From IMG/VR virus record IMGVR_UViG_3300042879_006196, positions 124,001 to 188,000 of that record: a stretch of DNA of 64,000 nucleotides, one strand, 5' to 3'. Positions 1 through 64,000 of this stretch are shown here, one piece after another. How positions within the stretch are numbered: position 1 is the stretch's first letter; the number at the start of each line of letters is the position of its first letter. The position numbers and the translations under genes are program-made. The notes under the pieces were generated by a model. It saw only the letters and a program-made list of their open reading frames with translations, searched no databases and was not told where the DNA came from.

Positions 1-1069
1 GGATGAGAATATTTTTACTTGCATTTACATCTCTGTCGTGTGTTGTTCCACAAGACACACAAATCCATTCTCTGTCTTTCAAGGTCAATTCTTGATTTAT
101 CCAATGGCAACTATTACACATTTTACTGCTTGGAAAGAATCTGTCTATTTTAACAATAGTTTTATCATTCCAAGATGCTTTATATGAAAGCATATCGTAA
201 AATATTCCTAATCCAACATCTGAAATAGATAATGCTAATTTATGATTTTTCATCATGTTTTTTACAGCCAAGTCTTCTACGCAAATAACATCGTGATTTT
301 TGATTATATCTGTGGATACTTTATGTAAATTGTCTTTCCTTCTGTTTGCTACTTTTTCATGGATTGTAGCTACTATTTTTCTTTGTCTTTCTTTCTGACC
401 ACTTCCTTTCATTTTTTTTGAAAGTTGCCTTTGTTCGTATTTTAGTTTGCTTAATGATTTCCTTAAACACTTAATATTTTTGTATTTAGTTCCATTACTA
501 AGAATCGCTAAATCTTTCAATCCTGTATCAATTCCTACAGATGAATTTGTTTTCTCTAATTCTGGATGTTCTACTTCACAAGTTATCGAAATATAATATT
601 TTCCTGTTGTTGTTTTAGTTATTGTTCCATTAAGAATCCTTCCTTTTATTGGTCGATGAATTACGATTTCTATGCCTTTTTTAAACTTGGGAATAGACAA
701 TTTTCCATCTTCGATGGCTAAAGACTGAGGAACATGAAACGATTGTTTACCATTCTTTTTCTTATATCTTGGGAACTTTGCTAGTTTTCTGAAAAACCTA
801 TTGTATGCAATGTCTAAGTTTTTTAAAGCAGATTGTAGTGATTGTGAATTAACTTCTTTCAACCAAACTAAATTTTTTTTTAATTCTGTTAAAGAAGAAG
901 CATTATCATAATAATTTAATGAATTTCCATTATTAAGATATTCTTCTTGTCGTTCGTTTAGAAATCTATTAAACACAAATCTCATACACCCAAAATGCTT
1001 CGCAAGAAGCATTTCTTGATTCTTTGTTGGATGTATCCTATATTTATATGATTTGTGTATAGTTTTCAT
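1..1069 (-). CDS. tnpB: RNA-guided endonuclease TnpB (IS605 OrfB family), truncated by the window edge; absent from the ORF track
   Basis: Manual translation from ATG at 1069: MKTIHKSYKYRIHPTKNQEMLLAKHFGCMRFVFNRFL (HTH_OrfB), VGIDTGLKDLAI (RuvC-I), ICVEDL (RuvC-II), WICVSCGTTHDRDVNASKNIL (Zn ribbon/RuvC-III). Confidence 0.95.
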   Translation of the reverse strand, partial: MKTIHKSYKYRIHPTKNQEMLLAKHFGCMRFVFNRFLNERQEEYLNNGNSLNYYDNASSLTELKKNLVWLKEVNSQSLQSALKNLDIAYNRFFRKLAKFPRYKKKNGKQSFHVPQSLAIEDGKLSIPKFKKGIEIVIHRPIKGRILNGTITKTTTGKYYISITCEVEHPELEKTNSSVGIDTGLKDLAILSNGTKYKNIKCLRKSLSKLKYEQRQLSKKMKGSGQKERQRKIVATIHEKVANRRKDNLHKVSTDIIKNHDVICVEDLAVKNMMKNHKLALSISDVGLGIFYDMLSYKASWNDKTIVKIDRFFPSSKMCNSCHWINQELTLKDREWICVSCGTTHDRDVNASKNILI

Positions 1070-1151
1070 CTATAATATAATATACAAGATATTTTATGCA
1101 ACTACCTTTTTTTTGATAATTTTTCAAAAAAATTGTGTAATATATTTATAA

Positions 1152-1196
1152 TGAGCATTCATCCCAGCGGCTAAAGACCACTGGGTTTTCTGCTCA
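1152..1196 (-). repeat. IS200/IS605-type subterminal (left-end) hairpin
   Basis: TGAGCA...CCCAGCGG-CTAAAGA-CCACTGGG...TGCTCA imperfect inverted repeat upstream of tnpB. Confidence 0.7.
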
Positions 1197-1203
1197 CGAT
1201 TTA

Positions 1204-1926
1204 ATGTATAAATTTATTATGTCACAAAACGATACCCAAGCAATTACTCCAATCATAGATAACATTATTTTAGATGATTCTGTTGCTCATAATGTTGATG
1301 ATATTGAAAATTCTTCTATAGTTTTGTTCAGTACTTTAAAATCTGATGCTAAACCTTTAAAGCCTTTTAAGCTAAATACATCAGGAATTGACTACCCACA
1401 AATGTATGCACCAAAATGCGCAATTTGTAATTCGCCTCACAGAACTTTATTAGAGCATGTGTATTTAGATTGTGGCAAAAAAGTAAATACAACAATAAAG
1501 TTTTTTGAAGATCATTATTCTGCAAAACTTAACTGGGCTCAAGTAAAACAACATGTAAAATATCACTGCGATTTCAATAAAATTGAAACCCCAGGATTAT
1601 TAGATTATGAAGGCAGAGAAGAAGAACTTTCGAGATGGAAATATCGTGAGTTTGAATTAGTTCTCACTGCTCTCATGGTTGAACTGAATGATGTAAGGGG
1701 CATAAATGCAAAAACTGCTGATGAAATTTTAAAAAGATCTGCTATGATCGAAAAACTTACAAGACAGCTAATGCTTGTAAAAGAAAAAAGAGATGATAGT
1801 TCTGGTCTAATGCCAAATGTTTTTGAAGTACTTTTAGAATTGCATGATCAAATGGTTAATGATGAAGATAAAAGATTAATCAGAGAAAAAGGGCGTGATT
1901 TAAGACAAATGTTGGATAGGGCATGA
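1204..1926 (+). CDS. Probable terminase small subunit
   Basis: Overlaps the start of terL; CAIC...HVKYHC putative Zn/HTH region and a helical C-terminus. Confidence 0.6.
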   Translation: MYKFIMSQNDTQAITPIIDNIILDDSVAHNVDDIENSSIVLFSTLKSDAKPLKPFKLNTSGIDYPQMYAPKCAICNSPHRTLLEHVYLDCGKKVNTTIKFFEDHYSAKLNWAQVKQHVKYHCDFNKIETPGLLDYEGREEELSRWKYREFELVLTALMVELNDVRGINAKTADEILKRSAMIEKLTRQLMLVKEKRDDSSGLMPNVFEVLLELHDQMVNDEDKRLIREKGRDLRQMLDRA

Positions 1927-4031
1927 GCAAAAATCTTAAAAATAAGCAGGCAATTGAACATAAAGAAAAAATGCACCGAGATGCAGCAAAGCTAGATCAG
2001 CTTTGGGCGGGATTAGACGGCGAAGAAGTAAAGGAGATTGTGTACTCAAATAGGTATGAAGTTCCACCACCTGAGCCAAAAGATAAAAGTAAATATAATA
2101 AAAACAATATCGTTGACATTGAAACATTCATCACCCACCCTTACTATTTAAATTTAAGACCGTATCCTTGGCAGATTTTAGCATTAAAATTGTTTTATGC
2201 TGGGTCTGAGGGTAACACGCATTTAGAATTCAATGATACTAAAAAAGACGATGTGCAAGATTGCTCAGGTTGTGTTTGGGAATATGTAGTTGAAAATGAA
2301 AAAAAATGTGTTGAAGCAATAGAAAGAGAGGAGAATTATCAATCTATTTTGTCACCACTTAATTCAAGATGCTTAAAATGCTCCAGGTGCCCTTTAAAAA
2401 CTCGTCAAACTAAATTAGAGTATGAAATAAAGCAAGCTTCTGATAAAGATATTGAATCTAATCTCAGAGATATAATAGAAACTGAAACTGAAGATTTTTT
2501 TCAATCTGAAATGGACTTAATTGATGCTATTCCAGATGAAGCAGTTAAAATGCAGATAAAAAATAAACTCAGAAAGAAATTTCAAGAACTTGTTTTAATA
2601 ATTGGACGACGAGGAAGTAAATCATTTATGACTGTGGCTATGGGTTTATATGAACTTCATAAGTTGCTGTCTATGAAGCACCCACAAAAGAAATTAAATT
2701 TACCTGACTTTCAAGAAATTGTAATTCTTAACGTGGCTAAAAACGAAGATCAAGCTAAAGACTCAATTTTTACTCCCATGAAAAACGCCGCAGTATCATC
2801 TCCATTTTTTCAAAAATATATTGGTGTAGATAATGCTTTGGAGATGAAGTTTTTAACTGAAAATGATTTAGAAGAAAATTCACGAAGAACAGAACGTGGT
2901 TTAACACCCTTGGATGGCACTTTAATTTTAAAATGCGGTTCATCTTCAGCCTCTGGGCTTGTTGGTAAAACCTGTTGGTGTATTATTCTTGATGAGCTTG
3001 CGGCGATGGCAGGTGATAATCCTAATTCTGGGGTAGATAAAAAACTTTACAATGATTTGAAGCCCTCTTTGACAACATTTGGAAAAGAAGGCAAAATAAT
3101 TTGCTTGTCAAACCCTAAGGGTCCATTTGGGCAACTATTTACATTATATAATTCAAGATTGGAAGATGATATGACATTAGTTTTGAAACTTCCAACTTGG
3201 CATATTAATGCTAATGTTGATAAACTATGGCTTGAAGGCGAAAGAAGAAGAGATCCTGTTGAGTTTAATATGCAATATGGTGCGGAATTTGGAACCAACT
3301 CTCAAGATCCATATTTAAGTCCTGAAGATGTAGCTTATGCATTTGAAAATTCATCTAAAACAACAAGAACTGAACAGAGAGAACCTGGTTTAATTGATTA
3401 TTATTGTCATGTCGATCCAGCAAACAGATCAGACTATTATGCCATAGCGATTGTTCATGCAATTCCGACAGGAGAGCAAGATATACAAGGAAGACCAATA
3501 AAAAGATTCATTGTTGACCATATGCAGTTTTGGGCGCCACTAAAAATGAAACAACCTGTACCAATAAGAGAAGTAGAAGAATACATTTTAGAACTTCACC
3601 AAAAGTTCAAATTCAAACAAATTTCTTTTGATCAATGGGGAAGCCCAGAAACTATGCAAAAATTAGAGTCACATGGTTTGCCAGTTGTATTAAAGGTATT
3701 TAATAAAGAATATAAAGACAAAATCTATATGCATCTTCTCGAAACTTTTCGAGATAAAAGAATAGAATTTTATAAAATGTCTGCTGGGAAAGTCAGAGAT
3801 GCTAAAGGTAATATTATGAACATAAACGAAATTCCAGAGGCAAAAGATCAATTTACATTTTTGCAAAAAAAATGGAAAAATGGCAGACAGATAATCGAAG
3901 CTTTGTCTACTTATAAAGACGATTTGTGTGATGCTGTGGCTGCTGCAATTTATGAAAGTAATTCTCAATCTACAGTAGTAAAATCTCTTCCTAGATCAAG
4001 GGTGGCTTATACTGGAAAAGCTTTAAGGTAA
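1923..4031 (+). CDS. terL: Terminase large subunit
   Basis: PYPWQ Q-motif, Walker A IIGRRGSKS, Walker B CIILDE, LSNP coupling motif, RNase H-like nuclease YCHVDPA...FDQW...DDLCDAVA. Confidence 0.92.
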   Translation: MSKNLKNKQAIEHKEKMHRDAAKLDQLWAGLDGEEVKEIVYSNRYEVPPPEPKDKSKYNKNNIVDIETFITHPYYLNLRPYPWQILALKLFYAGSEGNTHLEFNDTKKDDVQDCSGCVWEYVVENEKKCVEAIEREENYQSILSPLNSRCLKCSRCPLKTRQTKLEYEIKQASDKDIESNLRDIIETETEDFFQSEMDLIDAIPDEAVKMQIKNKLRKKFQELVLIIGRRGSKSFMTVAMGLYELHKLLSMKHPQKKLNLPDFQEIVILNVAKNEDQAKDSIFTPMKNAAVSSPFFQKYIGVDNALEMKFLTENDLEENSRRTERGLTPLDGTLILKCGSSSASGLVGKTCWCIILDELAAMAGDNPNSGVDKKLYNDLKPSLTTFGKEGKIICLSNPKGPFGQLFTLYNSRLEDDMTLVLKLPTWHINANVDKLWLEGERRRDPVEFNMQYGAEFGTNSQDPYLSPEDVAYAFENSSKTTRTEQREPGLIDYYCHVDPANRSDYYAIAIVHAIPTGEQDIQGRPIKRFIVDHMQFWAPLKMKQPVPIREVEEYILELHQKFKFKQISFDQWGSPETMQKLESHGLPVVLKVFNKEYKDKIYMHLLETFRDKRIEFYKMSAGKVRDAKGNIMNINEIPEAKDQFTFLQKKWKNGRQIIEALSTYKDDLCDAVAAAIYESNSQSTVVKSLPRSRVAYTGKALR

Positions 4032-4057
4032 AAGATACATTTTTCGAGAAAATAATT

Positions 4058-5110
4058 TTGATGAGTAAAAGGCTTGCAAATTTTGGAGGAGTGGGTGGAC
4101 AATATTCTCCTTTCTCACCAGGTGGTTCACCTTTATTTAGGGGTGGTCCAAGTGGTTATGCAGGTTATGGTATCAATAATTTCAGTGGAGACGTATCATT
4201 AGATGATTTGATGGGCAGATATAGAAAGCCTGATGTCCTTGGTGATTATGAAAGACCTTTAGAAACATTGCTTGAAACTTTTCATGATAATCTAGAAACT
4301 GATATCCCCAGTTATTTGTTATCACCTGAGGAAAGAAATGAGCTTTCTGTAAAAAAGAAAATTAGAAATAAAGAACAATATATAAAAAATCTTTCAAAAC
4401 CAAAATATAAAGATAATTCTAATGTACTAAAAAAACTACATACAGTTGAGGATTTGTTAGAAGATTTCAGAAAAAATACAAAAGTGGATTTTTCTAAATT
4501 TGCAGCTTATACTTATCCTGATGAGGCACCTTTAGAGATCAGATTAAAAAATGAATTTAATTCTCCTGATTCTTTTAGAAGAGAAAGAACATCGTTACCT
4601 GCAAATGATAATCAGATAATTTCATATGAAGAATATAAAAATGACCCTATGGCTAATGCACAATACACCGAAGCATTTACAGGTATTGCTCCTCAATATG
4701 AATTAGGAAAGGGCGTAGATAAGTACATAGATAACTTGAATAATCCTACTTTTCCAGAAAATCACAATATGCAAAATTCTACATTGTTGATTAATACACC
4801 AAATGAATCACAAACTTTTCATAATCATGAAGGGTCTTATTATGATTTACCGTCTCCAGTCACGCAAGAGTCGAAGAAAAACAATTTAACGCTAGAGCAA
4901 AAGCTACAAAAACTGAAAAAATCTCCCAAGAATTTAGATAGGCTTGATCCAGATTTTCTTAAAGGAATTCATTGGGATGAATATCTTAAAGGTATTGATG
5001 GAAAAGACAATCAAACACCTTGGGGTAATGATGGAATGGGTGGAAATGTCACGAATGAATATCCTGATACTAGTAACAATCCATATTTTAGCTTAGGAGT
5101 ACTGAGATGA
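4058..5110 (+). CDS. Hypothetical, putative head/internal virion protein (likely ATG start at 4061)
   Basis: 350-aa ORF in the head cluster; KRLA and KFAA motifs. Confidence 0.6.
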   Translation: MMSKRLANFGGVGGQYSPFSPGGSPLFRGGPSGYAGYGINNFSGDVSLDDLMGRYRKPDVLGDYERPLETLLETFHDNLETDIPSYLLSPEERNELSVKKKIRNKEQYIKNLSKPKYKDNSNVLKKLHTVEDLLEDFRKNTKVDFSKFAAYTYPDEAPLEIRLKNEFNSPDSFRRERTSLPANDNQIISYEEYKNDPMANAQYTEAFTGIAPQYELGKGVDKYIDNLNNPTFPENHNMQNSTLLINTPNESQTFHNHEGSYYDLPSPVTQESKKNNLTLEQKLQKLKKSPKNLDRLDPDFLKGIHWDEYLKGIDGKDNQTPWGNDGMGGNVTNEYPDTSNNPYFSLGVLR

Positions 5111-5547
5111 AATCCATTTTAAAAGCAATTGATTTGTTAGAAAAAAATGGTCAATATAGAATGGCTGATAAATTTCAGAATGAAATGATTCGTTTAGCTG
5201 CATGGCCCTACAACTTAGTTGCTTTAGATGAATTGCCATTGTCTGCTAGATTTTATACTTGGCAGAGAAATGAAAAAGATTTTCAAGAATTTGATAGGAA
5301 ATTTTATCAAGAACTTAAATGGAGAATTCCTGATTACAGAAATTTAAAAACTGACAAAGATGAAGCATTGAATCTTGAGGGTGAAATGCATGGACCAGAT
5401 GCTGTTCCAGGACCTGCCTACGTTGATCCAGGAAATTTGGCTTCTTCGCCTTCAATGAACGGAAGTTTGGAATATTTTACATGGGAAGAGGCGAGAGATT
5501 CAAACAAAGGTCCAAATGAATTTATCAATCTTATTCCGAGAAGGTAA
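5107..5547 (+). CDS. Hypothetical, putative head protein with shared N-terminal pro-peptide
   Basis: Translationally coupled ORF; N-terminus ...LEKNGQYRMADKFQNEMIRLAA. Confidence 0.6.
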   Translation: MKSILKAIDLLEKNGQYRMADKFQNEMIRLAAWPYNLVALDELPLSARFYTWQRNEKDFQEFDRKFYQELKWRIPDYRNLKTDKDEALNLEGEMHGPDAVPGPAYVDPGNLASSPSMNGSLEYFTWEEARDSNKGPNEFINLIPRR

Positions 5548-5574
5548 TTCACTTTTAAAGGAGAAAATATTATT

Positions 5575-6024
5575 ATGCCTCAGCCAATTATACCAATACA
5601 TCAGCAAGAATCACTCTCAATTCTATTTGGAGATTCTATGCAGCCAGAATTCAAATTCTCTGAACTGCAATCAATTCTTTTTCAGCAAACAGCATCTAGT
5701 AATGTTAATAAAAAATATTCATTAAATACAATAGAAGCATTACAAAATATTGATAAAAATACTGATTTTGTTGTCACAGCTGTTACAGATTCTAATGAAA
5801 GATATTGTTCAGTGCCAAATGAAATTGATAGTGAAACAGTGTTAGCTTTAAAAGCAGAGGGTTTAATTTCAGGTCATGGCAGATCTGTTAAAATTACTGA
5901 TAGAGGTAGAACTGCTTTAAGAGACGCTTATTTATCTACTAAAAATGCTTTAATGGAAAATAGAGCTTCTGAGAAATTTGACTATAATTCCTTTGCAAGA
6001 TTAGCAAGTAAAAAAGGAGAATAA
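5575..6024 (+). CDS. Hypothetical, possible winged-helix C-terminal half
   Basis: VLALKAEGLISGHGRSVKITDRGRTAL resembles a wHTH wing; AAGGAG RBS. Confidence 0.5.
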   Translation: MPQPIIPIHQQESLSILFGDSMQPEFKFSELQSILFQQTASSNVNKKYSLNTIEALQNIDKNTDFVVTAVTDSNERYCSVPNEIDSETVLALKAEGLISGHGRSVKITDRGRTALRDAYLSTKNALMENRASEKFDYNSFARLASKKGE

Positions 6025-7682
6025 TGTTAGATAAAATTACACAAGACAAAAAAATCTTAGAAGCATTCATAAAGATTGCTCAAAAACAAGCAAAGTCATC
6101 TAGACCTTCAGATGTTTTTGAGTCTTTATTGAAAATTGCTGAAGTGACTGACATTAAAAGGCTTATAATGAACATCAATGAAGATCTTGATTTTGAGTTT
6201 AGTAAAGCAAGATTAAACAGAGAAGAAAATAATGTTTTGAGGCAATCTTTGCTTGACAAAATTGATGATAACAATTTAAGCGACCCTGTTTTGCAGCCAT
6301 TTATCGAAGTGATTAACAAAAATTTTGCCTCACTTTACGAAATTGCCAATTCAACAATTCAATATATGAAAGATCAAAGCAAACAACATGGGGCAGAACT
6401 AATTACCTTGATGTTTACTGAAAATCCGCTTAAAGGATCTAAAGTTTCTAGAAATATTTGGAGATATATTTTGTTAGAGCTTTTTGGGAATAAGTCTGCA
6501 AATGTTCTGAAATCTATAAATGCTATTACTGGAACTGCATCACTAGTTGCAAAACGAGATAGAGGAACATCAATTGAAACTGGTGGAGTAGAAGGTAGCG
6601 AGATGCAAATTGCAAATCCAAATCAACTAAGTGTCACAGATGAGCTTTCAGGTGAACAGAAACTAAAATTGATGAAAAAACAAATTGATGAAATTTTAGC
6701 TGCACCAGATATGTTTTTGATTCAATATTTAATTGAACCACAAATTCCAGAATCTTTCAAAAAAGATACAAAAAGTTTTAAAAATTACTATGACGAATAT
6801 CTGCTACAATTAGAAAATGCTTCAACAGCTCAAGAACTAGCTAGTGTAGAAGAAAATATTAATAATTTTTTTGATGAGTTTGTTAGTTTTATCAAAGAAA
6901 ATATGGATGTTGGAAAACGTTACACACCAAAAAATATTTATAGGGAAAAAACTCTAAGAGATTTACAAAGAATGTGTGGAGAAATCATTGACCAACTTGA
7001 TTTAGATAATTTAGTAGATGATATTATAAATTCACCTTATTACCAACTTCCAAAACACATTAAAGCAGAGCTCGAAGAAAATCAATTAATAGTAAAAGAA
7101 TTAATCAAAGCAGCAATACAATCTGAAGTTGTTATGAATTTGAAGGAAAGGGAAGATATTCCTGTTCGACGAACTAAAGATAAAAAAAATAAAACAGCTC
7201 AAATAGATATTCTATACAACTTTTTATATAAAGCTATAAATAAAATAGAAACCGATCCAGAGAAGCAAGAAGAGCTTAAAAGAAGAGCATTATTGCTGAC
7301 AAAGGAAAAATATACCAAAGATGGCAAAGATAATGTTTCTGAAACAGTTTTCAGAATTTATCAACATGTTACGCCCATGATTAAATCAGGATTAATTTTT
7401 AAATATGTTAGAGACACAGGAAAAGAATTTGCTGAATTAACTCCAGAAGAAAAAATTAACATAATGAAACAAGTGCACGAAAAAGTTTACCCAGTTTTCA
7501 AAGTCAGGGATTTTTCTAAAAATAAATATAAAGCAGTCAGTAGCCCATATGATGAAGAGAAACATAAAGAATTAACAGAAAAACAAATCAAAGAAAAACT
7601 TGGTTTATCAGAAGAATCTGAAGATAGTAGAGAAAGTAACGCTCTTGCTCTTTTAATTAAAAAATATGCTTTTAGACATTAG
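6024..7682 (+). CDS. Hypothetical helical protein, putative internal head protein
   Basis: 552-aa ORF; KIAQ near the N-terminus and KKYA at the C-terminus. Confidence 0.6.
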   Translation: MLDKITQDKKILEAFIKIAQKQAKSSRPSDVFESLLKIAEVTDIKRLIMNINEDLDFEFSKARLNREENNVLRQSLLDKIDDNNLSDPVLQPFIEVINKNFASLYEIANSTIQYMKDQSKQHGAELITLMFTENPLKGSKVSRNIWRYILLELFGNKSANVLKSINAITGTASLVAKRDRGTSIETGGVEGSEMQIANPNQLSVTDELSGEQKLKLMKKQIDEILAAPDMFLIQYLIEPQIPESFKKDTKSFKNYYDEYLLQLENASTAQELASVEENINNFFDEFVSFIKENMDVGKRYTPKNIYREKTLRDLQRMCGEIIDQLDLDNLVDDIINSPYYQLPKHIKAELEENQLIVKELIKAAIQSEVVMNLKEREDIPVRRTKDKKNKTAQIDILYNFLYKAINKIETDPEKQEELKRRALLLTKEKYTKDGKDNVSETVFRIYQHVTPMIKSGLIFKYVRDTGKEFAELTPEEKINIMKQVHEKVYPVFKVRDFSKNKYKAVSSPYDEEKHKELTEKQIKEKLGLSEESEDSRESNALALLIKKYAFRH

Positions 7683-8037
7683 ATTCATAGCACAAACGCC
7701 CGAAACTTTAGCCAAAGGACTTATGCATTCGGCGCCTTTAGACAAAAACGAATGTGCTTTGTTTATATTTAATTACTTGGATGATCATAGTTTTTGGAAT
7801 AAAAATGTTGATTATCCAATAAGTCTTTTTTTTCTTGATGAAAATTTTGAAATTAAAAACATAGGTAAACTAGATGCACATCAAGAAAAACCATGCAGAG
7901 CTGAGTATCCTCTCACTAAATATGTAGTTGAAGGGCATTCAGATCTACCAATAGAATTTGATATAAGGGTAGGAGATTTTTGTTTACCTAATAATAATAA
8001 TAAAATAAAGGTATTAAAGGTAAAAAGAAATTCTTAG
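7666..8037 (+). CDS. DUF192 family protein
   Basis: IAQTPETLAKGLM...LFIF...FWNKNVDYPISLFFLDEN...YVVE pattern. Confidence 0.8.
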   Translation: MLLDIRFIAQTPETLAKGLMHSAPLDKNECALFIFNYLDDHSFWNKNVDYPISLFFLDENFEIKNIGKLDAHQEKPCRAEYPLTKYVVEGHSDLPIEFDIRVGDFCLPNNNNKIKVLKVKRNS

Positions 8038-8066
8038 AGAATACTTTAAATATCGGAGTAAAAAAT

Positions 8067-9455
8067 ATGGCAGATAGAGTTTTTCCAAATAATATAAATG
8101 TTGACATGGGTTCTAAAATTACATTCTCAGGAATAGATTGGGGCACTGTTGAAGCAAACATCAAAAATAATAAGTTCGCTAGTGACCAATCAGAAGAAGT
8201 GCAAGCACTTTTAAGAATGGCTAACGAGCAAATGGCTCCAGTTGAACAGACCACTAAAGCGCTTACACCAGAAAAAATAGCACAATACAGACCTAAATTG
8301 ATCGAAGCTTTAGATAAAATTGCAGAAGAAGCTCAAATGGATGATCAAAATAAAGAAAATTTTAAAGCTGAAGTTTTATCTGAATTTGAAAGAAATCCAG
8401 GTGATGAAGAATCAATCAAAAACTCGATTGCTGAATTACAAAAAGCAAATATTATTTCTGCTAACTCAGGAAATAAAATGCAAAGAACAGCTCTTATGAA
8501 AATTTATCTCCTTATGGCTAAAGCAATGGAAGATTTAATGTCTCAAGGCATGTCTGAAGAGGAAGCAAAAGCTGAAATTGAAAAAGATTTTTCAATTCTT
8601 GAAAACTATAGAGACATGTTACCAGAAGACAACTCTAGTCCAAAAGAATTAAAAGATTATTATCCAGATGATTACACTCCTGAATATCCTGAGTCAAAAA
8701 ATGATTTTGCCAACTCAAGAAAAACCAAAAGAGAAGCTATGAAAAAAATTGCATTTACACATCCTAGTCAAATAAGCGCTGAGGCAATTGAAAAAGCTAA
8801 AGCTGCTGGTGACACTAAACTCGTCAACACAATCTTAGCAGCAAGAAAAGCAAACAGACAAAGAATCGCTGCTGCGATAGAAGAAAAAAATGAAGTTTCT
8901 GAAAGAATTGCGCAAAGAAACAATATTTTGAAATTGGCTCAAATGGATGATCTTTTTGATGAGAAAGAAATGATGGATAACACAATGGATGACTCAATGG
9001 ATAACACAATGAACGATCCAATGAATGATCCAATGAAGAAGAAGCCTAGAGTGCCTGGAGATTTATCATTAGACGCAATGCTTCCAGCAGATGAATCTGA
9101 AGCCCCAACTTTAGCTTTCACTTCTCCAACAAAATTCACAAAGGCACAACGAGCATCATTTGCTAAAATTGCAAAATCTTTGGGTATGCCTGACGAATAT
9201 GTTAAAGCAATGTGCACACCAGTGCTTTCCCCTGAGACAGAAAGATTAAACAGAGAAATCAATGAAATTAAAATGTCAAGAGTCTCTGAAAAAACAAAAA
9301 ATTCTTTGATTAAAACTTTAATTAAAGAAGCAAAGCTTTCAACAGAATCAAAAAATGAATTTATCAGATATTGGAATGAAACATTAGGTTATCAAGACAA
9401 ACAGTTTTATAAAGATGTTGCCGCTGATTATGTTGACGGAAAAAAGGTGAACTAA
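8067..9455 (+). CDS. Hypothetical, putative head protein
   Basis: 462-aa ORF; KFAS, KKIA, KLAQ and KEAK motifs; short Met-rich repeat. Confidence 0.6.
   Translation: MADRVFPNNINVDMGSKITFSGIDWGTVEANIKNNKFASDQSEEVQALLRMANEQMAPVEQTTKALTPEKIAQYRPKLIEALDKIAEEAQMDDQNKENFKAEVLSEFERNPGDEESIKNSIAELQKANIISANSGNKMQRTALMKIYLLMAKAMEDLMSQGMSEEEAKAEIEKDFSILENYRDMLPEDNSSPKELKDYYPDDYTPEYPESKNDFANSRKTKREAMKKIAFTHPSQISAEAIEKAKAAGDTKLVNTILAARKANRQRIAAAIEEKNEVSERIAQRNNILKLAQMDDLFDEKEMMDNTMDDSMDNTMNDPMNDPMKKKPRVPGDLSLDAMLPADESEAPTLAFTSPTKFTKAQRASFAKIAKSLGMPDEYVKAMCTPVLSPETERLNREINEIKMSRVSEKTKNSLIKTLIKEAKLSTESKNEFIRYWNETLGYQDKQFYKDVAADYVDGKKVN
8970..9035 (+). repeat. Degenerate 12-bp coding tandem repeat (MDNT-MDDS-MDNT-MNDP-MNDP-M)
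   Basis: atggataacaca/atggatgactca/atggataacaca/atgaacgatcca/atgaatgatcca. Confidence 0.75.
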
Positions 9456-9458
9456 AAA

Positions 9459-10274
9459 ATGGGGATATTTCGAAAGGCTTCTGAACTAGAAAAATTGCCA
9501 ACTTCAATTTCTGATGCATTATTTGATAATAATGAAATCAGAATTGCAGATGAATTTGAAAGCCTTATAAAAGAGGCGTCTAGTGTAAATAATAAATCTG
9601 TTTACGAAAATAGATTGAAAAGTTTCCGTGAAGCTCAAGGAAAAGTAGTAGAATGGGAAAAACCAGAACCTGCTAGATATGAAGATCTTCCTGGTGGAAT
9701 TCGTAGAGCTGGATATGGTCAAAGATTTAGCGGAGAACATTCAGAGATGTTTGGTTCGGAGCAAATAAGATCAATCAGTTTTGATAACAATAAGTATGCT
9801 GAAAGTCTTTTGAATAATGGATTTTCAATTTGGGAACCTGAATTTGATGAACTGCAGGATGCTTTTGATGAATCTCAAAGACAGTCTAATGCTATTTTTG
9901 ACAGAAGAACTGCTGCCGAAAAGAAAGCTATTGCACATAGAAATTGGGAACAAGAGCAATCGAGCCAAATAAGAAAATCAAATGTTCTTCCATACAGAGG
10001 CTTGGGTGTTAGCAGACTTGCAAATGAAATGCCAATTCATCATGGTAATTTTAATTCAGTTGATGATTTTTATGCAGAAGCTCAAGATTCTATAAGAAAC
10101 ATGAGCAAAACAGCAAATTCTGAAAGAAAATCAGGAATTCAACGAAAAGGTGTTGACCCAAATGATCGAAGAGAGCAATGGGAAAATAAAGAAGCAATTG
10201 CAGCTAGAACAATGAAATCCCTTGAATCCAGTTCTCTTCTTGTAAGAATGGCAGAGGGATTAGATATTGAATGA
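9459..10274 (+). CDS. Hypothetical phage protein
   Basis: 271-aa ORF in the head operon. Confidence 0.6.
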   Translation: MGIFRKASELEKLPTSISDALFDNNEIRIADEFESLIKEASSVNNKSVYENRLKSFREAQGKVVEWEKPEPARYEDLPGGIRRAGYGQRFSGEHSEMFGSEQIRSISFDNNKYAESLLNNGFSIWEPEFDELQDAFDESQRQSNAIFDRRTAAEKKAIAHRNWEQEQSSQIRKSNVLPYRGLGVSRLANEMPIHHGNFNSVDDFYAEAQDSIRNMSKTANSERKSGIQRKGVDPNDRREQWENKEAIAARTMKSLESSSLLVRMAEGLDIE

Positions 10275-11068
10275 ATAAGTTTGCTCAGCAAGGTGTGTCA
10301 TTAAGTCAAGCTATAGAAGAGCTTAAAGCAATTAAAAACTCACCAGATGATGCAAAATTTCATGTAATTGAAAATTTGTGCAGTAATGTTCAAAGCCCGC
10401 AAATAAGCATGAAGCTTATGGAAATCAAAGGGAGCTTGCAGGCTAATGGAGAAATTACTACAATAGATCCTATCAGTGGAAAAAAATATCCAAATGCCAA
10501 TTCAAAAATTGATGAATTAATTTCATATTTGCATGAATTAGAACGAGCAGGAGAAAAACAAAAAATGAGTGGTAATAGTTTTAATTTTAAAAAATTTGCT
10601 CAAGAAAAGCAAAAAGAAAAAAAGAAATCTCGTGGCAATCCTTTTCGTGTTCTCATGGGTAAAATAGGAAAACTTCTTGATCATGGTTTGGAAAAAAAAG
10701 AAATTGTTAGATACTTGAAAAAAGAAAATATTTGGGATGAAAAAACCATAGACAAAGCAGTTGGTATTGTTAAAGAATACAACAAGAAAAAACACAGAAA
10801 AAATAAAAAAGAAGTGGAGGCATCTACACTTCCAAATACTGCTGAAGATTGGGGAAGAGTCAAAAAAGATTATTCAAAAAGATCCACTCCAGAATTAATT
10901 ACTTCAATTTGCTGGCTAAATTCACTTGCAAAAATAGATCCCAAAAAAACTTCCTTTGCTAAAGAGGTTGCAGACCGTTCTGGCGTGAAAACTATGATAA
11001 GAGAGATCAGAGCTGAACTTCTTAAAAGAGATATGTCCGAACAAGTTCTTGATTTCATGATGAAGTGA
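10271..11068 (+). CDS. Hypothetical basic phage protein
   Basis: 265-aa ORF; MNKFAQ and KKFAQ motifs; Lys-rich segment. Confidence 0.6.
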   Translation: MNKFAQQGVSLSQAIEELKAIKNSPDDAKFHVIENLCSNVQSPQISMKLMEIKGSLQANGEITTIDPISGKKYPNANSKIDELISYLHELERAGEKQKMSGNSFNFKKFAQEKQKEKKKSRGNPFRVLMGKIGKLLDHGLEKKEIVRYLKKENIWDEKTIDKAVGIVKEYNKKKHRKNKKEVEASTLPNTAEDWGRVKKDYSKRSTPELITSICWLNSLAKIDPKKTSFAKEVADRSGVKTMIREIRAELLKRDMSEQVLDFMMK

Positions 11069-11072
11069 GAAT

Positions 11073-12155
11073 ATGAAAAAATTAGCTGGAAATGATGTAA
11101 TTGTATTAATGAAAGCTGCTATGTCAGATAATGCAGTGTTAAAAGAGGCTCAAGCTTTAAGCTCTGATAACTTTGATAATGATGATTTATTAGTGAAATA
11201 CTTTTTCAAATCACATCCCCAAGGTTTTGCCTCAAAAAGTTTTCTTTCAAATAACAGAGTTGCAATTTCTTCATCTATTGATTCTTTAACTAAAATTAAA
11301 AAAGAAATTGTAAATCAAGGCTTAAGAAAAGCACACAATCTGATACAGAACATCAATCATTCAGATAATTTAGCTGTAGAACTAGAAAATTCTGTTAGTA
11401 ATTTTGAAAAAGATTCAAGTTTTCAATTACAAGTTAAAGCATCAAATTTATTGAATTTTTTATCTAAATACATTGATGGTGCTAGTCATAAAGAAGCAGC
11501 TAATCAAGCCTGTAAAAAGGTTAATGCTGGTAAACTTGATGAAGCTGTAGAAGACATTAGAAAAATATTTTCTTCAAAAAATCCAGGCGATAACATCAGA
11601 AAAGCCTTCACTACAGTTAAACAACAAATTGGTGAAGGATTCCAAATGTGTCCAAAAGGCATTTATCAGACAGGTTTTCCTGTTCCTATGGAGATTTCAA
11701 ATTGTAGGCATTATTGCATTGATGCTCGTTTACATCCAGATGGAACTGTGGGATGTAACTATCTTAAGTGGCTTAATGAAAATTTAATTACTCAAGAACA
11801 AGCTTTGAATCTTTTTGATAAAATGGATTACGATAAAGATGAAATTGAGTTTATGAATTTAGATAAAGGCGTAAGAACTAAATTCCCTAAATCAGATGAA
11901 GATTCGCAAGATTTAAGAATTTTGAGAGATGAAAAACTTACTAAAGATATTACTATGAAACCTTGGGAAGAGCAACTAGCAAAACAACATGTAAAAGAAA
12001 ATTCATCTGATTATCGTGATTTAACACCCACTAAAAACAGTATTGTAGCTTCAGACGATGCAATTGAAAAAATACTTTCTGATATTAGAGATGTTTTTGA
12101 TGAAAATGACCTAGACACTCTTGAAGAACAAATTAGAGCTGCAGTGGAGAAATAA
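11073..12155 (+). CDS. Hypothetical phage protein with a Cys cluster
   Basis: MCPK...CRHYCID...GCNY. Confidence 0.6.
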   Translation: MKKLAGNDVIVLMKAAMSDNAVLKEAQALSSDNFDNDDLLVKYFFKSHPQGFASKSFLSNNRVAISSSIDSLTKIKKEIVNQGLRKAHNLIQNINHSDNLAVELENSVSNFEKDSSFQLQVKASNLLNFLSKYIDGASHKEAANQACKKVNAGKLDEAVEDIRKIFSSKNPGDNIRKAFTTVKQQIGEGFQMCPKGIYQTGFPVPMEISNCRHYCIDARLHPDGTVGCNYLKWLNENLITQEQALNLFDKMDYDKDEIEFMNLDKGVRTKFPKSDEDSQDLRILRDEKLTKDITMKPWEEQLAKQHVKENSSDYRDLTPTKNSIVASDDAIEKILSDIRDVFDENDLDTLEEQIRAAVEK

Positions 12156-12467
12156 ATGTCTTGGTATCGTCTTGCAAAAGATTATTTAGATGAATATGCA
12201 TCTCAAATACAATCTGCAGAAAAGGCAAACTTTACAAATTCGCCCGATGTTTTTCAAGAAGAAGAAATTGTTCCATTTAATTTAGAAAACGAATTAGATT
12301 TGATGAGACAAAATAAAATCACAAATCCTAAACTCTTAAATGAAATTAGACAACCTGTAAAATTAAAATCTTCAGGGCAAGGAATAAATGGTCTTGTAGG
12401 TGCAAACAAGGATTTACCCATTTATTCTGACAACTTTACAAAAACCACTGATTGGAACACAAACTAG
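12156..12467 (+). CDS. Hypothetical small protein
   Basis: Starts MSWYRLAK; abuts the upstream ORF. Confidence 0.55.
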   Translation: MSWYRLAKDYLDEYASQIQSAEKANFTNSPDVFQEEEIVPFNLENELDLMRQNKITNPKLLNEIRQPVKLKSSGQGINGLVGANKDLPIYSDNFTKTTDWNTN

Positions 12468-12522
12468 GTTAATCTGAACTAATTTTATAAAAATTAATGT
12501 ACAAAAGCAAAGGAGTGAAAAT

Positions 12523-14901
12523 TTGTCTAACAATATAAATTCAATGCCAACATTAGCCTCTGTAATGACAGATGCAGCAAGAAAAGTAGTTGGAAAAACA
12601 CAATCTGGAAATTCCAGCATGAAAGAATCTGGAAGACAATGGGCAGAGCTTAGATTAGCAAAATCAATTGGTGCTTCAAATAGAGGCTATGGCACAATGC
12701 CATCATTCGAGAAATTGGGACAAATGTCTACAGGGGGTATGCTTAATAATACTACCACACAACCTAATTTTTATAGCCCTTTTCTTACTCCTTCTTCTTT
12801 TCAAATTCCTAATACTAGAAAAGAAATTTATTTATGGTCAAACTGGTGGCGATTAAATGAGCCAAAAGTTGCCGCTGGTATTGATTTTTATAAAAATTTT
12901 CCTTTCAACGGTTGGAAATTAGAATGTAAATCGGGAGTAGTAAAAGATTATTTTGAAAAACTAATTGAAAAATTAAATTTTCAAAAAATGTTGCCATTGA
13001 TTTCTGGTGATTATTATCTCTACGGAGATGCTTTTGTATTCACTGAAATTGATTGCCCCCACTGTGGCGGTGGCATGATTGATTTAAAAACTGGAAATGA
13101 ATGTGAGCACAAAGGGGCTTCTTGGAAATCTATGGTCACATTAAATCCAGATTCTGTTCAAATCACAGCAGGCTTTATTACCACTGAGCCTGTATATGCT
13201 TACTTACCTAACGATCAGGAAGTAAGGATTGTAATGGAAAAAAATCCCAAAGAAGTGTATGATAAAATTCCTGATCAAGTCAAAGCAAAAATAATGGCTA
13301 GACAGCCAATCACTTTAAACCCAATTTCTATTCATCATTTCAAGCATGGCTCAGAATACTGGAATGACTATGGTGTATCATTGGTTAAGCCATTAATGGT
13401 CACCTTGGCTTACAAAGATAAACTTAGACAGGCACAATGGCTTATAGCTGAAAGACATATTATACCCACTAAAATTGTAATGGTTGGTGATGATAATCGC
13501 CCTGCATCTCAAGCAGATTTAGATTCTGTTCAAGAGCAGCTTTCAGCTGTCGCTAACGACCCCAATCTTACGTTAGTTGTTCCTCACGCTTTTAAATATG
13601 AATTTGTTGGCGCATCAAGCCAAATATTGAATGTAGCTGCTGAATTTGAGCAATTAGATCAAGAAATACTTGATGGCTTAATGTTAAACAAAGGACTTTT
13701 AAATGGAGAAGGTCCAAACTATGGTAGTGCTCAAGTTGGCTTACTTGCTATGAACGAAAGGCTTGAAAGCTGGCGAAGAGAAATGCAACACTTTATAGAA
13801 CAAAAAATATTCAAGCCTTGTGCAGAATGGAACGGGTTCTATGCTTCTGGGGAAGCTGGTCAAGAAGAGCTCATTTATCCAAAGATTATTTTTGATCCTT
13901 TAAGACTTAAAGATAACACTGGACAGCTTCAAATGATGGTTACCGCACAGCAAAATGGAGTTGTTTCTGCAGAAACTTTAGTCGAAGAATTTGGATTGAA
14001 TTGGGATCAAGAAGTAGAAAGACTGCGTTTCGAACAAGGAATGAATTTTGTAAATGCTCCTGAAGTTATGGATACAGATATGAACATAGGTTTCGGAGGG
14101 GTGACAGGAGCTGGATTTGGTGGCGGTCCTTTAAATCAACCACTTACACCTGGAGCTGAGGGCGGAGACTTGGGAATGGGCGAGATGCCTCCAGCAGGGG
14201 GAGATATTACTGGTGGCGCTCCAGCTACTGCTCCAGCTCCAGAAGCTCCTATGCCACCTGCTACAGCAGATACTATTTATAAACAATATAAATTTGCTTC
14301 AAATCTTGTAAATGAAATCTGTTATAATAGAACTGCTTTAGCTAAATTGGAAGAAAGAAATTATTTGAGTGAAATAGACAGAGAACTTAATGAAAGATTT
14401 GCAGTAACAGGTAGAAGCTATTTTAAAGAAATACCTGTAGACTTAGAGCCAGCAGAACCTTGGAATTGGAAAGGTGCTGGTGTACCAGAAAACTATGAGG
14501 CTGTAAAATTAGTAAAAGCTTCTAAAGTAAAAAACAAGAGCATTATTGGTTACACAGGTTTAGAGAAAAAACTTTATAAACTTATAATGAGTATGCAACC
14601 ACCTTTGGCATTCTACGCTCAATATGAAGCAGGTCCAGGAAAGGAATATATTTTAGACGGTGCTTTTCCACAAATAAAATTAGCGATTGAAGCTGATGGT
14701 GAGATTTGGCATAATAATGAAAACAAAATAAAATCTGACCAGCACAGAGACACAAACTTATCAAGACAAGGATGGACTGTTTTAAGATTTACAGATAAAG
14801 AAATTGAAAGACAGCCAAAAGATGTTGCTATGGTAATAAAACAAGCAATGCAAAAACTTTTAGGCAGTCTTTCAGGTGAACCTGGTGATCAATTTATTTG
14901 A
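12523..14901 (+). CDS. Portal protein with C-terminal DUF559/Vsr-like endonuclease domain
   Basis: Located between terL and the protease; portal-like segments (EPKVAAGIDFY, YYLYGDAFV, IHHFKH...YGVSLVKP); Pro/Gly/Ala linker; C-terminal LDGAFPQIKLAIEADGEIWH...DQHRDTNLSRQGWTVLRF. Confidence 0.85.
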   Translation: MSNNINSMPTLASVMTDAARKVVGKTQSGNSSMKESGRQWAELRLAKSIGASNRGYGTMPSFEKLGQMSTGGMLNNTTTQPNFYSPFLTPSSFQIPNTRKEIYLWSNWWRLNEPKVAAGIDFYKNFPFNGWKLECKSGVVKDYFEKLIEKLNFQKMLPLISGDYYLYGDAFVFTEIDCPHCGGGMIDLKTGNECEHKGASWKSMVTLNPDSVQITAGFITTEPVYAYLPNDQEVRIVMEKNPKEVYDKIPDQVKAKIMARQPITLNPISIHHFKHGSEYWNDYGVSLVKPLMVTLAYKDKLRQAQWLIAERHIIPTKIVMVGDDNRPASQADLDSVQEQLSAVANDPNLTLVVPHAFKYEFVGASSQILNVAAEFEQLDQEILDGLMLNKGLLNGEGPNYGSAQVGLLAMNERLESWRREMQHFIEQKIFKPCAEWNGFYASGEAGQEELIYPKIIFDPLRLKDNTGQLQMMVTAQQNGVVSAETLVEEFGLNWDQEVERLRFEQGMNFVNAPEVMDTDMNIGFGGVTGAGFGGGPLNQPLTPGAEGGDLGMGEMPPAGGDITGGAPATAPAPEAPMPPATADTIYKQYKFASNLVNEICYNRTALAKLEERNYLSEIDRELNERFAVTGRSYFKEIPVDLEPAEPWNWKGAGVPENYEAVKLVKASKVKNKSIIGYTGLEKKLYKLIMSMQPPLAFYAQYEAGPGKEYILDGAFPQIKLAIEADGEIWHNNENKIKSDQHRDTNLSRQGWTVLRFTDKEIERQPKDVAMVIKQAMQKLLGSLSGEPGDQFI

Positions 14902-15190
14902 ATAGATTTTTTAGAGAATTAAAAATTCTACTAAGAAATGATCCAGTGTTGGTTTCAGATTGTGTGTTGGAGTTAACCAAGTTAGAATCAGCATTAACAC
15001 TAGAAGGTTTTTCTATTAAAGGAACATTAACAATCACGTCCATTGTTTCTTCAACAAGATTAAGATTATTTGTTTTGATGTAATCCAGCGCTTCTTGCTT
15101 ACTTTTAAAAACTCGAAGTGCTCGCTTCCCACCTTCTTTGATCACGGAATATTTCCCATCATTTTCTTTTAATCGCACAGAATTATTCAT
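14894..15190 (-). CDS. DUF2188-like small protein (start probably ATG at 15190)
   Basis: DGKYSVIKEGGKRALRVFKSKQEA pattern. Confidence 0.55.
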   Translation of the reverse strand: MNNSVRLKENDGKYSVIKEGGKRALRVFKSKQEALDYIKTNNLNLVEETMDVIVNVPLIEKPSSVNADSNLVNSNTQSETNTGSFLSRIFNSLKNLFK

Positions 15191-15244
15191 TAAATTAATA
15201 TACGACAAGGATTAGGAAAAGTTTAAAAGAAATATAAATTAAGC

Positions 15245-18200
15245 ATGATTAAAAGAGGCATAAGCGGTGGCATGATTTCAATTAGTTCTCTTATAGACAA
15301 AAATGAGAGAACAGCTTTAGGTAATAATTTTATGGTAAAAACCTCGTCGTCAATTAGAGAAGCTGCAAAAATTGGTTTGCAGTCTCTTTATGCAAATGCA
15401 GATGAGGTTTTGGAAAAATATAAAGATTTTGACATCATCAAAGAAATGAAAAAAAGAAACGGGGCAAATTTGCTTTGGGTAAGAGCCAGATCAATTGATG
15501 CTGATGTTTGTAATACAAATGGTGATTATTTCAGTGAAGAAGAGCTGACCAAAGAAGTGAATTATCAAGGTAAAAAAATGCCTGCATATAAAACTTTCGA
15601 GGGTGTGCCTATTTACACAAACCATAAAAATGACAACATTGAAGAAGCAAAAGGAATGGTTGTCTATGCAGAGTGGGATGATGAAGAAAAATGTGTTTAT
15701 TGTGTGTTTTTCATTGATGAAGATGCATATCCAGACATTGCTAGAGGAGTAAGACAAGGATACATTCATGATGTATCTATGGGATGCTCAGTTGACGAGG
15801 GTGTGTGTTCTATTTGCGGAAATAAAGCTACCACTGAAAGAGATTATTGCGATTGCTTAAAAAAGTACAAAGGCAAAATGCATCCTTCTGGAAAAAAAGC
15901 ATTTGAGTACAACTACGGAATTAAATTTATTGAATTGTCATGCGTGGGTGACGGAGCTTTTGAATCTTGTGAAATAATTGAACTTTATGATCAAGAAGAA
16001 TTGTTGCAAAAAGCAGAAGCTGCTATTAAAACTGCAAGATCAATTAATTCATCAATTGTTGTTGCGGCTTCATTAAATGAAGGCATAAGTAGCCAGAGAG
16101 AAGTGGAATCTGCTTTAAGACAGTTACAAAATCTTAATGCCAGCATAATTAAAATTGCACAAACAGCTGGTACTTTAGTTGGTGGGCAATTAATTGCAGG
16201 CGCTGGTGCTCAAAATGCCACAGTTGTTAAAGTTCTTCAAGGATTAGGAATTGATCCTAGTAGTAGCTTAAATATTCTAGACTTAGTAAATCTTGCACTC
16301 AACTTTCTTGAAGTGGCTGTATTAAATTTATTTTCAAGAAAAGATAATATTGATCTGGGTCACGTTGCAAAACTCACAAAAGCAATGGGCGAGCTTCAAA
16401 ATACATTACAAGACATGATTGATGATGGAATTGAAACAGCTGGGCAAAAAAATGCTCAGCCAATGGTTCCAGCATCACCTCAGATTCCTGCTGGTCAAAC
16501 TCCCGCACAACCTGCACCTGAAGCTGGTGCGCCTGTAGGACAAGAAGCCGCGCCTGCTCTTCCAACACAAACTGCAGAATTTCAAACCCCAGCTGTAGGC
16601 AAAATGATTGCTCCTTTTTCTCAACAACAATATGTTATGCCTTTGGGGGGTGGAGTAAGCGCAAGCAACAACAATACTCGTTTTGTTTGGGCATCTGCAA
16701 ATGGAGATGTTGAGGAAATTGTTGAACACAAAAAACACAATTTGAATAAAATTGGAAAATTAGCTATAGCTATAGACAATTTAAGGGAAGCCTGTGGGAT
16801 TCCCTTAAAAAATAATGAGGTGACTTTTAATGTTCCTCAGAATGATAAAATAACAGCTTCTACTGGAGACAAAAAAATTATGGATCACTTCAAAAAAATT
16901 GCTCAGGATTTGAAAAAACAAAATACAGCGACACTCGCAGTTGATATCAAAGTAGACGACAACACAGGAAACAGAGTTGTTCTTTCTACAGAAAAAGGTA
17001 TTAAAGGCTATCACAATGGCAAACTTACCACTTGGACACCAAATTTAACTGATACTCAATTTGCCCAACTGGAAAATGGTGATGGCTACAGGGTCGCTGC
17101 TGATTTACTTAAAGATTTTTCAAATACAGTCCGCACTGCTCAAAAGAATCAAGAAATTGATACTTTGATTGTAATGGATGAATATGTTTCAGGTGCAAGA
17201 ACTGATGAACATGTTTTTATTGTTGATGGAATTAAAAATGATCACAGAAAAGATAGTGGTCACACTATGCAAGAAAGAATTGATGCGCGAAGACATAATA
17301 AAGTAGAAGACAGCGTTATGGAAGAGTTGTTAAGTGGTCAACAAACACATAAATTAGTTCGTGTAGTCACAGAGCTATCAAATCAAGCTAAAAAAGGTCT
17401 TGGGCATGTACCACTTGAAGAAATGCTTCATCCTGATTTTGGACATTCGGTTGTACCTGGAAAAGAAATTATGTGCAACGTTATGGATGGTGTTGTCAAA
17501 ACATGTTTAGCAACAAAACAATCTCCAGAAAATGTACTTGGATTCTTAACTAAATCTGCATCTGACAAAAACTTTGGAAAAATTCTCAAACTTGCAAGAC
17601 TCGGAAAAGAGGCTAGAGAATATGATTTAATTATGAATAAGTTTGCGCAAACAGACTTACAACTTAAGGATGAAGTACCACCTGTAGAAAATCCTGCCCT
17701 AACTCCTGAAACTGAAGAAGTGCCTATGGAACAAAAGGCATTAGAGGATGTAGCTGATACAGCATCTGAAGAAACCACTGAAGGTGAAATCATCTCTGCA
17801 CTAAATGTAATCAAAGAAAATTTTGAAACAGCAGTAGAAAAACTCACAGAAATTCTTGATAAAATGTCGCCTGAATCTATGGACAAAGAAGATGAAATGA
17901 AGGGTGCTCTTGAAGATGAAGAAATGGTTGACAATGATGCAATGAAAGGTGCAGTCACAGGTTTATCTTTGGCAGGAGATGAAATGAATGCCACTCCAGA
18001 TGAGATGATTGGTGCGGTAAATAACATGTCTGCTGACGATATGGCTTCTGGAATTGAAGAAGCCAGATTGCCAAATAGAGCAGTGGCTAGAGCCAAAAGT
18101 TTGACACGATCTGCATCTAAGAAAAATATTAATGAAAACATAATTGGTTGGCTTGCAGATGTTGCAAATCAAAATAATATTCCTACAGAAAAAATTGCTT

Positions 18201-19453
18201 TAGCTGCTAAATTATTCTGCTCATACAAAGAAGCAGCAAGAGGTGTTTTGAGCAAATCAATTAAAACATCAGCCATTAAGGTTGTTGATGAAACCACACA
18301 TTCTACAACAATTTATGCAACATTGAAAGACATTGGAGCCAATGTGAAAGATGCGGCATTTAATGATAAGTTTAGAGATTTTGCAGTAGATTTGCTTTCA
18401 AATTCTGGCTATGCTGTTGATCCAAACACTTTTGCTTTAACAGATATTTGTGTTAATGAAGATGGAACAGTTTGCGGAAAAGTTAGCACAAGAGCAACAA
18501 AAACATTTAATCCAGAAATGCCTATGGATGAGATTGTGTCAGATAGTTACATTGATCCAGATAGATCTATGATGTCACAAGAACCAGAAATGGGGATGGG
18601 CATGGAAGAAGTTGGTGAAATTTTTGAGCCAGCTATGATGGTTATGTCTGATTCATATAAATCAATGAATAGAATTTCAAGATTGCAAAATCTCGTCAGA
18701 ATAGCACAAGGACTTGGTTTACCAGGCGCACCTGGCACTGCAGGTGCTCCAGCTGCTCCAGCTGCACCTGCAGAAGATCCATTAGGTGGAATGGCAGGTG
18801 GAGCTGCTGACTTAGGAGTTGGTTCACTGACAGGCACATCTCCTGAAATGGGTCTTGATGATCTAGGAATTAACGAATCACCTGAGCCAGGAAATAAAGC
18901 TCCTTGGGGGACAATATGTCCTCAATGTGGTTCCAAAGACATTGATGTTGCAAATGGAACAGGAAATTGTAACTCATGTCAAGCACAACTTACTTATAAA
19001 TTCATTGTTGAAGTTGCACCTCCAGATGAGAAAGGTCCAGAAGGCATGGAAATGCCAGAAGCACCAGCTACCCCTCCTGCTCCAGAGGGAGGGATTGGTG
19101 CTGCAGAAGCTGGTTTAGGTGGGTTGCCACCAGCGCCACCAGCGCCAGCTGCACCTGCTGCGCCTGGTGCTCCTGCAGCTCCTGCTTTAGCTTCGAATCG
19201 AAGAATTATGACAAGAGTAGCTTACAAAACTTCTGCACAAGTTTACGCAGAAGCACTAAACGAAGGATTTGTAAAAGAAGCCGCTTCAAAACTACCAGTT
19301 GGAATGATTTGTCCATCTTGTGGTTCTAGAAAAGCTTCAAAAATTTCTAAGTCAACATACTGCTATAGCTGTGGAACAGTGGCTGTAGCTAGTGTTAAAA
19401 AACTTGAAAATGAACCAGGAATGCTTGAAGCAAGCATTGTTTGGATGCAATAA
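15245..19453 (+). CDS. Prohead (capsid maturation) protease with a long scaffold-like extension and Zn ribbons
   Basis: N-terminal NTNGDYF...TFEGVPIYTNH...DVSMGC...CSICGN...FIELSCV protease-like domain; C-terminal CPQC/CNSC and CPSC/CYSC; lies between portal and capsid. Confidence 0.8.
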   Translation: MIKRGISGGMISISSLIDKNERTALGNNFMVKTSSSIREAAKIGLQSLYANADEVLEKYKDFDIIKEMKKRNGANLLWVRARSIDADVCNTNGDYFSEEELTKEVNYQGKKMPAYKTFEGVPIYTNHKNDNIEEAKGMVVYAEWDDEEKCVYCVFFIDEDAYPDIARGVRQGYIHDVSMGCSVDEGVCSICGNKATTERDYCDCLKKYKGKMHPSGKKAFEYNYGIKFIELSCVGDGAFESCEIIELYDQEELLQKAEAAIKTARSINSSIVVAASLNEGISSQREVESALRQLQNLNASIIKIAQTAGTLVGGQLIAGAGAQNATVVKVLQGLGIDPSSSLNILDLVNLALNFLEVAVLNLFSRKDNIDLGHVAKLTKAMGELQNTLQDMIDDGIETAGQKNAQPMVPASPQIPAGQTPAQPAPEAGAPVGQEAAPALPTQTAEFQTPAVGKMIAPFSQQQYVMPLGGGVSASNNNTRFVWASANGDVEEIVEHKKHNLNKIGKLAIAIDNLREACGIPLKNNEVTFNVPQNDKITASTGDKKIMDHFKKIAQDLKKQNTATLAVDIKVDDNTGNRVVLSTEKGIKGYHNGKLTTWTPNLTDTQFAQLENGDGYRVAADLLKDFSNTVRTAQKNQEIDTLIVMDEYVSGARTDEHVFIVDGIKNDHRKDSGHTMQERIDARRHNKVEDSVMEELLSGQQTHKLVRVVTELSNQAKKGLGHVPLEEMLHPDFGHSVVPGKEIMCNVMDGVVKTCLATKQSPENVLGFLTKSASDKNFGKILKLARLGKEAREYDLIMNKFAQTDLQLKDEVPPVENPALTPETEEVPMEQKALEDVADTASEETTEGEIISALNVIKENFETAVEKLTEILDKMSPESMDKEDEMKGALEDEEMVDNDAMKGAVTGLSLAGDEMNATPDEMIGAVNNMSADDMASGIEEARLPNRAVARAKSLTRSASKKNINENIIGWLADVANQNNIPTEKIALAAKLFCSYKEAARGVLSKSIKTSAIKVVDETTHSTTIYATLKDIGANVKDAAFNDKFRDFAVDLLSNSGYAVDPNTFALTDICVNEDGTVCGKVSTRATKTFNPEMPMDEIVSDSYIDPDRSMMSQEPEMGMGMEEVGEIFEPAMMVMSDSYKSMNRISRLQNLVRIAQGLGLPGAPGTAGAPAAPAAPAEDPLGGMAGGAADLGVGSLTGTSPEMGLDDLGINESPEPGNKAPWGTICPQCGSKDIDVANGTGNCNSCQAQLTYKFIVEVAPPDEKGPEGMEMPEAPATPPAPEGGIGAAEAGLGGLPPAPPAPAAPAAPGAPAAPALASNRRIMTRVAYKTSAQVYAEALNEGFVKEAASKLPVGMICPSCGSRKASKISKSTYCYSCGTVAVASVKKLENEPGMLEASIVWMQ

Positions 19454-19515
19454 AGGAGAATTGATAAGGTTAATAGAAAGATTAAATATCGACTATAAAA
19501 CAATAGGATAAAAAA

Positions 19516-21303
19516 ATGATAGACGGTCAAAGCGAACAATTAAATCGAATAAAAAAGGCAATGATAATTTCATCAGATAAAAATGAATTAGCAGATTGCA
19601 AGTCAGATCTCATGAAAAAAATAGCTATGGATGAAAAAGAAGCTGATGCGGTGGCAACATCAATCAGAGATATGTTCATGCCAAAACTACTTAAAGTCAT
19701 GGGTATTGATGAAGACGAAATGCCTGAAGATTTCATTGGTAAAATGACCGAAAACGACGAAAACTTCGAAGAAGAATACACTGATGAAGATCGTGATGAT
19801 GTTGAAATTGAAGATGAAGATGAAGAAGATGATTTTGATTTTTCAATGGATGATGAAGATCACGAAGAAGATGCTCAAATTGACGAAGACGAAGTAGGTG
19901 AAGATGAAATCGCTACGATCCACATCACAGTCCCTGCAGACAAAATAAGAGAGGTTGAAAAAGCTCTTGAAAATGTTCTGGGTGATACTGATGCACAATT
20001 TAAGGATCATGCAATGGGTGAAGACAAAGAAAGCCCTAAAGGAGAAAAAAACATGAATAAAGAAATTGAAGCTAGAAAAGCACTCAGAAAAACAATTCTT
20101 GCAGCTGTCGCTGAAGATGATGTAGAACATGTAGTAAAAGCTGACAGTTTTGATCACGATGCATCAGAACAATTTAACGAAGAAGGCTTTTATGAAACTA
20201 TGTCAGGTGGTTTAAAAGACCCAGAAATTGACGCTGTAACATATGCAGACATTGAAATTCCTAATTTTACTAATTTAGTAGATGGTTTAAGACCAGATTT
20301 AGGACTTTCTGAATCATTGAAAACATTCAAATTTGACGGCACACCTAATGATGCTGATGATTTTGAACTTAATTTCAATCCATTTGATATTCCTTCACAA
20401 GGCAATAAAGATCTCTATGATGGGGAAGGTCCTGTAATTCCTACAGAACGAAAACTACCTATGAAGAGAACAGTAAACTCCTCGTCTTTAGGCGAATTTG
20501 ATGCAGATGCTGCTGAAGAAGCACTAGCGTTTGCTCTTCGAAAAGCTGGAGTTGAAGAAGAAGACCTTGGAAAACTTACCTACGCTGAAGCTCTTGATTT
20601 ATTCAAGGCAATTAAAACAGCTAGTGATGACAGAGTTCACTACAGTAAAGATGGTGTCTTTAACGAATCTAACGGATTTATTGAAAACACTAATATCAAA
20701 AATCCAGATGCCGCTTCTAATAAAAAAGAAAAAATGGCGACAACTGAAGATCAACTTCATGATAAAAATGAAGAAGCAGGTCAAAGACTGTCTTCTACAC
20801 ATGATGAATATGCAGCAATGCTTAGAAAGTTGATGAAAGGCGCTTCTTATGCTGAAAAGGATGAAGAAGATGACAAAGATCATAACAAAGCCGAAGATAC
20901 TCTTAAAGTAGATGATCTCACAATCGAGGCAGAAGACAAAATGGCAAAAGAAGCCGAGCTTTACAAAGCACGACTAAAAACAGCTTTCGCTATGTCTAAT
21001 AAACTTGCCACTGCAGGAATCTTACCAATCAATGAGGTTGATGGATTCGCAGAAGGAATGCTCAGTGATGGATTAACCGTTACAGCAATGATTCGACAAA
21101 CAAAACTTATGCTTAATTCCGCAGCAGCTAACGCTGAAAAATATGCCGCAGCTTCTAGCTCGGTAAGAACAGCCTCTACTGGGATTGCCTTCAACCCGTC
21201 AGTTAGAGGAGCAAGTGCAGATTTAAGCGGTGCACAAGACATTCAAAATGCCTTAAGGAATCTTGGATGGTCAACACCAAAAGTTACTGGGGTGGAGGAA
21301 TAA
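19516..21303 (+). CDS. Putative capsid scaffolding protein (acidic)
   Basis: Very D/E-rich; lies between the protease and capsid genes; several KxA motifs. Confidence 0.6.
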   Translation: MIDGQSEQLNRIKKAMIISSDKNELADCKSDLMKKIAMDEKEADAVATSIRDMFMPKLLKVMGIDEDEMPEDFIGKMTENDENFEEEYTDEDRDDVEIEDEDEEDDFDFSMDDEDHEEDAQIDEDEVGEDEIATIHITVPADKIREVEKALENVLGDTDAQFKDHAMGEDKESPKGEKNMNKEIEARKALRKTILAAVAEDDVEHVVKADSFDHDASEQFNEEGFYETMSGGLKDPEIDAVTYADIEIPNFTNLVDGLRPDLGLSESLKTFKFDGTPNDADDFELNFNPFDIPSQGNKDLYDGEGPVIPTERKLPMKRTVNSSSLGEFDADAAEEALAFALRKAGVEEEDLGKLTYAEALDLFKAIKTASDDRVHYSKDGVFNESNGFIENTNIKNPDAASNKKEKMATTEDQLHDKNEEAGQRLSSTHDEYAAMLRKLMKGASYAEKDEEDDKDHNKAEDTLKVDDLTIEAEDKMAKEAELYKARLKTAFAMSNKLATAGILPINEVDGFAEGMLSDGLTVTAMIRQTKLMLNSAAANAEKYAAASSSVRTASTGIAFNPSVRGASADLSGAQDIQNALRNLGWSTPKVTGVEE

Positions 21304-21363
21304 TTACGAAAGTAATTTTACTTACAAAAAGGAAAATATAAACTAAAAGGAGAAAATAATAAA

Positions 21364-22080
21364 ATGGCAATTAGAGCACTAAACTCAGTGGTTGCAGCTA
21401 ACTATAATAAACTTAGCACAGACCCAATTCTCGCAGGCGATATTGTTGCGTTCAATACAAACGACGTAACACAGAACCCTAGCGTTGTTAGAAGAGCCGT
21501 TAGAAACACACAACTTATGAGAGCCGCTGTTCTCGGAGTGTCTGCTGACGATGCACTTGGTACTAACCCTTATGGCGAAACACCAACAATGATTAACAAC
21601 GACCCAGCTGGTTCAAACTTTGTAAACGGTTCAGCTTTCCAATCTTACACAGCAGGTTTCTATGTTGGTGTTAAGAGAGCTATCAGTGAATTCAAAGATG
21701 AATCAGTGGATGTGATCACAAACTTGACAGCAGGTATTCCTACTTATGCTTCAAGAGGCGTGAGCGTTTACACAACACCATCATCGCAATTCATTACAGA
21801 CCGATTCACATTGTTAACAATCAGCAGTGCTACTGCAGATGGCGGTGCGGCTTGGACTCCAACACCTGGAGACCTTGTTACTTGGGGTGGTACAAACAGC
21901 GCGGCTGTTACAACTACACCAACTAACCCACAAGCTGCAACTGCAAGCACATACAATGCTGGACTCTTAGTTAAATGGGCTCCTAACACAGGTAGCACAG
22001 CAACTGAATGGGGTCAACCAATTGGTCGTGTGGACTACTACGATTCAGGCGCAGGTCTCCTGTACTGGACACTATTCTAA
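21364..22080 (+). CDS. Putative capsid decoration/cement protein
   Basis: Strong RBS AAAGGAG; A/T/G-rich beta-type protein directly before the major capsid gene. Confidence 0.6.
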   Translation: MAIRALNSVVAANYNKLSTDPILAGDIVAFNTNDVTQNPSVVRRAVRNTQLMRAAVLGVSADDALGTNPYGETPTMINNDPAGSNFVNGSAFQSYTAGFYVGVKRAISEFKDESVDVITNLTAGIPTYASRGVSVYTTPSSQFITDRFTLLTISSATADGGAAWTPTPGDLVTWGGTNSAAVTTTPTNPQAATASTYNAGLLVKWAPNTGSTATEWGQPIGRVDYYDSGAGLLYWTLF

Positions 22081-22101
22081 TCTAGGGGGATAATAAAGAA
22101 A

Positions 22102-22953
22102 ATGGCATTAAATAAAACTATGAACGAACAAAGAGAACAGATTGTTGCAATGGCTCTTGAAACTGCTGAGGGTAAAACAGCCCTTGCGCAAGCAATGGTC
22201 GAACCAATTAAAAACTCACTCATGTACCAAGCTATTGGTCGAAAACTTCTTCTCGTTGATGAACTTCCGCAAGGCGTTCTTCCTCGGTACGAAAGAGACG
22301 TGACTGCAAAGTCTTACGTTATCGGCAAAAGAGCTTCTGTACCTACTGCTGAAATCGAAGCTGAAGAGCTTTTGGTTCCAACATTCGAAATTGCTGCTAA
22401 CCCAGTAATTCGATATTCTGAAGTTAAAGCGCGAAGATTTTACATCGTTGACCGAGCACAAATCAGAGCAAAGGACTCACTTCAAAGACAAGAGGACACC
22501 GAGGTATTCAAGGTCATCAACGCTGGTACACCTAGCGACCAAACAATCTCGGTTAGTGGTACTGTTCAACTTGAACAAGTAAACCTTGCTCTCACTCTTA
22601 TTGAAGAGCACGAGTTGATCGGCGCGAAAATCGTCGTTCCTCCAGCACGATATAAGGATTTCAGAGGTTGGGGACCTGACGTTTATGATCAGGCAACACA
22701 ACGAGACATTCTTCAAACAGGCTTGTACGGACACCTTTATACAGCTGACATTCACTTGTCAACAATGGTTCCGAAAAACTGTGTGTTTGTAATGGCTCCT
22801 GCTCAGTTTGTTGGCGCTATGCCAATCAGACAAGATATTACAGTCCTTCCTGCAGACGACACAAGACGACTGCGACTTGGATGGGTTGTATACGAAGAGC
22901 TAGGATTCGCTGTTATCAACGACTTCTCGCTTTCGAAGATCATCGTTAGCTAA
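22102..22953 (+). CDS. Major capsid protein (HK97 fold)
   Basis: LAQAMVEPIKNSLMYQAIGRKLLLVDELPQG...VPTFEIAANP...QRQED...GWVVYEELGFAVIN; biased codon usage; followed by a strong terminator. Confidence 0.88.
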   Translation: MALNKTMNEQREQIVAMALETAEGKTALAQAMVEPIKNSLMYQAIGRKLLLVDELPQGVLPRYERDVTAKSYVIGKRASVPTAEIEAEELLVPTFEIAANPVIRYSEVKARRFYIVDRAQIRAKDSLQRQEDTEVFKVINAGTPSDQTISVSGTVQLEQVNLALTLIEEHELIGAKIVVPPARYKDFRGWGPDVYDQATQRDILQTGLYGHLYTADIHLSTMVPKNCVFVMAPAQFVGAMPIRQDITVLPADDTRRLRLGWVVYEELGFAVINDFSLSKIIVS

Positions 22954-22977
22954 CAATTTGCGTTTAACGCAAATATG

Positions 22978-23007
22978 AAAAACCCTGGAGAAATCCAGGG
23001 TTTTTTT
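22978..23007 (+). terminator. Intrinsic terminator after the major capsid gene
   Basis: AAAAACCCTGGA-GAAA-TCCAGGGTTTTTTT; a second hairpin lies at 22956-22974. Confidence 0.9.
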
Positions 23008-23057
23008 ATAGGTAGATTGTGTGCTAATTTGTCAACTAAAAATTGTAAAATACAATC

Positions 23058-23309
23058 ATGAATGAATTTGAAAAATTTATCAAAAAAGAAAACGAAAGAA
23101 AGGCAAACATCAATCAAATTGCAAATGCTTTAAAGTCAAACTTTGAACCAAAAAATGCAGAAAAAATTTTACCAGATGGAACAAAACAAATGGTGACTAA
23201 ATCTTTCAATCCATTTGGAAAAGAAATTTACACAGCTAGTAAAGATGGAAAAAATGTGATGACTTTTTCTAATAAAAAACAATTAATAGATTACTTAGGA
23301 GAAAATTAA
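23058..23309 (+). CDS. Hypothetical protein
   Basis: 83-aa ORF. Confidence 0.5.
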   Translation: MNEFEKFIKKENERKANINQIANALKSNFEPKNAEKILPDGTKQMVTKSFNPFGKEIYTASKDGKNVMTFSNKKQLIDYLGEN

Positions 23310-23400
23310 ATTGAACAATGATATCTATGATGTTTTTAGACCATATCTAACAAATATGAAAGAAAATGAGATTGTGTTTGATGAAATATTTTAACAAAAT

Positions 23401-23426
23401 TTGGCAAGAAAATTCATTCTTGCCAA
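23401..23426. terminator. Hairpin between convergent genes, possible bidirectional terminator
   Basis: TTGGCAAGAA-AATTCA-TTCTTGCCAA. Confidence 0.6.
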
Positions 23427-23446
23427 TTGATTCTAAATATTAATTT

Positions 23447-24430
23447 TTACTGACCAAGACCCCAAAGAGGGTATTGTACCATTAAATTAGGATTTGCGCC
23501 CAAACCAACAGTACCACCAGTAAAACCGCGAAGTGTTCCATTATTCAGATTCATTCCAAATGCTGGATTTACACTAACGCCATATTCAATAGCAGTGGGA
23601 GTGTTAGCAAGAAACTTGCCAAGCTGGTAATATTTAGCTGAGCCATCTGCATGACCTACAATCACGCCTTGAAAAGCCGCTCGGTTTTCATCAGCTTGAG
23701 CATTTCTTAGCCCTGAATAATTAGCCGCTTGAAGCCCAAGCTCCCAAGCCCAGTATTCTCTAACAGCTGGAGGAAATACAGTGACAGATGTAGAGGAAGC
23801 ATCTGTGCCGTAAGCAATTGGAACAACACCAATTTGTAGATTTCCACTTTCCATTAGGATACCAGCGGCGGCTGTGTTAGGAATAGCTGTCATGCTACCA
23901 CCTAGCCAGCTGTTCCTGAACATAGTAGCAGAGCCAGGAGCTCGATTCCAAGTATTAAGCTGTCCTGTAAGTGATGTGTTTAGAAGATAACTTCCTGTCA
24001 CTTGTCCACATTGAGACCAGCTACCAGTAGGGCAACTAGGTGTTGGTGCATTGACGTTGCCTCTTGAGGTATTGAAATACAACTGAACGTTTTTTACATA
24101 AGGCTGTGTCCATTTCTGCCAAGAGAAGTGATTAACGCGGTGAGCAAAACCAGCAGACACACCACAATTAACAGTAGATCCAGAAGGGATTGTATTCAAA
24201 TTACCATTCAAAGAGGAATTTGCGATACAATCGTCATTACGAGGATAATAATCATCATTATCAGCACCATACATGGTGATACCAAGCGAAATCTGCTTTT
24301 GGTTACTAATACCTGCAGCTTTCTTAGCGGCAGCTTTAGCTTGTGCAAAAACTGGGAAAAGAATGGCAGCCAGAATAGCGATAATGGCAATTACTACGAG
24401 AAGTTCGATTAAAGTAAATGCTTTTTTCAC
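23447..24430 (-). CDS. Prepilin-type N-terminal cleavage/methylation domain protein (DUF1559/H-X9-DG-like class)
   Basis: MKKA/FTLIELLVVIAIIAILAAILFPVFAQAK class III signal; SNQKQISLGITMYGADNDD; C-terminal GHADGSAK. Confidence 0.92.
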   Translation of the reverse strand: MKKAFTLIELLVVIAIIAILAAILFPVFAQAKAAAKKAAGISNQKQISLGITMYGADNDDYYPRNDDCIANSSLNGNLNTIPSGSTVNCGVSAGFAHRVNHFSWQKWTQPYVKNVQLYFNTSRGNVNAPTPSCPTGSWSQCGQVTGSYLLNTSLTGQLNTWNRAPGSATMFRNSWLGGSMTAIPNTAAAGILMESGNLQIGVVPIAYGTDASSTSVTVFPPAVREYWAWELGLQAANYSGLRNAQADENRAAFQGVIVGHADGSAKYYQLGKFLANTPTAIEYGVSVNPAFGMNLNNGTLRGFTGGTVGLGANPNLMVQYPLWGLGQ

Positions 24431-24483
24431 AATTATATTATACGATTTTAAGGAAAAAAAATGTTTGTTCGTAAAAAAATATT

Positions 24484-24705
24484 ATGAAAGTTTCATTCAG
24501 AAACTTAGACAAAAATGTACCAGCTATAATTTCAGATTGTAGATGTGATAAAAGATTTATGGAGTTAGGAATATTACCTGGTAAAGAAATTGAAATTATA
24601 GAAGAGTGTCCTTTTGGTGGCACAGTAATTATCAACACACAATCTGGTTTTTTATGTTTGAGAAGAGAAGAACTTGATATAGATTTAAATACAAAAAAAG
24701 GATGA
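24484..24705 (+). CDS. feoA: FeoA family protein
   Basis: KRFMELGILPGKEIEIIEECPFGGTVII...LCLRREE. Confidence 0.85.
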   Translation: MKVSFRNLDKNVPAIISDCRCDKRFMELGILPGKEIEIIEECPFGGTVIINTQSGFLCLRREELDIDLNTKKG

Positions 24706-24732
24706 TTAAATAAAATTCTTTAAAGATAAACT

Positions 24733-26253
24733 ATGAGCTTTTCTGAAATTTTGAATAAACTTGCTACCAAAAAAATGATTGAAGGCGATACTGCCTTTGC
24801 ATATAATTTAGTCTCTTTCGCTGATAAATCTGAAGAAAATCCTGAAGATGATACTATAAAAGCCGAAATGTATAAAAAAGGTAAAGACAAAAAAACACAA
24901 GCAAGCCCTTTTGAGTTACTTATTCAGAAATATGCAGGAACCAAAGTAGCAGCATTTGATCCTGATCAGCCAGAAGTACCAGATGATCTTTACAATGAAG
25001 CTTACGGAGCATTTATTGCACATTTGATGGATTTTTATGAAGAATCTGAAGAAGAAGCAGAAGAAAGAGCTGAAAGACCAGATATGCAAGTTAAAAAAGA
25101 CAATTTTATTTCTAATTACATAGATGATGAGAGTGCTAGTAGATGGGAGGACAGTTTTGGTGATAGATATGAAGAATCTAGCACAAGAAAAACTACAAAA
25201 CAAGCATTTAGGTTTCTTCCGCTTCCCTCTGATGATAGATTTTTTTCATTTTATCCAAAAAAATCATGGATAAATGAATTGATGATTGATTTAGAAAATA
25301 ACACAGGATTGATGGATGCTAAATTAAAGTCAGGCAACAGAAAATACAAATTAACATTAATGCCTGAAGCGCCTGAATTTGGAGCTTTTGTAAGTGAGTT
25401 AAAGGAGTTAGAATACAGCCCAGAATTAAGTGGTGTTGGTCGATTCTATACTAAATACAAAAATAAAGCTTTTTCAGAAGAAATAATTCCAGATACGCAA
25501 GACACTACAATTGCGTTTAATACGTTGAGGCGAAAAGTTGTTTCTGCCAAAAAAGAATTAACTATTCAGCAAGTTAAAAATGAATTATCGCAACTAGGAG
25601 TTGCTCTGAAAAAAAACGAAAATGAATATCGTGTCAACTTCAAAGGTGGTAAAGAAGAAACAGCTTACTATACTGATGATTTGAATGACGCACTAGAAAC
25701 AGGAAAAGAAATGTCAAAAGAAATTAAAAAAACCTCATCAACTTTAAAAAGTTTAATTCATAAATATGCTGGTAAAGAAGGCAAAGGCTCTTTCAAGAAT
25801 AAAATCAAAGAAATGGACGGATTCTTGAGAATGGACGGAAAAGCATTTTGTTTTGAAAATAATGCTCAGGCTAAAAAAGCGCTTGCAGTGGCTGAAACCG
25901 CCGCTAACTTCTTGAATTGGCAAGTAATGAAAGGAGATGGCTGTTTTAAACTAATGGAAGCAGGAATGGATAAAAAATCAAACACCCTAAAAGAAATGAT
26001 TAAAAAATATGCAATGGAGTTTGATGATTTTGATGTTCCAGAAAGCGGAGCTACAATTGAAGAAATGTATGATGAGGAAGATAATTCTTATGTTGACAAT
26101 AATGAAATTATTGTTGATGGTTTTCAAGCTGGACTTGAAAATGATTTTGAAAATCCACATGATAAACTCAGCTACGAACATACATTATGGCAATTAGGAA
26201 ATGATGCTGGCAAAGAAATAAGTGATCATTTTAACATGATATCAGAGAAATAA
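24733..26253 (+). CDS. Hypothetical multi-segment protein, putative internal head polyprotein
   Basis: Repeated LIQKYAG / LIHKYAG / MIKKYAM junction motifs. Confidence 0.6.
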   Translation: MSFSEILNKLATKKMIEGDTAFAYNLVSFADKSEENPEDDTIKAEMYKKGKDKKTQASPFELLIQKYAGTKVAAFDPDQPEVPDDLYNEAYGAFIAHLMDFYEESEEEAEERAERPDMQVKKDNFISNYIDDESASRWEDSFGDRYEESSTRKTTKQAFRFLPLPSDDRFFSFYPKKSWINELMIDLENNTGLMDAKLKSGNRKYKLTLMPEAPEFGAFVSELKELEYSPELSGVGRFYTKYKNKAFSEEIIPDTQDTTIAFNTLRRKVVSAKKELTIQQVKNELSQLGVALKKNENEYRVNFKGGKEETAYYTDDLNDALETGKEMSKEIKKTSSTLKSLIHKYAGKEGKGSFKNKIKEMDGFLRMDGKAFCFENNAQAKKALAVAETAANFLNWQVMKGDGCFKLMEAGMDKKSNTLKEMIKKYAMEFDDFDVPESGATIEEMYDEEDNSYVDNNEIIVDGFQAGLENDFENPHDKLSYEHTLWQLGNDAGKEISDHFNMISEK

Positions 26254-26254
26254 A

Positions 26255-26881
26255 ATGAATAAACTTGCACACAATCTGGTGTCTCTTGCCAAAAATTTGC
26301 AAAATTTAGGCATGAGAAAAGAAGCAAAAAATCTTTTTTTCACAGCTGTAAAACTCGCTCACATGGATCACCCTTTACATGAAGTAGTTGAAAAAATGGG
26401 ATTTGAAAAAGCTGAAGATGGTAAAACTTCAAGTTTAGAAATTTTTATTCATGTACCTCCAAGCGGTAAAGCAGAATATGAATTAACAGAAAATGGAAAT
26501 TCACATGATTTTGATTCATTCGAAGAATTAGTGGCACATCTTGTTGATAAAGATCAATCAGATTGTGGTTGTGGATGTGGCGGAAATTGCAAAACAGCAG
26601 CTGCAAAGAAAAAAAACCAAGGCAAAAAACTTAATAAACCTTTTAGAACTCCAGGTGGACCTAAGAAATTTTCAGTTTATGTAAAAAATGAAAAAGGAAA
26701 TGTTATCAAGGTAAACTTTGGCGATCCAAATATGTCTATCAAAAGGGATCAACCAAACCGCAGAAAAAACTTTAGAGCAAGGCACAATTGTGATAATCCT
26801 GGACCAAAAACAAAAGCAAGATATTGGTCGTGTAGAATGTGGTCGAAACCATCTGTTTCTAAGATTTTAAAAGGCAAGTAG
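26255..26881 (+). CDS. Hypothetical with a basic C-terminal domain of a type common in large phages
   Basis: KLNKPFRTPGGPKKFSVYVK...VNFGDPNM...FRARHNC...ARYWSCRMW; CGCGCGGNC linker. Confidence 0.65.
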   Translation: MNKLAHNLVSLAKNLQNLGMRKEAKNLFFTAVKLAHMDHPLHEVVEKMGFEKAEDGKTSSLEIFIHVPPSGKAEYELTENGNSHDFDSFEELVAHLVDKDQSDCGCGCGGNCKTAAAKKKNQGKKLNKPFRTPGGPKKFSVYVKNEKGNVIKVNFGDPNMSIKRDQPNRRKNFRARHNCDNPGPKTKARYWSCRMWSKPSVSKILKGK

Positions 26882-26976
26882 CAACATTCAATAATAATAT
26901 CTACTTTAATTTTTCACATTATTGTAAGAGGAAGAAGAGTGGCGGTGGATATAAATCATAACTGTACAATTTAGAT

Positions 26977-27843
26977 ATGATAAAAAAAGGAATTATCCTT
27001 GCTGGTGGAACAGGGTCAAGGCTTTATCCAGTTACACAATCTGTAAGCAAACAACTTTTGCCTGTCTATGATAAACCAATGATTTATTACCCACTCTCAA
27101 TTTTAATGAGAGCAGGCATTCGTGATATTTTAATAATAACCACGCCTTATGAACAAAATTTATTTCGTAATCTTTTAGGTGATGGCTCTCAATGGGGCAT
27201 GAATATTTGTTACGAAACACAGCCATCTCCAGATGGTTTAGCACAAGCTTTTCTTATTGGTGAAGAATTCATCAACAGCGAGCCTGTGGCATTGATTCTA
27301 GGCGACAATATATTTTATGGGGGAAATCTTATGAAAGAGTGCGAGAAGGCTGTACAGAGCAAATGCGCCACAATATTCGCCTATCATGTTAATGAAGCAG
27401 AACATTATGGCGTGGTGGAGTTTGATAATTATAATAAACCTCTAAGTATTGAAGAAAAGCCAAAAGAACCAAAATCTAATTACGCCGTCACTGGTTTGTA
27501 CTTCTATGATAAAGATGTAGTGGAAATTGCTAAAAATGTGAAACCATCTGAAAGAGGAGAGTTAGAAATCACATCTATTAATAATGAATATTTAATTAGA
27601 AATAAATTAGCTGTATCAAAATTATCTCGCGGATGCACTTGGTTTGACGCTGGTACATTTGACAATCTTTTAGAAGTAAGTAATTATATTGCATCAATTC
27701 AAAATAGGCAAGGCATGATTATTGCAAGCCCTGATGAAATTGCTTTTAGAAATAATTGGATTACACAATCTGAATTATATAAATTGATTGACTCTTATGG
27801 CAAAAGTTTGTATTCAAAACAATTGAAATTGAGTTTATTGTAA
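26977..27843 (+). CDS. rfbA: Glucose-1-phosphate thymidylyltransferase
   Basis: KGIILAGGTGSRLYP...SKQLLPVYDKPMIYYPLS...ALILGDNIFYG...EEKP...RGELEIT. Confidence 0.97.
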   Translation: MIKKGIILAGGTGSRLYPVTQSVSKQLLPVYDKPMIYYPLSILMRAGIRDILIITTPYEQNLFRNLLGDGSQWGMNICYETQPSPDGLAQAFLIGEEFINSEPVALILGDNIFYGGNLMKECEKAVQSKCATIFAYHVNEAEHYGVVEFDNYNKPLSIEEKPKEPKSNYAVTGLYFYDKDVVEIAKNVKPSERGELEITSINNEYLIRNKLAVSKLSRGCTWFDAGTFDNLLEVSNYIASIQNRQGMIIASPDEIAFRNNWITQSELYKLIDSYGKSLYSKQLKLSLL

Positions 27844-28116
27844 GCCAAAGATTTTCTTTGCGATGGCTAATGATTTTTCAAAAGCATGTCTTTCTGATAA
27901 TGCTAAGTCATAATCTTCATCATTGTATTTAATTGAATCTAAATAAACTTGTATTTTTTGTATTTCTGATTCCAAAGCACTAACTAATTCTTGTGCTGAA
28001 GAGCTAATGTTATTTTCTAACTTTGGTTTTGATTGTTGGGGTTTGTAATCTTCAATTCCTTGACTAACAACACTTCGAACAATTGGTGTAACAGATGCTT
28101 TTTTAAATACAGGCAT
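27835..28116 (-). CDS. Hypothetical protein
   Basis: 93-aa ORF starting MPVFKKAS. Confidence 0.5.
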   Translation of the reverse strand: MPVFKKASVTPIVRSVVSQGIEDYKPQQSKPKLENNISSSAQELVSALESEIQKIQVYLDSIKYNDEDYDLALSERHAFEKSLAIAKKIFGLQ

Positions 28117-28122
28117 GTTTAT

Positions 28123-28569
28123 TTATTTCTTCTCAGATTGTTTTGTTTCCTGTTTCATATTTACAGTAATGCACACCACTTGATAGTAGTTTTTTTTGCC
28201 CACTTTACTTACTGTGATTACGCAATCACCAAAAACTACATGGATTTGACGCTTACCAAAAACATACTTTTCTGGTTTGCCCAACTTTTGAATAACAGTT
28301 TTGAAATCTGAAGTTAAGCTAATATCTTTGTATTTGACAGACTTGTTTACGCCATAAACCTGCAATCTTAGCACTCTGCTTGCATTATCAGTGTGTGCGG
28401 TTAGCAAATATGAATCTCTAGTAAAAGTAAACGCCTGAAAAGTTTTATCTTCAGACTCTTCGATAGTCATAGGATTACCAAATCTTTTTGTTAAATCCAA
28501 CAGGGATGGATTTTGCCCAAATCCTAAAAATCCAGGAAAAGTTGATAATGTTAATAAAGTTGCCCACAT
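28123..28569 (-). CDS. Hypothetical exported protein
   Basis: Hydrophobic N-terminus; duplicated RFGNP/KLGKP motif. Confidence 0.55.
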   Translation of the reverse strand: MWATLLTLSTFPGFLGFGQNPSLLDLTKRFGNPMTIEESEDKTFQAFTFTRDSYLLTAHTDNASRVLRLQVYGVNKSVKYKDISLTSDFKTVIQKLGKPEKYVFGKRQIHVVFGDCVITVSKVGKKNYYQVVCITVNMKQETKQSEKK

Positions 28570-28603
28570 AGGTTTTTATACGAATATTGTATAAAATAAT
28601 TAC

Positions 28604-28843
28604 ATGCCAATAGACAGATGGACAATGGCAGCTGTTGCCCAAGAGGAAGCAGCTAGAGCTTTACAACAATATAAAATTGATGACAAAATCAAATCAATCA
28701 TTGAAGCTGAGCTCGAAGTGAAAATTAAACAAGAAATAGATGTGCAATTTGCTGATATGAGAAAGGCTGTTAAAATCATGAATGAGCAAATTTTAATTTT
28801 GAAAGATGCAGTGGAAACTCTCAGTAAAAAATACAATAGCTAA
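28604..28843 (+). CDS. Hypothetical coiled-coil protein
   Basis: 79-aa ORF after an AGG-N18-ATAA motif. Confidence 0.5.
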   Translation: MPIDRWTMAAVAQEEAARALQQYKIDDKIKSIIEAELEVKIKQEIDVQFADMRKAVKIMNEQILILKDAVETLSKKYNS

Positions 28844-29282
28844 AATACTTTTTTCAAGCCCTATAGCATTTTTTTTAGGTGTAGGTGTATTTGTTGCCAC
28901 AGACATTTTACAACCAAGTTATTTCAAAAATATCCCAATTTACTTTCCATATTTTGCCGCTGCTATGTTTGTTGGATATTTAGCTGTCTTTTTAGCTTCA
29001 TCATATATTTCCACAACTAAATCAAAATTTAGAGCAATTTTTTTCATGATTGTATTTATGATCATAGAAGGTTTATTTTCTTTGTTGGCAGTTTCCACTT
29101 ATTATGGAAACGAAAGCATTCCAATTTTAAGGCTAATTGCATCTTTGTGCTTGCCTCTTGTTTTTAGTTTATTTTACTTTTTGAAATTAATAGAAACAGA
29201 AAAAAATGTAAAAGAATTAATAGATGAAAGAATTCTTTTCAAAAATTTTGATGAGCTTGAGTGTAGCAAGCCTAATTTCTAG
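28806..29282 (+). CDS. Membrane protein with about 4 TM segments
   Basis: Four hydrophobic stretches. Confidence 0.6.
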   Translation: MQWKLSVKNTIAKILFSSPIAFFLGVGVFVATDILQPSYFKNIPIYFPYFAAAMFVGYLAVFLASSYISTTKSKFRAIFFMIVFMIIEGLFSLLAVSTYYGNESIPILRLIASLCLPLVFSLFYFLKLIETEKNVKELIDERILFKNFDELECSKPNF

Positions 29283-29760
29283 TTGCTCTAGTCCAAAGCA
29301 AAGTAAATTGATTTTAATTGATATATCTGGCTCAAATGCTTCGAATATTTCTAAAACTCTAAACAAAGTGAATGAGATTTATTTAGAAAGTGGACCCAAT
29401 GATTATTTTGATATTTATTTTTTTTCAAGTGTCAAGTATTTAGCTTACACTGGAAACAAATTTAATAAAGACCGCGATTTTCTTCCATTTCTTAGGCTGG
29501 GATATGAAAAAACCGCGCAAATTAAAGTGAAAGAAGGAACATCTTTTGAGCTATGTAAATCAATTTTTGAAAATAATAAAATTTATAATCAAGCTTTTCT
29601 TTTGACAGATGGTTTTTTTGAAGACTCAAAAATCACCAAAATAAATAATTCATCCAATATGCAAATAAATATTGTTGGATTAAATATTCAGAATAATGAG
29701 ATTGTGTTAAAAGCATTTGAAAATCCAAATCAAGTGAAAATTGACTTTCAAGGTAATTGA
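29224..29760 (+). CDS. Lipoprotein with VWA-like domain
   Basis: Lipobox-like LISSC; MIDAS-like LIDISGS and LLTDG. Confidence 0.65.
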   Translation: MKEFFSKILMSLSVASLISSCSSPKQSKLILIDISGSNASNISKTLNKVNEIYLESGPNDYFDIYFFSSVKYLAYTGNKFNKDRDFLPFLRLGYEKTAQIKVKEGTSFELCKSIFENNKIYNQAFLLTDGFFEDSKITKINNSSNMQINIVGLNIQNNEIVLKAFENPNQVKIDFQGN

Positions 29761-29784
29761 TCATTTTAAAGAGAAAATAAAGAT

Positions 29785-30321
29785 ATGTTTGATCTTTATT
29801 TGTTTGAAATAGAGTGTGCTGAAAAAATAGGAGCATATAAAATTGCAGACAATTTGCAAGATAAATTAGTGAAGATTGCATCAAAAGATCATAAAGAAGT
29901 GATTAAAAAAATCAAAAAAAAATTTGATAAATCATCTGGCTTTAATGATATTTCTTACATGCAACATCTCGATAAGCTAGAGATAAATGTTGATCCGTCA
30001 ATTAAGAAATCTGTCAAAGATAAAATTAAAGATATGGCAGATCCATTTAAAGTTTCTTTCAGGTATAGCAGTGCTAAAAATATTGACGAATTAATGTCTG
30101 AATCAAGCATTGATCCCATTGACAAACATATAAGCAGATTGAAAAAATTAAGAAAAGAAAATCCAAGTTTTGATATATTCAAAGAAGAGCCATCTGATGA
30201 AGAATTAAAAGAAACTAGTGAATTTCCTGATGATGAAGAATTATCTGATTCAATTATGTCACTTGATCAGTTTCTTTTTTTAATTGCATTAGAAGATATT
30301 AACAAAAAAACTGAATCTTAA
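29785..30321 (+). CDS. Hypothetical, putative head protein with shared N-terminal pro-peptide
   Basis: ...AEKIGAYKIADNLQDKLVKIAS. Confidence 0.55.
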   Translation: MFDLYLFEIECAEKIGAYKIADNLQDKLVKIASKDHKEVIKKIKKKFDKSSGFNDISYMQHLDKLEINVDPSIKKSVKDKIKDMADPFKVSFRYSSAKNIDELMSESSIDPIDKHISRLKKLRKENPSFDIFKEEPSDEELKETSEFPDDEELSDSIMSLDQFLFLIALEDINKKTES

Positions 30322-30596
30322 AAGTTTTTGTTGAAGAATTCTTTTTCAAAAGGAGGTTCTTCTAAATTCATTTTATTTTCAATTGTGCCTAAATTGTAAA
30401 ATTTTACTTTATATGCTTGTAGCAATGGTGTAAAGGTGGCTAGATTGTGTAGAAGCTCATAATATCTTTCACAAATCATCAAAAGCATTAATTTGTATTG
30501 CTCTTCCGAAAACTCAGAAGTTTTTACTTTTTCAATAAAATTTTCAAGCAATTCAGCTTGCCTTAAATATACTGCAGCCACTTCTTCTGGTGTCAT
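30318..30596 (-). CDS. Hypothetical protein
   Basis: 92-aa ORF. Confidence 0.5.
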   Translation of the reverse strand: MTPEEVAAVYLRQAELLENFIEKVKTSEFSEEQYKLMLLMICERYYELLHNLATFTPLLQAYKVKFYNLGTIENKMNLEEPPFEKEFFNKNF

Positions 30597-30617
30597 AATA
30601 TTTCTTTCTTAATTTAT

Positions 30618-31082
30618 TTAATTCTCACTTGTTTCATTTAAAATTTTCAAAGCAATTTGTATTTTTTCATAACTTTTCATTTCGAGGTTTGAAAACTCAG
30701 TGAGATTGTATGACAGAGTTTTATTATTGATTTGATAAGCTAGCATCAATTCATAGGGTATTTTTGAATTTTTATTTTGAATGAAATCAAGACAAGAATT
30801 AGCAAAACTTTTTGCTTCTGTTTCTGATAAACTTAAACTACTTTTGATTGTTTTAACCACTTGATTGCAAACACTGAAATGTAAGTTTTTAAAATCATGT
30901 TTTTCAGCATCAAACACAATCTGATCATCATAAAAAATTTTTATATTCAAAATTTTAAAAAATAGTTCTATTTCAGAAAAATGATCAAATGAATTACAAT
31001 CAATCTTTGAAACTTTCTCAACAGTTAGATTGTCCAACTTTACTTTAAATTGATTACCATCATACTCTACAAAAAAAATCAT
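30618..31082 (-). CDS. Hypothetical protein
   Basis: 154-aa ORF coupled to the upstream gene. Confidence 0.5.
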   Translation of the reverse strand: MIFFVEYDGNQFKVKLDNLTVEKVSKIDCNSFDHFSEIELFFKILNIKIFYDDQIVFDAEKHDFKNLHFSVCNQVVKTIKSSLSLSETEAKSFANSCLDFIQNKNSKIPYELMLAYQINNKTLSYNLTEFSNLEMKSYEKIQIALKILNETSEN

Positions 31083-32236
31083 TGTGGCTCTGTGTATATT
31101 GTGGCTTCTACGGGGGCATATAAACCAGCTCTATTTATATCGAATTCATTTTGATTATAATACTCTTTACTATCAGGATCTGAAGCCTGTAATAATGCTA
31201 TGAACTCTACAACGTGTACAAAACTTGCACTTGAAGCGTCAACTTTTACATCAAATGATTGCAAAGTAACATTTGACATAGGAAAATAAAAGGGTCCCCC
31301 AAAATAAAGTATAAATTGTTTGTGATTGCCAGCTGAGAAGTAAATTGAAAGATTTTCAGATGAAATAAACTTAAAACTACCAGTTACTTTACGTTTTTTA
31401 TAAGATAAAAACTTAATGCCATCTGATAAAAATTTATTTACACCATCATTGGCTGTATAAACTTGAGTAAAAGAATTTGAAATACTCAAATTCATTGATA
31501 GAATATTTATGCCTTCTGCAACAAAATAAGATTGTAAAGATTGTGTGGAAGTGCTAATATCTGAAGAATTTTGTGCTACATTTAAGCTTAAAATACAATC
31601 ATAATTTTTTGCTGTTCTGTAAGTTTGCCTATAACTGTTTATATCATAATTTGGCAACTCACTAGGTGGTAAAATTTGACTGCCACCTTCAAAATCTATA
31701 GTCACAGAAACGTCTCCTCCTTCTGCTAAACTTATATCAAATTTTTCAACAAATAAAGGACCTCCTAAATTTTTTGGGTTTACATCAACATTTAAAAAGA
31801 AAGGCACAAATTGATATACTGCCAATCTCCACAATAACTGCTGAAAATAAGAATTTTGGTCATTCTCTACATAAGGAACTAGTACATTAGTAGTTAAACT
31901 GCCAGCTGTTTTAATCTTATCACTTCTAGCAAGAGCAATAAAATCTGAATATGTAAATGTATTTACTGGTTGGAACAAATCAATTTTATTAATAGTTACA
32001 CTGTTAATCATCCCCAAATAATAATTTGTGTTATCATGTGCTGTTTGTTTTAAAGAGCCTTTTTGAGCTTGATCAAAAAAATCTAATGATGGTGTGTAAA
32101 CTTTTACTAAATCTTTGTTTATCAAATTCTTGAAAACATTCAAAAAGGGAATATAAGAAAAATTTTGAGTGTAAAAGTATGGATCTTTATGAATGGCAAT
32201 TGCTACCTTTTTAAGCGATGAAGGATTAATTATCAT
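31079..32236 (-). CDS. Putative tail tube-like protein
   Basis: Beta-rich; SMNLSISNSF...RKVTGSF pattern resembling tube proteins; similar to 32607-33899. Confidence 0.45.
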   Translation of the reverse strand: MIINPSSLKKVAIAIHKDPYFYTQNFSYIPFLNVFKNLINKDLVKVYTPSLDFFDQAQKGSLKQTAHDNTNYYLGMINSVTINKIDLFQPVNTFTYSDFIALARSDKIKTAGSLTTNVLVPYVENDQNSYFQQLLWRLAVYQFVPFFLNVDVNPKNLGGPLFVEKFDISLAEGGDVSVTIDFEGGSQILPPSELPNYDINSYRQTYRTAKNYDCILSLNVAQNSSDISTSTQSLQSYFVAEGINILSMNLSISNSFTQVYTANDGVNKFLSDGIKFLSYKKRKVTGSFKFISSENLSIYFSAGNHKQFILYFGGPFYFPMSNVTLQSFDVKVDASSASFVHVVEFIALLQASDPDSKEYYNQNEFDINRAGLYAPVEATIYTEPQ

Positions 32237-32607
32237 ATCACTGTTTTAATCCACTCCTTGCAAACAAGCTTTATTAAGTTGTAATTTAATTTATTGATAT
32301 CAACTTGATTAATAATAATTGGATCCAAATTTAGTTCTTCCGAAAACTGTAAATTATTTATTGCAGAAAGAAAAATATTTCTGTAAAGAATTGAAGTTCT
32401 TACAAAAGGCTTTCCAGTAATATGATTTATGAAAGTTGCCTCCTCTAAGGCTTCACTTATAATGTCAAATCTTGGTCCTTTTGCATGAAAATGTATTTTA
32501 TGTTTATTGTTTTCTTTTGGATAGTCAACAATTAATAATCCATTATCTAGTTTCACCACACTACATTCGGTTTCAAATTCATACAAGTCATTGTTCAAAA
32601 TAATCAT
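32233..32607 (-). CDS. Hypothetical, possible tail assembly chaperone
   Basis: Small ORF between two tube-like genes. Confidence 0.35.
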   Translation of the reverse strand: MIILNNDLYEFETECSVVKLDNGLLIVDYPKENNKHKIHFHAKGPRFDIISEALEEATFINHITGKPFVRTSILYRNIFLSAINNLQFSEELNLDPIIINQVDINKLNYNLIKLVCKEWIKTVI

Positions 32608-33899
32608 TAATCATATTCTCCTTCCATTTCAAAAATTGGTTGACCATTTCTCACTCTAGTAATTGCAAACCAATCAAAATCTAATGATACAAAACTACCT
32701 TGATCATTATTTATTTTAGTTGGTTGCCATATCGTGTAAGGTATATTTAAAACTTGGTTTCCAAAATAAATTTGCAAGCTTTTGTTATTTGCACCTGTCA
32801 AGGCTGGATATTTATTAAATGTTGGCTGTGAAGATCTTAACGCTAACACTGACATTTTTCCATTAACTTTTCTGCTTTGGGAATAATAACCCTTAACAAA
32901 TCTTCGTGGCATCTTTTCATAATTATTTCCATAAAAAGGATTAAGATTATTTTGAATGTTAATTGAAATTTCTTTTATTGGCGTGGGAATGAAACTTTGA
33001 GTAAATAATCCGCTTAATTGATCCAACGTTTTTAAGTCTGTAATATTAAAATCAGATTGTACATCATTTACATAATCTGAAATTTTAATTCTTGATTTGT
33101 GTAAAGGTATAATTGGGAGAAATTCAAATTTTCTTTGAGATGAGTTAATAAAATTGAATCTTGTTGATGCATCATAATTTATTGCAACAATTTTGCAGCC
33201 TAATTTGATATAATCTTCTTGGATAGTAAAATTTATTGAATCTACCATACAAGGATAAAAACTACCTTCCGAAGTATCCATTCTGAACATTGGCTCATTA
33301 AAGATTGGGTATGTTGGGTCTGTTGAAGAACCATAAATAAAAACTTCAAGCCAATAGCCATTGAGCCATTCTTGGTCAGTGGGAAAAGATTGTAACCCAA
33401 CAACATTATAACCATTCGTCAGAAAGTACAAAAATTTTGGCGCACTTGCTGGAGGTTCAGGATTAAACAAAGCTTGATACATCAAAGTCTCGTTCACAGG
33501 TGGACTATTTCCAGGATTGTGTGTGAATTTATATGATGTGGATGTGCCTTGAAAAGCCCAAGCTGAAACGTTTAGTAGCAAGTCAATCGCTGGGTCTAAG
33601 CATCCAATTAGACTGTTAGCAAATAGAAAATTTACGTCAATACTAATTTGTCTATTTTCAAAACTAAAATGTGATTGTTGGTTAAAGCCACCGAAAGATA
33701 AATTATCTTGCGACGCAACGCTGACATCAACACTAAACTTATCCACTAATGCTATTCTTGGAATAGGGGTGTTATTTCTATCTTTTTGGGCTAACCAAGG
33801 TTGAGACACGCCCACTGTAATACCATTTCCGAAATAGTCGCATTTATAAAGCTCTACTTTACCAAAATTACTAGGATATGAGAAAAGGTTAAAAATCAT
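32607..33899 (-). CDS. Putative tail tube-like protein
   Basis: CMVDSINFTI...EISINIQNNLNP...RKVNGKM pattern. Confidence 0.45.
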   Translation of the reverse strand: MIFNLFSYPSNFGKVELYKCDYFGNGITVGVSQPWLAQKDRNNTPIPRIALVDKFSVDVSVASQDNLSFGGFNQQSHFSFENRQISIDVNFLFANSLIGCLDPAIDLLLNVSAWAFQGTSTSYKFTHNPGNSPPVNETLMYQALFNPEPPASAPKFLYFLTNGYNVVGLQSFPTDQEWLNGYWLEVFIYGSSTDPTYPIFNEPMFRMDTSEGSFYPCMVDSINFTIQEDYIKLGCKIVAINYDASTRFNFINSSQRKFEFLPIIPLHKSRIKISDYVNDVQSDFNITDLKTLDQLSGLFTQSFIPTPIKEISINIQNNLNPFYGNNYEKMPRRFVKGYYSQSRKVNGKMSVLALRSSQPTFNKYPALTGANNKSLQIYFGNQVLNIPYTIWQPTKINNDQGSFVSLDFDWFAITRVRNGQPIFEMEGEYD

Positions 33900-36475
33900 G
33901 GTACACTGTCTATGGTAATGGTATCATATATAGTCCAATTAATTATTGATGTATTTGCTACAAAGTTTACTCCAAGCGTTAAATCAGGCTCAATAAAAAC
34001 ATCTACTACTTGATCAAAAAGATCATCTACGTTACCGAGCAAAATAGTTGCACCTCTTTCTGTGCCTTGTGGTACTGAACCAGATAAAGTGGTTTGATAT
34101 CCAGTGGTTGAATTTTCAGCTAAAACATAAACTGTCATTGAATTTTGAATCGGAGAAGTAGATGAGTATGTTTGCCCTAATACTGTTAAATTATTCCCTG
34201 CATCGTTAAAATTCATACTACTTAGGTCCAAATATGGGACAAAAATCTGAACTCTAGCTGGATAAGCTGATTTATCATTTGTAAGGTAAACCCCTCTTGA
34301 TGAAGTTACGGTTCCTGTGCTACCCTGATCTAAAAATCCAAGTTTTGCTATTTGAGATTGTGTGATAGATGTATTGAATGACGTAAAATCATTTGTTGTA
34401 GCAAAATATGTTGTAAATCCTTGGGTATCGATAAATTTTAATTTTTGACTTGCTGAAAGGCTGTAAGGGGTGTTCATTGAAAAAACTGCCCAATAATTTG
34501 TGTTAGATTGCAATCCAACAAAATTAGTATTATCCACTGGTAAATTCATTATGTAAGCTGAAGATATTGAGGCAATTGGCATTGATTGTAAAGGATAAAT
34601 CTCTGGTTCTATTGGATTGTAATTTGTGCCACTATAAATTCCACAACTTAACTGTGACACAATCGGAAATAACTGGGCTCCAGCACCTCCAGAGCTTGTT
34701 TGTGCATCAAATATTGTGATAGTAGGCGTCTCTGTGTATCCACTACCGAAAGATGTAACTAATGCCGAACTAATGCCACCCCCAGCTGATGTAGATAATG
34801 ATATCGCGGCTCCATATCCATTTCCTGAAATAATTGCATATGGAGAAATATAATTGGATCCAGCATTAACGATTAAACAGCTTTGAATTCCTGTTAAAGC
34901 CGAATTATCTGATATAAAAGCATTAAAGGCTAAACCACCAATTGCTCCTGAAATTGCATCTGCATCTTTAATTTTGAAAGCAAATTTAGAAGATGAAATT
35001 CCAAAAGAAGAATTAAGTGAAGGCAGAATAGTGTCATTTAAAGTGTAACCGCTCAATTGAAATGGGTCTGTTAATCTCTGTTGCTGGAAACCATTTTGCT
35101 CTTTGATATTTTTGTAAACATGAAAGAAAATTAAATTAGATATTGTCGGAGAAGTGTAACTTAAATAATTATTTACTTTTTTATCAAAATAAAAATTTGA
35201 AGCAGAATTAACTTTAGGTGCATACTCTCCATCTGAAGTGACCGCTGATAAACCATAAGCATGCGTACCATTATAAATTGTTGAGTTTCCTGTAAAGTCC
35301 ACTAAGTTTAACACTGATGTACTTCCAGGGAACGTACCTAAACTTTGTCCTACTAAGGCATTGCCTCCAAAAATATCTCCTCTAAAAATCGCAAATGTTC
35401 TAGTCAAATCAACATTTTTGTAATAATAATAAAAATCTTTAAACCTAGAATCAAAATCGGTTTTTTGCAAGCCATTGAATCCTAATCCATATTGAAATAA
35501 GACAGTGGGCTTAAAAGGCTGATTTCTCCAATATTGATCAAACCCCACTGAGTTAGAAGAAATATTTGTTGTGTATGTAATAAAACTGTTTACTAGATTT
35601 GATTCGATTGTGTATTTTTGTAAAGTGTTATATACCTTAACAGAATTATTGACAGAATTTAAGAATGCATTGTATGCTTGCTGATTAGGGAAAAAACTTG
35701 CTGGATTACTGTATTCAGGATAAGATTCATATAAAGCAATTACTCCAAGTGGGCAACTATATGTAAGAGAGGAAGTGCCAGTAATATTTACTGTGGCTGA
35801 AGCTAAAATAATTCCTGAAGATGGAACTTCTATGTCAGGTGGCGTTCCATTAGCGGCAAACGTAGTAATATACTTAATTACTGGTTGAAAAATCAAATTA
35901 GCATTGAATCCAGTGGAAGCATAAGCGCTCACGTCTTGATTCAACACAATTGTGTTTGTATTTGAATTTATTGAAGCTACACCAAAAAGATAATTATTAA
36001 TATTTATTGTTTTGAAATTATTCAAATATCCTACACTTGGAAGTTGATCTACTGTAATGATATTTGATGAAATTGCAGTGATTGTGCAAGAAAAAATTGT
36101 AGATGCTAAATTAAAATCATTATAATCTAAATAAAATTTGAAAAGTTTAGTACCTTGATAATCCACATCATTTTTCACTGGAATAGATTGTGAAGGAACA
36201 ACAATTTTATTTCTTTGATAAAAAACTATTCCTTGGCTAAACTGAAATTCAATTTGCTCAATATTATTTACAAAATCCATATTTGCAAATGAATCTGCAT
36301 CTTCAAACACACCAAATACTGGTTTGCCATAAGTTAATATAGATGCAATCTGAGACACGTTAAATAAAGCTGAATTAGGACTAGTGGTACTGCCTAATAC
36401 ATTCTTTTTGAGATCATAAGAAATCCCAACAGATTGTGAAAGATTAACTAAAAAAGAATCGTTTATATTTGCCAC
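33896..36475 (-). CDS. Putative virion (tail/baseplate) protein
   Basis: S/T/N-rich; NAGSNY...GSGYTETPTITI...GAGA repeats typical of phage structural proteins. Confidence 0.6.
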   Translation of the reverse strand: MANINDSFLVNLSQSVGISYDLKKNVLGSTTSPNSALFNVSQIASILTYGKPVFGVFEDADSFANMDFVNNIEQIEFQFSQGIVFYQRNKIVVPSQSIPVKNDVDYQGTKLFKFYLDYNDFNLASTIFSCTITAISSNIITVDQLPSVGYLNNFKTININNYLFGVASINSNTNTIVLNQDVSAYASTGFNANLIFQPVIKYITTFAANGTPPDIEVPSSGIILASATVNITGTSSLTYSCPLGVIALYESYPEYSNPASFFPNQQAYNAFLNSVNNSVKVYNTLQKYTIESNLVNSFITYTTNISSNSVGFDQYWRNQPFKPTVLFQYGLGFNGLQKTDFDSRFKDFYYYYKNVDLTRTFAIFRGDIFGGNALVGQSLGTFPGSTSVLNLVDFTGNSTIYNGTHAYGLSAVTSDGEYAPKVNSASNFYFDKKVNNYLSYTSPTISNLIFFHVYKNIKEQNGFQQQRLTDPFQLSGYTLNDTILPSLNSSFGISSSKFAFKIKDADAISGAIGGLAFNAFISDNSALTGIQSCLIVNAGSNYISPYAIISGNGYGAAISLSTSAGGGISSALVTSFGSGYTETPTITIFDAQTSSGGAGAQLFPIVSQLSCGIYSGTNYNPIEPEIYPLQSMPIASISSAYIMNLPVDNTNFVGLQSNTNYWAVFSMNTPYSLSASQKLKFIDTQGFTTYFATTNDFTSFNTSITQSQIAKLGFLDQGSTGTVTSSRGVYLTNDKSAYPARVQIFVPYLDLSSMNFNDAGNNLTVLGQTYSSTSPIQNSMTVYVLAENSTTGYQTTLSGSVPQGTERGATILLGNVDDLFDQVVDVFIEPDLTLGVNFVANTSIINWTIYDTITIDSVP

Positions 36476-36509
36476 TTATGATATTTTTATGAATTCGTAG
36501 CGTCTATGC

Positions 36510-37343
36510 CTAGCTTACACCAAAATAGTCATTTAAAAATTCTTGAACAAAAAAAGGAACTTCTGATTTATTCAAACTATACCAACTAATAAAATTTGGA
36601 TTCCAACTTAATAAGTTTGCCCAATTATAAACATTCATATAAGTGCTATTAAATAAATTGTTATAAATAGTATAATCTACTTGAGTGTTAAATTTAATAA
36701 ATGCATCATTTGCGTTCAAAGAATAAAATTGACCATATCCATTGTTATATCTGAAACTTTTTAAGCTTATTGAATACAATGAAGTGGGTAATGATTGCCA
36801 ACTAGTATTAATTCCTGAAATTGTGACATCTTCCAAGCGAGTCAAAACTAAAATAGATAAATTTGGATCATTAATTAAATCAGATTCAAAATCTCTTATT
36901 ATGTTGGCATCTAAATCTTCATTTGAATCATAGGGTACTCCATAAGTTTTAAAGTTAGAAGCAATACCTACGATTGAAGCCCCATTTTGCTGAATAGATA
37001 TTTTCAAAGGAAGTGTTTTGTTTACATAATTAATTGTACTTAAACCAGATGCTGGTAAGTCTTGAAGAGAAATCAAATTTTGTACTTGTATAGTTGTGTC
37101 ATTATTTAAGTCTGGCAAAACTTGATACACAGAATTATATGTAAACACACCTGGTTGAATCTTAATGTTGTTTAAATCGAATGGCTGGTAAAGCTCAAAT
37201 CCATAATTGAGAGAAAAAGATGTTGAAAATCCATAATTTCGCAAAGTGTTTATATTTGCATTTTCAATTTCTAATGACTTTTTATATTTATAAAAAAGCT
37301 CACACATAGATCCTAATAAATTTGTTATAATCGAAGTTGTCAT
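36510..37343 (-). CDS. Putative virion protein
   Basis: Same operon and composition as its neighbours. Confidence 0.5.
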   Translation of the reverse strand: MTTSIITNLLGSMCELFYKYKKSLEIENANINTLRNYGFSTSFSLNYGFELYQPFDLNNIKIQPGVFTYNSVYQVLPDLNNDTTIQVQNLISLQDLPASGLSTINYVNKTLPLKISIQQNGASIVGIASNFKTYGVPYDSNEDLDANIIRDFESDLINDPNLSILVLTRLEDVTISGINTSWQSLPTSLYSISLKSFRYNNGYGQFYSLNANDAFIKFNTQVDYTIYNNLFNSTYMNVYNWANLLSWNPNFISWYSLNKSEVPFFVQEFLNDYFGVS

Positions 37344-40300
37344 GATGATCTAATAACGAAAGAGTCTCCTGGTGGATATCCACTATTCACTGATTCTGCA
37401 TCTTCTAGTGTTTTAGAAACATTAAAAAATACAATATTGTCGATTGGTGCGCCAGAATTTAAACTCACAGGATTTGGAGTAATTCCAGATGATATTGAAT
37501 TATAGTTAATTAATGTGTTTCCTGCTCCTACATTCCAATTCACTTGAATCATGGAAGTAGATAAAGAGAAATAATATACCTTAAAATACACAGGCAAAGA
37601 TCTTTCAGAAACACTTAAACTTGAAGATGAAACAATGATGCCTGTTGAAATTGTGCTAAATGTATCAATCAAAGGTTGAGAATTATTGTTGATGTATAGC
37701 TGGACACCAGCAGATGTACCTATAGTGATTGAAACTGGAACGGTTGATGCCAAGTTCCCAGATGGTTGAAAAGTACCTTCAAATATCCCCGATTTTACTC
37801 CAGTAGAAATTCCTATTATTGTGTTAGCAGAACCCTGTAAATAATTTATTGAATCCACATAGGATTGCTGAATAACATTGAAGATTGAAAAGTTTTTATA
37901 ATTAGAAGTGGTTCTATCCATCCAAGTCACTTTCCATTTTGGATAAGCATTTAAGGTAATTGTTTCTTGATTATAAATTCCATTTGAATTATATCCAATA
38001 TTAACATAAATATCATGAGAATATCCCAAATACTGATAAACAGGTAAACTCGTACCAATTACACTTGTATTATTCAAAAATGCTCTTGGATAAATTGATA
38101 ATGGTTGATTTACAAGATCTGATTTATATGACCAGTAACCATCTACCACATTTACAGGATCTGACTCTCTCAATCTATTTGGTTTTGCCAAACCAAATTG
38201 TGATTTATCTGTGTAATTGAAAGCTCCATAAATATCTGGACTTACTTGATTAAAAAGTTTATTGAACACAAAATTGAAATTAACAGAAGTGTTAGACAGC
38301 CCAATCTGGCTCAAAGTAGACATGCCCAAAAGCACACCATCATATTGTGAAAGAGATCTACTCGCAAATGCTTGATTAATAAATAAAGGATTTGCTGATA
38401 TTAAACTTGCTGAGTTAATAATTGTTCCAGAATATAGTGTACTATTGAAAGTAAATGCCACTCCAGTAAAAGTGCTTGAAAGAGATGCAACATTAACCAA
38501 ATTACTAAAAATTATTCCTGTTTCAGAATTATAAGTGGTAGATATTTTTAAAGACAAATTATTGGCGCCTTCATATTCACTATTTTTTCTTAAGTTAATA
38601 TTGGCTCCAATCGTATCACTAATTAATAAATCAGAGCCAAAAATATTTGATAAATTTATTGGAGCTTTGGCAATATCTAAATCATAACCATTTGTGGAAA
38701 TTCCACCAGCTATAATAAAGTAATTTGGGTCATTGTAAATATCTGATGACAGTATAGAATAATCAGAAGTTGAAATCCCAGTAAATGATCCTTTTATGCT
38801 TAAAAAACAATTAGTCAAATTTTGTTTTATCGAAACATAGTATACTGATTGTGAGAGTGACACTAAAGTATTAGCAAAATTAAAATATATTGGAATGTTT
38901 AGATCTGAATAACTATTTCTACTAATTTCAGTTATAGATATTCTATCTGAACTTGCCACTTCAGTTTTTATATTATCCTCTAGCGCATAAATTTTAAATT
39001 GTATATCTCCACTTGGATTTTTGCCATTCAATTCAATTAATTTACAGCTTATTGTAACAAAACTAATTTGTTTGTTGCCGAAAGAATATGGCACAGTAAT
39101 TGAATTGAATATTTCATCTTCATATAAAAGATAAGTTTGCGAACCAGCTGTATAGTTTAGATTGGACAAGTTTGTGTTAGGTGTAGAAAAATTATTAATG
39201 TTTTCTAAATCACCTGGCTGTAAATTCAAAGGGGCTATTAAGAATGAATCAATGGTAGGGGCATTATTTATTTTTATATCAATGTCAGCAAAAGAAGTGT
39301 AACCTAAGCCAACTAATGCTCTAGGGTTGAATTTAAAACCAGCATTGTAGCCTATAGCTGGAGGTTTAGTTTGTGTGAAACTTGTTATAATTTTGCTTGT
39401 ATTTACGGTTGCTGAAAACTCAGAAACATTATCCATAACCAAAGTTATAGAAGCGCTAGATGTTCCAATGCCTGTAGAAGTAAACCCAACATTCAGAAAA
39501 GTACTAAAACCGAAGTAAAAATTACTTCCTGGATTTAGAATTTTTATTGAGCTTGGATCTAAAATACCACTTGATAAAATACTAAATTCAATTTGAGCAG
39601 GTTGTTCGTCTGATTTTTGATTATCTGGAGGTAAAAACCATGCAGTGTATCCTCCAGGTATTTGTGAGCTTCCAAAAGAATTTACAGTAACAGATTTCAA
39701 TCTACAATTGTAACCTACAGGAATATTTGAGATTGTGTATGGGGGTGAACCAACAAAAGCTGTAGCAATGCCACTTAAAATATTTGCCGTCAGATTAGTA
39801 AACCCTGTATCATCAATTTGAGCTGGCTCTAAGAATTTTTCATCAAATCCTTCGTTCCAATATTTAGGTTGATTGACAACATAATTAGCAGCACATATTG
39901 AAATACTCGTGAGCGCATTGAAGTTGTTTGAAAACTTATCTAAATTAATAGTGTAAAAAGAATTTCCAGCATCAAGATAATCTTGTATGGCTTCGTTGAT
40001 GTCATCAGAATTAGTTATGCCCTGACTTCTTAAATAATCTATAAACTCTTCGTAGGTATATTTTGTAGAATCTTTAGGTGAAAAAGATTTAGTAAGTATT
40101 GGGACAACAGATCCATCTTTTAAATTTGGAATAAGACCAGAGTATCCATACAATCTGAATTCATTTATGCTTGAAACACTATAGTCGCTGTAATCCGTAG
40201 AATCTGGATTTGCTAAATAATAATATCCAATAGTATCTTGGTTGTTAAAAATCCTGTTGTTGTAATCACTTTCAGAGATCAGATATTTAGATGCCATCAA

Positions 40301-42064
40301 ATATAAAATTTTATTTAAATAATTTTGATTGTTGTATCCGAATTTCAAATTTAATGTGTAATCCAGTGCTAATCCTTGCCCTTGACTGTAAGGATCAATT
40401 CCATTGCAAACTAAGCTAATTGGTTTATAGATTTCGAAAGCAGTGTCGGAGGGTAAATTATAATCGTTATATAAGGTTAATCTACCCTGATCAAAAATCA
40501 AAAACTCTTTACTTGAGACTATATGCACCGCTTCATAAATGGATTTTTCTTCATATTCAGAAAAATTCAATGGTGGAGTGTCAGTGGTTCCATAAGGTTG
40601 TGTGAAATTTTTCAAGGTGTTCCTTGAAATTATTAAATTTTCGCCAGCAAAGTATTCATCGACATTATTGAAATTTACTCCAAAAAACAAATCAGCTATA
40701 AAATTATCTAAAGTGTTTAGATATAATGATTTCAATTCATTTAATGCTAAAGAATAATTCTTTGCTGCTGGTAAATATTCAGCAAAAGCTATCCACAAAT
40801 TTTCATCTGGAATTACTTTAACAAAAGCTGAAGGCACAATTTGTGTATTGTAAACAATGCTGTAATCATTTTGTAAATTTATTTTTTTAGGATTTTTTTC
40901 AAAAATAAAAATATTAGCTGGAACATTTCTGTTATATAATTTTTCTAAACTTTTAATATTTAAAGAACTAGCAAAATTTGATTCAAAAAGATTTTTCAAA
41001 TCATAGCTTGCATTTGCTGAAGTATTTTGTTTTGTACCCGATGTAATAAAATCTCCATAAAAATACACATAATTTTGATTTGAACTTAATATATTATTGA
41101 AGTTAACATTTTCATAAGCAAAATATCTTGTTGGCTGGCTTTGTTCTGAAAATACTCCATCAATTAGAGTTTCATTTATTCTGTCTGGAGCCCATAAATA
41201 TGGATCACTTTCAACAAAACACTGTGTTGTGAACCCGATAGAATATGGGGTAGTATTTGACCAAAAATTCTTTCTGCCTGAAATTGAAGTGATATTTGTT
41301 TGAATTGAAGATGTTGTTAAAATACCTAATTTATTTATGAAATTTTGAGTACCAACATATTTAATTGATGAGTTGGTGTTTGAATTTGTGGAAATAAAAC
41401 TTGAATCATTATTTCCCCAATAAAAAGTTAGATTGTAATTAGATATTGAAGAATTAATATAGTTTAGTTTTATGAGTAAATTTGTTTGTGGCTGAGCATA
41501 AGACCATGCATAATCAAATCTTATCAAATTAGAATTTACATACCCACTAGAAATATTAAAATTATCATTGCCATATACTGCAAAGTCTATTGGAGCATCA
41601 AAGAGATGAGAATTAAATTGATTTCCAGATAAATCAAAACTTGAATAAGGAATGGATATTACAGAAGTTTTATTTATACCCACTGCACTAAATGAGTAAA
41701 TTTCTCCAGACAAAAAAGTACTGCTAAAGCCAAAATTGTAATTTAAGATTGTGGTTGAAATATGTGTACATAAATTAAATGAAGGATAATTTTCAGTGTT
41801 TGTTAATCCTATTTTGACATTTTGCAGGCTTTGAAGCAAATAGTCTGTTTGGTTAGATTGTATCTCTGATTGATACGGTGCAAGAATAGAAGCCAAATCA
41901 TAATTTTCTGTTACCGTGGATCCTATTATTTCCGAAGCTGATTCAAAAAAATGAGCACTTACACCAATATTTTTATTCATGTCACCAATTGTTTCATCCA
42001 ACACTTGATAAGTGATTGCATTAGAGTGAACAATATTTGTGAAGAATTTTTGTATCGTTGTCAT
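37340..42064 (-). CDS. Large putative tail/baseplate protein with a PA14-like C-terminal segment
   Basis: 1574 aa, S/T/N/I-rich; C-terminal GIFEGTFQP...SAGVQLYINN...LID...VYFKVYYF...QVNW. Confidence 0.55.
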   Translation of the reverse strand: MTTIQKFFTNIVHSNAITYQVLDETIGDMNKNIGVSAHFFESASEIIGSTVTENYDLASILAPYQSEIQSNQTDYLLQSLQNVKIGLTNTENYPSFNLCTHISTTILNYNFGFSSTFLSGEIYSFSAVGINKTSVISIPYSSFDLSGNQFNSHLFDAPIDFAVYGNDNFNISSGYVNSNLIRFDYAWSYAQPQTNLLIKLNYINSSISNYNLTFYWGNNDSSFISTNSNTNSSIKYVGTQNFINKLGILTTSSIQTNITSISGRKNFWSNTTPYSIGFTTQCFVESDPYLWAPDRINETLIDGVFSEQSQPTRYFAYENVNFNNILSSNQNYVYFYGDFITSGTKQNTSANASYDLKNLFESNFASSLNIKSLEKLYNRNVPANIFIFEKNPKKINLQNDYSIVYNTQIVPSAFVKVIPDENLWIAFAEYLPAAKNYSLALNELKSLYLNTLDNFIADLFFGVNFNNVDEYFAGENLIISRNTLKNFTQPYGTTDTPPLNFSEYEEKSIYEAVHIVSSKEFLIFDQGRLTLYNDYNLPSDTAFEIYKPISLVCNGIDPYSQGQGLALDYTLNLKFGYNNQNYLNKILYLMASKYLISESDYNNRIFNNQDTIGYYYLANPDSTDYSDYSVSSINEFRLYGYSGLIPNLKDGSVVPILTKSFSPKDSTKYTYEEFIDYLRSQGITNSDDINEAIQDYLDAGNSFYTINLDKFSNNFNALTSISICAANYVVNQPKYWNEGFDEKFLEPAQIDDTGFTNLTANILSGIATAFVGSPPYTISNIPVGYNCRLKSVTVNSFGSSQIPGGYTAWFLPPDNQKSDEQPAQIEFSILSSGILDPSSIKILNPGSNFYFGFSTFLNVGFTSTGIGTSSASITLVMDNVSEFSATVNTSKIITSFTQTKPPAIGYNAGFKFNPRALVGLGYTSFADIDIKINNAPTIDSFLIAPLNLQPGDLENINNFSTPNTNLSNLNYTAGSQTYLLYEDEIFNSITVPYSFGNKQISFVTISCKLIELNGKNPSGDIQFKIYALEDNIKTEVASSDRISITEISRNSYSDLNIPIYFNFANTLVSLSQSVYYVSIKQNLTNCFLSIKGSFTGISTSDYSILSSDIYNDPNYFIIAGGISTNGYDLDIAKAPINLSNIFGSDLLISDTIGANINLRKNSEYEGANNLSLKISTTYNSETGIIFSNLVNVASLSSTFTGVAFTFNSTLYSGTIINSASLISANPLFINQAFASRSLSQYDGVLLGMSTLSQIGLSNTSVNFNFVFNKLFNQVSPDIYGAFNYTDKSQFGLAKPNRLRESDPVNVVDGYWSYKSDLVNQPLSIYPRAFLNNTSVIGTSLPVYQYLGYSHDIYVNIGYNSNGIYNQETITLNAYPKWKVTWMDRTTSNYKNFSIFNVIQQSYVDSINYLQGSANTIIGISTGVKSGIFEGTFQPSGNLASTVPVSITIGTSAGVQLYINNNSQPLIDTFSTISTGIIVSSSSLSVSERSLPVYFKVYYFSLSTSMIQVNWNVGAGNTLINYNSISSGITPNPVSLNSGAPIDNIVFFNVSKTLEDAESVNSGYPPGDSFVIRSS

Positions 42065-43095
42065 TACACTGCATTTACGTTAACATTATTTGGTCCAAAT
42101 TGATCTACACTTATAATTTCCTTCGCCTTCAAGGTAAATTCTGCAGAATGAAGAAAAGCCGCGCTCATTCCATCGTTTGATGGTTTTATGTCGCCCACTT
42201 GTATATCTTGTAAAAATCTCATCAAATCTGCCTTATTGGTTGAAATAGAATTTAAGTTGGTATTCCATTTTGAATTAGATGTAATTGTTGATGGCTTGAT
42301 GCCAGACTCCCAATCAGAAATGAATGCTTGCACTGCTTGATATGCCACGCCTGCCCAATCATAGTAAGGTGGACTTCCTGAGGCGTGTGTTTCTAGCCAA
42401 AAATTGTTTATGTTTGTGATAATGTTATTAACATAACTATTTAAAACTGTTGTCGCAGCACCTACATGTCCAGAGCCTCCAGAAATAGTTAATGTACCTG
42501 AAGAATATGGATTAGAAAAAGTGGTGGCTGAAATGCCAATGCCTGAAGACAATATTTCCGCAACATTAACATTGCCTGATATTCCTTTAGAAAGTCTTAT
42601 GTAGGCGTTTGGATTACTAAAACCTGATCCTGACACGCTGAAGATAAATCCTGTAGTTAAACCTGCTGGTAAGCTTGCGCTTGTGATACCAACATTTGTT
42701 ATTACACCTGTGTCAATGTAGTGAATTGGGCTCAAAGGTAGTTTTCCGCAAAATGGACATAAATCACAAACCCACATACTTCTGTGATTTTTCAAAATAT
42801 TATGGGCTACTCTGGCAGCTTCTAAAACCACTCTTTCAGAAGTTTCTTTATCATCATTTGAAGAATAAATTGTAACCCCGATTGTATATTCTATTTCTCT
42901 TAAACCAAAGCCAATATCTTTTAAATTACTTGAAGTGTTTCTTAGCACAACACCTAGAGGGGAAGGTAAAATTTGCCTGTCTCCAAAAAACCATTGCTCA
43001 ATTACTCGATCATAAATTTCTGGATATCCTTGGGAATTTTTAGGAAAATCAGTGTACAAAATTGCCTTTATTGTATCATAGATTTTTTCTACCAT
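42064..43095 (-). CDS. Putative tail completion/terminator-like protein with insertion
   Basis: Directly downstream of the gp36-like adaptor; beta-strand N- and C-termini flank a S/G/T-rich insert. Confidence 0.4.
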   Translation of the reverse strand: MVEKIYDTIKAILYTDFPKNSQGYPEIYDRVIEQWFFGDRQILPSPLGVVLRNTSSNLKDIGFGLREIEYTIGVTIYSSNDDKETSERVVLEAARVAHNILKNHRSMWVCDLCPFCGKLPLSPIHYIDTGVITNVGITSASLPAGLTTGFIFSVSGSGFSNPNAYIRLSKGISGNVNVAEILSSGIGISATTFSNPYSSGTLTISGGSGHVGAATTVLNSYVNNIITNINNFWLETHASGSPPYYDWAGVAYQAVQAFISDWESGIKPSTITSNSKWNTNLNSISTNKADLMRFLQDIQVGDIKPSNDGMSAAFLHSAEFTLKAKEIISVDQFGPNNVNVNAV

Positions 43096-43098
43096 TTA

Positions 43099-43590
43099 TT
43101 ATGAACCACCCTTGCTTCTGCCACCCTCTGCAGGATTTCTAGGTACTCCTTGAAGAGGTGATCTAACAAATCTACTCCCCCTTGTATTTCTGTTACCATA
43201 AATCCTTAATTCACCATTTTGCAACTTGTAAAGTTGCTCGTATGCCCATTTCACACGATCTTTTATTGCATCAGACATTTGCCTATCAGCGCCTTGTAAT
43301 TTTTGTTCAAAAATTCTAGATGCAGCTAAAATGGCGACAATTTCCAAAATTGGCTTAGGATAATTTATTTCACCATCAAAATTTACTTTTTTCAAAGGAA
43401 CATCGTATTGAGTAGCCAAAGAGCCATCAACTTCATCAGAAGCTTGTTCAATAAAATAATCTAAATCAATATTAAATACAGATTCTGGGGTTGGATTCCT
43501 ATAGCTAGGCGATGGATTGTCTCCTTCAACGACAATGTTAGGTGGTAAGTATTTCTTTACGTCTTCTTTTGAACAATATAATCTAGCCAT
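43099..43590 (-). CDS. Head-tail adaptor, Mu gp36/DUF1320-like
   Basis: LYCSKEDV...IEQASDEVDGSLATQYDVPL...AYEQLYKLQNGE. Confidence 0.7.
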   Translation of the reverse strand: MARLYCSKEDVKKYLPPNIVVEGDNPSPSYRNPTPESVFNIDLDYFIEQASDEVDGSLATQYDVPLKKVNFDGEINYPKPILEIVAILAASRIFEQKLQGADRQMSDAIKDRVKWAYEQLYKLQNGELRIYGNRNTRGSRFVRSPLQGVPRNPAEGGRSKGGS

Positions 43591-44257
43591 TTGGTTGCCC
43601 CTCTATTTTTTCTAAGTATTTTGGCACATAATCAGCGCCCTCATCTTCTCCAATTAAACCAAAACTATTTAAAGTTTTTCTGGATATTTCTGTATACACT
43701 GGGATATCTTCTAACTCAGATCCCGATCTTGCTGCTGATGAAATTACTCTTGGATAATCAATATCTAAATCTTTGAACGCTTTAGAATGAGCATTGTATA
43801 TTTCAACAAAATCTGGTTCATAAGGTGTGCTTTGCCAATTTGATATTTCTCTGGCTAAGCTTTTTGATAAATCATACAATAAAACTTTACCTTGTTGTTT
43901 CTTGCATAATTGAATAGCTTGTTGTATTGGTAAGCCTGGTTTGATATTTTGTGTAATATTGTAAAATACAGCTTTGACACCATCAGAGCTCAAGTAATCT
44001 TGTCCTGGAATTACTTTAAGATCAATTCCAGATTGTTCAGCTTGCTTTTTTGCTATGTATCCAGGTTGCACTCCAAATCTGGACACAATTCCAATTACAT
44101 CTAACCCCTTGACTATTGCCGAAGACAAAATAGATTTAATTTTTGATTCGATCTCTGATTGGTTTTGCGCTTCCAGCTCTTCACCAAGATAGACACGAAG
44201 ATCCATCCTCAAATTGTGTTTTCTTAAAGCTGTTTTTAAAAATACGGAATACCACAC
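43583..44257 (-). CDS. PHP-domain-like protein, apparently lacking metal ligands
   Basis: MDLRVY...AIVKGLDVIGIVSR...LKVIPGQD...DFVEIYNAH...SAAR follows PHP topology with His substitutions. Confidence 0.6.
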   Translation of the reverse strand: MWYSVFLKTALRKHNLRMDLRVYLGEELEAQNQSEIESKIKSILSSAIVKGLDVIGIVSRFGVQPGYIAKKQAEQSGIDLKVIPGQDYLSSDGVKAVFYNITQNIKPGLPIQQAIQLCKKQQGKVLLYDLSKSLAREISNWQSTPYEPDFVEIYNAHSKAFKDLDIDYPRVISSAARSGSELEDIPVYTEISRKTLNSFGLIGEDEGADYVPKYLEKIEGQPNG

Positions 44258-44291
44258 ACAATCTATTTAAAGAAAAATGACCTATTAGCCT

Positions 44292-44966
44292 TCAAATTCT
44301 TTTATTACCGCAGCCGCCACAGAAGTTATCAGTAGTTAAGTATTTGCTTCCGCATGAACGACAAAATGAGTCTTTTGCTGAAGGGGGGGCGGTGATGAGG
44401 GGGTTTTTCCAAGGCATTGCTATAGGATGACTAGAAGATGGTTGTCCTGGCTCGAATATATTTTCTGTTACTATATTTTCTCTTTTTTTATAAGGATTTA
44501 TTTCAGGCTCAATTACTCTTTGGGGTAATCTATTTCCATTTTCATCAAATCTTAAAGCTAAATTAACCATTGCTGATCTGTAACCTAAATGTTGATTCAA
44601 ATTTTTAATCACTTCTTCTTCTGATAGATCATCAAGCATATCTGTGCTCCAATCTGGAACTTCATCTAAATCAACTGTGTCTTCAGCGTCACATTCTAAT
44701 GAAATATGTCCAATGAATTGATTTTCAGTTTCTTCAGTTTGTTCTGGCAATATCCCTAAAGAAATACCCAGCTTCTCTAGATTTTCGTTAAATAATGATG
44801 AAGAGTTAACTGAAACCCTACCAGGTCCTATTATATTACCTGTAATTTTAGCCTTAGGTTCAATTGAACTATCGCTTGTACCAGTGATGCCACTTGATCC
44901 TTTTTTATATTCGCCTATCTTATCTTTAGAAAAAGAGATTCTTGTTTCTTTTGTATTGTCATTCAT
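44292..44966 (-). CDS. Hypothetical with C-terminal zinc ribbon
   Basis: FCRSCG...FCGGCG. Confidence 0.65.
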   Translation of the reverse strand: MNDNTKETRISFSKDKIGEYKKGSSGITGTSDSSIEPKAKITGNIIGPGRVSVNSSSLFNENLEKLGISLGILPEQTEETENQFIGHISLECDAEDTVDLDEVPDWSTDMLDDLSEEEVIKNLNQHLGYRSAMVNLALRFDENGNRLPQRVIEPEINPYKKRENIVTENIFEPGQPSSSHPIAMPWKNPLITAPPSAKDSFCRSCGSKYLTTDNFCGGCGNKRI

Positions 44967-44967
44967 A

Positions 44968-45300
44968 TTAAGATTGTGTAAATTGATAGCCCTTCAGTTC
45001 TAATTCTTGATTTGAATCATCCATCTGCTTTAATGTCGGCAAAAGAGTGTTCATTATTTCTAACTCACCCCACTCTGGTGGAACTGCAACTGTAAAAGTG
45101 ACTTTATGAACTTTTTTTTCAGGTGTCTGAGTGGATGGTGTTGCAAAATTCTTAATGTTTGGGTTGAGGTTTAAATTTTGTTCAGTTCCAGTATTTACAG
45201 AAGTAGATAGCTCTTGTGCTATTTTTATCAATTCCTCAGATAACAAAGGCTCAGTATTTCTGATCAAAGATGCAGCTTTAAATAATTTTTCAAAGTTCAT
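44968..45300 (-). CDS. Hypothetical, putative head protein
   Basis: N-terminus ...LSEELIKIAQ. Confidence 0.5.
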   Translation of the reverse strand: MNFEKLFKAASLIRNTEPLLSEELIKIAQELSTSVNTGTEQNLNLNPNIKNFATPSTQTPEKKVHKVTFTVAVPPEWGELEIMNTLLPTLKQMDDSNQELELKGYQFTQS

Positions 45301-45526
45301 ATTACTATTTTACAAAAAACTTCCAAAAAACCTTAAAAAAAATGACCTTTACTGTGTAGGAAAAGTATATATAATTAATACTAATTAAAAACTAAATTAG
45401 AACTAAGGTTTTTTTTTAAATTTATGTATAATGTTAATGAGAATGCCGTCAATTCAAGGAAAAGGGCGTAAATATTCTCACACAATCTGCAAGGGTTTTA
45501 AATTTATATTTTAGAAAAAAATTAGT

Positions 45527-45727
45527 ATGAAGAGTGCTTACAAGAAAATTAAAAATATAATTGACGATACTTGTCACATATCTTTGAATGAAGATCATGG
45601 AGATTGTGATGATAAAATATCAAAATTTTTAATTGAAGAAGCAAAACTTCAGTGTATTATTAAAGTTTTAATTGAACACAATTATATTGATTCAAATCAT
45701 AGAACTTTTCCTGAATACACATCATAA
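45527..45727 (+). CDS. Hypothetical protein
   Basis: 66-aa ORF directly upstream of the RNase gene. Confidence 0.45.
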   Translation: MKSAYKKIKNIIDDTCHISLNEDHGDCDDKISKFLIEEAKLQCIIKVLIEHNYIDSNHRTFPEYTS

Positions 45728-45735
45728 GGAAAAAA

Positions 45736-46158
45736 ATGAATAAAAACATATCTACAAAAATTGTATCAGCTCTTTCGATCTTTGCTCTGGCAACCACTTC
45801 TTTTGCACAATCTACTTTCGGGAGACCTCACATTAATTCAGTGACTGGTAGAGTTAATGTTTTACCAAATGTAAGAGTTATTGATTTTGGAAGACTCATT
45901 TATCAAGGAAGAATGGACGTAAATTCTACTATTGATAGAATCAGATTGGGTAGAAAGCTAAATCATAAAAATGACGGATCATTTTTTTCAAATTTTCAAC
46001 GAAGACTTCCAGCAAGCCCAGACACACAATACTACAGAGAGTTTGTTCATCAAATGAATGGTTTTCCTTTTCCTGGACCACAAAGAGTGGTAATTGGCAA
46101 AAGAGGAGAAGTGTGGTATACAGGTGATCATTACAGTTCTTTTTTCAAAGTAAGATAA
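45736..46158 (+). CDS. Secreted guanyl-specific ribonuclease (barnase/RNase Sa, N1/T1 family)
   Basis: Signal peptide ending SFA/QS; DGSFFSNFQRRLP...YYREF...GPQRVVIG...VWYTGDHYSSF with catalytic E, R and H positions. Confidence 0.88.
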   Translation: MNKNISTKIVSALSIFALATTSFAQSTFGRPHINSVTGRVNVLPNVRVIDFGRLIYQGRMDVNSTIDRIRLGRKLNHKNDGSFFSNFQRRLPASPDTQYYREFVHQMNGFPFPGPQRVVIGKRGEVWYTGDHYSSFFKVR

Positions 46159-46177
46159 GATTGTGTATAATTAATAC

Positions 46178-47197
46178 ATGAGTAAGATTGAATCCGACAA
46201 AGAAAAAAAACAATCTATAAAACCTATTGCTAAAAAAACTGATTTTAATGGTGATAAAATAACACATTCTGAAACCGAAAAAACCAGAGGTGTTGTTGTA
46301 TTTTTATCATCTGACTTAAGTGGTGCACCAGAAGTAATAGATGTTCACGACGGTACAGTAGATTTGGATGCTACCAACTCTCTAAAGAATGACACCGAAT
46401 CAGAAAACTTGGTATTACAAAGCTTATATTTTGATTCAATTTCGCCTGAAATCAATTGTAAACAACAAAAAATGTATCTAAAAGGCTCAGGTTTAAATTC
46501 AAAATTACCTGAGATTAAATGCAAAACAACACTCAGGGAGCGAATAGAAGATAAAAAAAACTCAATGCTGTCTAGAACTATTTTTTTGATAAATTTGTTC
46601 TTTTTGAAGAAAAAGTACACAAATTTCTTTACAAATATTTATTCAGAAATAATACCAGAAGATGTTTTCCAAGCAAAGGTTTTGAATTTGACTAAGTTCA
46701 ATCGCAATAGATTGATGAAAAAGTATGGTATCAGTGAAGATGAGCTCAATTTTATTGCTTTTGCAAGATTCTCGTACCCATTTATAACTAGAGGTGAAAA
46801 AGAATGGAGCAAAATCGAAAAAAATGCTGATGCGTTCATTGCAAGAAAATGGATAACAGAAGACATTAAAGGTAATTTCAAAATAAATGTTAGCAAAGTT
46901 TATACATTCAGGGAAAAAATTATTTTTCCTAATCAATTTAAAGACATTGTTATCAAAAAAGCTTTTAATTGGAAAATCTTAAATAAGATTCTGAGAAAAG
47001 TTGAAAGAAGTGCAAAAACTCAAGTGCACGTTTATACTATTTCTCAAATTAGCAAACTTCCTTTTACCCAATTTGGAAATAGTAATATTGCCACTCATCC
47101 TCCTATTAGTAAAAATGATGAACAAATAAGTAGTTTGATCAAGAAAAAACCAATTGAAGCAATGAGTAGCATTAATAAAAAAAATTTTTTAAAATAA
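46178..47197 (+). CDS. Hypothetical basic protein
   Basis: 339-aa ORF preceded by TGTGTATAAT. Confidence 0.55.
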   Translation: MSKIESDKEKKQSIKPIAKKTDFNGDKITHSETEKTRGVVVFLSSDLSGAPEVIDVHDGTVDLDATNSLKNDTESENLVLQSLYFDSISPEINCKQQKMYLKGSGLNSKLPEIKCKTTLRERIEDKKNSMLSRTIFLINLFFLKKKYTNFFTNIYSEIIPEDVFQAKVLNLTKFNRNRLMKKYGISEDELNFIAFARFSYPFITRGEKEWSKIEKNADAFIARKWITEDIKGNFKINVSKVYTFREKIIFPNQFKDIVIKKAFNWKILNKILRKVERSAKTQVHVYTISQISKLPFTQFGNSNIATHPPISKNDEQISSLIKKKPIEAMSSINKKNFLK

Positions 47198-47264
47198 AAT
47201 AAAATAAGAAACTTTTTTAAAGGAAAAACCGTCTAAGATTGTGTAATATAAAAAAGGAACTAAA

Positions 47265-47318
47265 ATGACAAATTCGCTACTCCATTCATATCCAGCCTAC
47301 GCACCCTCATCGGGGTAG
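47265..47318 (+). CDS. Leader peptide of tRNA array 1 (MTNSLLHSYPAYAPSSG)
   Basis: RBS AAGGA; ATG at 47265 to TAG at 47316-47318; codons match the downstream tRNAs (Pro, Tyr, Leu, His, Ala). Confidence 0.8.
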   Translation: MTNSLLHSYPAYAPSSG

Positions 47319-47387
47319 TGGCTCGTTGCGTATTTGACAAGCTACAGAACCCCGAAGGACTCAAATCTTTCGGGGTTTTTTATTTTT
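47294..47387 (+). promoter_or_regulatory. Transcription attenuator 1 (protector/antiterminator/terminator)
   Basis: 1:2 pairs 47294-47306 with 47312-47323; 2:3 pairs TCGGGGT/GTGGCT (47310-47323) with AGCTAC/ACCCCGA (47340-47355); 3:4 is the terminator 47348-47377 plus U-tract. Confidence 0.8.
47348..47387 (+). terminator. Intrinsic terminator upstream of tRNA array 1
   Basis: AACCCCGAAGGA-CTCAAA-TCTTTCGGGGTT followed by a T-rich tract. Confidence 0.88.
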
Positions 47388-47410
47388 GAACATTGACAAT
47401 TTAATAAAAT

Positions 47411-47489
47411 CTATGCGTTGAGGAGTTTGGCTTACCTCGCGTCCCTTGGGAGGACGAGTACGCAGGTTCAAATCCTGCCGCATAGACCA
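47411..47489 (+). tRNA. tRNA-Pro(TGG)
   Basis: Acceptor CTATGCG/CGCATAG; anticodon arm CGTCC-CTTGGGA-GGACG; encoded CCA. Confidence 0.9.
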
Positions 47490-47493
47490 ATTT

Positions 47494-47578
47494 GGGGGCA
47501 TCGCATAGTGGCAATTGCTGGAGACTGTAAATCTCCCCTCGCGAGAGTTCGTAGGTTCGAGTCCTTCTGCCCCCACCA
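47494..47578 (+). tRNA. tRNA-Tyr(GTA)
   Basis: GGAGA-CTGTAAA-TCTCC; long variable arm; CCA. Confidence 0.93.
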
Positions 47579-47585
47579 AAATTTT

Positions 47586-47665
47586 GCCGAAGTGGTGGAA
47601 TGCATACACGCTAGTCTTAGAAACTAGTGCCTTAGGGCATGTGGGTTCAAATCCCACCTTCGGTA
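47586..47665 (+). tRNA. tRNA-Leu(TAG)
   Basis: CTAGT-CTTAGAA-ACTAG; variable arm; ends TCA rather than CCA. Confidence 0.88.
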
Positions 47666-47671
47666 TCAAAT

Positions 47672-47745
47672 AAGCAAGTAGCTCAATTGGTAGAGCCTTT
47701 TGGTTGTGACCCAGAAGCGTGTGAGTTCAAATCTCACCTTGCTGA
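47672..47745 (+). tRNA. tRNA-His(GTG), atypical or degenerate acceptor end
   Basis: TTTGG-TTGTGAC-CCAGA; canonical D and T arms; 1:72 mismatch, no G-1/C73, no CCA. Confidence 0.7.
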
Positions 47746-47754
47746 CTCAGTTTA

Positions 47755-47831
47755 GGGGCTGAAGCTTATTAGGGAAAGCGTCTGATTTGCAATCAGAAGT
47801 CTTGCGGGTTCGAAACCCGTCAGCTCCACCA
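47755..47831 (+). tRNA. tRNA-Ala(TGC)
   Basis: G3:U70 present; TCTGA-TTTGCAA-TCAGA; CCA. Confidence 0.92.
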
Positions 47832-47832
47832 A

Positions 47833-48150
47833 TTACAAATCATAAAATCTCTTTGGAGTGTAAATATATTTCATAGGCTGAACACCTACCTCGTCAGGTT
47901 GAGTTGTAGGTTCTTCAGCTAATTCGCCTAATACCGCTGGTGGCTCAGGAATAGGGGGATTAATTTGTGCTGGTTCGTTAACAACATTATTTTGTTTACG
48001 ATTATATTCTCTTGCCAATTCTTTACAAGTTTCGCAAGCTCTTTCATCAAATTGCCAGATTGTGTTTCCGCCAGGAAGTTGTTCAATGAAGCATCTACAC
48101 CCTTCATGCACAGGAGGTAAGATTTGTTGTTGTGAATATTTATACCACAC
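47833..48150 (-). CDS. Small protein with a PPxHxxCRC motif (minor-head-protein-like); start probably GTG at 48150
   Basis: (M)WYKYSQQQILPPVHEGCRC...CETC; AGG-N18-TGAA motif upstream; separates the two tRNA arrays. Confidence 0.55.
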   Translation of the reverse strand: MWYKYSQQQILPPVHEGCRCFIEQLPGGNTIWQFDERACETCKELAREYNRKQNNVVNEPAQINPPIPEPPAVLGELAEEPTTQPDEVGVQPMKYIYTPKRFYDL

Positions 48151-48239
48151 AATCTGATTTTCAAGAAAAAAAACAAAAAAACCTAATTTTATAGAACAAA
48201 AAGGAGATTGTGTCGTATAATCATAATAAGGAATTAACA

Positions 48240-48308
48240 ATGAAATTAAATTTGCAGGGCAGTATGGTGGGATGTTTTATTTGGTCAACCCAAGGGGGTA
48301 GTGGCTAG
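48240..48308 (+). CDS. Leader peptide of tRNA array 2 (MKLNLQGSMVGCFIWSTQGGSG)
   Basis: TATAAT at 48215-48220; RBS TAAGGA; ATG at 48240 to TAG at 48306-48308; codons match the downstream tRNAs. Confidence 0.82.
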   Translation: MKLNLQGSMVGCFIWSTQGGSG

Positions 48309-48373
48309 AAACCTGCTGTTAGCAAAAATTTCAACCAAAATCCCTGAAGGCAAAATCTTCAGGGATTTTTTTT
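48282..48373 (+). promoter_or_regulatory. Transcription attenuator 2
   Basis: 1:2 hairpin TGGTCA-ACCC-[AAGG]-GGGT-AG-TGGCTA (48282-48307); G-run/TGG/GAAA (48293-48311) can pair imperfectly with TTTC/CCA/TCCCT (48329-48345); terminator 48337-48373. Confidence 0.72.
48337..48373 (+). terminator. Intrinsic terminator upstream of tRNA array 2
   Basis: AAAATCCCTGAAGG-CAAAA-TCTTCAGGGATTTTTTTT. Confidence 0.9.
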
Positions 48374-48374
48374 A

Positions 48375-48388
48375 TGTTCTTTGACAAT
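48375..48388 (+). promoter_or_regulatory. boxA-like antitermination element (variant GAACATTGACAAT at 47388-47400)
   Basis: TGTTCTTTGACAAT resembles rrn boxA; same relative position before both arrays. Confidence 0.55.
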
Positions 48389-48398
48389 TAAATAGTGA

Positions 48399-48474
48399 GC
48401 GATATTGGTGTTAATGGTTAGCATCACTGCCTTCCAAGCAGAGGGTGCCAGTTCGAATCTGGCATATCGCTCCA
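48399..48474 (+). tRNA. tRNA-Gly(TCC)
   Basis: GCGATAT/ATATCGC; loop CTTCCAA; U73; CCA. Confidence 0.92.
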
Positions 48475-48482
48475 GATTATGT

Positions 48483-48558
48483 GGCTTTCAGGTGTAACTG
48501 GTGTGCACGAAGTGCTGAAAACGCTTAGGACATAGTTCAATTCTATGGGGAGCCACCA
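48483..48558 (+). tRNA. tRNA-Phe(GAA)
   Basis: AAGTG-CTGAAAA-CGCTT; CCA. Confidence 0.88.
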
Positions 48559-48567
48559 CAATTTTGA

Positions 48568-48654
48568 GGAAGGTAATGCTGAATGGTTTTGGCGAATGTT
48601 TGCTAAACATTTCGGGCTGAAAGGTCTCTGGTTCAATTCCAGTGCCTTCCTCCA
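48568..48654 (+). tRNA. tRNA-Ser(GCT)
   Basis: AATGT-TTGCTAA-ACATT; long variable arm; CCA. Confidence 0.88.
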
Positions 48655-48659
48655 TACAA

Positions 48660-48747
48660 GGGGAATTCGCATAGTGGTCTAGTGCGGCTGTCTTGAAAAC
48701 AGTAGGGCTGAAAGGTTCCGTGGGTTCGAATCCTACATTCCCCTCCA
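48660..48747 (+). tRNA. tRNA-Ser(TGA)
   Basis: GCTGT-CTTGAAA-ACAGT; long variable arm; CCA. Confidence 0.92.
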
Positions 48748-48755
48748 AGTTTTGT

Positions 48756-48829
48756 GTTGTCTCTAGCTCAGTTGGTAGAGCATTCCATCGCGAGGAAAGG
48801 CGAAGGTTCAATTCCTTCGGGCAACACCA
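48756..48829 (+). tRNA. Atypical tRNA-like gene with nominal anticodon CGC, identity uncertain
   Basis: Canonical D and T arms and CCA, but a 4-bp anticodon stem TTCC-ATCGCGA-GGAA, a bulged acceptor stem and no G3:U70. Confidence 0.6.
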
Positions 48830-48835
48830 TTTTAT

Positions 48836-48922
48836 TGAGGAATAGTGTAATTGGTAACACGCTAGGTTTTGGCCCTAGAGACAGAAATGCTCGTCCACGT
48901 TCGAATCGTGGTTCCTCAGCCA
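48836..48922 (+). tRNA. tRNA-Gln(TTG) with a long variable arm
   Basis: TGAGGAA/TTCCTCA; G73; CTAGG-TTTTGGC-CCTAG; 16-nt variable region; CCA. Confidence 0.85.
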
Positions 48923-48925
48923 AGC

Positions 48926-49000
48926 ATCCGAGTAGCTCAATGGTAGAGCCCAATCTTGATAAGGTTGAGGTTTTTGGTTCAAGCCCAAACTCGGATACCA
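48926..49000 (+). tRNA. tRNA-Ile(GAT)
   Basis: CAATC-TTGATAA-GGTTG; CCA. Confidence 0.88.
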
Positions 49001-49001
49001 C

Positions 49002-49076
49002 ATCCGCGTAGCTCAACGGTAGAGCAAAATCCTTACAAGATTGAGGTTTTTGGTTCGAATCCAAACGTGGATACCA
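49002..49076 (+). tRNA. tRNA-Val(TAC)
   Basis: AATC-CTTACAA-GATT; CCA. Confidence 0.88.
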
Positions 49077-49081
49077 ATTTC

Positions 49082-49155
49082 GGCAAATTAGCTCAATGGC
49101 AGAGCGGAGGTATCATAAGCCTTTGATAAAAGTTCGATTCTTTTATTTGCCCCCA
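49082..49155 (+). tRNA. tRNA with CAT anticodon (elongator Met or Ile2)
   Basis: GAGGT-ATCATAA-GCCTT; paired 1:72 and no initiator triple G-C; CCA. Confidence 0.8.
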
Positions 49156-49158
49156 TAA

Positions 49159-49232
49159 GCACGATTAGCTAAATGGTAAAGCAAGGGTCTGCAAAACCTT
49201 TATCGCTGGTTCGATTCCAGCATTGTGCTCCA
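49159..49232 (+). tRNA. tRNA-Cys(GCA)
   Basis: AGGGT-CTGCAAA-ACCTT; U73; CCA. Confidence 0.92.
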
Positions 49233-49235
49233 TAC

Positions 49236-49310
49236 ACCGCTGAGAGTAGGTTGTTTCTAAAGAGTCTCCAAAACTTTTTTACCTGGGTTCAAATCCCAGC
49301 GGCGGTGCCA
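49236..49310 (+). tRNA. tRNA-Trp(CCA), atypical D arm
   Basis: AGAGT-CTCCAAA-ACTTT; G73; CCA. Confidence 0.82.
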
Positions 49311-49313
49311 ATC

Positions 49314-49622
49314 TCACGACACAATCTTAATAATATGCGGTTCTGTTTCTGAGATATTGAATATACCATCACCCAATTGATATTTTTTACCTAAATCATC
49401 AATGAAATCCTGAAATTGCGTTTCAGCATTTTCAATCACTTCTTGGTTTTGTGCAAATTCTGCCTGTAGGGATTGCATTTGCTTTTCAGTTTTTCTCATC
49501 ATATCAAATAAATCTGATCTTTTTCCTTTCAGATTAAGAATACCAGCTCTCATTTGGGTATAGTTGTTGAATTCTTCTTTGGAAAGTGCTTTTTCAGATT
49601 GTGTGTCGCTTTTGAACTTCAT
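49314..49622 (-). CDS. Hypothetical coiled-coil protein
   Basis: 102-aa ORF downstream of the endolysin. Confidence 0.55.
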   Translation of the reverse strand: MKFKSDTQSEKALSKEEFNNYTQMRAGILNLKGKRSDLFDMMRKTEKQMQSLQAEFAQNQEVIENAETQFQDFIDDLGKKYQLGDGIFNISETEPHIIKIVS

Positions 49623-49640
49623 AATATTATTTTACAAGAT

Positions 49641-50489
49641 TTATCTTGTTCTTATTAAAACAAAAGTGGCTCCAGTTTTATCACAAACATCTCTCAAAAA
49701 TATCCAAGCGCTGCCATTTTCATCTATCTCGGCTACAGGCACAGAATAACCTTTCAAGCCATTCATCCACACAATGTTTTTGCCCATTTTTGTCAAAGCA
49801 TAATTTTTGGGTTGTAATTTATTAATAAATTCTCTAGCAGGAACAATAGTTCTACTATTTACCACTCTTGTTTTACCATAAATGAAAACATTATCTCCCA
49901 ATGTTATTTCAAAAACAGGATTAGTCCAAGGCGCGGCACCTTCCCCACTAAAAATTAAATATTGTTTATTTACTGCATCTACAAATTTTGTTTTGTCTAC
50001 AAGTTTACCAGGGCATGTTTTATTTGTCAAAGGGTCATCTCTATGGAATTTAAGTGTAGGTGGTTGCACCTTTAGATAATCGCAAAGAAACCCACACAAT
50101 TCTTGAGTGATTTCAAAAATTTCTTTTGCTCTATGTGAAGTGAAATCTGTAACAGTGTCGTAGTCACCTAGCATTTCTATACCCCAAGCATTAGCATTAT
50201 AGCTTTTGGCATGTACGCCAGGTTTGTTTAATGCTTGAAAAAGAATAATTCCTTTATCATCTACAAAAAAATGTGGTGCACCGTTCCAATTCATAACATG
50301 CTCATAATAATATTTCAAATTGATGAGATGTTGATCTGTGAAGCCATTTGGTCTTTGTGAAAGATTAGGTGAGGCTGTGTGATGTACTACAACAAATTGC
50401 GGTTTAAATGAAGTGAAATTCAAAGTTGCTAAATAAGTTTTTAGTTCTGCGATCGTTACTCTTTTGCCAACATAAGGAATAGTGCCCAT
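49641..50489 (-). CDS. N-acetylmuramoyl-L-alanine amidase (Amidase_2/PGRP-like endolysin)
   Basis: VVVHHTA...HFFVD...GVHAKSYN...GIEMLG...FHRD...KTCPG; C-terminal domain resembling copper amine oxidase N-terminal repeats. Confidence 0.88.
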   Translation of the reverse strand: MGTIPYVGKRVTIAELKTYLATLNFTSFKPQFVVVHHTASPNLSQRPNGFTDQHLINLKYYYEHVMNWNGAPHFFVDDKGIILFQALNKPGVHAKSYNANAWGIEMLGDYDTVTDFTSHRAKEIFEITQELCGFLCDYLKVQPPTLKFHRDDPLTNKTCPGKLVDKTKFVDAVNKQYLIFSGEGAAPWTNPVFEITLGDNVFIYGKTRVVNSRTIVPAREFINKLQPKNYALTKMGKNIVWMNGLKGYSVPVAEIDENGSAWIFLRDVCDKTGATFVLIRTR

Positions 50490-50544
50490 AACTTTATTCT
50501 TCTAAATAAAAATTAATTTTCACTTTTTCTTTTATAACTTTAAT

Positions 50545-51090
50545 ATGACTTTGAATTGCAATATTCCACATTTTGAATGTTTTGTTAAAAAAGAATTTCT
50601 TACCAACTTTACACAATCTGATGAGTTGATAAAAGCCAAAGCTTTTGCAGTGTCGAGCACAAGAGGTCAAGTGTTACAGTTTCATGTTTTGACAGAGCAT
50701 GGAGCAATGTTTTCTAAACTTCCAGTGCATGCTTTAGTTCTTAAAAAAGATTATGAAAAAATGGAATTAAATCAGCTTGTCACTTATGATACTTTTAGTT
50801 TTCATTTGTCAAACATTACTTATGATTATTTAAAATATTTGACATGCACATACTTTGCTGGTGATAAACGCGAAAAATATGGGGCTACATATTTTACAAC
50901 AGTTGATTTTTATGATTCCGAGTATGCAGATCACCCTGGTGTCACTAAATGTTGTCATATTTTGTTTTTAGATAATGGCAATATTGCGGCAGCACCAAAC
51001 AATAGAATCCTATGGAACGACACAGGATTAAAGTCAGATGTAACGAAAATTGATTATAAGCCTTTAAATAAAATCTTTACAGTGGAATGA
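50545..51090 (+). CDS. Conserved hypothetical phage protein
   Basis: LNCNIPHFECFV...FHVLTEHGAMFSKLPVHAL...LDNGNIAAAPNNRILW. Confidence 0.6.
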   Translation: MTLNCNIPHFECFVKKEFLTNFTQSDELIKAKAFAVSSTRGQVLQFHVLTEHGAMFSKLPVHALVLKKDYEKMELNQLVTYDTFSFHLSNITYDYLKYLTCTYFAGDKREKYGATYFTTVDFYDSEYADHPGVTKCCHILFLDNGNIAAAPNNRILWNDTGLKSDVTKIDYKPLNKIFTVE

Positions 51091-51872
51091 AAATATTTTT
51101 TGATCATATTCTTTTTCAGCAAACTAATTACAATTTTAATCATACACTTGTATCTGCAATTTTTGAAGAAAATGAATATAATTATGCATTAGAAAATGGA
51201 TGGTTTCCAGATAATTTTTGGATAAATTCATCTACAAGTCATTCAATAAGATGTGAAAAATTGGGCGAATTTGTTTGGTCTCCAATAAGATCTTCTAGAA
51301 TTAAAGTGGAGGATTTTGTACTTGACAAAAAAGATAGAAGATTACTTAAAAATAATATTGATGTAGAAAAGCAAATTGTTTCGCAAATAGATACTGTAGA
51401 AGTGTTTGAAGTTTATAAAAAATATATTTGCGCAAAAGGATTCGATGATTTTAAGGATTCATTAGAAGATTTCAAACATAGTTTTTGCCGAGAAGATTTT
51501 CATTTTTTACTTTACAAACAAAACACAATCTTAATAGGCTTTTGTATTGTGCAACCATTTGGAAATAATCTAGTGTCTTATCAATTTTGTTGGGATTATG
51601 AAAATCCAAAATTAAGTTTGGGAAAATTTTCACAAATTCAAGAAATAGAATATGCTAAATCACTCAACATGAATTATGTTTACATAGGATGCATTGCTGA
51701 AAAAGAAGGAATGTATAAAAGTAATTTTTCTGGATTTGAATATTTTAATGGAAGAGAATGGAGAAAGAAAGATAACTTAATCGAAAAATGGCTTTTGAAT
51801 GATTCAGATTGTGTGAGTATTGACAGATTGTGTGAGTTAGAAAAGGAATACATCAAAGACTACCAGGTTTAA
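51087..51872 (+). CDS. Aminoacyl-tRNA-protein transferase-like (ATE1/Bpt family GNAT fold)
   Basis: ALENGWF...RSSRI...YQFCWDYENPKLSLGKFSQIQEIEYAK...YVYIG...MYKSNF. Confidence 0.75.
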   Translation: MKIFFDHILFQQTNYNFNHTLVSAIFEENEYNYALENGWFPDNFWINSSTSHSIRCEKLGEFVWSPIRSSRIKVEDFVLDKKDRRLLKNNIDVEKQIVSQIDTVEVFEVYKKYICAKGFDDFKDSLEDFKHSFCREDFHFLLYKQNTILIGFCIVQPFGNNLVSYQFCWDYENPKLSLGKFSQIQEIEYAKSLNMNYVYIGCIAEKEGMYKSNFSGFEYFNGREWRKKDNLIEKWLLNDSDCVSIDRLCELEKEYIKDYQV

Positions 51873-51893
51873 CCCATTTTAATTTAAAAATGA

Positions 51894-52283
51894 TTATTGA
51901 ATTTCAGGCTCAAAATAAGAAATCATCGTGATAGCTTCTGATTTATTAGTGAACATAGGAAAAAATCTCTCTTCAGTTCTGATCACATAATTCACATTAT
52001 CATCGGGAATAATTTCCGCTTTTACTAAACAATCTAAAATAGCCTTATTAATGTTATCAATGTCTGATTTTCTCGTGAAACCCCTTCCTTGCACTACTTT
52101 AATTTCTATTTCTATTGGAAAGCCATCAGGCTTATCTAGACCATTTTTTAACAGCGGAATATTTAGTTCAAGCCAATTTCTATAATGTTTTGATTTAACC
52201 ATCCCATATTTTTTAGATGGTGTATACATTTTGTTTTTAGAAATAGGTGGACCAATCGTGATTGAAGTGCGTTTTATAATCAT
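51894..52283 (-). CDS. rusA: RusA family Holliday junction resolvase
   Basis: PPISKNKMY...RKSDIDNINKAILDCLVKAEIIPDDN. Confidence 0.85.
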   Translation of the reverse strand: MIIKRTSITIGPPISKNKMYTPSKKYGMVKSKHYRNWLELNIPLLKNGLDKPDGFPIEIEIKVVQGRGFTRKSDIDNINKAILDCLVKAEIIPDDNVNYVIRTEERFFPMFTNKSEAITMISYFEPEIQ

Positions 52284-52300
52284 AAATTATACAGGCAAAA

Positions 52301-54349
52301 TTAAGAAGCTCCACCTTTCCATATTTGTCTGAACATTCTTGATCTTCCACCAGGGAAAGCGTATTCTGGCACTGTGACGGTACCCATAACAGGTCGCACA
52401 GCAATTGGAAGTTTTTTGAGAAGCTCGTTGAATTCTTCTTGATACATTTTTGCCGTGTCTTTAATACTCGCCACTGCATCAAATGATCCAGACTCAGGAT
52501 CCATTACTAACAATCTTCGCTCTCTTTGATTAAGCCCCACAACAAGTTGCCGTAGCAAATAATATGTGGCACCAGATACCAATGTTGCATCATAATAAAA
52601 AGGCACTGTTGCAACATTGTATATTTTATTTAAACCTGGTTGAGCATTAATAGCTTGAAGAGCTAAATACAATGCGTTGTTTATTTGAGTGTTGGTAAAC
52701 ATTCTTACATAATAAGTGACAAGCAGCGTATCATATTCTTGAATACTAACTGGGTCGCCATTAATATCAAAGAAATAAAATTTCCCTTCATTGGTAAATC
52801 TATAAAATAATCCATTTGGATAGTTATTTGTTAGTGTTGAGGGATTGTCAAATGGATCACTCAAAGATTGGTCTAAGCTATTATAAAATCCAGTGTAAGG
52901 GCTTAATACAAACATACTGGATCTTTGACCACCATTTGTTGAACATGTAATTCTTACTTGTGGTGCAGGATCTGTAACCATATCGCCATATGCTAAAGTG
53001 GCAGAAGTTCGCTGGAAACCAAATAAAGGCTCTTCATCGTAAACTGGTACTCTTAACAATGCGTTGAGTTCAAACAAAACGGAAGATTTCAAAAGCAATT
53101 CATCACCAATCATTGGTTGAATTGATAATGTAGATGTAAAATCATAGTTAGTTTGTTTTATGTAATAAGTGTCTGCTGGATTACCAGAGTTATCTATAAA
53201 CTCATTCAAAGGCGCAGCTACACTTGCAACAAAATCTAGAGCAGTAGGAATATAAGTGAGCCTGTTGTTGGCATCTCCTACAATAATATTATAATCTTGA
53301 TCCTCAACCACAGAATTAGGCGTGTCAAACTGTTGATAATTCACCCCTGTAGACCCAACAGTGTTTATAATTTGCCCCTCTGTAGATGTAGAACTAGAAA
53401 CAGATTCAACCGAATATCCAACGCCATTAAAACCATAAGTAGTGGTATTAACAGTGACAGATGTTGACGCCACAACATTCACCGTGTTATTGTAAGAATC
53501 GCAAGCAACTAAAATACCAAAGTGATTGTATATTAATGCTGACCAAACTTGATCTGATGGAGTCAATGCAAAATTCAAAGACCACTGTGAGGTTGTATTT
53601 CCAAGATTGATGTTACCATCATAAATCCATTCCGAAATATTATTATCATAATCTGCAACAGCTACTTTTGAACCATCATAATTAGATATTTTTTTAACAG
53701 CGGCATTTAGTCCATTTGAAGAATTAATTATCACACCAGAAGAACCAGCATCTGCCACCACTGTGTTTCCGCTCATACTCACATTAGTTGCAAAAACTGA
53801 ACCACTAAAGCCGCAATATAATCTATCTTTATAAAAACTAAAATCCAGATCTTGATAAAATGATGTGCTTGCACCAACAAACACAGAATATTCAATAGTG
53901 TTTTGTTTAGTGAATGTAGAGTTCGCAAAAGTGAACACTGTCAAGTTGGACGCAAACCCAACCATTATCACTTCGCTTGTTCCAATTGTTCCAACTTTCA
54001 AATTAACAGGAGTGGCTGATCCTAAGTAACTATTGCTTGCAAAAGCTTGCGTGGTGAATGTATTGCCCACCTTTTTATAAGCAATTAACCCTGATTGATT
54101 CAAGCAATAAATGTATGTTGTGCCTGATCCTAAAGCAATTGGCAAACCCAGATTTTGTGTAGAGTTGTTAGTGTATGTAGAAACAATGAGAGGAAATCTA
54201 TAGTCATTGTTAGCTACACCTTTGAAAATTAAAGATTGGGTAGATGGGAAGTTTGTGTCAGGATCCCAAGACACATATACTCCTGGGTTACCATGACTAT
54301 TATTGTATTGTCCTATTAAACCTTGTTGAAATGGCACTGCACTAGGCAT
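52301..54349 (-). CDS. Putative virion neck protein with a beta-propeller/NHL-like N-terminus and an adaptor-like C-terminus
   Basis: GSTGVNYQQFDTPNSVVED...VGDANNRL NHL-like repeat; C-terminal FTNTQINNALYLALQAINAQP helical adaptor-like segment. Confidence 0.5.
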   Translation of the reverse strand: MPSAVPFQQGLIGQYNNSHGNPGVYVSWDPDTNFPSTQSLIFKGVANNDYRFPLIVSTYTNNSTQNLGLPIALGSGTTYIYCLNQSGLIAYKKVGNTFTTQAFASNSYLGSATPVNLKVGTIGTSEVIMVGFASNLTVFTFANSTFTKQNTIEYSVFVGASTSFYQDLDFSFYKDRLYCGFSGSVFATNVSMSGNTVVADAGSSGVIINSSNGLNAAVKKISNYDGSKVAVADYDNNISEWIYDGNINLGNTTSQWSLNFALTPSDQVWSALIYNHFGILVACDSYNNTVNVVASTSVTVNTTTYGFNGVGYSVESVSSSTSTEGQIINTVGSTGVNYQQFDTPNSVVEDQDYNIIVGDANNRLTYIPTALDFVASVAAPLNEFIDNSGNPADTYYIKQTNYDFTSTLSIQPMIGDELLLKSSVLFELNALLRVPVYDEEPLFGFQRTSATLAYGDMVTDPAPQVRITCSTNGGQRSSMFVLSPYTGFYNSLDQSLSDPFDNPSTLTNNYPNGLFYRFTNEGKFYFFDINGDPVSIQEYDTLLVTYYVRMFTNTQINNALYLALQAINAQPGLNKIYNVATVPFYYDATLVSGATYYLLRQLVVGLNQRERRLLVMDPESGSFDAVASIKDTAKMYQEEFNELLKKLPIAVRPVMGTVTVPEYAFPGGRSRMFRQIWKGGAS

Positions 54350-54387
54350 AATATATTTTTATGGAAAAAACACATTATGCCTTTAAT

Positions 54388-55203
54388 TTATTCTTCAGAA
54401 TCTAGCACAATAGCTTCTGCAAAATCTTCGTCAGATTCATCGATGCCCATGTCGTAGTTATTTGACTCAACAATATCATCGTAACCAACTACATCTCTCA
54501 ATAAATCAGCTTTCATAGCTACCTCTTCGCTGTCTATTCCAGAATCAATTCTTGCATCTCTATTAAGGTTGGTCATTTTAGCTTGAACCACTCCAACAGA
54601 ATTTGAAGTATCATTCGAAGGAACAGCATAATAAACATTGTGATTTTTTTCTGTGGCGGCAGTTTTAGTTCTAGAAAGAAGCTTTGGTACAATACCTGGA
54701 TCATTTTCTACAATTTCTGCAAATTCCTCAGCAGTCAAAACTTCTCCTCTTTCATCAGAAAGTCTACTTGCAATTTCATAAGCAGTGACATAAGACATAG
54801 GGTGGCTTGCTGAACCTGAGATGTCTAATTCTGAATTTTTTCTTTTTCCTTTTTCAAGGTCAATAGTATCAACATCAAATTCTTTATCATCAGTTTTTAA
54901 TTTATTAAGCTTTGTCTTATTTTGTTGCTCTCTCAAAAGTTGTTTTTTTTCCTTTTGATATTGCATTTCCATAGTCTTTTCATATTCTTCTGGGGAAAGT
55001 TTTCTTAAAATACCATTTCTAATTGAATCTTTTAAGTTTCTTGATCTTCTAATTACATTTTCGTCTTCCCATGTAAGATCTTTCACTTCTGTAGGGGCAA
55101 ACAATAAGCCGATATCGCTCACTGAATGCCAACCCAAAGTAATATTTTGGACAATGAATGTTTCTCTTTCTGTGCTAGAGTTTGTCATAATAATCTTATA
55201 CAT
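54388..55203 (-). CDS. Hypothetical phage protein
   Basis: 271-aa ORF. Confidence 0.55.
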   Translation of the reverse strand: MYKIIMTNSSTERETFIVQNITLGWHSVSDIGLLFAPTEVKDLTWEDENVIRRSRNLKDSIRNGILRKLSPEEYEKTMEMQYQKEKKQLLREQQNKTKLNKLKTDDKEFDVDTIDLEKGKRKNSELDISGSASHPMSYVTAYEIASRLSDERGEVLTAEEFAEIVENDPGIVPKLLSRTKTAATEKNHNVYYAVPSNDTSNSVGVVQAKMTNLNRDARIDSGIDSEEVAMKADLLRDVVGYDDIVESNNYDMGIDESDEDFAEAIVLDSEE

Positions 55204-55532
55204 TAAAAATCAGAAAGTTTTTTGTCACCATTTTTAAATTCATTGCCTAACCAATATTCATTTGACACAGATTCTCTGGAATCAGGTGGCGCATCTTTTT
55301 TTCTTTTAAGTGTTTCATCTTTCATCCATTTTCCTGAATCAATTCTTTTTTCTGTTGCGCCAAGTTTTTTTTGGTTTGCGGTTCGTCCTTCCTTAGTAGC
55401 AAAAGAATCAAAAATTCTTTTCATTGTACCTTCCCCACAAGGACATTCCATTTCTGCTTTATAATCATTTATAGTAAGGTGAATTTCATGAATCGAATTA
55501 TTACAAGTGCATCTGAATCTGAAAAGCGGCAT
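55203..55532 (-). CDS. FmdB-like zinc-ribbon protein (start probably ATG at 55532)
   Basis: MPLFRFRCTC...ECPCGEGTMKRIF. Confidence 0.7.
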   Translation of the reverse strand: MPLFRFRCTCNNSIHEIHLTINDYKAEMECPCGEGTMKRIFDSFATKEGRTANQKKLGATEKRIDSGKWMKDETLKRKKDAPPDSRESVSNEYWLGNEFKNGDKKLSDF

Positions 55533-55684
55533 AAAAAATTTGTACATTTTTATTGCGTGAAAGCAAGGGATCATTTCAAAACAAATATATATGAAGAGGT
55601 AGTTTTTAAAAATGGTAAAAAAGCTTTGAAGGCAGTGAATCCTTCAAATAATGTTGTGTCATATTTAATTGTTAAGGAGTTTTA

Positions 55685-56590
55685 ATGGCAGATATAGGAA
55701 CAGCAGTAAAAACAGTTGGTGGTTTTTTGGGCGTTAAAGAAATATTTGACCAAATAGTTAATAATTTTTTTGGTAAAGAAAAAACAGATACTACATTGGT
55801 AAAAGATAAGTTTGAACAATCAAAATTATTCAATCAACTCGCTGAATCATTGAAATCTATAAACTTCACAGAAGCTCAATTACCACCAGAATTGCAAAAT
55901 GAATCTATAGGATTTCCAGAAAGATTACAAGCATTTTTATCTAATCGTTCGATAAGATTTTTCAATAACACTAATACTTTAGAGTTTGTAAAATCAATGA
56001 TTAATTTTATTTCATCTACAAAGAATTTTGTAAACTATGATCCAAATTACGGACAAGACTTTATAAATTACATAAAAAAATCTTTAAGCGTAGGCAAAAC
56101 ATTAACTGAAATTGATTCAGATTTGAATGCAATGTTAGAAAAAATTATGTTTCCTTCTTATATAATTCTAAGGTTAAGGGGTGAGACAAATAGCGCAAAA
56201 TTAGTTTTAATTTTGCAAAATTTTGGAAAATTAGACCAAAATACACTCAAAGATTTTGCAAATATTGAAAAAGAATCAACTTTACTATATGGTGAACATT
56301 CTTCAGATTTTGATTTAAAAATAGAAAATGAACAAGCTTTAGAAACTTTCATGTTTTACAGAAATTTAGCAGAAAACAAAATTTATAATTTACAAGTTGA
56401 TACTAACATTAGCTATATAGAAGATTTTAAAAGAAACATTGCAAATTTATATAACTGTAAAGATGAAACATGTATTTCAAAATACATTGGATCAGCAATC
56501 AATTTTGCTAAAATAAGAGAACAGGTGGGCATTGCACTTAATACATACAATCCTGCTGAGGCATATCAGCCAAATATAGGTAGTAAATAA
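55685..56590 (+). CDS. Hypothetical protein
   Basis: RBS AAGGAG; 301 aa. Confidence 0.6.
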   Translation: MADIGTAVKTVGGFLGVKEIFDQIVNNFFGKEKTDTTLVKDKFEQSKLFNQLAESLKSINFTEAQLPPELQNESIGFPERLQAFLSNRSIRFFNNTNTLEFVKSMINFISSTKNFVNYDPNYGQDFINYIKKSLSVGKTLTEIDSDLNAMLEKIMFPSYIILRLRGETNSAKLVLILQNFGKLDQNTLKDFANIEKESTLLYGEHSSDFDLKIENEQALETFMFYRNLAENKIYNLQVDTNISYIEDFKRNIANLYNCKDETCISKYIGSAINFAKIREQVGIALNTYNPAEAYQPNIGSK

Positions 56591-56591
56591 A

Positions 56592-57452
56592 ATGAGCAAA
56601 ATATTTAAAAAAATTGCACAAGGAGATTTTAATTTTAACACTCAAACAAATTCTGCTCAACAGCCATTGGTGTCTGAGTCTAATAAAGATAATGAAGCAC
56701 AAATCTTGTTTGATAAATTAACAGCTCTATCAAGCAAATTGGAAAAACAAAAAGCACAAGCTTCAACTCTGAAATCTAATTATGAGTTATTTAAAACAAG
56801 CACTCCATTTGATGATTCTGAAGTGCCCTCTGCGATTTCTCCATGTTCATCAATAATAAAATTTAATAAATTTATTTCAAGTGATGATTATATTCAAAAA
56901 AATACTGAATATATATCTGGGCTGCAAGAATTATTAAATATATTGAAAGTAATTTTAACTGAAGCCAGTACATTAAAAACAAGTTATGATTCAGCTATTT
57001 CAGCAGCTGGAATTAAAACAAGTGAGTTTGAAAAGGCTAATCCTGAAACTTTGATTCAATCAATCAAAAATGAAGAAACAAAAACACAAACAGAAGTAAT
57101 AATTGCAAACAAAACTTTAAAAATGTTTCAAATTACATTACCTTTCAAACAAAGATATGTAAAAGTATTAGCTCGTTTATGCAGAGCGCAAAACATAAAG
57201 AAAAAACATGATGCTTTAAACTTAAAGTACGTGAGTGATCTTAGGAACTTAAAACTAGGCTATGATGACGCTATAAAAATCATAAAACAATGGCAGGCAG
57301 CTTTTCTTTCACAAGTGCCAAAACAAAAAATCACTTCTAAAGAGCAAGCAGAACTAATGTCAGAAAGTTTTGTTCAAGCTATATTAGAAATAGAAACAGA
57401 AAAAAGAAAACTTGTTTTTGAAAGATTTAAATCTACATTTGGAAGAAAATGA
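56592..57452 (+). CDS. Hypothetical helical protein
   Basis: Starts MSKIFKKIAQ. Confidence 0.6.
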   Translation: MSKIFKKIAQGDFNFNTQTNSAQQPLVSESNKDNEAQILFDKLTALSSKLEKQKAQASTLKSNYELFKTSTPFDDSEVPSAISPCSSIIKFNKFISSDDYIQKNTEYISGLQELLNILKVILTEASTLKTSYDSAISAAGIKTSEFEKANPETLIQSIKNEETKTQTEVIIANKTLKMFQITLPFKQRYVKVLARLCRAQNIKKKHDALNLKYVSDLRNLKLGYDDAIKIIKQWQAAFLSQVPKQKITSKEQAELMSESFVQAILEIETEKRKLVFERFKSTFGRK

Positions 57453-57964
57453 CACAATCTGAAGCCTTCTTAGAATTTGAAGATTTGGGTATAAATGATT
57501 ATATTTTTGAATCAGATAATATTTACTGTGAAAAGCATATGCCTGATTTTAAATATACTGCAGGCGATTTAATAAAGATTAAAAAACCAACAACACAATC
57601 TTACAAAAAAATTTACAAAGATGTTGATTATTATATTGCAAAACAAGAAAAAGTGGTCAAAGAAATAAAATTCACCGAACCTAAAGAAGAAAAAATTGAA
57701 AAAATATCAAACGATGTAAATGAAAAAATAAATAACATCACAAATCACATAAATAAGCAGTTAGACAAATCTAACAAAATGAACGAAGAACAAATTAAAG
57801 AGCTCGAAAAAAATATTGGTAGTTTGTCACAAAGTAAATATATTTCTGATTTTGATTTAAAAAAATTAGAAAATAGAATTATTGATTCAACACAGGACAT
57901 AGTGGATGATTTACAAGAAAAGATAAGTAAACAAACAAAATTTATTGAAAATTTTTTGAAATGA
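57449..57964 (+). CDS. Hypothetical coiled-coil protein
   Basis: 171-aa ORF. Confidence 0.55.
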   Translation: MTQSEAFLEFEDLGINDYIFESDNIYCEKHMPDFKYTAGDLIKIKKPTTQSYKKIYKDVDYYIAKQEKVVKEIKFTEPKEEKIEKISNDVNEKINNITNHINKQLDKSNKMNEEQIKELEKNIGSLSQSKYISDFDLKKLENRIIDSTQDIVDDLQEKISKQTKFIENFLK

Positions 57965-57968
57965 AACT

Positions 57969-60900
57969 ATGCCAGATCAATATGTAAATCCTACTGTCAA
58001 ACCATGCACAGGAAGTTATACTTGGGTTCCTTCTGTTCCGCCAAACATTGGTGGAATAAATCCATTAATTGGATTCAAAAATTTAATTATCGATAAAGGA
58101 TCATTTCGCAATTATTTTGTATCACCAAAAACAAATCCTGATGCAAATGCGCCTGTAATTTTATTGGGAAAAAATACTAACACTGGAAATAGATATTCGC
58201 CAATTATAAATGCCACAAGACCACTAGATTTAAACAATAGAGTGCTTGTGGCTAATGACGATAATGTAGTGTGCAACTACACCTCTGATAAAAATCTGAT
58301 TGAGTTTGAGTTTTCTGCAAGTGAATCCGTAAAACCATTATCTTGTATTCAAATTACTTATGATCTTTCAGCATTTGATCCAAACATCAAGGCAGATGAT
58401 TCTATTATTGAAATTTATGGAGTAGATTCCGCTGGAAAAGAGACAAAAATCACTGACAAAATTTATCTCACAAGGCAAAGAGATTCGGAAACCGAAATCA
58501 ATCTGGAATATGCTCAACAGTTGGATGATACTAATGTAAAATTTACCACAAAATATTTCAAAACAGCTAGTGAAATTTTAAATAGAGATAACTTCCCGAA
58601 GTTTAAAAAAATAATTTTTAGGGCTGTTTCAACATACAAAGATTCTTTTATTATTTTTGTATTGAAAAAAATAATGTTTTTCACTGCAGATCGTGTGAAT
58701 TTTAGATATGATTTAGATGAGAAGCAATTACCATGTAATGCAATTGGCTATTCAATGTTTGTGAATGGTAGTTTTTATCCTGAGATTGGATATCAAAGTG
58801 TTACAGGCGTAATTGGTGGAACAATTGGTGCTACAGGATCTCCTACAGTTTCAAAAGGAGCTGAATCTTGGCCGCCAGGTAATAGATTTACCTCTAATAT
58901 ACATGTAAAATTATTTAACCCAGAGTTTAGAACAAATTCTCCAGGATTTGCACATTCGTTAAATCTTCATTTATTAATTGTATCTTTTCCTGCTTTTGGA
59001 GAATTTGGTAATTCAGTGCTACCAGGAGTTTTACATCCTTATTTTGCTGTCATTGTAGGACCAACCCCTTTCACGCAGCAGATGATTTTTTATGGAAATT
59101 CAGTGGTTCAGGTTGGAAAAAAAACTTTAGCTGTAATTCCTTCTGCCACCTACAAGGGTATCACTGGTCAAATTGAAGTGAGTCGTATTCCTGGGAGTAA
59201 AAAAATACTCACTTATGAAAAGGGTGCAAATTTTGTTTTCAAAAATCAATTTTACTATGAAAGTTTGGGAATAACAACAGCAGAAATTTTTACAAATAGT
59301 TATTTGGATGAGCTGGGAATTCCATCTAATTCAGAGGCATACAATGGTTCACTACCTAGAGGGTCATCTACTCTACAGGCGCAGGAAGCAACTGTTGCTT
59401 TAAGAAATGTTAAACCTTATACTTTTTCATACACAACATATCTTACTAACAAGCCAAATTTGTATGAAATTTTTACTAAAAGTGAACCTTGTTTAATTTT
59501 TAAATGTTCAAATTCAGCTGGATTTACTGCAAGTACGTTTCAGCAACCTGGGTTTTTTAGCGCGGCTATAAAAGGTAGAGTTCTTGATACGCCAGGTTTG
59601 TTTGATACAAAGCTTATATTTAGAGTATTTACTGAAAGAAAAAGCGCGGAAAAAGTAGATTTTACATCCCCTTATCTATTAAATCACAGTTTCAAAATTA
59701 TAGATTCTGGCACACAGGATTCAAAATTGATTCTTGATCAATTTAATTCTTCATGGGATTTTACAAATGTTTTGGTTTCTGGTAATTTATCTGCAAATGA
59801 GCAAAGAATTGAAGTGTCGCAAATTATTAACCCATCTGAGCAAGATTTAAAAAATTTCGTTATAGATCAAAATCCAGAATATGACATTTATTGTGCAATT
59901 TATGCTTTTTCTACTCCAAATGATGTTTTTGCTAATTATGATTTGAAAAAGTATACATCTTTGGACTTGCCATTAGTTTCATTTACAATTGCAGCAGATT
60001 TTGTTTTAACATTGCCAATTTATTATCAAAAGTCATTTTCAAATGGAGGATTTTTAGAAGCTCAAAATGATCAAGGGGCATATGGGTCATATACACCTGA
60101 TACTTCAGCGTACACAGCAGTGACTAATTTATATAATGGGAAACCTGTTAAGGTTGATAGATTTTATAATAATGTATTAAATGAAGTAAGTGGATATTCG
60201 CAGCTTTTTACCTTAGATAGCGAAACTGAAGGGAAATCCACTGAATTCTTTTTAGAATTTTTTAATTCAACAGTCAGTAGAGCAGATTTTTTAATATTGT
60301 TTGACGAAACATCAAGAGCTAAAATTAATTCAGGAAACTGGAAATTAGAAATAGATTTTGAAATCAATGACATTTCTTATTTGGATAATACTTTTATGAA
60401 ATTTGAAATAGATTTGATTAATTCTATCACTTCAAATTTAGTTTTAAAAATTGCTTCATCACCTTATCAAAAGATCGCACCTAAATCTATAATTGAAGAT
60501 ATTGAAATACCATTCTTTTTGCCTTTTTCTGAAAATAAGATTGTGTTGAAGTTGTTTATAAAAAATAATAAAAATAATGGTTTTTTGAAAATAAATAAAC
60601 TTTCACTTACTCAGCAAACATTAGAATACTTTGATTACACAAGACGACTACCACAAACTGCTCCTTTAAATTTCTACGAAGACTTGCCAATACAACCTTC
60701 GTCCTATGTCGGGGGTTGCTCATCATTTGCTTTGTATTTAGATTTGCCTTCTTCGGGGACAATTCTATATGATCCTAGTCCCAGTGGTTCAGGCTTGCCA
60801 ATCAGTGGAGCAATTTACAGTCCGACATGGGTAGTCGAATTACCTGAACAAATGGAATTAAATTATAGAGGAAATATTAATGATAGTTTATTTCCCACAA

Positions 60901-62204
60901 GGGCTAGAGGTATCCAGCCTTACAAAATATTTTTCAGAACTGGAATTGCGAATAAAACAAGAACTGTTGACACAAAAAGACACAGACTAAGCGGATTAAT
61001 TAACACAGTTTACAATTTTCCAAGCTCTTCGTCTGACACATCAATTAAACAACTTGTTTCTGAAAGTTTTTTCAGATTTTCTTTATATCAAAATTATGTT
61101 TATACCCTTAATGCAAACACAAACTTAGTGTTATTGAATTTAGAAAACCCAATGTTATCAAAATCTTCAACTTTATTCTTAGAAGGTCAGAAAACAGTAT
61201 TTGATAAAACAACAACTATTCTTACTGAAAGTCCATTTCCTGGTTACATGAACCTACAACCAGCGCAAGGTGATACATTTTACCCAATCACAGATGATGC
61301 ATACATCAAAGCTAAAATGCAACAATCACAGATTGTGGTTTTTGATTATAAAGATTTTAAAACTTTCACCTTGGGAGTCACCCCAATAGGAAATCTAATT
61401 TACTCAGAAGATCAATTTAATACTACAAATGCTTTTCCACCTTACGCTTTAATTGAAGGTGATCCTAATAATGTAAACTCTAATGCAGAATTAAATAATT
61501 TCAAGAATCTAACTAAAAACACAAACTATGTTGGTCCTGTTCAAACCACATATCCTGGCTTATTTGTCAATAAAAACGATTCTGTCATATTGTATGTATA
61601 CAATCAACAAAATGGAAACAAATCAATTACAAGAAATAATGTTACCATTTATTTTGGCACTGCAATTTATGCCAGAACATTGAATACTGCTGGTCCATCC
61701 AATCCCACCTTATTTTTTGATTTCAAAGCGTTTTTGAGCAAAGTGGATTCAAGTGTCAATAGTTGGGCAGATTTTCCTGTAATAGAGCACATCACTGTTT
61801 GCAAACATGATATATATACATTTGGAAATGAGTTTTATGTTGCGTTTGTTTGTGCTTCAAAAGTATTCATGCTTAAAGCAATTTATGATGCGTATGGTTT
61901 TTTTGTTCCCTCAGTTGCTTTTATTGCAGGCAATCTAAATAAAACAACTAACCCAAGCGAGCAAAAATTTATTGACATTCTGAACAATGCTTTCGAGCGT
62001 TCTACTATTTATAAACTCACCTACCCTAAAGGTTCTAACAATCCATATTCTAAGAATTTGGAATCTTCACAAAGAGTGGGGTTTATTGATTATGATGGAA
62101 AATATGTTGGAATACAATTTTTTGAGACAGACTTTTTAATGGAAGTGGTCTTTGAAAAATCATTTGCAATCGAAGCAGACTTTAGAAAAATAGGATCTGC
62201 TTAG
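57969..62204 (+). CDS. Large putative virion structural protein
   Basis: 1411 aa, beta-rich composition. Confidence 0.55.
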   Translation: MPDQYVNPTVKPCTGSYTWVPSVPPNIGGINPLIGFKNLIIDKGSFRNYFVSPKTNPDANAPVILLGKNTNTGNRYSPIINATRPLDLNNRVLVANDDNVVCNYTSDKNLIEFEFSASESVKPLSCIQITYDLSAFDPNIKADDSIIEIYGVDSAGKETKITDKIYLTRQRDSETEINLEYAQQLDDTNVKFTTKYFKTASEILNRDNFPKFKKIIFRAVSTYKDSFIIFVLKKIMFFTADRVNFRYDLDEKQLPCNAIGYSMFVNGSFYPEIGYQSVTGVIGGTIGATGSPTVSKGAESWPPGNRFTSNIHVKLFNPEFRTNSPGFAHSLNLHLLIVSFPAFGEFGNSVLPGVLHPYFAVIVGPTPFTQQMIFYGNSVVQVGKKTLAVIPSATYKGITGQIEVSRIPGSKKILTYEKGANFVFKNQFYYESLGITTAEIFTNSYLDELGIPSNSEAYNGSLPRGSSTLQAQEATVALRNVKPYTFSYTTYLTNKPNLYEIFTKSEPCLIFKCSNSAGFTASTFQQPGFFSAAIKGRVLDTPGLFDTKLIFRVFTERKSAEKVDFTSPYLLNHSFKIIDSGTQDSKLILDQFNSSWDFTNVLVSGNLSANEQRIEVSQIINPSEQDLKNFVIDQNPEYDIYCAIYAFSTPNDVFANYDLKKYTSLDLPLVSFTIAADFVLTLPIYYQKSFSNGGFLEAQNDQGAYGSYTPDTSAYTAVTNLYNGKPVKVDRFYNNVLNEVSGYSQLFTLDSETEGKSTEFFLEFFNSTVSRADFLILFDETSRAKINSGNWKLEIDFEINDISYLDNTFMKFEIDLINSITSNLVLKIASSPYQKIAPKSIIEDIEIPFFLPFSENKIVLKLFIKNNKNNGFLKINKLSLTQQTLEYFDYTRRLPQTAPLNFYEDLPIQPSSYVGGCSSFALYLDLPSSGTILYDPSPSGSGLPISGAIYSPTWVVELPEQMELNYRGNINDSLFPTRARGIQPYKIFFRTGIANKTRTVDTKRHRLSGLINTVYNFPSSSSDTSIKQLVSESFFRFSLYQNYVYTLNANTNLVLLNLENPMLSKSSTLFLEGQKTVFDKTTTILTESPFPGYMNLQPAQGDTFYPITDDAYIKAKMQQSQIVVFDYKDFKTFTLGVTPIGNLIYSEDQFNTTNAFPPYALIEGDPNNVNSNAELNNFKNLTKNTNYVGPVQTTYPGLFVNKNDSVILYVYNQQNGNKSITRNNVTIYFGTAIYARTLNTAGPSNPTLFFDFKAFLSKVDSSVNSWADFPVIEHITVCKHDIYTFGNEFYVAFVCASKVFMLKAIYDAYGFFVPSVAFIAGNLNKTTNPSEQKFIDILNNAFERSTIYKLTYPKGSNNPYSKNLESSQRVGFIDYDGKYVGIQFFETDFLMEVVFEKSFAIEADFRKIGSA

Positions 62205-62240
62205 GTGAGGACACAACAAGTGTATAAAATAATAAAGTAA

Positions 62241-64000
62241 ATGGCAATTGGCACTTCTATTAATTTAAATACTCCAGAAAATTTTGAATTTCTCAACAAT
62301 CTTGATACTAAACAACAATTAAAGATATTAGTTGAGTTGGGATATTTTGATATAAAATCTAGATCAAATTTTGCCGCAGGATATATTTCCGAAAATGTTA
62401 ATAATCCTTATTTTCCTAATCCAGGAGGAAAACAAGGCGAATCTTTTGTAAAGAACACTGAACTTAAAAAGGTTAAATCACGAAAACTTAATGTTATTAC
62501 AAATGGATTAATGCCTCCGCATGTAGAGATTTCTGGCGCTCCTTATTCTACGTTTGTTGAAGGAACTATTTTACCAGGAGAAACGCATCCTTTTTATGAT
62601 TTAATTGTCGGTCCAACTCAGCCATTTCCTGCACCTATTATATCAGATGGTAACAACACTTCATTAGATTATTTATTTAGAAATCCTGAAATTTTAGATC
62701 AATTTTTTAATGCAGTAAGTAATGTCACCACTCAAGCTTTTAATAAATTAGGAACGCCATTTGTTCCTGGAACAACAAAAACATCTTATGCAGTTAAGGC
62801 AAAAAAAGATAACAAAAATATTGAAGCTTTGCCTACATATAATATATGGCAGGTAGATAATTTACCAGGAGCAGTAAATGGTAATAAACTCATAAACTTT
62901 TCTTTTGAAAACTATTTAGGCTTCTTACCAAAAACAACTGTTGATACTAAAGATATACAACCTTATGCTCAAACATGGTCATTCACTGATACGGCACAAA
63001 TTCAAGTTTATGCTTCTAATTCACAGGTATCAATGACCAGAATATATCCAATGTTTTATGACTACACATGGAATAGCAAAGCAAAATATTTAATTTATAA
63101 CAATGCAACCTTGGATAAGCAACTTGAAGATGTTAGTGTTGGTTTTTCTACTACAATTAACAAGCCAGTAGGTTTTAGTATAAGATTTTCAAGTGTTGTG
63201 TTAAGCAATAATCCACCAACACAAGCTTCAACAAACGCTGCTGTTTTATCTGAATCTCGCTTGATTATTTCATGGGGGTATTTACCTAACTCCCCTATTA
63301 CTACACAAGCAGATTGTGATAATTTAGTTTCTAACGATAAGGTGTTTTTATATACTTTAGAAATTAGCCCAAATGATTCTCCAAGATTATTTTTTAACTT
63401 GTCAAATTTAAATATGCAAAATATAAATGCGGCAGCAAATTATAAATCCGTTGAATTAAATAATCTTAAACGAATTACATCTCCTAACAAAAACTCTGGA
63501 GACAAAACTCCAAATGATTATGAATTGTATGTTTTCTATTCTGGTCAATATTTGTATATTGGAAATGAAAAAGATCCTTCCTCATGGCAAGTGATTAAAA
63601 AACCAACAATTCCTTTGAGTAATGAACCAGGTAATGCTTTTGCAACAAAAACTTTCGAACACTATTTAGATGAAAAATCATACGTTAACATTCAGGCTCA
63701 ATACATGAATTTCACGTTTTGCTATGGTCCTCCACTTTTTGACCCCCATGACGATCAAAATATTCCAGCTCTGGGCGCAGATAAGCTTGCTAATACTTTA
63801 AACTTTGCTCAATTTAATACACCGTATGATAATAAATCATCAATACCAACAAAAGAACAAGTGCTTAAATCATTAAAAGAAAACACTGCGCTTACATTTG
63901 AAAACACAAACCCTAATCAACAAATTGGCGGAGCAACAGTTTATCATGATATTAGAACTGGTCCAGTTGAAAATTTATATGATGTTTTAATTGAGGATTT
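62241..64000 (+). CDS. Large putative virion protein, truncated by the window end; absent from the ORF track
   Basis: ATG at 62241 (MAIGTSINLNTPENFEFL...), apparently open to the window end; AGG-N18-ATAA motif upstream. Confidence 0.65.
   Translation, partial: MAIGTSINLNTPENFEFLNNLDTKQQLKILVELGYFDIKSRSNFAAGYISENVNNPYFPNPGGKQGESFVKNTELKKVKSRKLNVITNGLMPPHVEISGAPYSTFVEGTILPGETHPFYDLIVGPTQPFPAPIISDGNNTSLDYLFRNPEILDQFFNAVSNVTTQAFNKLGTPFVPGTTKTSYAVKAKKDNKNIEALPTYNIWQVDNLPGAVNGNKLINFSFENYLGFLPKTTVDTKDIQPYAQTWSFTDTAQIQVYASNSQVSMTRIYPMFYDYTWNSKAKYLIYNNATLDKQLEDVSVGFSTTINKPVGFSIRFSSVVLSNNPPTQASTNAAVLSESRLIISWGYLPNSPITTQADCDNLVSNDKVFLYTLEISPNDSPRLFFNLSNLNMQNINAAANYKSVELNNLKRITSPNKNSGDKTPNDYELYVFYSGQYLYIGNEKDPSSWQVIKKPTIPLSNEPGNAFATKTFEHYLDEKSYVNIQAQYMNFTFCYGPPLFDPHDDQNIPALGADKLANTLNFAQFNTPYDNKSSIPTKEQVLKSLKENTALTFENTNPNQQIGGATVYHDIRTGPVENLYDVLIED

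Follow-up and report, generated by a model that had tools for sequence, protein, structure and literature searches.

Why would a giant phage place a short open reading frame (ORF) and an intrinsic terminator directly in front of its tRNA genes, and what might a ribosome translating that ORF report? The question arises from a 64,000-nt stretch (hereafter the window) of a 347-kb IMG/VR contig, IMGVR_UViG_3300042879_006196, which belongs to a jumbo phage with a large terminase, a Mu-like portal and an amidase endolysin. A preliminary description of leader 1 proposed a four-segment fold in which segment 2 can pair either with segment 1, within the Pro-Ala-Tyr-Ala-Pro codons, or with a segment 3 that includes the 5′ arm of the terminator, and inferred trp-type logic in which a stall on the sensing codons favors the antiterminator. 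All of its strings and coordinates are right (Table 1). It did not say what is being controlled, however, and this is the real point of interest: the genes downstream are tRNA genes, and the sensing codons are those of these tRNAs. A paralogous unit lies about 1 kb downstream, with a gene on the other strand between the two.

Table 1. Coordinates (window numbering) of the two leaders, their alternative structures and the tRNA arrays
Position	Strand	Feature
47208..47249	+	Conserved upstream block of leader 1 (GAAAC, 17 nt, CGTC, then TAATAT); candidate promoter
47255..47259	+	Shine-Dalgarno-like AGGAA, 5 nt before the ATG of leader 1
47265..47318	+	Leader-1 ORF, 17 codons plus TAG (47316-47318): MTNSLLHSYPAYAPSSG
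47277..47306	+	Leader-1 sensing block, codons 5-14: Leu Leu His Ser Tyr Pro Ala Tyr Ala Pro
47294..47307	+	Segment 1 (anti-antiterminator strand); pairs with 47312-47323
47310..47323	+	Segment 2, UCGGGGUAGUGGCU; contains the stop codon
47340..47355	+	Segment 3: AGCUAC, 4 nt, then CCCCGA (lower 5′ arm of the terminator)
47346..47387	+	Intrinsic terminator: hairpin 47346-47379 (13-14 bp stem, 6-nt loop), then U6-A-U5 tract
47393..47406	+	Invariant box TTGACAATTTAATA
47411..47831	+	tRNA array 1: Pro(UGG), Tyr(GUA), Leu(UAG), His(GUG), Ala(UGC)
48194..48233	+	Upstream block of leader 2 (GAAC, 16 nt, CGTATAAT) and AGGAA
48240..48308	+	Leader-2 ORF, 22 codons plus TAG: MKLNLQGSMVGCFIWSTQGGSG; sensing block is codons 6-16 (48255-48287)
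48280..48369	+	Leader-2 switch: 1:2 is 48280-48291 with 48296-48309; 2:3 is 48294-48304 with 48335-48345; terminator is 48337-48369, followed by U8
48381..48394	+	Second copy of the invariant box, TTGACAATTAAATA
48399..49310	+	tRNA array 2: Gly(UCC), Phe(GAA), probable Ser(GCU) at 48566-48655, Ser(UGA), Ala(CGC), Gln(UUG), Ile(GAU), Val(UAC), Met(CAU), Cys(GCA), Trp(CCA)

We first asked whether the proposed helices of leader 1 are energetically plausible. Folded separately, the 1:2 hairpin has -12.3 kcal/mol, the 2:3 antiterminator (47310-47355) has -21.3 kcal/mol and the 3:4 terminator has -20.0 kcal/mol. The 2:3 structure consists of UCGGGG:CCCCGA, GUGGCU:AGCUAC and a small inner helix, and overlaps the lower 6-7 pairs of the terminator stem (47349-47355). 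Segment 2 repeats the UCGGGGU string of the terminator's 3′ arm, which is why both can pair with the same 5′ arm. The whole leader folds better than shuffled sequences (z = -2.7, 2 of 200 as good), and the duplex between the upstream leader and the terminator's 5′ arm (-16.4 kcal/mol) is stronger than that in 495 of 500 dinucleotide shuffles. The short ORF has a conserved AGGAA 7-9 nt before its ATG, which is present at the same distance in all leader-1 and leader-2 variants, while only 15 of 51 window ORFs have such a motif.

We next modeled the effect of a ribosome by masking the RNA up to 12 nt past the first base of the A-site codon. The antiterminator then has a probability of 1.00 with the A-site at codons 1-12 and of 0.00 from codon 13 to the stop, consistent with the trp-type logic. 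The caveat in the preliminary description, that stalls on the last sensing codons may partly cover segment 2, is also right: with the A-site on codons 13-14 (GCA, CCC), the ribosome would already cover the GGGG of segment 2. Stalls at the first Leu codons, in turn, may leave 1:2 intact. Without a ribosome, 1:2 forms first and remains the minimum-energy fold until the transcript reaches 47353, 2:3 takes over from 47355 to 47370, and the terminator plus 1:2 wins once the 3′ arm is out. The computed barriers are 8.1 kcal/mol for 1:2 to 2:3 and only 3.7 kcal/mol for 2:3 to the terminator state, which is favored by 7-13 kcal/mol once the 3′ arm exists. We note that the decision must therefore be kinetic, as in classical attenuators, and that read-through efficiency could be low. 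With this qualification, the four-segment reading fits every computation made here.

Leader 2 shows the same switch. It shares with leader 1 the upstream layout and the GGGGUAGUGGCU motif, the latter read in a different frame. Its 1:2 helix has -11.4 kcal/mol, its 2:3 structure (GGGGGU:AUCCCU plus UGG:CCA around an inner hairpin) has -13.5 kcal/mol and its terminator has -17.8 kcal/mol. The antiterminator is the minimum-energy fold with the A-site at codons 7-15 and is lost from codon 16, so that the effective stall window coincides with the block of tRNA-matching codons. By itself, however, the 2:3 duplex of leader 2 is not stronger than in shuffled sequence (152 of 500), and its support is positional and comparative.

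What, then, do the leader codons name? The arrays were called with ARAGORN and the Rfam tRNA model. ARAGORN misses the probable Ser(GCU) gene, which has the anticodon loop UUGCUAA and scores 42.2 bits on the tRNA-Sec model; its orthologue in L088 is called Ser(gct) (L followed by a number denotes a related contig). In leader 1, nine of the ten codons 5-14 are read by the five tRNAs that follow, and all five are represented. Codons 6-16 of leader 2 are Gln, Gly, Ser(AGT), Met, Val, Gly, Cys, Phe, Ile, Trp and Ser(TCA); eleven of eleven are read by array 2, and they cover ten of its eleven tRNAs. With the codon usage of 43 long ORFs of the window as background, 9 of 16 codons of the whole leader 1 are read by array 1 against a background of 0.19 (p = 1e-3), and 16 of 21 codons of leader 2 are read by array 2 against a background of 0.38 (p = 4e-4). 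Chance for the leader-1 core is about 2.5e-6 per window of codons, and 0 of 17,178 windows in the phage's genes match it. For the leader-2 core, 0 of 17,135 gene windows reach 9 and 0 of 500,000 random draws reach 10. If the uncertain Ser(GCU) gene is left out, leader 2 still has 14 of 21 codons matched, covering 9 of 10 tRNAs. The match is array-specific: leader 1 shows no excess for array 2, and leader 2 has no codon read only by array 1.

To ask whether this arrangement is maintained, we searched for relatives. A nucleotide search of GenBank phages with 46000-50000 gave only generic tRNA matches and no relative. DNA-pattern searches of IMG/VR gave one true relative (contig L002) plus the window's own contig, the rest being chance; protein scans of IMG/VR gave the same two contigs, and a scan of a genome collection gave 10 chance hits and so no host clue. 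Two neighboring proteins were more productive: the 339-aa protein just upstream (14 clusters, 41-58% identity) and the 110-aa protein between the arrays (12 clusters, 44-72% identity), in each case apart from a 98%-identical cluster of the window's own phage. These gave metagenome contigs from several lake samples. In every related freshwater jumbo-phage contig found (neighboring proteins 41-66% identical), wherever the contig reaches the region, the leader, terminator, box and tRNA array are present, and contigs that span both arrays carry both units. The array-specific codon match holds in all seven lineages tabulated (Fisher p from 1e-4 to 5e-3).

The substitutions in these relatives are of the coding type. 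Across five sequence types of leader 1, codons 5, 10, 11, 13 and 15 change only synonymously (Leu at codon 5 appears as CTA, CTT or CTC), His and the first Tyr are invariant, the variable positions mostly stay within the sensed set, and the frame and stop position are kept. Length differences between lineages are 3 or 6 nt in leader 2, and in leader A of contig L229 a 3-nt insertion before the stop keeps the frame. Pairing is also maintained. In 9 related leader-1 sequences, segment 2 is invariant and the 2:3 pairs are 96.7% paired, although the helix is too conserved to provide covariation proof, with only compatible one-sided changes. The terminators carry compensatory pairs, one (AU/CG) in leader 1 and two in leader 2. 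The upper 1:2 helix (ACCC:GGGU) never varies, but three of the eleven 1:2 pairs, in the lower stem, are broken without compensation in one clade; that part of the segment 1 proposed in the preliminary description is therefore not a conserved feature. Pair counts for the leader-2 antiterminator on a MAFFT alignment are blurred by a register shift in one clade, and per-sequence folds are clearer. In the most divergent leaders (L229 A and B, and L234), segments 1, 2 and 3 have different sequences yet still give the three competing helices, segments 1 and 2 having changed together so that they still pair, and the ribosome-masking boundary is the same, 5-7 codons before the stop.

Some codon changes track tRNA content. 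The clade that gained tRNA-Leu(GAG) has a third Leu codon (CTC) in place of Tyr, contig L080 lacks both tRNA-Val and the Val codon, and the L002 clade lacks both tRNA-Ile and the Ile codon. The correspondence is imperfect, however. tRNA-Ala(CGC) is never represented in leader 2, the L002 clade keeps tRNA-Val without a Val codon, and L080 keeps TGG, which is part of segment 1, without tRNA-Trp. Leader 1 of L080 and L083 has CGA (Arg), but only L080 has tRNA-Arg, and it sits in array 2. The lineages are few (about 6) and related, so these events are suggestive rather than a statistical proof.

Taken together, these computations suggest to us, with reasonable though not complete confidence, that leader 1 and leader 2 are ribosome-mediated transcription attenuators that gate two phage tRNA operons. 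In this model, in which translation of the ORFs, the kinetic competition and read-through on stalling are inferred, transcription starts about 20-35 nt before the ORF and a ribosome loads at AGGAA-N5-ATG. If every codon is decoded promptly, the ribosome would reach the last codons or the stop, in or next to segment 2, while RNA polymerase is making segment 3; the covered segment 2 could not pair, and the terminator would end transcription before the first tRNA gene. A ribosome waiting at one of the central codons would instead cover segment 1 and leave segment 2 free to pair with the lower 5′ arm of the terminator, allowing read-through into the array. The quantity sensed is most likely the supply of the cognate charged tRNAs, host plus phage, in a demand-driven, self-limiting loop in which shortage of any one species switches on the array that contains its replacement and the accumulating phage tRNAs switch it off again. 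Each tRNA is represented by only one or two codons, whereas in classical attenuators runs of codons give sensitivity (see PMC1183508 for what tunes it), so this design would respond mainly to severe shortage. Possible triggers are a codon-usage mismatch with the host, tRNA loss during infection, or host tRNA-cleaving defenses, which phage tRNAs are known to counter (PMC10264068, PMC11555353, PMC12409363).

A more far-reaching reading, which we regard as only slightly more probable than not, is that the leaders are a phage-encoded tRNA-shortage alarm, each leader peptide being a codon-by-codon checklist of the tRNAs in its array. Loss of any one host tRNA, whether by codon mismatch, infection-induced decay, the phage's own neighboring ribonuclease, or host anticodon nucleases and other tRNA-cleaving defense systems, would stall the ribosome and turn on the phage's replacement set, which then shuts itself off. 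This would be the first leader-peptide attenuator known to control tRNA genes, and an inducible counter-defense circuit. The phage does encode a barnase/N1/T1-family ribonuclease two genes upstream and an ATE_C-fold protein nearby, but any link between these and the leaders is speculation.

Could the switch be real but report general translation capacity (ribosome availability, coupling, or a global slowdown after infection), with the codon composition as a by-product? One or two codons per tRNA is a weak design for sensing a single species, and part of each leader is dictated by RNA pairing, as TGG-TCA-ACC in leader 2 and GCA-CCC in leader 1 belong to segment 1. We nevertheless consider this unlikely, because the array-specific match is far beyond chance, amino acids are kept through synonymous changes outside the paired segments, and some codon changes track tRNA gain or loss. 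It is about as doubtful that the leader and terminator form an independent small gene (a micropeptide or small RNA) that always terminates, with the arrays transcribed from their own promoter in the TTGACAATTAAATA box. The terminators are strong, and the box holds a perfect TTGACA -35 hexamer, is invariant after every leader of every lineage, occurs only twice in the window, both times here, and lies 16-19 nt before the first downstream RNA gene in all lineages. However, there is no -10 element at 16-18 nt, any transcript start would fall inside the tRNA, and this reading explains neither the conserved alternative pairing that overlaps the terminator nor the codon-tRNA correspondence. The upstream blocks remain candidate promoters only: the GAAAC and CGTC columns are invariant in 9 relatives and the same layout stands before leader 2, but the GAA(A)C-N16-17-CGT(C/A) block, which we considered as an ECF-sigma-type promoter, is not enriched in the window (7 found against about 9 expected). 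A Pfam search of nine large window proteins found only the Mu-like portal, with no polymerase or sigma factor.

Direct sensing of tRNAs by codon-anticodon pairing without translation, in the manner of a T-box, is very unlikely. The matching codons are lined up in the leader, and relatives carry, after leader 1, a structured element with a GGUGGUACC-like string that may recall the T-box motif. There is, however, no match to the T-box model (RF00230) at gathering score in the window or in 6 relatives, none at E up to 1-5 around the leaders, and none for the extra element; a conserved Shine-Dalgarno sequence and ATG, in-frame indels, a conserved stop position and synonymous substitutions all point to translation, and ten adjacent specifier codons have no precedent. 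Chance, that is, an ordinary terminator of the upstream gene with a spurious small ORF, is a remote possibility. AT-rich intergenic DNA holds many short ORFs, and a terminator scan finds about as many sites as in shuffles over 4 kb, but two paralogous copies exist, each before a tRNA array, conserved in all relatives with coding-type substitutions and compensatory pairs, and the codon match has p below 1e-5.

If these leaders work as proposed, at least one phage lineage expresses its tRNAs on demand, reading the cell's decoding capacity with the ribosome itself, separately for two sets of tRNAs. Why phages carry tRNA genes, and how they deploy them, has been debated for decades, and current views are codon compensation, replacement of decaying host tRNAs and escape from tRNA-cleaving immunity (PMC10264068, PMC11555353). 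The proposed control would add to leader-peptide attenuation a class of target, stable RNA genes whose product is the sensed molecule, and a design with many codon families, one codon each, suited to detecting the absence of a tRNA rather than amino-acid starvation. It would also offer a compact natural sensor of the availability of individual tRNAs. We found no report of leader-peptide attenuation of tRNA genes, in phages or cells, in full-text searches that did not cover every journal. Small, crude screens of eight unrelated tRNA-bearing phage loci (T4, T5, phi92, a Bacillus Tsarbombavirus, Vibrio VF16, E. coli EJP2 and a 735-kb uncultured phage) found nothing comparable, although EJP2 is uninformative because no tRNA array there qualified for testing.

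Expression of phage tRNA genes is known, for example that of tRNA-Tyr of the T5-like phage SP15 (PMC11555353). Phage tRNA arrays supplement or replace host tRNAs, and a demand sensor would fit that role and the proposed role against tRNA-cleaving defenses (PMC10264068, PMC12409363). Those reports describe strong promoters or anticodon-loop changes rather than leader-peptide control, and two key papers on phage tRNAs do not mention leaders or attenuation. T-box riboswitches likewise give transcription antitermination in response to the state of a specific tRNA, with an antiterminator competing with an intrinsic terminator, but a T-box binds uncharged tRNA directly, has no translated ORF and one specifier codon, and controls synthetase, biosynthesis or transport genes. 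Among curated leader families, none reaches its gathering score in the window; the best sub-threshold hits are His_leader (RF00514) at 26.9 bits (cut-off 49) on leader 2 and the trpB motif at 25.5 bits (cut-off 59) on leader 1, and the aligned part is mostly the terminator. The pheM leader and attenuator of the E. coli pheST operon (phenylalanyl-tRNA synthetase) appears to act on a gene of the translation apparatus by sensing the charged cognate tRNA, but with a run of Phe codons, in a cellular genome and on a synthetase, whereas in our model the sensed product is itself the gene product under control and many species are sensed at once. The leader-peptide attenuators of enterobacterial amino-acid biosynthetic operons (trp, his, leu, thr, ilvGMEDA, pheA; the general principle is described in PMC1183508) also have a short translated ORF with regulatory codons, a stop codon next to segment 2 and three mutually exclusive helices ending in an intrinsic terminator, and the use of several different amino acids in one leader recalls thr (Thr, Ile) and ilv (Leu, Val, Ile). 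In the present case, the element is phage-encoded, the genes downstream are tRNA genes rather than biosynthetic enzymes, and the leader lists 5 or 10 different codon families once or twice each instead of a run of one.

A box with the sequence TTGACAATT(T/A)AATA follows each attenuator terminator and lies 16-19 nt before the first downstream RNA gene. The box is identical in most lineages; it becomes TTGAAAA in L090 and L229 and TTGACAG in L234, which, like L080, L086 and L088 below, are related metagenome contigs. It holds a perfect -35 hexamer but has no -10 partner, and it occurs nowhere else in the window. The coordinates of the box and of the other features described here are collected in the table.

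Features in and around the tRNA arrays of the window and of related contigs
Sequence	Position	Strand	Feature
Window	47393-47406 and 48381-48394		Box after each attenuator terminator
Window	45527-46158	+	Ribonuclease-domain protein, preceded by a conserved ORF
Window	48566-48655	+	Long-arm tRNA gene, probably tRNA-Ser(GCU)
Window	48836-48922	+	tRNA-Gln(UUG)
Window	51087-51872	+	ATE_C-domain protein
L002	7412-7512	-	Structured RNA between leader-1 box and tRNA-Pro
L080	9195-9292		Structured RNA between leader-1 box and tRNA-Pro
L090	2520-2640		Structured RNA between leader-1 box and tRNA-Pro
L229	5495-5605	-	Structured RNA between leader-1 box and tRNA-Pro
L002; L086; L088	5279-5367; 11747-11835; 5409-5497	- (L002)	tRNA genes with insertions
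L002	4055-4152	-	tRNA gene with insertion
L229	several		tRNA genes with insertions
L086, L229; L002; L080; L229	2932-4122, 1419-2666; 4264-4962; 14099-14659; 6288-6647		Mobile-element genes

In three clades, a conserved structured RNA of about 95 nt sits between the leader-1 box and tRNA-Pro, and this element is absent from the window. Its 3' hairpin has 5 compensatory pairs and is followed by GCCA or GCCG; its 5' part has a GGUGGUACC-like string. No Rfam match, including T-box, was found for this RNA. Some tRNA genes of the relatives, including those of the related IMG/VR contig L002, carry short insertions (about 17-24 nt) in or next to the anticodon loop. One insertion forms a hairpin that covaries between relatives. 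We note that the anticodons of some of these genes could not be assigned. L090 has the uninterrupted tRNA-Gly, and in L088 the leader-2 Gly codon GGA is GAA. Mobile-element genes interrupt or flank the tRNA region in relatives; these are TnpB/IS605-type, a resolvase, and HNH or Endonuclease_7 ORFs.

Most large proteins of the window have no Pfam or PHROG match, and only 15 of 51 long ORFs have a Shine-Dalgarno-like motif, whereas every leader ORF has AGGAA at the right distance. Among the proteins with a recognizable domain, a 140-aa protein with a PF00545 ribonuclease domain (barnase/N1/T1 family, 36 bits) is encoded two genes upstream of leader 1. A conserved 66-aa ORF precedes it, and the synteny is kept in relatives. 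A phage RNase beside its tRNA operons may be relevant to tRNA turnover. A 261-aa protein with an ATE_C domain (aminoacyl-tRNA-protein transferase fold, 52.7 bits) lies 1.8 kb beyond the tRNA arrays and is conserved in relatives next to a DnaJ-domain gene.

Within the window, a long-arm tRNA gene was missed by both ARAGORN and the Rfam tRNA model. Its anticodon loop is UUGCUAA, so it is probably tRNA-Ser(GCU), and it scores 42.2 bits with the tRNA-Sec model against a cut-off of 47. The tRNA-Gln(UUG) gene is 87 nt long with a long extra arm, which is unusual for a Gln tRNA.

Follow-up and report, generated by a model that had tools for sequence, protein, structure and literature searches.

The identical 12 letters GGGGTAGTGGCT found in two leaders of a giant lake phage appear to be the RNA switch strand of two sister leader-peptide attenuators, each preceding a tRNA gene array and seemingly allowing transcription of that array only when the tRNAs it encodes run short. 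In each leader the 12-mer is predicted to pair either with the end of its own short open reading frame (ORF) or with the base of the 5' arm of an intrinsic terminator, and each leader is enriched in codons read by the tRNAs of the array behind it. The probability assigned to this explanation is about 0.7. The window analysed is a 64,000-nt stretch of DNA, bases 124001-188000 of a 347 kb, 33.6% G+C virus record (IMG/VR record IMGVR_UViG_3300042879_006196) from lake-water metagenomes; coordinates are those of the window unless otherwise stated.

Two leaders with a common layout

The first-pass annotation had reported the 12-mer in both leaders, in different reading frames at or next to the stop codons, and this observation is confirmed. 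With up to one mismatch there are no other matches in the window, where 0.05 are expected and 0 of 100 shuffles gave two or more. The whole genome adds only a one-mismatch site inside a coding gene, and nothing on the reverse strand. The frames are as annotated: G-GGG-TAG in leader 1, where the TAG stop at 47316-47318 lies inside the 12-mer, and GG-GGT-AGT-GGC-T(AG) in leader 2, where an extra G upstream puts that TAG out of frame and the ORF ends at the next TAG (48306-48308), which overlaps the last T of the 12-mer. The shared terminator scaffold was also found. One point requires correction, since the leaders had been described as otherwise dissimilar: they also share a promoter-like AGATTGTGT..TA(T)AAT motif, an AAGGAA Shine-Dalgarno sequence and a TTGACAATTWAAT box just before the first tRNA. 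Each copy of the 12-mer thus lies in a unit consisting of promoter-like motif, Shine-Dalgarno, short ORF, hairpin, 14-bp intrinsic terminator with T tract, box and tRNA array, the array starting 5-11 nt after the box (Table 1).

Table 1. Positions of the elements of the two leader units and of neighbouring features in the window
Feature	Position	Strand	Sequence or observation
Promoter-like motif, leader 1	47236..47249	+	AGATTGTGT + TAATAT; inferred
Shine-Dalgarno, leader 1	47254..47259	+	AAGGAA; conserved as AGGAA in relatives
Leader ORF 1	47265..47318	+	MTNSLLHSYPAYAPSSG, 17 codons plus TAG
Region 1, leader 1	47294..47307	+	AGCC-U-AC-GC-ACCCU; pairs with the 12-mer in the predicted closed form
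12-mer copy 1 (region 2)	47312..47323	+	GGGGTAGTGGCT
Region 3, leader 1	47340..47354	+	AGCUAC-AGA-ACCCCG; predicted antiterminator partner, overlaps the terminator base
Intrinsic terminator 1	47346..47385	+	14-bp stem, T tract; called by the terminator scan at 47346-47379
Terminator scaffold, leader 1	47354-47369		GAAGG..AAATCTT
Box, leader 1	47393..47405	+	TTGACAATTTAAT
tRNA array 1	47411..47831	+	Pro(TGG), Tyr(GTA), Leu(TAG), His(GTG), Ala(TGC)
Promoter-like motif, leader 2	48205..48221	+	AGATTGTGTCG + TATAAT; inferred
Shine-Dalgarno, leader 2	48228..48233	+	AAGGAA
Leader ORF 2	48240..48308	+	MKLNLQGSMVGCFIWSTQGGSG, 22 codons plus TAG
Region 1, leader 2	48280..48291	+	UUUGGUCAACCC; pairs with the 12-mer in the predicted closed form
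12-mer copy 2 (region 2)	48295..48306	+	GGGGTAGTGGCT
Region 3, leader 2	48335..48345	+	CCA-AA-AUCCCU; predicted antiterminator partner, overlaps the terminator base
Intrinsic terminator 2	48337..48377	+	14-bp stem, T tract; called by the terminator scan at 48337-48369
Terminator scaffold, leader 2	48346-48359		GAAGG..AAATCTT
Box, leader 2	48381..48393	+	TTGACAATTAAAT
tRNA array 2	48399..49310	+	Gly(TCC), Phe(GAA), Ser(GCT), Ser(TGA), Ala(CGC), Gln(TTG), Ile(GAT), Val(TAC), Met(CAT), Cys(GCA), Trp(CCA)
tRNA-Ser(GCT) of array 2	about 48573-48654		found only at a relaxed ARAGORN threshold, and as a sub-threshold tRNA-Sec-like Rfam hit
tRNA-Gln(TTG) of array 2	48836-48922		87 nt, long extra arm unusual for a Gln tRNA; conserved in clade A relatives
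ORF with Ribonuclease homologues	45736-46158	+	homologues hit Pfam PF00545 (barnase/T1 type)
ORF with ATE_C homologues	51087-51872	+	homologues hit ATE_C (aminoacyl-tRNA protein transferase)

Each ORF has its Shine-Dalgarno 5-6 nt upstream of the start codon, an arrangement conserved in all relatives; translation itself is not shown. Only tRNA genes lie downstream of the terminators, and the two ORFs listed last in Table 1 are tRNA-related or RNA-related functions beside the arrays. The promoters are inferred from the shared motif, as a scan for sigma-70 two-hexamer promoters did not call them, but the same AGATTGTGT..TATAAT motif stands directly before the Asp-Asn-Thr tRNA array elsewhere in the genome. 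The 8-mer CACAATCT/AGATTGTG occurs 166 + 223 times in the 347 kb genome, against about 5.5 expected per strand, in both orientations and partly inside ORFs (in the window e.g. at 47236, 48205 and 46158 as AGATTGTG, and at 48148 and 49320 as CACAATCT). It belongs to a repeated module TTTTTTCCAGGTTTAACACAATCTGATTATAATAGATATG before many genes at 34-66 kb and to a 14-nt tandem array near 68.3-68.5 kb, lies directly upstream of the -10 of both leaders, and is likely a phage promoter or regulator site. The other tRNA loci of this phage (Asp-Asn-Thr, Lys, Arg, Met-Glu) have a -10 element directly in front and no leader. The TTGACAATTWAAT box, conserved in both leaders and all clades, is not followed by a -10 at promoter spacing; no function is assigned to it, but it may be a pre-tRNA 5'-leader or processing signal. 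A similar box, TTGAAAATTAAAT, precedes a tRNA-Leu-like gene outside the window (genome 13660-13965) that appears to be split by about 230 nt, possibly by a group I intron.

Predicted alternative pairings of the 12-mer

The free leaders fold into a long imperfect hairpin followed by the terminator, and whole leaders fold better than shuffles (z -3.3 and -4.0). In this closed form the 12-mer is the 3' arm of a helix whose 5' arm is the end of the ORF (region 1), in leader 2 UUUGGUCA-ACCC. When the ORF was masked, as by a ribosome, and the 3' arm of the terminator was left untranscribed, the 12-mer paired instead with a look-alike of region 1 that overlaps the base of the 5' arm of the terminator (region 3). 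In leader 1, eleven of the twelve bases are paired in both forms and only A6 is free. Leader 2 shows the same logic in a different register: A6 and G7 are free in both forms, G1 is free in the closed form, and the 3' GGCU part pairs only in the closed form. The mutually exclusive 1:2, 2:3 and 3:4 helices are therefore predicted in both leaders, robustly in leader 1 and more weakly in leader 2. The antiterminator is predicted in every homologue, at -18.5 to -20.6 kcal/mol for leader 1 and -10 to -15 kcal/mol for leader 2. Pairs are kept in 84-100% of cells, against 31-62% when the partners are slid; for region 3 of leader 1 the figures are 95.6% against 31-51%. A duplex-versus-shuffle test is only moderate, with a joint P of 0.0005 for leader 1 and 0.019 for leader 2.

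A scan of ribosome footprints gives the expected switch. With the A site at codons 1-12 of leader 1 the 12-mer is free and holds the terminator arm, whereas from codon 14 to the stop it lies under the ribosome; in leader 2 it is covered from codon 17. A ribosome that reaches the last 4-6 codons thus covers the 12-mer, and the stop codon is placed so that a terminating ribosome masks it. For leader 2 the prediction is less clean: with the ribosome at Ile14 or Trp15 the antiterminator is only about 50% populated, because the model lets the 5' part of the ORF pair around the ribosome. Transcript data were sought in sequencing runs containing the region, but for 48196-49400 the runs labelled RNA are probably DNA and gave only short contigs of related strains, without transcript ends, so that no conclusion on expression was drawn and readthrough under scarcity of charged tRNA was not measured. 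The host was not identified, and coupling of transcription and translation is assumed.

Leader codons and the tRNAs of each array

Nine of the 16 codons after the start of leader 1 can be read by array 1 tRNAs, against a genome fraction of 0.18 (P=8e-4), and 16 of 21 in leader 2 by array 2 tRNAs, against 0.40 (P=7e-4). At the amino-acid level, all five amino acids of array 1 and 9 of the 10 of array 2 appear in the right leader (joint P about 1e-3 and 6e-4). Only 3 and 4 of 1749 small ORFs in the genome do as well, the two leaders not having been removed from that set. Cross-controls are not significant, neither leader being enriched for the other array. The Leu codons of leader 1 are the rare CTA and CTC, which make up 7% and 4% of Leu codons in this genome and suit tRNA-Leu(TAG), while the two non-sensing Leu codons of leader 2 are the common TTA/TTG. 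The match is not perfect: leader 1 has four Ser codons that array 2 serves, and leader 2 has no Ala codon and one Thr codon.

In relatives (loci designated by L numbers), amino-acid replacements in the sensing part mostly stay within the set of the array, for example S8 to P or L and Y12 to L. Strict co-variation between leader content and array content is only partial and is not used as an argument. Clade B lacks both the Ile tRNA and the Ile codon, and adds Leu(GAG) together with an extra CTC, but some relatives, such as L088, carry Val(TAC) without a Val codon in the leader. In L083, L088 and L089 a gene for an HNH endonuclease (in L089 at 8276-9052, a 258-aa ORF with an HNH motif) sits where relatives have tRNA-Leu, tRNA-His and tRNA-Ala of array 1; only Pro and Tyr remain, yet leader 1 is unchanged. 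This shows that the leader/array match can lag behind array change.

Conservation and paralogy

Absence of the motif from homologous leaders had been named in advance as an outcome that would overturn its proposed role. To avoid circularity, relatives were fetched through the neighbouring 339-aa protein (41-98% identity) and the DNA beside it was read. Every contig that reaches far enough has the same two arrays and both leaders, and the motif is present in every one. A search of viral contigs with the same protein found nothing, and a motif-independent DNA pattern (terminator plus box) gave 58 loci in viral contigs, of which only L004, of clade B, is real. The 12-mer is invariant in all 8 distinct leader 1 sequences and lies in the longest invariant run of that alignment, TCGGGGTAGTGGCT. 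In leader 2, where TGGTCAACCC is the longest invariant block, it reads GGGGTAGTGGCT, GGGGTAATGGCT or AGGGTAATGGCT. It changes there only at position 1 (G/A), unpaired in the closed form, and position 7 (G/A), unpaired in both forms; position 7 is paired and invariant in leader 1. Three natural changes in the partner strands all keep pairing through G-U: C>T in region 1 of L078 leader 2, C>T in region 1 of L091 leader 1, and A>G in region 3 of clade B leader 1.

The terminators show compensatory changes, with two compensatory pairs in terminator 2. In L076 (3300-3322) and L077 the inner stem and loop of terminator 1 are the exact reverse complement of the version in other clade B phages, a small natural inversion that keeps the hairpin. 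By contrast, true covariation in the 12-mer helices is almost absent because they hardly vary within each leader type, and the shuffle controls are flat for leader 1. The structural argument therefore rests on the pairing of different partners with the same strand in the two paralogues, and on the retention of pairing. The covariance model suggested in the first-pass annotation was not built, as the 1:2 helices of the two leaders sit in different registers and cannot share one consensus structure on a MAFFT alignment; nhmmer and the pattern scans already answered the question of copy number.

The suggestion to look for copies before further tRNA or translation genes was followed as well: none were found elsewhere in the genome, nor in relatives outside these two leaders. 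A pattern scan of metagenomes found 14 more loci, all from the same phage group and always before these two arrays; having been found through the motif, they do not count as independent evidence of conservation. The one hit in bacterial genomes, in a Chryseolinea MAG, lies in ordinary sequence with no tRNA nearby and no T tract after the matched stem, and is taken as chance.

Profiles built from either leader find the 3' half of the other (nhmmer E 0.002-0.006) and nothing else in the genome. The clade B leader 2 even starts ATGAGAAATTCGC, like the clade A leader 1 (ATGACAAATTCGC). Together with the shared non-coding modules, this indicates that the cassette was duplicated, that the ORF and the two partner strands were rewritten, and that the strand that must fit both partners was kept, which also explains why the peptide frame over the 12-mer is irrelevant. 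Other variations accompany the arrays. In clade B, tRNA-Gly(TCC) carries a 17-nt hairpin insertion in the anticodon loop and the tRNA after Ala(CGC) carries one of about 24 nt (L004 5276-5367 and 4055-4152, minus strand; same in L070 and L076), whereas L074 has the Gly gene without the insertion; the insertions are too short for group I introns, and no identity is assigned to them. A conserved element of about 95 nt lies between the TTGACAATTAAAT box and tRNA-Pro in L062 (8195-8289) and clade B (L004 7413-7506, minus strand); it is absent from the window and is called neither by ARAGORN nor by Rfam.

A proposed model for attenuation of the tRNA arrays

In the favoured explanation, the 12-mer is region 2 of two paralogous ribosome-dependent transcription attenuators. 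Once transcribed, it would first pair with region 1. When region 1 is held in a ribosome stalled at an upstream codon, the 12-mer would be free to pair with region 3, the (A)CCCC/(A)UCCC base of the 5' arm of the terminator, blocking the terminator so that RNA polymerase reads into the tRNA genes. When translation runs smoothly, the ribosome would reach the last codons and the stop, cover the 12-mer and let region 3 pair with region 4, whereupon transcription stops. Each array would be induced by shortage of its own tRNAs and shut off once supply is restored, a feedback loop. In this view, the 12-mer stays identical in both copies because it must satisfy two partners at once and is the hardest segment to change. 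The evidence is entirely computational: the analysis itself establishes the sequences, the predicted alternative pairings, the conservation, the codon/tRNA match and the paralogy, whereas translation of the ORFs, the promoters, actual termination and readthrough, and the feedback are inferred. The first-pass interpretation, conservation at the RNA level in a reusable attenuator cassette whose sensing codons were reprogrammed for each array, is supported.

Several other readings were weighed and are considered unlikely. The alternative of the first-pass annotation, that the 12-mer is mainly a binding site for a trans-acting factor (a phage antitermination or processing protein, an RNase or an RNA) that would control the leaders in place of ribosome position, could draw on its identity in paralogues whose partners differ in sequence and register, on A6, unpaired in both forms yet invariant in all 20 distinct leaders, and on the GGCU part of leader 2. 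However, the two alternative helices explain eleven of 12 bases in leader 1 and 9-10 of 12 in leader 2, the only variable positions are unpaired or weakly paired ones, no further copies exist in the genome, no protein-attenuator family is hit, and the codon/tRNA match is left unexplained. A factor-binding site is thus not needed and has no positive support, although it is not excluded for A6. About equally improbable is that the leaders are not sensors but a small ORF or structured 5' leader followed by a leaky or insulating terminator, or a processing and stability element for the pre-tRNA, the 12-mer being just the 3' arm of a conserved hairpin. The lack of expression data, the near absence of helix covariation, the unchanged leader 1 where three of its tRNAs have been lost and the leaderless tRNA loci of the same phage favour this view; the enrichment of each leader for the codons of its own array, the rare Leu codons, the replacements within the set of the array, the position of the stop codon and the conserved antiterminator overlapping the terminator base speak against it.

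Two further possibilities are very unlikely. The identity could be a mere remnant of recent duplication or gene conversion without selective meaning, as the leaders are paralogues, but both copies are kept in clades whose neighbouring protein is only 41% identical, while ORFs and spacers have diverged, and a 12-nt conversion tract maintained in every lineage is implausible. Terminated leader transcripts (about 120-140 nt) could also act in trans as small RNAs, as rnTrpL does, with the 12-mer as a shared seed. Such transcripts would be abundant and end in a stable hairpin plus U tail, a common seed would explain identity beyond the pairing needs, and attenuator-derived sRNAs are reported (PMC6614838). 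Yet the phage genome holds no complement of the 12-mer even with one mismatch; host targets were not searched.

It is tempting, though doubtful at present, to propose a first case of tRNA genes put under leader-peptide attenuation. The phage would carry a duplicable cassette of fixed switch strand, terminator and pre-tRNA box, with the ORF rewritten to list the tRNAs of the array behind it, each array acting as a self-adjusting supply that switches on only when those particular tRNAs become limiting. Causes could include codon-usage mismatch with the host, loss of host tRNAs during infection, or cleavage by host anticodon nucleases, in which case the device would also be a counter-defence sensor. 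Attenuation by leader peptides is a textbook mechanism, but for enzymes that make amino acids or charge tRNAs; here the output would be the tRNAs themselves, in a virus, and the sensor a peptide that lists up to ten different amino acids. If real, this shows how a phage can meter its own tRNA supply to the host it happens to be in, gives a natural example, useful for design, of a modular riboregulator whose input was re-coded after duplication while the switch strand was kept, and provides a sequence signature for finding conditionally expressed tRNA arrays in other viruses. The system lends itself directly to testing in a defined translation system.

Comparison with known systems

The tRNA gene clusters of large phages (T4, T5 and jumbo phages) are likewise arrays of tightly packed genes that supplement the pool of the host, and parts of arrays 1 and 2 match tRNA genes of many phages. 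Full-text literature searches found no description of a leader-peptide attenuator in front of such arrays, nor of leader-peptide attenuation of phage or bacterial tRNA genes. An attenuator-like leader of E. coli tRNA-Phe genes was considered as a possible precedent, but the pheV upstream region in K-12 shows no Phe-rich leader ORF, and it is not cited as one.

T-box riboswitches also couple tRNA status to a terminator/antiterminator choice upstream of translation-related genes, but a T-box senses uncharged tRNA directly by RNA-tRNA pairing and has no leader ORF. No match to the T-box model (RF00230) was found at E up to 1 in 46500-51500. A T-box-like reading of the UGGC inside the 12-mer is rejected, as these bases are paired and not in a bulge.

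In the multi-amino-acid leaders (ilvGMEDA, Ile/Leu/Val; thr, Thr/Ile) and in the His and Phe leaders (Rfam RF00514 and RF01859), the leader peptide is composed of the amino acids whose supply is monitored. Rfam gives weak full-length hits to His_leader (26.9 bits for leader 2 of the window, 30.3 bits for leader 1 of L004) and Phe_leader (21.1 bits), far below the gathering thresholds of 49 and 55 bits. Here 5 and 9-10 different amino acids are listed, mostly once or twice each, and they match the downstream tRNA set rather than a pathway.

The E. coli trp operon attenuator (trpL) has a short translated leader, a 1:2 hairpin, a 2:3 antiterminator, a 3:4 intrinsic terminator, a stop codon placed so that a terminating ribosome occludes region 2, and regulatory codons in and before region 1, and the two phage leaders follow this structural plan as far as sequence and folding predictions go. 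There is no sequence or Rfam family membership in common. The genes behind the phage leaders are tRNA genes and not biosynthetic enzymes, and several different amino acids would be sensed by single codons rather than by a run of one codon.
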